From: Candidatus Thorarchaeota archaeon
Lineage (GTDB): Archaea > Asgardarchaeota > Thorarchaeia > Thorarchaeales > Thorarchaeaceae
Length of the DNA stretch: 13,620 bases
Direction of reading: 5' to 3'
NCBI GenBank assembly: GCA_003345595.1
Contig: PRDI01000112.1
Location: 1 to 13,620, forward strand
Of this stretch, positions 1-13,620 are shown one piece after another. The position numbers and the translations under genes are program-made. The number at the start of each line of letters is the position of its first letter. Within the stretch, counting starts at the first letter, position 1. Under the pieces are notes generated by a model. The model ran no database searches, had not been told where the DNA came from, and worked only from the letters and a program-made list of their open reading frames with translations.

Positions 1-123
1 TTGGTCAACTGGACTCGTTCTCGCATTCAGTTTCAAATCTCAACCCAGAGGCCCGGACAATTCAGGAAACTGCTAGAACAACCTGTATGTTATTATGTGG
101 GGAGTGACACTTGCTCCAATACC

Positions 124-978
124 ATGACTGGATCTCCAGAGGACGAAAAGCACGTCCGTTACATCTCACTGGTCAGAAAAGACGGAGGAGAACCCATCAT
201 AGGTATTCCATATCGTGAGATGAGCGTGGATCCAGACCTTGTCGCCAGCTTTGTGCTTGCCATAATCATTTTTGAGAACAGGCAGCTGACGAGGTTCGTG
301 AAAGAGGGCTACATCGTACTGATTGAAGAGGGCGAGCACGTTGTCGGACTGCTGATACTCGACAAGGTGGAGGACGAGGAGCAGTATAGGAAGGCATTGG
401 CGGGAATCATTGAGAAGTTTGAAACCAACTACAGCGCACAGCTCGCATACTGGAAGGGCGACATCAGACCCTTCAGGGAGTTCGCATTGTACATTCTCGG
501 CGTGTATCCTTACCGCCGCATCGACTGGGAAATGGTGCCGCATCTGCTGAACAGGTCTGAGGCAATGCCGGACCGTCAAGCATCGATTCCGTGGAGCGTG
601 GGAGAAACCGATAGGAAGATATCGAAGGTGACAGACTTCATCAACGGCAAGCGAACCATAGTTGAGATCATGGACTCGGCAGGCATGTCCCGCGAGGAAA
701 CTATAGCAATCATGTCAATGCTCGACCGTTACAACTGGGTCACATTCAGCAGAAAGATCACTGACAAGACAGTGCTAACGAAACTTACCAGTCCGCCACG
801 ATACCTCATTGGTGTCTACGGTGAGCAACTGCTCAAGGTGGTTGACCTCTTTGACGGCAGACGGACTGTGGCCGAAACGAGTGCCATGCTTCCGTACTCG
901 ATGGAGGTTCTTTTGACGCTGGTCAAGAACTTGGTTGATTCGGGGGTGCTTGGATTTCGTGAAAAAGCCGCAGAGTGA
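124..978 (+). CDS. Longin-domain + tandem winged-helix protein, NPRL2/NPRL3-like (paralog A)
   Basis: ATG at 124 (the ORF-track TTG at position 1 is just the window edge); 284 aa. N-terminal longin-like pattern (RYISLVRKDGGEPII...VDPDLVASFVLAI...YIVLIEEGEHVVGLLILD...KFETNY...WKGDIRPFREF). Two winged-helix-like repeats follow (FINGKRTIVEIMDSAGMSREETIAIMSMLDRYNWV and LFDGRRTVAET...LVKNLVDSGVL). Clear paralog immediately downstream. Confidence 0.7.
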   Translation: MTGSPEDEKHVRYISLVRKDGGEPIIGIPYREMSVDPDLVASFVLAIIIFENRQLTRFVKEGYIVLIEEGEHVVGLLILDKVEDEEQYRKALAGIIEKFETNYSAQLAYWKGDIRPFREFALYILGVYPYRRIDWEMVPHLLNRSEAMPDRQASIPWSVGETDRKISKVTDFINGKRTIVEIMDSAGMSREETIAIMSMLDRYNWVTFSRKITDKTVLTKLTSPPRYLIGVYGEQLLKVVDLFDGRRTVAETSAMLPYSMEVLLTLVKNLVDSGVLGFREKAAE

Positions 979-1039
979 GGACGAGAAACACGAACGAACT
1001 GGCCGGCCAAGTATTAGGTCATATTTGACCAAAGGGCGA

Positions 1040-1054
1040 GAAAAGCCTTATAAC
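1040..1054 (+). promoter_or_regulatory. Putative archaeal BRE-TATA promoter of paralog B
   Basis: GAAAAGCCTTATAAC (purine-rich BRE followed by TTATAA) about 75 nt upstream of ATG 1129; Shine-Dalgarno AGGTGA at 1118-1123. Confidence 0.55.
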
Positions 1055-1128
1055 ACGAGCAACTCGGCGGCACTGTCCCGACAAGCAGGCGGGGCGGTTT
1101 TTCCAACAGGAAAGCGCAGGTGACGTGA

Positions 1129-1959
1129 ATGCCGCTAGACGTGTCTAAGATAAGGTATGTTTCTTTGATTCGTCTTGAGGGCGGTGAATCAATCCTAAAC
1201 ATACCATACGCCGAGATGACTGTCGATCCGGACCTTATCGCAGGTTTCGTCACGGCGGTGATTATCTTTGCCAAGACACCGATAAGGACGATCCGGAAGG
1301 CGGCGTACGACATACTCATAGAAGTAGGCGAGACTGTTCTCGTGCTCCTTGTAGTTGACCCAGTTCCGGACGAAGCTCCCTACCGGGAACCGCTCAAGAG
1401 AATTCTAGGCCGCGTAGAGCTGGAACTTGGAGACAAAATCAAGGCCTTCGAAGGGGACATTCGGCGATTCAGAGAATTCGCCCTGCCGATACTCGAGGAG
1501 TTTCCGTTCTATGATGCAGACATCAACCTAGTCCCCATGCGTCGGAAGGACGGCATACCTGTGCCCTTCCGTGTGGGCACTATCGACAGCCGCCTTGAGA
1601 AGCTCGAGGCATTCACCAGTGGAAAGCGCACAATCGGAGAGATAATGGATCTCATCGGTCTGCCAGAAGTGGAGGTTCGGGCTCTTGTTTCAATCCTCTA
1701 CAAGTACAGGTGGATTGATTTCAGGAAGCGCTTGACTGAATCTGACCGACTGGTTCGGCGTGAGTGTTCGCGTCAGGTATTACAGAAGCTGCTATTGGAC
1801 TATGGTGACGACGTCGAGTACCTGTTGAGTGCCTTTGACGGTATGAAGCAGGTCAGAGATGTGCTGGGTTCTCTACAGCAATATGACAAGGGCGCCATCT
1901 GGTTTCTGATCAATAAGCTCGTCGAAGTTGGTTGCTTGAGTGTAGTCACTGGAGCTTAG
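1129..1959 (+). CDS. Longin-domain + tandem winged-helix protein, NPRL2/NPRL3-like (paralog B)
   Basis: 276 aa with SD AGGTGA. Collinear with paralog A (26 of the first 40 aligned residues identical, e.g. IPYxEMxVDPDL; later GDIRxFREFAL). Winged-helix repeats FTSGKRTIGEIMDLIGLPEVEVRALVSILYKYRWI and AFDGMKQVRDV...LINKLVEVGCL. Confidence 0.7.
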   Translation: MPLDVSKIRYVSLIRLEGGESILNIPYAEMTVDPDLIAGFVTAVIIFAKTPIRTIRKAAYDILIEVGETVLVLLVVDPVPDEAPYREPLKRILGRVELELGDKIKAFEGDIRRFREFALPILEEFPFYDADINLVPMRRKDGIPVPFRVGTIDSRLEKLEAFTSGKRTIGEIMDLIGLPEVEVRALVSILYKYRWIDFRKRLTESDRLVRRECSRQVLQKLLLDYGDDVEYLLSAFDGMKQVRDVLGSLQQYDKGAIWFLINKLVEVGCLSVVTGA

Positions 1960-2777
1960 AGTGGCACATCCATGCCTGGAATGCCCACAACGTCACTCCT
2001 GCATTGCTTGCAGTTCTGAAACTGGTTAATGTGGACCATGGCGTTCGTTCTTGCCTGCGCCAGTTCCATTGATGTGGGCGGCCGGCGACTTGACATGTTT
2101 GCATTCGGCACCAACGGGATGATGTTCTGTAGCTTAGCACCTGCCTCGGCGACGGCGCGCGAAAGGACACTTATTTCGGAGTCGTTAACACCGGGTATTA
2201 GTACGCTGTTCACTCTCACATGAATCCCCAGAGCACTGGCATCCCTTATCCCCTGTAGCTGCAGCGGTACCACCTTCTTGCCGAGTCTAGGCGCAAGAGT
2301 TCTAATTCCATCCAGCAGCGCCCATTCATAAATCAGGTCTGCAGTAGAGGATAGAGCAGCACTCATCGATACTGTAACAGTCTTGACACCAAGACACACC
2401 AGGCGAGAAGCCATCTCAGAGAGCAGGAAGCCATTGGTGCTCAAGCAGAACTCGACATGAGGCCTAAGATGCTTCACCCTTTCGAAGACTTCAAACGTTG
2501 TTGGACTCGCCAAGGCATCCCCCGGACCGGCAACTGCCACTATGTGAAGGTTGGGTCTTGAATCCATCTCAAGGACTGCTCTTTGAACCGCTTCGAAAGG
2601 TGTCATTATTCTTGCAGCATAACCAGGATGGATGGTATGACACGAAGTAGAGAGAGAATGACTGCAGTAGGCGCATTTCGCGTTGCAGACAGAAGCTACC
2701 GGGAGGTGGATTCGCTCCCATGCCTGACTGCACTTGTTTGACCAACATGGATGAAAGTCATATGGATACTCATTCAT
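1956..2777 (-). CDS. nifB: NifB-like radical SAM protein (stand-alone SAM domain, divergent)
   Basis: 273 aa with HPC, RIHLPVA, CNAKCAYC (CX3CX2C), AGPGDALA, CLSTNG, VNSVLIPGVND, NIIPL and C-terminal CKQCRSDVVG. These match the NifB family, but the ExRP and TxTxN motifs are altered. Confidence 0.85.
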   Translation of the reverse strand: MNEYPYDFHPCWSNKCSQAWERIHLPVASVCNAKCAYCSHSLSTSCHTIHPGYAARIMTPFEAVQRAVLEMDSRPNLHIVAVAGPGDALASPTTFEVFERVKHLRPHVEFCLSTNGFLLSEMASRLVCLGVKTVTVSMSAALSSTADLIYEWALLDGIRTLAPRLGKKVVPLQLQGIRDASALGIHVRVNSVLIPGVNDSEISVLSRAVAEAGAKLQNIIPLVPNANMSSRRPPTSMELAQARTNAMVHINQFQNCKQCRSDVVGIPGMDVPL

Positions 2778-2789
2778 CGACCATATCGC

Positions 2790-3200
2790 TCAGATGAGTT
2801 CTTGGAGGAGTCGACCAGCTTCTCGGGCAACACGCTTAGCATCGTTAAAAACCAGACCTATCTTCGCGTTCTCCGGGGAAGTGACAGTCAACAGGTATCC
2901 ACCGGTCACCGCAAGTACTAGAGTATTCCCCCCTTCGCCCTCAACTATGATCGACTTCAAAGAACCTTGCCGCAGTTCTCTCATGACCTGTTCGGCTGCA
3001 GAGTGAATGCCAGCCACCATAGCAGCGACGGCAGCGTCTTCTGTGCCCGCGTGGAAGTAGCTCACGACGGGATGACCTTCGACTGTGAAGACCGCTGCGC
3101 CAAGGATTGGAGAGTTGAGGCTCAGATCTCTAAGTAGCTCCTTTAGAAGACTCGGCACGTTATGAGCTCCCTGTGGGTTCAGGTGCCTGGTTTCTGTCAC
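2790..3200 (-). CDS. Roadblock/LC7 (MglB/LAMTOR-like) domain protein
   Basis: Typical roadblock pattern ILGAAVFTVEGHPVVS...VAAMVAGIHSAAEQVMRELRQGSLKSIIVEGEGGNTLV...LTV...AKIGLVFND. An alternative GTG start at 3158 is preceded by GGGAG. It ends 12 bp before the nifB-like start, so co-transcription is likely. Confidence 0.9.
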   Translation of the reverse strand: MTETRHLNPQGAHNVPSLLKELLRDLSLNSPILGAAVFTVEGHPVVSYFHAGTEDAAVAAMVAGIHSAAEQVMRELRQGSLKSIIVEGEGGNTLVLAVTGGYLLTVTSPENAKIGLVFNDAKRVAREAGRLLQELI

Positions 3201-3308
3201 TTTGGGCAGCTTCTTCCTGTCGCTTTGGTGTGGTCACAGCTCCGGTTCATGACTGATAAAGCTTGGGCATATGACAAGGACACACGCTTGCCTCGATGTA
3301 TTTGCACT

Positions 3309-4316
3309 CTAGCTAGTCAGCCTCAGTGACGTCACTGAGTCGCTATACAGCAGGTTCGTTGGCACCTTCATGATCCTGCGAACCTGAGTGGCTTGTTCGC
3401 TTAGTCCTGCTTTCTCCAGCATGTCGGCCAGCTCCATGCCTGTTGTTATCGCCAGCGCCTTCAGCGGTTTCGCTTGACGACAAGACTCAATCATCTCATC
3501 CGCAGGAACGACCTTGCACCGTAAGTTGATTCCCCGGACTTTCTCCAGCTGTTTGATGCCCTTCTTGGCAATTCCTCTGATCTCTCTTTGTTCCTCGGTG
3601 AACGTCTTCCTTTTCGCAATTCTCTCGAGTCGAGCGATGCCCCGTCCAATCAGATCCTCTGAAGTTAGCTGAGCGCCATAGAGTGAACGGACTGTCTTCA
3701 TCGTCGTAGTAACGAGCCAGGCAGAACCGTACGCCTCCTGGTACCTCATCGCCTTGACAACTTCAGATTCGCTCAGGAGAGTTACTGAACGGTAGCCCTT
3801 ATACTCGACACAGAGTGTCCAAGGTGGGTCATGATGCGTGATTATCAGATCGGGCGTGAGTCCCTCACCAGTCGTTGGAACACTCGTGCTGACGTCAGGG
3901 AACAGGTGAGAAACGAGCGCCAAGAACGACTGATGGAAGATGTTGTGGCGAAGATTCCTCGCCTCCTGAGGATGTCTGACACCTGCCTCTTGGTACAGCA
4001 CAGGCATCTCGCCTTTCCTTCCAGTGAGCTGACTGACCTGACTCTTGGTTGTTAGTCGCCCTCGCGACTGGTTATACCTTACAAGCCGGACTGCCGCCTC
4101 ATCTGCAATGAGATCGAACACCACCCTCCCGGTAGCTGATTCGCCGGCCTTCCCGTCCTCGCTCTCCCTGCGCCTAGCCTCTGCTTCAGCCCAGTCAATG
4201 ACTCGTTGGGCATCGTCTCCAAGCAGGCCTATTATGGACTGTAGCTTCTCCTGCAGGCCGTGTTTGTTGACGTACCTTCTCAGAGGCGTACTGTAGGTGA
4301 CCTTGAAACGCGTCAC
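3309..4316 (-). CDS. Hypothetical protein with PD-(D/E)xK restriction-endonuclease-like domain
   Basis: Motif GLTPDLII...LCVEYKGY...EVVKAMRY...AWLVTT. GTG at 4316 is preceded by GGAGTGA; the ORF extends upstream to another GTG at 4346. Confidence 0.65.
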   Translation of the reverse strand: MTRFKVTYSTPLRRYVNKHGLQEKLQSIIGLLGDDAQRVIDWAEAEARRRESEDGKAGESATGRVVFDLIADEAAVRLVRYNQSRGRLTTKSQVSQLTGRKGEMPVLYQEAGVRHPQEARNLRHNIFHQSFLALVSHLFPDVSTSVPTTGEGLTPDLIITHHDPPWTLCVEYKGYRSVTLLSESEVVKAMRYQEAYGSAWLVTTTMKTVRSLYGAQLTSEDLIGRGIARLERIAKRKTFTEEQREIRGIAKKGIKQLEKVRGINLRCKVVPADEMIESCRQAKPLKALAITTGMELADMLEKAGLSEQATQVRRIMKVPTNLLYSDSVTSLRLTS

Positions 4317-4362
4317 ATGCTCACTCCTTGACAAAAGCCAACTCACTGTGCGGCTGGCACTC

Positions 4363-4929
4363 TCAGAAGATATCCTTGATGAGCCTCACTTCTTGCGTCG
4401 CTTCCTCGTCGTAGGAAACAAGCTGGGCGTTCCGCAAATCATGGATAGCCTTCATGATCGCAGTGGACATTATTCCCGTGCTCGACTCTAGGTTCTTCCT
4501 GGTGATTGCAGTCTTAGTGTTGTGTAAAGTATAAAGCACGCGTGCATGTGGCTTGCCGCCGAAAACGGTTTCAATCAACGTTATGTATATCGCAAGCAGG
4601 TCACTTACGTCGACCTTCTCCTTCAGCTTATCCTTCTCCGTTGATGCCTCTCTATACAGTTCGGACACCCGTTGCAGCTGCTCGGTTATCTGAGCCATCT
4701 CGGCTTTCAATTCATCACGTTCCTTTGTCACTGAATCAACTACGCCTGACGTCCGCTCAGACTGAGCAAGCTTCTCTTTCAAGCTCGAGACCTCGTCAAC
4801 AGTGCGCGTCAGCTTGCTGTCGGCCTCAGCTTTCTGCCGCTTCGCTGTTTCGAGTTCATCTGCAAGCTTCGCGACTGATGTCTTGAGTCCGTCGATTTGT
4901 TCAAACACTTTCACTCTATCGGATGACAT
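4363..4929 (-). CDS. Coiled-coil protein with C-terminal winged helix-turn-helix
   Basis: 188 aa. About 105 aa of heptad-like K/E/L-rich helix, then PHARVLYTLH...ITRKNLESSTGI...IMKAIHDLRNAQLVSYDE, a wHTH pattern. SD-like GTGAGG upstream. Confidence 0.7.
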   Translation of the reverse strand: MSSDRVKVFEQIDGLKTSVAKLADELETAKRQKAEADSKLTRTVDEVSSLKEKLAQSERTSGVVDSVTKERDELKAEMAQITEQLQRVSELYREASTEKDKLKEKVDVSDLLAIYITLIETVFGGKPHARVLYTLHNTKTAITRKNLESSTGIMSTAIMKAIHDLRNAQLVSYDEEATQEVRLIKDIF

Positions 4930-4963
4930 ATGGCTGGCCTCACAGAATCATAGGCAGAGCCGC

Positions 4964-4977
4964 TTTATATGAGTTTC
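4964..4977 (-). promoter_or_regulatory. Putative BRE-TATA promoter for the coiled-coil/wHTH and nuclease genes
   Basis: Minus strand reads GAAACTCATATAAA, about 35 nt upstream of ATG 4929. Confidence 0.5.
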
Positions 4978-5077
4978 ATATCTTAGCTCCTGCATGTGAC
5001 CTTGACATACCGGGTGTGCTTGCCGTCAAACTCAGCCAATTGCGACTCGAGGGCGGCGTCCTCCTCAAATCCACACT

Positions 5078-5986
5078 CTACGCGAAGAGCAATGGAACAA
5101 GTACATAGCCCATTATCAGGAGCACAACCATAACAGACATCTGCAGCGCCCAAAGTTTCTTTCTCCACATGAATATCTTGGCACCGTCGAGAGGGGGAAA
5201 CGGAATCATGTTAAACAGCCCCAACATGGCGTTGAGTATAATTGCCCACCTCAGAATGGGGCCGAATGGGAAATGAATGCCACTCATAGCGAATGCAGAA
5301 ACAACTGTGATTACAAGGAGCCCAGAAGATATGATTGCATTCGAGAGCGGGCCTGCGAACGTTGACTTGGCGGCGTGATCAGGGTTCCCCGACATCTCGG
5401 TGAAGACCGCGCCTGTCCCGAACACGGGTACCGAGAGAAGAATGGCAAATGCGGACAGGTAGTACCCATAGGTGGTCATCCGGAACTCACTCCACATCCC
5501 ATAGTGCTGAGCTACGAGCTTGTGAGCCATCTCGTGAATTACAAACGAGGAGAGAAATACCACGACAAGCACCACAGGATACCACCAGTAGGCTGATGTC
5601 AGATAGTCGGCTACAACAGGCAGAGCCCCGAAGATGCCGTACGGACTTCCAAATAGGGAGAGAGCTACGAGCGTTACAAGTGCGCCTGCGATGAGAAGGT
5701 CTCTGATTTCCTTTCGAGAGAACCTACTCTTTCTTTCTGCTCTACGCACTTGAGGAATCCTTCGAGGAGGCGTGGGGGCTGTGACGTTCTCCTCTTCCTC
5801 CTCGTCCTCCTCTTCATACTCACCCGTGAATGAGTCTGCGATTTTTTTCCTTGCATCCTGTCTTGCTCTCTGCAGACTTGGACATCCATGACTCTCTGGC
5901 AATCTGTGTTCAGAGCAGTATGACCCGTTGCAGTAGGGACAGGTGAAGAGAAGTTCTTCTTGGCCACAGAGAGTACATCGTGCCAT
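5078..5986 (-). CDS. AN1-type zinc finger fused to an M50 family (site-2) intramembrane metalloprotease
   Basis: N-terminal CTLC...FTCPYCNGSYCSEHRLPESHGC (AN1 zinc finger), an acidic linker EEEDEEEEE and several TM segments. HEMAH (HExxH), AGPLSN and NMIPFPPLDG (NxxPxxxxDG) are the M50 motifs. Confidence 0.92.
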   Translation of the reverse strand: MARCTLCGQEELLFTCPYCNGSYCSEHRLPESHGCPSLQRARQDARKKIADSFTGEYEEEDEEEEENVTAPTPPRRIPQVRRAERKSRFSRKEIRDLLIAGALVTLVALSLFGSPYGIFGALPVVADYLTSAYWWYPVVLVVVFLSSFVIHEMAHKLVAQHYGMWSEFRMTTYGYYLSAFAILLSVPVFGTGAVFTEMSGNPDHAAKSTFAGPLSNAIISSGLLVITVVSAFAMSGIHFPFGPILRWAIILNAMLGLFNMIPFPPLDGAKIFMWRKKLWALQMSVMVVLLIMGYVLVPLLFA

Positions 5987-6303
5987 GTCACGCAGCCTCT
6001 GAACATTCAGTTTCGCGTTCGGTTCATTGCTCTTTCGCGTCTTGTTATATCAGTATTCATCCAGCCCCTTTCATATTTCTCCCGCGTCATCTGTTTTCAG
6101 AATCTGAAAGTAGGAAGCCGACGCTCAAGCGGATGCAGGTGGTTAAACAGCCATCATGGTCTTCGTCCGAAACTTTGGAGAGAAGCAGAGTGAGAGCTGA
6201 TTAGATAATGACTCGATGCCAGCACATTCATGATTGAATAGCTCGAACAGAGTGAAGACAGATTCTCTGAGAATTCAGTCAATTAGCAGAACGGTTTCGA
6301 CCT

Positions 6304-6317
6304 CAACGCTTATATGC
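6304..6317 (+). promoter_or_regulatory. Putative TATA box of the hsp20-cdc48 operon
   Basis: CAACGCTTATATGC, with TTATAT at 6310-6315, followed by an 11-bp direct repeat and a structured leader. Confidence 0.5.
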
Positions 6318-6320
6318 AAA

Positions 6321-6357
6321 ATGGTCCCTAGTGGCTAGTGTACAAGATGGTCCCTAG
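6321..6357 (+). repeat. 11-bp direct repeat ATGGTCCCTAG x2
   Basis: Exact copies at 6321-6331 and 6347-6357 (26-bp period). Confidence 0.85.
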
Positions 6358-6381
6358 ATAGGCGGCCTGATAGACTGTACA

Positions 6382-6430
6382 GAGGCCCGTAAGGTGACTC
6401 TTCGGGCGGCGACAAACCGCCCGGGGCCTC
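6382..6430 (+). other. GC-rich stem-loop in the predicted hsp20 5' leader
   Basis: GAGGCCC (6382-6388) pairs with GGGCCTC (6424-6430). CGGGCGG (6403-6409) pairs with CCGCCCG (6417-6423) around the loop CGACAAA. There is a 14-nt bulge on the 5' side. Confidence 0.6.
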
Positions 6431-6449
6431 AAAGCGGAGTGAGGACGAT

Positions 6450-6881
6450 ATGTTCGGAGATGATTTCTTCTCGGCAGTTGACAGGCTCATTGATGAGCTG
6501 ATGAGGGGTACAGCTATGCGTCAGGGCTGGAATGACCCTATCGGAGAGTCTGTTCAGGATGTCAGTGCGGACGAGGAGAATCAACCACACGTCGACACAA
6601 GTCCAGATGATGCAGAGTTGATAGACATGGGAGACAGCCTGCTGGTAGTCGTGAACTGCCCAATGGGAGTTGAAGCTCCGACGGCCAGAGTGCAGGGTCG
6701 TCAGCTCATAATCAGGCCCAGTGTCAATGACGAAAGGGACATTAAGTTGGAGCTTCCGTATACCATAGACGTCAAGAACTCACGCATGTCTTCGAGAAAT
6801 GGCGTAATTGAAATCCGACTGCCACGATTCAAGGCAGATGCAGGACGAAAGCAGAAGGATGGAGAAATACTGAGCGAGTAG
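6450..6881 (+). CDS. Small heat-shock protein (Hsp20/alpha-crystallin-like)
   Basis: 143 aa. Phe-rich N-terminus (MFGDDFFSAVDRLIDELM) and an alpha-crystallin-like core ELIDMGDSLLVVVNCPMG...LELPYTID...SSRNGVIEIRLPR. SD GGAGTGAGG. It lies 17 bp upstream of cdc48, a known archaeal gene pairing. Confidence 0.82.
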   Translation: MFGDDFFSAVDRLIDELMRGTAMRQGWNDPIGESVQDVSADEENQPHVDTSPDDAELIDMGDSLLVVVNCPMGVEAPTARVQGRQLIIRPSVNDERDIKLELPYTIDVKNSRMSSRNGVIEIRLPRFKADAGRKQKDGEILSE

Positions 6882-6898
6882 ATGGAGTGTGACGCTGG

Positions 6899-9088
6899 AT
6901 GACGGGAGAATCAGTTCGTTTGAAGGTTGCTGCAGCAATGCCAAGGGATCAGGGTCGTGGCATTGTAAGACTAAACACCGAAGTGCGAAGCCAGCTCGGC
7001 GTCGGGTCAGGAAGCTATGTGCTCGTCAAAGGACAGAGGGAAACTGTCGCTGTATGCTGGCCAAGCCTGAAAGAGGATGAAGCCATAGACATGATCAGGA
7101 TGGACAGCCTCATCAGAACCAACGCAGGCGTGAAACTAGGAGACGTTGTCGAGATTAGCAGTGTAACCGTGCCCGATGGAACTCGAGTTGTTCTGGCGCC
7201 CAGCCAACCCGTCAGGTTTCAGCCAGGCTTCGAGGAGTACATCAAGCAACAGATCATAAACAGACCAGTCACAAGGGGGGATCTTCTCCTTATTGCCTCC
7301 ATTGGACAGGGTCTCCAGTTCACCGCAACCGCAGTCGCTCCGAGCAAACATGTTCGCCTTACCCCTGCGACAAATGTCGAAGTGTTGACGAAGCCTGCAT
7401 CGGCTGAAGAGGTGTCAATACCGCAAGTGACATACGAGGACATTGGTGGCCTCGGAAAGGAACTGCAGAGAATTCGCGAAATGGTAGAGTTGCCAATGAA
7501 GTCCCCAGAGCTGTTCAAGCGTTTGGGTATCACTCCGCCAAAGGGAGTGCTGCTCATGGGGCCGCCTGGTACTGGCAAGACTCTCATCGCAAAAGCAGTA
7601 GCACATGAGTCAGGTGCAAACTTCAAGACGATCAACGGGCCTGAGATCATGTCGAAGTTCTATGGTGAGTCTGAACAGAAGCTGAGAGAGGTCTTCGAGG
7701 ATGCTGAGAAGAACGCTCCCAGTATCATATTCATTGATGAGCTGGACAGTATTGCCCCCAAGCGAGCAGACGTGACTGGAGAAGTCGAGCGAAGGGTGGT
7801 CGCGCAACTGCTTGCGCTCATGGATGGCCTCCAAGCTCGGGGACAGGTCATTGTCATTGGTGCCAGCAATCGGCCTGATGACATCGACCCTGCGCTGAGA
7901 AGACCGGGCAGGTTCGACAGAGAGATTGAGATTGGCGTCCCTGACAAGAAGGGCCGCTTGGAGATACTCCAGATTCACACAAGATCTATGCCATTGGAAG
8001 AAGGCATAGACCTCGAGAGGCTTGCGGCAATAACCCATGGCTTCGTGGGTGCCGACCTTGCCGCGCTCGCAAGAGAAGCGGCCATGCAAGCATTACGCAG
8101 AGCACTCCCGCATGTGGACCCTGAAACCGGTGACATCCCTCCAGAGATACTCAACAGCCTCTATGTCACAAAGGCAGACTTCGACCTAGCCCTGTCAGAG
8201 GTTTCGCCGTCAGCTCTACGGGAGGTCCTGGTTGAGAAGCCAAATGTGCGCTGGGACGACATTGGAGGACTTGCCAAAGTGAAATCCCAGCTGAGAGAGG
8301 CCGTTGAAGCGCCCCTCATGCATCCAGACGTATACAGTGGTATGGGTATCCGAACCCCCAAGGGCATTCTACTCTTTGGACCGCCGGGAACCGGCAAGAC
8401 TCTGCTCGCAAAAGCAGTTGCCACAGAGAGCGAGGCGAATTTCATCGCCATCAAAGGCCCGGAGATGTTTAACAAGTATGTGGGCGAGTCGGAGAAGGCT
8501 GTTCGCGAGATATTCAAGAAAGCCCGGCAGACTGCACCGTGCATCCTATTCTTCGATGAGATTGATGCAATCCTGAACACTCGCGCATTGCGCTCTGACG
8601 ATTCAGGTGTCAGTCAGAGGATCATAAATCAGTTCTTGGCAGAGATTGATGGCATGCAGACACTCCAGAATGTCCTGGTGATTGGGGCGACAAACAGGGC
8701 AGACATGCTTGACCCAGCTGCACTGAGGCCGGGCAGGTTTGACGCAGTGCTTTTTGTACCTCCACCTGACATGGCAGCCAGATTAGAGATCCTAAAGGTT
8801 CACACAAGAAGGATGCCTCTCTCGAAGGACGTGAACCTAGAGAAGCTTGCAGAGATGACCGAGGGTTTCTCGGGTGCGGATATTGAAGGACTATGCAGAG
8901 AAGCGGCCATGTCTGCTGTCCGAGATGACTGGAAGGTCAAGCCAGTCCAGATGAAGAACTTCGAGAGTGCACTAAAGGAGATAAGGCCGAGCATCATGCC
9001 TGAGGACCTCAAGAGATTCCAAGAGATGGCAGAGCTCGTCCTCCGACGTCAGCCACAAAGAACCGAAACTCTCCCCGGGTATGTATAG
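6899..9088 (+). CDS. cdc48: CDC48/p97/VAT family double AAA+ ATPase
   Basis: 729 aa. N-domain with [10 protein letters not shown] and [17 protein letters not shown]. Two Walker A motifs (GPPGTGKT), Walker B motifs IIFIDE and ILFFDE, SRH motifs ALRRPGRFD and ALRPGRFD, and a C-terminal ...PGYV. Confidence 0.98.
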
Positions 9089-9097
9089 GCTCTTGAT

Positions 9098-9157
9098 GAC
9101 TCAGACAGCGCTGCCGCGAGAACAGTTCAAACGCCATGGCAGCGCTCGTCGGGAGTT
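9098..9157 (+). other. Long stem-loop downstream of cdc48 (possible 3' stabiliser or terminator)
   Basis: GACAGCGCTGCC (9104-9115) pairs with GGCAGCGCTCGTC (9138-9150) with one bulge; the stem extends with GACTC/GAGTT. Confidence 0.5.
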
Positions 9158-9221
9158 GCTTCACCTCCAAGTGCGGGCAACACTCATAAGCGGCAGATGA
9201 CCCCGCCCTAGGTGACCGTCC

Positions 9222-11702
9222 ATGGCTGACCGATGGGTGTTGAATGTCTGCCCGTTTCTGCATTTTGACAACTCAAGGTCACAAACATACGAGCACTACG
9301 TGAGCATCGCATCGTGGAATGTCAAGAGCGTGCTTGATTACCTTGATGTCGATACATCACACAAGTTCGCACTCGACCAGGTGACTCTCCTTGAAGGCTT
9401 CAAGAGGCTGTTCCCAAACTATTGGGACCTGCTACACCAACGAGTCCTCGAGGGCCGCATTGAGATAGTCGGTGGCACCTATGTCATGCCTGACTTCGTG
9501 ATTCCGGATGGGGAGTCCATAGCCCGACAGTTCCTGTACGGAGTGAAGTTCTTCAGAGAGGAACTCGGAATCGATGTTCGAACGGGCTGGGCAGTCGATT
9601 CCATGGGTCATCCTTCCCAGATGCCTCAGATACTAAGACAATGTGGGATTGACTCCTATTACTTCTGGAGAGGAATGCCATTCAAAGCCCGAAGTGAGTT
9701 CGTGTGGAAAGCCCCTGATGGCAGCCGGGTCATTGCTGTCTGGCTGCCTCTGGGCTATGATTGTGCTGCTTGGCTCTCGGAGAACACAAGAGAGGCCTTC
9801 ACAAGTATTCTTCACATAGTCGATGAGACCGGTCCTCGCGCAGTTTCCAATAATCTGTTTGTTCCTGTCGGCGGTGAACTTGTTCCGCCTCTGCCTCATC
9901 TCACGGACATAGCGGGCCAATGGAATAAGACGTTCCCAGATATGCGCATGGTAATTGCCAACCCTCGCGAGTTCACTGAAAGGGCAAAGGCTGTACAAGC
10001 CAGAATGCCGGTCATTCAAGGAGGCTTCTATGGGGGACACCTGTCGCCGTTGCCATCGGGAGGACTCAGTGCCCGAGTCAAGCTCAAGATCATGAATAGA
10101 CGCCTCGAAACCCTGCTATATCTTGCTGAGCTCTACATGAGCACGAGCGAGATACATGATAAGAGTGCTACACTTGACAACATCTGGAGGGTTCTTCTCT
10201 TCAACCAAGATCATAACATCATACGAGGGGCACTTGCAGACGAGCCGTTCAGACTAGCTGTCCGCAGGTATCAGCAGGCGATTTCACAAGCCGAGGAGAT
10301 GCTTGAAGACGCTGTGGAAAAGACTACTGCGCGGATTGCGCAGCCCCCAGAGAACCCCTCGTATGTTGTATTCAACCCGGTGCCTTGGACGCGGAGCGAT
10401 TTCGTGCATGTGCCTGTGGATATGACTAGAATACCGACTGGTCAGTTCGAAGTGCGGGATCCCGAAGGACACAGCATTCCGTATCAGCGCATCAGTGAAA
10501 CCCCTGAAACAACCCCAACCGAGATAGGCTTCATCGCCAGCGACCTTCCTTCTCTCGGTTACAGGGTTTACTCGGTTGTGCCGGTTGAGAAATCACCCGA
10601 TTTTCCATCTACGATCAAGTCTGGCAGGAACTGGATTGAGAGCGATCAATTCATACTGGAGTTCGACGAGTTCAGCGGCGCAATCACTCGTTTCCACGAC
10701 AAGACCACTCAAGCTGAGCTACTACACGGGTACGCGAACTACATCTCAATGGAGAGCGATGTGGGAGACCTCTACAGACATGATACTGCGCGGTGTTCGT
10801 GCAGCGACTCAGAACCCACCACGCTCCGCTTCCCGGGCAAATTCTCGGTAGTCCAATCAGGGCCAGTGCGCTCAGCCATTGAGGTTTCTGGCGACTTCAA
10901 CGGGTGCAAGCGTAGACAACGTGTCATAGTTTACCAGGGACTCAGAAGGGTCGACCTAGAAACTGATATTGATTTCAAGGGACAAGAGAAGTGCGTGCGG
11001 GCCAACTTCCCACTGAACGTCTACACGGACCATGTGACGGTAGGTTCACAATTTGCAGCAGAGACAAGGTTCCCAGGATCCAGTGATTATGCTCCAGACG
11101 CGGGTAGCAGAGTATTCTCTGCGCTAGACTGGGTTGACTGCACCGGACCCGAAACAGGCCTTTGCGTTTCAACGTTGGGTCTACACGAGTTCGAGTTCTC
11201 GAATGGCCTCCTTCGCATCACTCTCCTGCGAAGCGTCAATTACCTGTCACGCGGCGAGGATGATGACATAGTGGAAACCGACGCGGCACGGGAGATTGGC
11301 TCACACAGCTTCCGTATCGCACTGATACCTCACCAAGGCAAGTGGGACGAGGCGAGAGTGTGGAAATCATCAACAGAACATCGACTGCCACTGATTGCAT
11401 GTCCAAAGGCAGAAGGTCAGGGTGAGTTGCCAGCTGAGGCCTCCTTCCTTGAGATTGACGATGGCGAACTAGCGCTGTCATGTTTCAAACCAACTGACGA
11501 CCCGAAGGAGTTCATTGTCAGGGTGTACGATGTGCACGGAAACGGAGGGCGCATGGCCCTCAAGTTCAACCGTGATGTTGAAGGTGCCAAGCTAGTCGAC
11601 ATGTGCGAGAGAAACATAGGACAATTGTCTGTTGATGGACGCGTGGTTCGTCTACCCATGGTTGCTCACTCAATATGCACCATTCGAGTGAAGATGAAGT
11701 GA
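9222..11702 (+). CDS. Glycoside hydrolase family 38 (alpha-mannosidase-like)
   Basis: 826 aa, SD AGGTGA at 9210-9215. Motifs HFD, GRIEIVGGTYVMPD...DGESIARQFLYG, GWAVDSMGH...MPQIL, EFVWKAPDGSRV, NQDHNIIRG, VVFNPVPWTR, LPSLGYRVY and LRITLLRS match the GH38 N-terminal, middle and C-terminal domains. Confidence 0.92.
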   Translation: MADRWVLNVCPFLHFDNSRSQTYEHYVSIASWNVKSVLDYLDVDTSHKFALDQVTLLEGFKRLFPNYWDLLHQRVLEGRIEIVGGTYVMPDFVIPDGESIARQFLYGVKFFREELGIDVRTGWAVDSMGHPSQMPQILRQCGIDSYYFWRGMPFKARSEFVWKAPDGSRVIAVWLPLGYDCAAWLSENTREAFTSILHIVDETGPRAVSNNLFVPVGGELVPPLPHLTDIAGQWNKTFPDMRMVIANPREFTERAKAVQARMPVIQGGFYGGHLSPLPSGGLSARVKLKIMNRRLETLLYLAELYMSTSEIHDKSATLDNIWRVLLFNQDHNIIRGALADEPFRLAVRRYQQAISQAEEMLEDAVEKTTARIAQPPENPSYVVFNPVPWTRSDFVHVPVDMTRIPTGQFEVRDPEGHSIPYQRISETPETTPTEIGFIASDLPSLGYRVYSVVPVEKSPDFPSTIKSGRNWIESDQFILEFDEFSGAITRFHDKTTQAELLHGYANYISMESDVGDLYRHDTARCSCSDSEPTTLRFPGKFSVVQSGPVRSAIEVSGDFNGCKRRQRVIVYQGLRRVDLETDIDFKGQEKCVRANFPLNVYTDHVTVGSQFAAETRFPGSSDYAPDAGSRVFSALDWVDCTGPETGLCVSTLGLHEFEFSNGLLRITLLRSVNYLSRGEDDDIVETDAAREIGSHSFRIALIPHQGKWDEARVWKSSTEHRLPLIACPKAEGQGELPAEASFLEIDDGELALSCFKPTDDPKEFIVRVYDVHGNGGRMALKFNRDVEGAKLVDMCERNIGQLSVDGRVVRLPMVAHSICTIRVKMK

Positions 11703-11878
11703 ACGTGTTTTCCGTGAGGCTGCAACACCCGCATACGTTCGAGATACTCTTTTGAACCACGGCCGTACCTGTATCGACGCCATTCAGGCAAGGAAGGCGA
11801 TTTCAGACGAGTGACTTCTATCCGATTTCACCGCTTGTGGCAATAACTAACACAAGCTATGCTGCTCAGGCTGGGGTG

Positions 11879-12700
11879 ATGGATGAAATGTGGGCAGCAC
11901 GTGTAGTCCGAGGGAAGAAGATCATTATCGAGAAAACAATGAGCGAACTCGGTCTCGACAACTTCGTGGGAGTGATATATGGTCACATCAGGATTGAGGG
12001 CTTGAGTAGACACGACGTCGCCATGTGTGCTGGACGGCTTATGCAGTATGCTAGGAAGTACCAACAGTCAGGGGTCTGTCCCAACTTTGAATTACCAGAT
12101 CTCGTTCGAGAGGGCGAAGAACCTCCAGTCCATACACATACAGTTGGCACGGTCGTAGAAACCCAACCTGCTCAAACGATTTCGACAGTCACAGAGCCCG
12201 AATCTGCTCAGGCTGTGCCGGGTATGGCGGCTCTGGAACAGCTACCAGAACTCAAACTGCTCTCACCGAAGGACTCTTGGCGAAGTGAGATTGAGGCACA
12301 CTCAGTTCTCTTGACTGCGGCCGCGATGCATTGTGGCGGCCTTCAACCAGGTCAACATGATGCCTTGTTCGCCAAGACAGCAGACGAGCTTGTGAGCCTT
12401 TGGAGTGAGTCGGGCAACTCAGCAGATCTCGTCGTACACTTTGCATCGATGATACAGGCGTGCTCCAAGGAGAGCCAATTGCCCAAGACCGGTTCGGGCA
12501 GAATCACAGTCGAAACTGGGTCATGCGAGATCCTTAGGATGGCCAATCGCTTGGACAAGTCTGGCACAAGACTGCCCAAAGGGTATCCATGCAAGTTCCA
12601 TGAGATGATTGCCGGAAGAGTAGGCGACAGGGCGGGAGTGGATGTGGCCATCAACACATCCTCAGTGGGCTGCATAGTCACAATCGCTTTGAAGCAGTAA
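11879..12700 (+). CDS. Hypothetical protein with a C-terminal V4R/H-NOX-like (Cys-containing) domain
   Basis: ORF open from 11837; the likely start is ATG 11879 or 11888 (GGGGTGA SD upstream of the latter). An N-terminal domain is followed by a P/T/E-rich linker and then ITVETGSCEIL...YPCKFHEMIAGRV...VAINTSSVGCIVTIAL, with V4R-like spacing of three cysteines. Confidence 0.55.
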   Translation: MDEMWAARVVRGKKIIIEKTMSELGLDNFVGVIYGHIRIEGLSRHDVAMCAGRLMQYARKYQQSGVCPNFELPDLVREGEEPPVHTHTVGTVVETQPAQTISTVTEPESAQAVPGMAALEQLPELKLLSPKDSWRSEIEAHSVLLTAAAMHCGGLQPGQHDALFAKTADELVSLWSESGNSADLVVHFASMIQACSKESQLPKTGSGRITVETGSCEILRMANRLDKSGTRLPKGYPCKFHEMIAGRVGDRAGVDVAINTSSVGCIVTIALKQ

Positions 12701-12794
12701 ACGCCTGTCAGCGACAATCTTAAATCAATCTGACAGAACCGAGATTCACTAGACGAGACCCGGTGATTCGTGTCTCGGTTGGGAGCTCACAACG

Positions 12795-13070
12795 ATGTCA
12801 TATCTAACGTGGCGCAGTTATGCGCGTTCGGGACCTGTGTGTATTGGCGCACTTCTGGTGATTGCCGGTGCAGTCCTAGCTCTGCTGGCAAGCCAAGGGA
12901 CCGCTCTACTCGGAGACAACACCATGTTGATTGGTGCAGTTGTCGCCGTTATAGGGCTTATTTTCATCATCATTGGTTTCGCTCGTCCCAAGAAGAAGCG
13001 CGACTCCGTACTGACAAAGGTCGATACTCGTTCCGGCAATGTTCCACCTCCGCCGCCGCCGAAGGATTGA
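12795..13070 (+). CDS. Small two-TM membrane protein with a basic stop-transfer and C-terminal polyproline tail
   Basis: 91 aa. Hydrophobic segments IGALLVIAGAVLALLA and LIGAVVAVIGLIFIIIGF, then RPKKKR and a terminal VPPPPPPKD. Confidence 0.75.
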   Translation: MSYLTWRSYARSGPVCIGALLVIAGAVLALLASQGTALLGDNTMLIGAVVAVIGLIFIIIGFARPKKKRDSVLTKVDTRSGNVPPPPPPKD

Positions 13071-13094
13071 GTTTCTTTAAGTGAATCGTTAGCC

Positions 13095-13142
13095 GAGAAG
13101 GCTCCTGAGTCTGGCTGGAAAGCACTAGATGCGGGCCTTCTC
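13095..13142 (+). other. Intergenic hairpin capped by a GGAA (GNRA) tetraloop
   Basis: GAGAAGGCTC pairs with GGGCCTTCTC (10 bp including one G-U). The inner stem is GTCTG/TAGAT plus GCT-GGAA-AGC. Confidence 0.5.
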
Positions 13143-13270
13143 TCCCTATTCACCTGTTATTGTGGTAGCGTGAGCAGGAACAACTGTCATTTCGGAGCTT
13201 TGTCGGCCAAATGCTAATATGCGGAGCAGTCCGACTTGTTTCGAAAGGACAATTAGACGGGGTAGATCCA

Positions 13271-13561
13271 ATGACAGTTCTTGAGTACAAGCAGAATCAG
13301 TTCTCTGAGTCCACAGGCCAACCTACGACTGAGATTACTCTCACCATAGACGACAACCAGAAGAAACTGGTGCTCGTTGTTCCCGGTGGAGTCAGCATGA
13401 TCGAGCGAAGGGCGGCCGAGAGAGGAGCCAGAGCAATAGAAAAGGCAGGCTTTCAGACGGCCAAGAAGGGTCGAATAGGCAGGGGATACGAGCTAGTCAT
13501 CCAAGGACAAGGAGGTAATCTCCCAGACAAGCTGACTCATTCCCCACGTGAGGTCTACTGA
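13271..13561 (+). CDS. Small hypothetical protein, possibly a single-domain gelsolin-like fold
   Basis: ATG 13271 gives 96 aa (the ORF is open from 13211). The pattern strand-(D)D-xx-K-strand-G-x-S-x-x-E-R-x-x-A-x-x-x-A-x-x-I...strand-QG resembles a gelsolin repeat, but the usual Trp residues are missing. Confidence 0.5.
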   Translation: MTVLEYKQNQFSESTGQPTTEITLTIDDNQKKLVLVVPGGVSMIERRAAERGARAIEKAGFQTAKKGRIGRGYELVIQGQGGNLPDKLTHSPREVY

Positions 13562-13620
13562 TACCGCTTCTGGTAGGTAGTCTGCCTGACCATGACATCC
13601 TCGAAAGAGGCATAAACAGG

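Follow-up and report, generated by a model that had tools for sequence, protein, structure and literature searches.

The longin, Roadblock and NifB-like genes at the start of this Thorarchaeota contig are best read as two juxtaposed units within a core collinear block of the Thorarchaeaceae, a reading that we believe somewhat more than we doubt, and a functional link between the two units appears unlikely. The first unit would be a co-transcribed tandem, lg1-lg2, whose products belong to a published Asgard NPRL2-like family, may heterodimerise through the longin domains in the manner of Nprl2-Nprl3, and may act as GAP, GEF or scaffold on an Arf-like small GTPase whose gene lies elsewhere in the genome. 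The second would be the minus-strand array Fcc188-E345-Roadblock, to which a NifB-like gene would have been added in the Thorarchaeaceae ancestor, 6-14 bp downstream of Roadblock, at the point where the array and the longin gene converge; we infer a gain of this gene rather than a loss. The NifB-like enzyme most likely continues to bind three [4Fe-4S] units and to carry out SAM-dependent cluster chemistry of the NifB type, for a user other than those known.

Gene organisation of the contig

The window is the entire 13.6-kb contig of a Thorarchaeota MAG, and the gene context 5' of position 1 lies outside the assembly. The four ORFs of the locus occupy the strands and coordinates given by a first-pass annotation, whose fold and family assignments (longin, Roadblock, NifB-like) proved right by PF03259, by TIGR01290 together with structure alignments, and by an AF2 model with a longin fold. 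On the plus strand, lg1 (124-978) encodes an NPRL2/NPRL3-like protein of 284 aa in which two winged helices follow an N-terminal longin domain; the frame continues without a stop to the beginning of the contig, and the ATG at 124 agrees with the starts of its orthologues. The second NPRL2/NPRL3-like paralog, lg2 (1129-1959, plus strand; 276 aa), was assigned by its AF2 model, Foldseek and the family profile. Convergent to it lies the gene of a single-domain NifB-like radical SAM enzyme (1956-2777, minus strand; 273 aa), for which three Fe-S cluster sites are predicted; it was assigned by TIGR01290 and structure alignments. The 4-bp overlap of the two stop codons (1956-1959) is as the same annotation had placed it, since the TTAG read directly in the sequence gives TAG on the plus strand and TAA on the minus strand. 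The Roadblock/LC7 gene (2790-3200, minus strand; 136 aa, GTG start, PF03259) likewise lies exactly 12 bp upstream of the NifB-like gene, with a spacer (2778-2789) that makes co-transcription probable. The caveat that the window is free of GTPase genes holds for the complete contig.

Further upstream on the minus strand, E345 (3309-4346), the neighbour of Roadblock, is assigned a PD-(D/E)xK-type core from weak Foldseek matches and conserved residues, and Fcc188 (4363-4929), with a coiled-coil, a probable C-terminal winged helix and weak Pfam matches, is the first gene of the array Fcc188-E345-Roadblock-NifB-like. The AF2 model of E345 (pLDDT 86) gave only weak Foldseek matches, to restriction endonucleases (E of at least 0.03); Pfam gave no match, and D166, E181 and K183 are invariant. 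Among the genomes searched E345 is limited to the Thor order, where it is present in the sister family, and a search of 5 other Asgard genomes gave no match. It was rejected as a candidate GTPase, longin or Roadblock protein, its matches being weak and to nuclease folds only, and it probably stands outside the sensing module proposed by the first-pass annotation. Fcc188, which lies 16 bp upstream of E345 and is retained at 45 loci as well as in the sister family, has only coiled-coil matches in Pfam, besides weak TFIIE_alpha/MreA matches, and resembles a coiled-coil/wHTH protein encoded upstream in other Thor genomes at the coiled-coil level only (E 0.06). Short contigs from one wetland metatranscriptome (Logan contigs) cover lg1 (270-411 and 577-789), E345 and Fcc188; lg2, the NifB-like gene and Roadblock are uncovered and no contig runs across a gene junction, this sparse coverage being uninformative on co-transcription.

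The longin pair and its possible links to GTPases

The two longin proteins are paralogs with 37% identity over their full length. In the AF2 model of lg2 (pLDDT 90), the longin fold takes up residues 6-127 and two wHTH domains come after it; the longin elements run in the order strand-strand-helix-strand-strand-strand-helix-helix (E8-15, E21-26, H34-47, E54-57, E60-66, E70-76, H83-106, H112-124). This fold aligns with the longin domain of Sec22b (VIA; Z 15.1, rmsd 2.2 over 118 residues) and with the Loki Roadblock-Longin protein 8yqg (VIA; Z 12.5). The best full-length match of lg2 in Foldseek is to NPRL2/NPRL3/Npr2 (E 2.5e-7 to 1e-4), accompanied at the profile level by a match of the longin family to residues 157-257 of human NPRL2 (E 8e-4) and, for lg1, by a weak Pfam match to HTH_NPRL3 that falls below threshold (E 0.0098). 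The NPRL2/NPRL3 proteins of GATOR1 (Npr2/Npr3 in yeast) share with lg1 and lg2 an N-terminal longin domain followed by winged helices, and in both cases two paralogs are expected to pair; however, at 276-284 aa the two thorarchaeal proteins are far shorter, and their duplication is specific to the Thorarchaeaceae.

Orthologues of lg1 at 63 loci show 56-65% identity, and in 20 of 58 loci the gap between lg1 and lg2 is at most 3 bp, suggesting an operon. In the tree, lg1 and lg2 form sister clades (support 88/71), and the single copy of the sister family falls outside both. The duplication appears to date within or at the base of the Thorarchaeaceae, in which case lg1 and lg2 would not be one-to-one orthologues of NPRL2 and NPRL3. 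Liu et al. (2020, bioRxiv 10.1101/2020.10.19.343400) already reported an Asgard 'NPRL2-like' family from 'most Thor MAGs', so that the longin pair by itself is no undescribed system.

In longin domains of the GAP type, strand 2 is preceded by a GP motif (PMC12290439). This motif is absent here, and the loop before strand 2 is formed by the invariant G18-G19-E20 (GGES in lg2, GGEP in lg1). Between helix 1 and strand 3, R53 and R56 are conserved among lg2 orthologues; the wider family alignment A2 contains no invariant arginine in this stretch, and only R86 reaches 90%. With GGE in place of the GP of GATOR1 and no assignable invariant arginine finger, the GAP activity of lg1/lg2 is uncertain, as judged from sequence.

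The suggestion of a GTPase partner gains support on the longin side. In the same genome, a paralogous fusion of an Arf-like GTPase with a longin module (C102:19276-21243) adjoins a second longin-module protein; the representatives P0138 and P0154 are also Arf-like GTPase/longin-module fusions, and in genomes of two other Asgard families (G005, family f5; G123, family f17) a longin homologue lies in a same-strand cluster with an Arf-like GTPase. The genes between GTPase and longin gene in these two clusters (176-180 aa) were rejected as Roadblock candidates (hhalign probability 0.2) and are mutually dissimilar. Neither Roadblock nor NifB neighbours were found at longin homologues outside the order. 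In contrast to GATOR1, the GTPases associated with these longin modules are Arf-like rather than clearly Rag; nine small-GTPase genes of this genome match Gtr1_RagA, weakly. A search with PF12257 (DEPDC5/Iml1) gave no match in this genome and none in the control genomes either.

Conservation of the locus and the place of Roadblock

The linkage of these genes, which might have been peculiar to this genome, is found in more than 50 species-level genomes from 16 genera of the Thorarchaeaceae. A complete NifB-like gene lies between lg2 and Roadblock in 52 of the 54 loci of the family with enough downstream sequence, a four-gene arrangement that is beyond chance. The 4-bp stop overlap of lg2 and the NifB-like gene recurs in 32 of 55 orthologous loci, and the gap between the NifB-like gene and Roadblock has a median of 9.5 bp (range -1 to 49; 52 loci). 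About 20 kb of unrelated genes, including those for Alg13/14, a PD-(D/E)xK protein, a transglutaminase, an AmmeMemoRadiSam radical SAM enzyme and DUF2797, are equally collinear in the Thorarchaeaceae, and synteny alone is therefore uninformative on function. One family genome described as 'one-contig' (G368) appeared to carry Roadblock without the NifB-like gene or lg1/lg2; there a 100-N scaffold gap abuts Roadblock and the case is uninformative.

The sister family is represented by one available genome (G311, 96% complete), whose syntenic block contains one longin gene, Roadblock, E345 and Fcc188. The NifB-like gene is absent from this block and from the rest of the genome (E 1e-20), where it may also have been lost. 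In all, the NifB-like gene occurs in 71 of 85 family genomes versus 11 of about 315 other Asgard genomes, and none of these 11 loci has a match to this Roadblock; the neighbours scanned at seven of them include NifH (two), a NifD-like protein (one), and hydrogenase subunits or TFIIB. The neighbourhood is thus kept across the Thorarchaeaceae, but the NifB-like gene is missing from the sister family, and other Asgard archaea have different neighbours beside both the NifB-like and the longin genes: the linkage belongs to one family, and it neither exceeds the background collinearity nor recurs in independent lineages.

The Roadblock protein matches PF03259 over residues 20-107 (45 bits, above the cut-off of 23; E 9.4e-12), the same Pfam domain as in the Roadblock/LC7 GTPase regulators (MglB; LAMTOR/Ragulator; the Asgard proteins of PDB 9jq8 and 9jue). 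Here, unlike in those regulators, there is no adjoining GTPase and the operon partner is a radical SAM enzyme. Its orthologues show 53-67% identity, and that of the sister family 33%. One alternative to the two-unit reading is that Roadblock serves the NifB-like enzyme only, as a dimeric scaffold, a localiser, or a regulator of the enzyme or its user, the longin pair being unrelated. The operon-like spacing would agree with this, as would the retention of the pair wherever the family has the NifB-like gene and a TATA-like element, seen by eye about 55 nt upstream of Roadblock, which suggests a promoter of its own. We nevertheless regard such an exclusive partnership as rather unlikely: Roadblock is the older gene at the site, if the state of the sister family is ancestral; no cysteine is conserved among the Roadblock orthologues, making it unlikely that the protein bears an Fe-S cluster; no Roadblock partner was found for the NifB homologues searched elsewhere, and we found no link between the two in the literature. 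Prediction of a complex between the NifB-like and Roadblock proteins (alignments A3 and A4) gave a score of 0.00, which counts neither for nor against binding. As a counterpoint to the two-unit reading, the tight spacing of the two genes across 16 genera, at about 50% protein identity, also fits a partnership.

The central idea of the first-pass annotation was that the Fe-S/SAM enzyme is wired into a GTPase circuit. In such a single sensing circuit the Fe-S/SAM state (iron, redox or SAM supply) would act through Roadblock and the longin heterodimer on a small GTPase. The constant adjacency of the four genes, the closeness of Roadblock and the NifB-like gene, and the fusions and operons that tie the longin family to Arf-like GTPases speak in its favour, as does the neighbourhood of longin gene and Roadblock in the sister family too. 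In the eukaryotic Rag-Ragulator-GATOR setting Roadblock likewise stands beside a longin protein, a likeness that here concerns the genes alone. The proposed single circuit is improbable, however, since the sister family retains longin and Roadblock genes without a NifB-like gene, the unrelated flank is just as collinear, the NifB-like loci of other Asgard archaea lack this Roadblock, the longin homologues outside the order have neither neighbour, and the convergent orientation of the longin pair and the Roadblock unit makes a single transcript impossible. Less probable again is that, in the Thorarchaeaceae, a longin/Roadblock GTPase switch acquired a NifB-type cluster-fusing radical SAM enzyme in its Roadblock arm. 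Were this true, a circuit of the proto-GATOR/Ragulator kind would be gated by Fe-S, SAM or redox status in archaea closely related to eukaryotes, and the NifB family would have, in Roadblock or in the longin heterodimer, its first partner outside nitrogenase and MCR. The strict gene order within one lineage gave no proof of a functional link, and one sister-family genome together with a few distant neighbourhoods altered our reading of the synteny of the locus.

The NifB-like enzyme and the meaning of the locus

With 201.5 bits against TIGR01290 (nifB), the NifB-like protein stays well under the equivalog cut-off of 343.65, and its match spans only 12-279 of the 441 positions of the model. Solved NifB structures (6Y1X, E 1.4e-52; 7BI7) align along the whole protein at about 40% identity, and the best 120 matches listed in a homologue search were all Thor-type. 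Nine cluster ligands align with 6Y1X and 7BI7. We take C31/C35/C38 to be the radical SAM CxxxCxxC, C11 (the HPC cysteine), C46 (the cysteine after the SAM motif) and C111 (the CxSTNG cysteine) to be the K1 ligands, and H24 (the RxH histidine) with C256/C259 (the C-terminal CxxC) to be the K2 ligands. Among 23 Thor orthologues all of them are invariant, with the exception of C46 (90%), and the HPC, CLSTNG and CxxCRSD motifs vary little or not at all between orthologues of about 50% identity, which points to purifying selection on a three-cluster enzyme. The single-domain archaeal NifB of Methanothrix thermoacetophila (6Y1X) and Methanothermobacter thermautotrophicus (7BI7/7JMB) are in the same length class and have in common with it the CxxxCxxC and all K1 and K2 ligands. 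With these ligands kept, the protein is most likely still a three-cluster enzyme of the NifB type. It differs from the archaeal NifB in falling under the equivalog cut-off and in its position downstream of a Roadblock gene, found for no other NifB searched, and also in its host family, where the usual recipients were not detected.

Searches for users of the L-cluster, with controls that gave matches in methanogens, gave no PF00148 protein (NifDK/EN-type) and no McrC in 86 genomes of the family, no Mmp7 in the 13 family genomes searched, and no NifH above cut-off in this genome. Mmp5 (TIGR03271) was found in none of 21 genomes. NifB is widespread among Asgard archaea and is required in methanogens without nitrogenase, whose MCR activation complex carries [8Fe-9S-C] clusters (PMC12176620). 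This system offers a precedent for a need of NifB without nitrogenase, although its users McrC and Mmp7 were not found in the Thorarchaeaceae. The least probable of the alternatives is that the enzyme no longer performs NifB chemistry, being a radical SAM enzyme for another substrate or a decaying relic carried in the block, for while the low score, the missing L-cluster users and the split or partial copies (G333, G395, G317, L056, L065) would fit, the ligands and motifs are under purifying selection, the split copies may be assembly errors, and the methanogens set the precedent just given.

A NifB-like enzyme maintained by selection in a family without known L-cluster users would point to an undiscovered metalloprotein or to an altered carbide-cluster chemistry. 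For their part, lg1-lg2 and the paralogs of this genome that are fused to a GTPase may provide a tractable archaeal stand-in for Nprl2-Nprl3, and a regulation of Arf-like GTPases by NPRL2-like proteins in Asgard archaea would bear on the origin of eukaryotic nutrient signalling.

Gene layout and its conservation

The four ORFs that the first-pass annotation had joined into one possible nutrient- or redox-sensing module lie exactly where it placed them, with the longin paralogs lg1 (124-978) and lg2 (1129-1959) on the plus strand and the NifB-like radical SAM gene (1956-2777) and Roadblock (2790-3200) on the minus strand. The 12-bp spacer between Roadblock and the NifB-like gene was also borne out, and the convergent stops of lg2 and the NifB-like gene share four bases, TTAG, as read in the sequence. 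The same minus-strand array continues upstream of Roadblock with E345 (3309-4346) and, upstream of this, Fcc188 (4363-4929), which encodes a coiled-coil protein. The window is contig C112 in full, part of a MAG of 2.73 Mb in 129 contigs that is 83% complete; homologues place the organism in Candidatus Thorarchaeota.

This order, lg1 and lg2 facing the NifB-like gene, Roadblock, E345 and Fcc188 on the opposite strand, is near-universal in Thorarchaeaceae, and the linkage is thus not a property of this genome alone. A full NifB-like gene is present in 52 of the 54 loci with sufficient sequence, the 4-bp overlap with lg2 is common to 32/55 loci, and the gap between the NifB-like gene and Roadblock has a median of 9.5 bp. 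Plainly unrelated genes in the adjoining ~20 kb are equally collinear in the same genomes, and therefore gene-order conservation within the family carries little information. In one metatranscriptome, short contigs fell on lg1, E345 and Fcc188 only, and none bridged a gene junction.

The remaining contig (5078-11702) carries genes for an AN1-zinc-finger/M50 protease, an Hsp20-like protein, Cdc48 and a GH38 mannosidase, in an order kept in several Thor genomes. In most Thor genomes topoisomerase VI A and B genes separate Fcc188 from the gene of the AN1-M50 protease (locus L009:13898-16716); this ~3-kb insert is absent at 4930-5077 of the window and in a minority of loci, e.g. L002, L006, L046, L050, L059, L065 and L066. 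At the other end (1-80), the match of a DNA contig from wetland run X1 begins at position 80 and runs rightwards; to the left this DNA contig differs from the first 79 bases of the window, and the start of contig C112 could be misassembled or vary between strains.

The longin pair and GTPase links of its family

The first-pass annotation did not recognise a link of this kind as one already described; the longin pair itself is not an undescribed kind of protein, an NPRL2-like family having been published from Thor MAGs (Liu et al. 2020). The two paralogs share 37% identity over their full length. The AlphaFold2 model of lg2, built with 22 family members, has a mean pLDDT of 90; its first domain (residues 6-127) has the order strand-strand-helix-strand-strand-strand-helix-helix, and two winged helices come after it. 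Structural superposition matches this N-terminal domain to classical longin domains (Z 15.1 with Sec22b) and to the longin domain of a Lokiarchaeal Roadblock-Longin protein (Z 12.5). In whole-chain Foldseek searches the top matches of lg2 were NPRL2, NPRL3 and yeast Npr2 in GATOR1/SEAC structures (E from 2.5e-7), and the best match of the longin-family profile in the PDB was human NPRL2 (residues 157-257, E 8e-4). GAP-type longins carry a GP motif (defined in PMC12290439), whereas the lg1/lg2 family has an invariant GGE instead; no invariant arginine finger was assignable in the family alignments.

In the maximum-likelihood tree the clades of lg1 (support 98/98) and lg2 (99/99) are sisters (88/71), and neither the single sister-family copy nor any other Asgard homologue groups within them; the pair is thus a lineage-specific duplication, similar to that of NPRL2/NPRL3 and not orthologous to it. 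The distance between lg1 and lg2 is 3 bp or less in 20/58 loci, a spacing that would be consistent with an operon.

As the first-pass annotation stated, there is no GTPase in the window. For the left flank, which it proposed to inspect, a closed Thor chromosome gives the same answer: the 9-10 kb preceding the pair there lack a GTPase and encode DUF2797, an AmmeMemoRadiSam radical SAM enzyme, a coiled-coil/wHTH protein, a transglutaminase, a PD-(D/E)xK protein and Alg13/Alg14. Three independent lines connect the longin family itself with small GTPases. Of just 57 representative clusters returned by an exhaustive search, two (626 and 652 aa) combine an N-terminal domain, an Arf-like GTPase and a longin module in one chain; a fusion of this type, with G1, G3 and G4 motifs, is encoded in the genome of the window (C102:19276-21243), its direct neighbour being a 573-aa protein that likewise has a longin module at its C-terminus; and genomes G005 and G123, from two other Asgard families, each have a stand-alone longin homologue and an Arf-like GTPase in a same-strand cluster.

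The C102 genes (19276-23063, minus strand; equivalent to L121:5274-9049) form a second tandem longin-module pair of this genome, a 653-aa GTPase-longin fusion and the 573-aa protein lacking GTPase motifs, flanked by cytosine-5 DNA methyltransferase and beta-CASP nuclease genes. Regarding the flank, the AmmeMemoRadiSam-system gene lies two genes upstream of lg1 in other genomes (L009:7007-8981; TIGR04337, 306 bits, above cut-off), followed by DUF2797. Neither of these two proteins was found when the present, incomplete assembly was searched with nine upstream-flank proteins; the only matches were a 35%-identical radical SAM paralog on contig C129 and a weak one (23%) on contig C2. Going by the other Thor genomes, one would expect DUF2797 and the AmmeMemoRadiSam gene, rather than a GTPase, to precede position 1 in this organism as well.

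The NifB-like enzyme and the Roadblock array

The NifB-like protein scores 201.5 bits with the NifB equivalog model TIGR01290, against a cut-off of 343.65, and aligns end to end with the solved single-domain NifB structures 6Y1X (E 1.4e-52) and 7BI7. In 23 Thor orthologues, which share only ~50% identity, C11, H24, C31, C35, C38, C111, C256 and C259 are invariant or nearly so, and C46 is conserved in 90%. Following the NifB structural literature, we take C31, C35 and C38 to be the radical SAM cysteines, C11, C46 and C111 those of a K1-type cluster, and H24, C256 and C259 the residues of a K2-type cluster. The protein recorded for 1956-2777 (minus strand) has only 216 aa (P0183), apparently begun at the internal Met58, a start that would remove the HPC and CxxxCxxC motifs; the orthologues favour a 273-aa start at 2777. 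In a few genomes of the family the gene looks divided between two frames or is matched in part only (G333:C4:270770-271577; G395:C87:7050-7851; L056:4435-4914; L065:10837-11331), which could reflect sequencing frameshifts or real decay.

The gene occurs in 71/85 Thorarchaeaceae genomes and in only 11 of ~315 other Asgard genomes. Nitrogenase component-1 type proteins and McrC were found in none of 86 Thorarchaeaceae genomes and Mmp7 in none of the 13 searched, and no NifH scored above cut-off in the genome of the window; this NifB relative thus has no known user. In the MCR activation complex the [8Fe-9S-C] carriers are McrC and Mmp7, and the paper on that complex (PMC12176620) describes NifB as essential in nitrogenase-free methanogens and widespread in Asgard archaea. 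A literature search returned nothing linking NifB to Thorarchaeota or to Roadblock.

The sister family of the same order is represented by one genome, G311 (96% complete). Its syntenic block runs through transglutaminase, coiled-coil/wHTH, AmmeMemoRadiSam radical SAM and DUF2797 genes to one longin gene, with Roadblock, E345 and Fcc188 convergent to it; a NifB-like gene was not found (E 1e-20) in the block or anywhere else in G311. The most economical interpretation would be that the ancestor of Thorarchaeaceae acquired the NifB-like gene, which was placed directly after a pre-existing Roadblock gene, at its convergent junction with the longin gene. Since a single genome stands for the sister family, the gene may instead have been lost in that lineage.

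The 11 NifB-like loci of other Asgard lineages gave no tblastn match to the Roadblock or longin proteins of the window. The neighbours scanned at seven of them included NifH at two (a NifD-like gene beside one) as well as hydrogenase subunits, TFIIB and an integrase, and for longin homologues outside the order neither Roadblock nor NifB neighbours were found. The NifH-family gene directly adjoins the NifB-like gene in L103:4247-8837 (G007) and L106:938-2644 (G077); the G007 locus additionally has one NifD-like (Oxidored_nitro) gene and encodes a flavodiiron-type protein, and so resembles a nitrogenase-like (Nfl/Mar-type) cluster.

Among the genomes searched, E345 occurs only in the Thor order. 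Its confident model (pLDDT 86) suggests long helical regions on either side of a nuclease-like alpha/beta core, and D166...E181-x-K183 is invariant. Its only matches are weak and all to restriction-endonuclease folds. E345 is no GTPase and does not connect to the proposed circuit.

Probably two juxtaposed units

A partnership restricted to Roadblock and the NifB-like enzyme is unlikely; no cysteine is conserved among the Roadblock orthologues, which argues against a cluster-carrying role. The wider proposal of the first-pass annotation, an Fe-S enzyme wired to a GTPase circuit, retains the four-gene linkage and is weakened by the background collinearity, by G311 and by the contexts in other lineages, so that a functional link of the enzyme to the longin/Roadblock circuit appears improbable. 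In our view the locus brings two separate units side by side, one an NPRL2/NPRL3-like longin pair, the probable regulator of an Arf-like GTPase whose gene lies elsewhere, and the other a Roadblock-led array that would have gained a NifB-type enzyme.

Follow-up and report, generated by a model that had tools for sequence, protein, structure and literature searches.

A NifB-like radical SAM protein conserved in a Thorarchaeota family retains the equivalents of the NifB cluster ligands and departs from three NifB fingerprints

Described NifB homologues and their clients

NifB, the NifB-co / L-cluster synthase, builds the iron-sulfur-carbide core of nitrogenase. To our knowledge, the carbide-containing 8Fe cluster that it produces was until 2025 thought to serve nitrogenase only. 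It has since also been observed in the MCR activation complex, where McrC and Mmp7 host the L-cluster. Since 2025 NifB products have thus been known to serve a client other than nitrogenase as well, and the NifB homologues of non-diazotrophic methanogens and of alkane and methane oxidisers have been proposed to supply it with the L-cluster (PMC12176620). Further homologues, NflB, MarB and IsrB, are clustered with group IV nitrogenase-like systems and have nflH/D/K beside them (PMC13474568). For many NifB homologues, a 2026 review gives the targets as 'archaeal proteins of unknown identity'.

Six fingerprints have been described for NifB: HPC, Cx3Cx2C, ExRP, AGPG, TxTxN and Cx2CRxDAxG (Arragain et al. 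2017, PMC5715403). The strictly conserved K-cluster ligands are five (C18, H31, C115, C260 and C263 of MthNifB); C18 is a K1 ligand that bridges the K-cluster, and K192/N194 hold the bridging sulfide, the proposed methyl acceptor (PMC8179604). When the Glu or the Cys of the NifB loop is replaced, NifB-co formation is abolished and SAM cleavage persists (PMC8179604).

The NifB-like gene and its neighbours

The window, that is, the whole 13.6-kb stretch (13,620 nt) of Thorarchaeota DNA analysed here, carries a NifB-like gene whose motifs and neighbours are listed in Table 1. Orthologues align from residue 2-4 of the protein, which supports the start given there as the true one. The database call P0002 begins at M58 and loses the CX3CX2C motif, and we ascribe the truncated public calls of this gene to start-site errors. 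A Pfam search of the window ORFs gave a PF04055 match for the product, and an NCBIfam search gave a match to the equivalog TIGR01290 with 201.5 bits (E 2e-59), 140 bits under the curated cut-off of 343.65 bits. HMMER alignments with the PDB chains of NifB (6Y1X, 7BI7, 7JMA/7JMB) reached E 1e-52 at 34-36% identity. Sequence similarity to NifB at this level is far more than chance would produce. The AF2 model (pLDDT 91.4) superposes on NifB 7bi7 with TM 0.91 and an rmsd of 1.8 Å over 265 columns, a match of a predicted model that runs along the whole chain, N- and C-terminal straps included; the next non-NifB fold reached TM 0.6. At residues 43-48 the pLDDT falls below 50, matching the expectation for a mobile loop.

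By a wide margin, NifB is the family nearest in both fold and sequence, and the runner-up among radical SAM families is MoaA (GTP 3',8-cyclase). Like MoaA, the protein has a radical SAM core and a predicted additional C-terminal cluster, but TIGR02666 scores 57 bits against 201 for the NifB model, and MoaA lacks the N-terminal HPC / HLP stretch that binds a cluster. Family genome G022 has a true MoaA as a separate protein. Like archaeal NifB, the protein consists of a radical SAM domain on its own. The original prediction of an orphan NifB homologue had stated that there is no NifX domain and that nifH/D/K/E/N are missing from the window, and Pfam and NCBIfam searches of all ORFs found neither a NifX domain nor any nif gene.

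Table 1. Positions of the NifB-like gene, its motifs and the neighbouring genes in the window
Feature	Position	Strand	Description
Paralogue pair in tandem	~124-978 and 1129-1959	+	Convergent; each longin-like plus winged-helix
NifB-like radical SAM gene	1956..2777	-	Stop-free frame, 273 aa; ATG at 2775-2777
NCKQCRSDVVG	1983-2015	-	C256/C259, equivalents of NifB K2 ligands C260/C263
R188-V-N190	2208-2216	-	Counterpart of NifB K192/N194 (alignment)
TVSMS	2361-2375	-	T135-S139; aligned with NifB TxTxN (HMMER, solved NifB structures)
CLSTNG	2430-2447	-	C111, equivalent of NifB K1 ligand C115 (PMC8179604)
AGPG	2520-2531	-	Residues 83-86; SAM-binding GGE-type motif
Loop CHTIHPG	2622-2642	-	Counterpart of NifB loop Cys and ExRP; TIHP at 2625-2636
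CX3CX2C (CNAKCAYC)	2664-2687	-	Residues 31-38; radical SAM cluster motif
RIHLP	2700-2714	-	H24, equivalent of the NifB K1 His ligand, H31 in Mth numbering (PMC8179604)
HPC	2745-2753	-	Residues 9-11; C11, equivalent of NifB C18
Roadblock/LC7 gene	2790..3200	-	Directly upstream; PF03259, E 9e-12
345-aa protein gene	3309-4346	-	Co-directional, upstream; no family assigned
Coiled-coil protein gene	4363-4929	-	Co-directional, upstream

Between the Roadblock/LC7 stop and the NifB-like ATG there are 12 nt, and because of this short gap the two genes are probably co-transcribed; of 11 orthologous loci from several genera, most have a gap of 6-15 nt. The NifB-like gene and the second longin/winged-helix gene overlap by 4 nt at their ends. 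The AF2 model of the longin/winged-helix protein (pLDDT 90.8) has the NPRL2 and NPRL3 chains of GATOR1 as its best PDB matches (E 2e-7). The 345-aa protein may have a PD-(D/E)XK / Mrr-like fold, to judge from structural matches that are weak (TM 0.3-0.5, Atlas), and the order of its gene and the coiled-coil gene is kept in all Thor-type loci.

Roadblock and longin folds are typical of regulators of small GTPases. Together with the tight Roadblock-to-NifB-like gap and the tail-to-tail position of the GATOR1-like tandem pair, this gives some ground for the suggestion, raised in the original prediction, that the protein acts as a sensor. Instead of making a cofactor, it would then be a regulatory or sensing subunit through which the Roadblock and longin/winged-helix (NPRL2/3-like) proteins receive information on SAM, iron-sulfur or redox status. 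We regard this as unlikely. Synteny extends over all 15 genes of the neighbourhood throughout the family, which makes adjacency by itself a poor argument, and an enzyme would account for the full conservation of catalytic and cluster residues no less well. In the 96% complete genome G025 of the sister family, coiled-coil, 345-aa-type, Roadblock and longin genes follow one another as they do here with no NifB-like gene among them, so the neighbouring module does not need it. Conserved Cys or His residues that might serve as cluster sites are absent from the Roadblock protein and few, in no recognisable pattern, in the other neighbours. It would be a long shot that the NifB scaffold is a SAM/iron-sulfur-dependent sensor feeding a longin/Roadblock module fold-related to eukaryotic GATOR1 and Ragulator; if it were true, the locus would be an archaeal parallel to the metabolite sensing that lies upstream of Rag-type signalling.

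That the gene is decaying and non-functional, the outcome the original prediction had set against its own reading, is scarcely credible. The dN/dS was 0.23 for the only unsaturated pair, and in the window's 87%-identical sub-lineage (P0003/P0004) changes fall at columns with a mean conservation of 0.33-0.39 vs 0.66-0.67 (p 1e-6 to 1e-9). From these substitution patterns we conclude that the gene is under purifying selection. Decay might be suspected because the window protein differs from the consensus in 6 of the 77 columns that are highly conserved in the clade (median 1), because genus-mate G003 has a frameshifted copy and genus-mate G001 shows no copy, and because public calls are truncated. 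The departures are, however, conservative and common to P0003/P0004, the frame is intact with all ligands, and the truncations trace to misplaced starts as described above. A strong acceleration on the window's branch, where identity to genus-mates is only 52%, was considered and dropped, inter-genus identities of 45-60% being normal for the family; the end branch of the window protein has a length near the median.

Cluster ligands and altered fingerprints

Translation of the coordinates confirmed that HPC, the His of RIHLP, CX3CX2C, AGPG and the Cys of CLSTNG are intact, as originally predicted. The clade alignment covers 121 homologues. HPC is found in 117 of them, which are all that cover the N-terminus, the other four being truncated calls; likewise, the position of H24 is His in every homologue covering the site (118/121), and C111 is Cys throughout (121/121). 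At the C-terminal motif, the residues C, C, R, D, V and G are each found in 121/121. The equivalents of the five K-cluster ligands, C11, H24, C111, C256 and C259, are thus kept in every Thor homologue that covers them. Position 188 is Lys in 117 and Arg in 4 homologues, the latter in the window's lineage, and N190 is invariant (121/121). The position of AGPG reads SGPG in most of the clade (consensus SGPGEPLAN).

Three of the six fingerprints, HPC, Cx3Cx2C and AGPG, are present in the window protein, and the other three fail. For ExRP the predicted reading TIHP was exact. The loop keeps its Cys (C46), which is directly followed by H47, while Glu is replaced by T48 and Arg by H50. In the clade the loop consensus is C-H-T-S-K-P-G, with Lys at position 50 in most members (C46 106, H47 113, T48 72, K50 73 and P51 119 of the 121 homologues), and Glu is absent from the top-five residue counts of its column. 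TxTxN had been read as TVTVS (2367-2381), which is two residues out of register, as the segment that aligns is TVSMS; the claim that the Asn is missing stands, since the second Thr and the Asn are both replaced by Ser. The S139 column holds Ser in 104, Asn in 12 and His in 5 homologues (clade consensus S-V-S-M-S). In Cx2CRxDAxG, Val takes the place of Ala in 121/121 homologues (clade consensus CRSDVVG). This motif is preceded by Asn in the window, as the prediction had it; position 255 is His in 98/121 and Asn in 6.

The NifB-like protein resembles NifB in HPC, CX3CX2C, AGPG, CxSTNG, the five ligand equivalents, the loop Cys and K/R-x-N, and differs from it in having T-x-K/H-P for ExRP with a His after the loop Cys, (S/T)xSxS for TxTxN, and DVVG. 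The altered motifs are common to more than 100 Thorarchaeota homologues, and by this alignment the changes are clade-wide and conserved rather than random or due to decay. In contrast, P0123, whose cluster contains a Methanomethylicus protein, and P0128, both from MCR-bearing lineages, keep TxTxN, CRxDAxG and the Arg-Pro of ExRP (KCEFRPG, ANENRPG).

Loss of the loop Glu could mean that the NifB-like protein makes no L-cluster. NifB variants at this Glu still cleave SAM (PMC8179604), which would leave room for a NifB scaffold that acts on a substrate other than a cluster, any clusters at the K1 and K2 sites being auxiliary or sacrificial (for instance a sulfur donor or an electron conduit), as known from other radical SAM enzymes that carry additional clusters. 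Three fingerprints changed clade-wide, a long stem suggesting a shift of function and the failure to find a client for an 8Fe cofactor (see below) are in line with such a role. We nevertheless consider it rather doubtful, as every residue in contact with the K-cluster in NifB is conserved, the K/R-x-N for the bridging sulfide included, and the model consists of the NifB fold without an added domain that could take up a macromolecule or small molecule as substrate.

Phylogeny, distribution and the search for clients

A phylogeny, one of the checks proposed at the outset, placed the Thor sequences in a separate monophyletic clade (99/100) on a long stem of ~1.0 change per site, in a tree that does not settle the deep branching order. 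The NifX-fused and NifN-fused NifBs fall in a different clade, the canonical one, to which the Thor sequences do not belong. Forcing the two clades together costs 14.4 lnL (AU p 0.043), a marginal rejection for a group that was named only after the tree was seen. The canonical markers were the NifX/NifN-fused sequences and named Methanotrichaceae and Methanoregulaceae loci; short-peptide matching of the solved NifB sequences to the representatives found no near-identical one. With 201-235 bits, the Thor clade has the lowest TIGR01290 scores among the NifB-like lineages scored. The MCR-bearing lineages, in another clade, reach 261-294 bits, and the stand-alone NifB domains of Methanoregulaceae (357 bits) and Methanotrichaceae (367 bits) lie above the cut-off. 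On this sequence evidence, the gene is a member of a separate, Thorarchaeota-family-specific NifB branch. Our literature searches found no paper treating NifB in Thorarchaeota, and one metagenome scan did not find a close relative.

The gene was detected in 63/76 genomes of the family, frameshifted in two of the 63. Twelve of the 13 genomes without it are <90% complete; in the thirteenth, G046, homologues of the flanking longin gene sit on short pieces of contig, which suggests a fragmented locus.

The absence of nif genes extends beyond the window. A genome search for a nif set, as had been suggested, found none: the source genome, which is 83% complete, yielded no PF00148 protein and no NifH above cut-off, and NifD/K/E/N-type proteins (PF00148) were found in 0/61 family genomes, including 23 of high quality. 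Controls gave the expected matches, and the same search found an nflD-nflH-nifB cluster in G087, of another Asgard family. McrC/Mmp7 (PF04609) was over cut-off in 0/41 family genomes, including 20 of high quality, and was detected in both methanogens used as controls. NifX-like PF02579 proteins, the usual carriers, were found in 36/41 family genomes, with none found in the source genome or G002; their presence does not track the NifB-like gene.

The Thor protein shares with the MCR-type homologues that it is archaeal, stand-alone, below the TIGR01290 cut-off and from a genome in which no nitrogenase was found, but differs in that the 41 family genomes searched gave no McrC/Mmp7 over cut-off. 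Like NflB, MarB and IsrB, some of which are a radical SAM domain only, it is a NifB homologue of uncertain product, whereas its neighbours are Roadblock/LC7, longin/wHTH and nuclease-like genes instead of PF00148 or NifH genes. Several homologues carry the JGI name 'nitrogen fixation protein NifB', and with a source genome of limited completeness one might suppose an ordinary NifB whose partners, from a nitrogenase, a nitrogenase-like system or MCR activation, are encoded in parts that were not assembled. This is highly improbable given the negative searches of 61 and 41 family genomes, the shortfall against a cut-off that stand-alone nitrogenase-type NifBs pass, the three failed fingerprints and the position outside the canonical clade, even if joint grouping is only marginally rejected.

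Taken together, the observations of the original prediction hold, cluster-ligand Cys and His kept with a changed ExRP loop among them, and its interpretation is supported in part. At about even chances, we infer from the sequence that the protein is a working NifB paralogue that performs cluster chemistry for a client outside both known kinds. In such an enzyme, expressed together with the Roadblock/LC7 protein, the CX3CX2C cluster would bind and cleave SAM, C11, H24 and C111 would hold a K1-type [4Fe-4S] cluster, C256 and C259 a K2-type cluster, and R188 and N190 would position the bridging sulfide. The protein would fuse or modify an 8Fe core, and carbide might or might not be inserted. On the mobile 'stopper' loop, the retained Cys would cap the SAM cluster. 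The Glu of the NifB loop transiently ligates K1, and the conserved His beside the loop Cys (H47) probably replaces the role of the lost Glu; such a His-for-Glu swap would make the gating of cluster loading differ from that of NifB. The client receiving the product would be of another kind than McrC/Mmp7 or a nitrogenase-like D/K/E/N protein. A different metallocluster had been the original suggestion, and the specific form of an L-cluster-like 8Fe cofactor for a third class of client protein is possible but tentative, and likelier than the sensor reading.

Near-universal and selected in one Asgard family, with every cluster-binding residue kept, the Thor clade lends itself to a clear test: its difference from NifB lies precisely in the loop that gates cluster loading, and the family genomes searched yielded no known client. 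It is also a natural variant bearing on the proposed role of the loop Glu. In annotation, public 'NifB' names or truncated calls can lead to nitrogen fixation being wrongly predicted for Asgard genomes. A member of this clade could reveal a third use of NifB-type cluster fusion and carbide chemistry, or another use of the scaffold.

Relationship of the Thorarchaeaceae protein to NifB

The reading frame spans 273 codons without a stop in a metagenome-assembled genome of 2.73 Mb that is 83% complete; its relatives carry the name Thorarchaeota, a lineage of Asgard archaea. The NifB-like protein that it encodes matches the radical SAM superfamily (PF04055), and nifB (TIGR01290) is by far its best NCBIfam model, scoring 201.5 bits where the curated cut-off is 343.65; MoaA comes next with 57 bits. 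The nearest solved structures are three archaeal NifB proteins, aligned over the whole chain (E 1e-50 to 1e-52). An AlphaFold model, made with 66 homologues in the input alignment, has a mean pLDDT of 91.4 and fits NifB 7BI7 with a TM score of 0.91 and an rmsd of 1.8 Å, while the top non-NifB fold reaches only 0.6. The sole low-confidence stretch, residues 43-48, is the counterpart of the mobile loop of NifB.

The original prediction described an orphan NifB homologue with altered signature motifs, and all the motifs it named were found where it placed them, including TIHP instead of ExRP and the Asn preceding CKQCRSDVVG. For TxTxN, the loss of the Asn was borne out. The segment was misread as TVTVS, however: both HMMER alignments to NifB structures place T135-V-S-M-S139 here, with TVTVS two residues upstream. 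Three motifs of the six-motif NifB fingerprint of Arragain et al. (PMC5715403) are present and three are not.

The altered motifs mark a clade and do not signal that the gene is dying. In 121 close homologues, nearly all labelled Thorarchaeota, the TxTxN segment is S/T-V-S/T-M-S (the position of the Asn holds Ser in 104), and all 121 have Val in the C-terminal motif, CRSDVVG. When 1.84 billion cluster representatives were searched, the bit score dropped outside this clade from 265-290 to 207 and then to ~190 for all others. The clade is monophyletic in a quick maximum-likelihood tree (SH-aLRT 97) and in a careful PMSF maximum-likelihood tree (99/100), where its stem carries about one change per site. 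Two quick trees place it as sister of all remaining NifB-like sequences, and the PMSF tree places it weakly as sister to a second Asgard lineage. Forcing it together with the canonical clade was 14.4 log-likelihood units worse (AU p 0.043), which is marginal for a grouping picked after the tree had been seen. Against TIGR01290, the radical SAM domains of nitrogenase-type stand-alone NifB score above the cut-off (357-367 bits), those of Methanoperedens, Methanomethylicus and Methanofastidiosum 261-294 bits, those of other Asgard lineages 279-293 bits and short bacterial homologues 260-267 bits; a typical member of the Thorarchaeota clade scores 235 bits.

Decay of the gene had been named as an outcome that would overturn the prediction. 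We consider it very improbable, given the clade-wide motifs and the pattern of substitution. Within the window's own sub-lineage, which includes two 87%-identical relatives, the 29 differences sit in columns that also vary elsewhere in the clade (mean conservation 0.33-0.39; unchanged columns, 0.66-0.67; p 3e-6 and 4e-9). Of 77 highly conserved columns, the protein differs from the consensus in 6 (clade median 1, maximum 12), and these six changes are conservative and common to its relatives. Synonymous sites are saturated in nearly all orthologue pairs; the single usable pair gave a dN/dS of 0.23. Identities of 45-60% are normal between genera of the family, so a value of 52% to a genus-mate is unremarkable. 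Of the 63 family genomes in which the gene was matched, two have a frameshifted copy, broken near residue 102-108 in one and at 164/165 in the other; this could reflect assembly error, or a real pseudogene or local loss.

Cluster ligands and the mobile loop

In NifB, the fused K-cluster is held by the strictly conserved ligands C18, H31, C115, C260 and C263, and K192 and N194 hold the bridging sulfide that is the proposed methyl acceptor (Jenner et al., PMC8179604). Their equivalents here are C11, H24, C111, C256, C259, R188 and N190. Every homologue of the clade that covers them keeps the five ligands and the Asn; at position 188, 117 of 121 have Lys, and the window's lineage has Arg.

The Cys of the NifB mobile loop caps the SAM cluster and its Glu is a labile fourth ligand of K1, one [4Fe-4S] half of the K-cluster; substitution of either residue abolishes synthesis of NifB-co, with SAM cleavage remaining (PMC8179604). 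The NifB-like protein retains the Cys (C46) and has lost the Glu. In Methanothermobacter thermautotrophicus NifB the Glu directly follows the loop Cys, whereas the Thorarchaeota clade has His in that place. The loop consensus is C-H-T-S-K-P-G (C 106, H 113, T 72, K 73 and P 119 of 121), and the pattern suggests that His may have replaced Glu as the ligand. Alternatively, the scaffold may now act on a substrate other than a cluster, its extra clusters serving as auxiliaries; we think this unlikely, if still worth weighing.

Distribution and searches for a client

Of the genomes sampled from the same GTDB family, 21 of 24 and 63 of 76 carry the gene. Twelve of the 13 genomes without it are below 90% complete. 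In the remaining one, G046, short contig pieces bear the homologues of the flanking longin gene, so that the locus looks fragmented. Outside the family, a phylum-wide sample gave only six matches (36-41% identity) in three other families.

As predicted, the protein has no NifX domain and the window no nif gene. The window's genome has no PF00148 protein, and its only PF00142 (NifH) match is sub-threshold (22.8 bits vs a cut-off of 25 bits). None of 61 family genomes, among them 23 of high quality, yielded NifD/K/E/N-type proteins (PF00148). McrC and Mmp7 (PF04609), the L-cluster hosts of the MCR activation complex (PMC12176620), were above cut-off in none of 41. Control genomes were positive as expected, and an equivalent search of another Asgard family turned up an nflD-nflH-nifB cluster. 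We regard an ordinary NifB with its partners in unassembled sequence as highly improbable.

That compact cluster adjoins a flavodiiron-like (ODP/flavodoxin) gene and gives the Asgard genome G087 a nitrogenase-like system. A further Asgard family has a second lineage of orphan NifB-like proteins, with the loop YHAFRPS, the C-terminus CRADVIE and different neighbours (integrase, GcvH, SepSecS); its genomes (100% complete, 8-11% contaminated) have neither PF00148 nor PF04609.

Proteins of the NifX-like family PF02579 are encoded by 36 of 41 family genomes (1-5 copies each) and do not track the NifB-like gene; none was found in the window's genome or G002, of the same genus. They include NifX/NafY-type tandem pairs of ~125-160 aa and a ~430-aa fusion. 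MoaA exceeds its curated cut-off in family genome G022 (370 bits) but not in the window's genome or G012, where the best scores are 113 and 92 bits; the family may therefore not be uniform in molybdopterin synthesis.

Coordinates of the features discussed
Feature	Location	Strand	Remarks
NifB-like gene	window 1956-2777	-	
TIHP motif	window 2625-2636		
First paralogue	window 124-978	+	convergent to NifB-like gene
Second paralogue	window 1129-1959	+	convergent to NifB-like gene
345-aa protein	window 3309-4346	-	no Pfam or NCBIfam family
Position lacking TopoVI B/A	window 4929-5078		also lacking in G002 and G003 (window's genus) and G010
TopoVI B/A	L017 2771-5717		present in most family genera
Site without NifB-like gene	L127 (G025:C21) 8801-9177		sister family
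Frameshifted copy	G003:C4:270770-271577 (L024 7992-8814)		
Frameshifted copy	G054:C87:7050-7851		
nflD (PF00148)-nflH (PF00142)-NifB-like cluster	L036 (G087:C18) 5914-8837		
Second orphan lineage	L037 (G098:C6) 7995-8798		
Second orphan lineage	L038 (G113:C17)		
PF02579 forms, examples	G044:C118:31040-31730; G022:C1:1365059-1365340		

The conserved locus and gene annotation

All loci of this type share one gene order: a zf-AN1/M50 protease, TopoVI B and A (absent from the locus in the window's genus), a coiled-coil protein, a protein of ~335 aa without a Pfam family and with weak PD-(D/E)XK/Mrr-like structural matches, Roadblock/LC7 and the NifB-like gene, followed by the convergent genes for two ~280-aa paralogues, DUF2797 and another radical SAM protein. 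The gap after Roadblock is 6-15 nt in most loci. In the 345-aa protein, residues ~125-340 gave weak ESM Atlas matches (TM 0.3-0.5) to Mrr-cat/PD-(D/E)XK nucleases; every orthologue has H125, H134, H138 and C277, and 12 of 13 have C289.

The tandem paralogues are 37% identical. In the PDB, the AlphaFold model of the second (pLDDT 90.8) comes closest to the NPRL2/NPRL3/Npr2/Npr3 chains found in GATOR1/SEA complexes (Foldseek E 2e-7, TM 0.3-0.39); longin and roadblock domains come next. Pfam gave a sub-threshold DUF742 match on the first and none on the second, and family orthologues gave weak, mostly sub-threshold winged-helix matches. All 43 family genomes have the pair, and the sister-family genome G025 has a single copy.

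The original prediction also raised a function as a sensor. A sensing or regulatory role alongside these Roadblock and longin proteins appears improbable. Because the whole region is syntenic across the family, adjacency alone weighs little. G025 (96% complete) keeps the coiled-coil, ~335-aa, Roadblock and one longin/winged-helix gene in unchanged order, with ~59 bp at the site of the NifB-like gene, which was found nowhere else in that genome. Thus, the neighbouring module is independent of the gene, which was gained on the family stem or lost in the sister family.

Taken together, we favour, at about an even chance, a working NifB paralogue that still binds the SAM cluster and K-type clusters and carries out NifB-like cluster chemistry with an altered gating loop, for a client outside both known classes. 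According to a 2025 Nature paper and a 2026 review, NifB is common across TACK, Asgard and Euryarchaeota, with many homologues of unknown target (PMC12176620; PMC13474568). Our literature search found no paper on the Thorarchaeota clade, nor on its signature or genomic context.

Public gene calls for the window's gene (P0002) and its two closest relatives (P0003, P0004) start internally, at M58 or the position of I49, and lack the HPC, HLP and CX3CX2C motifs. As the alignment of the orthologues begins at residue 2-4 and conserved motifs lie within the first 57 residues, we take the ATG at 2777, 12 nt past the Roadblock stop, as the real start. Several homologues also carry the public name 'nitrogen fixation protein NifB'. 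Either error, the misplaced start or the name, can mislead predictions of metabolism.
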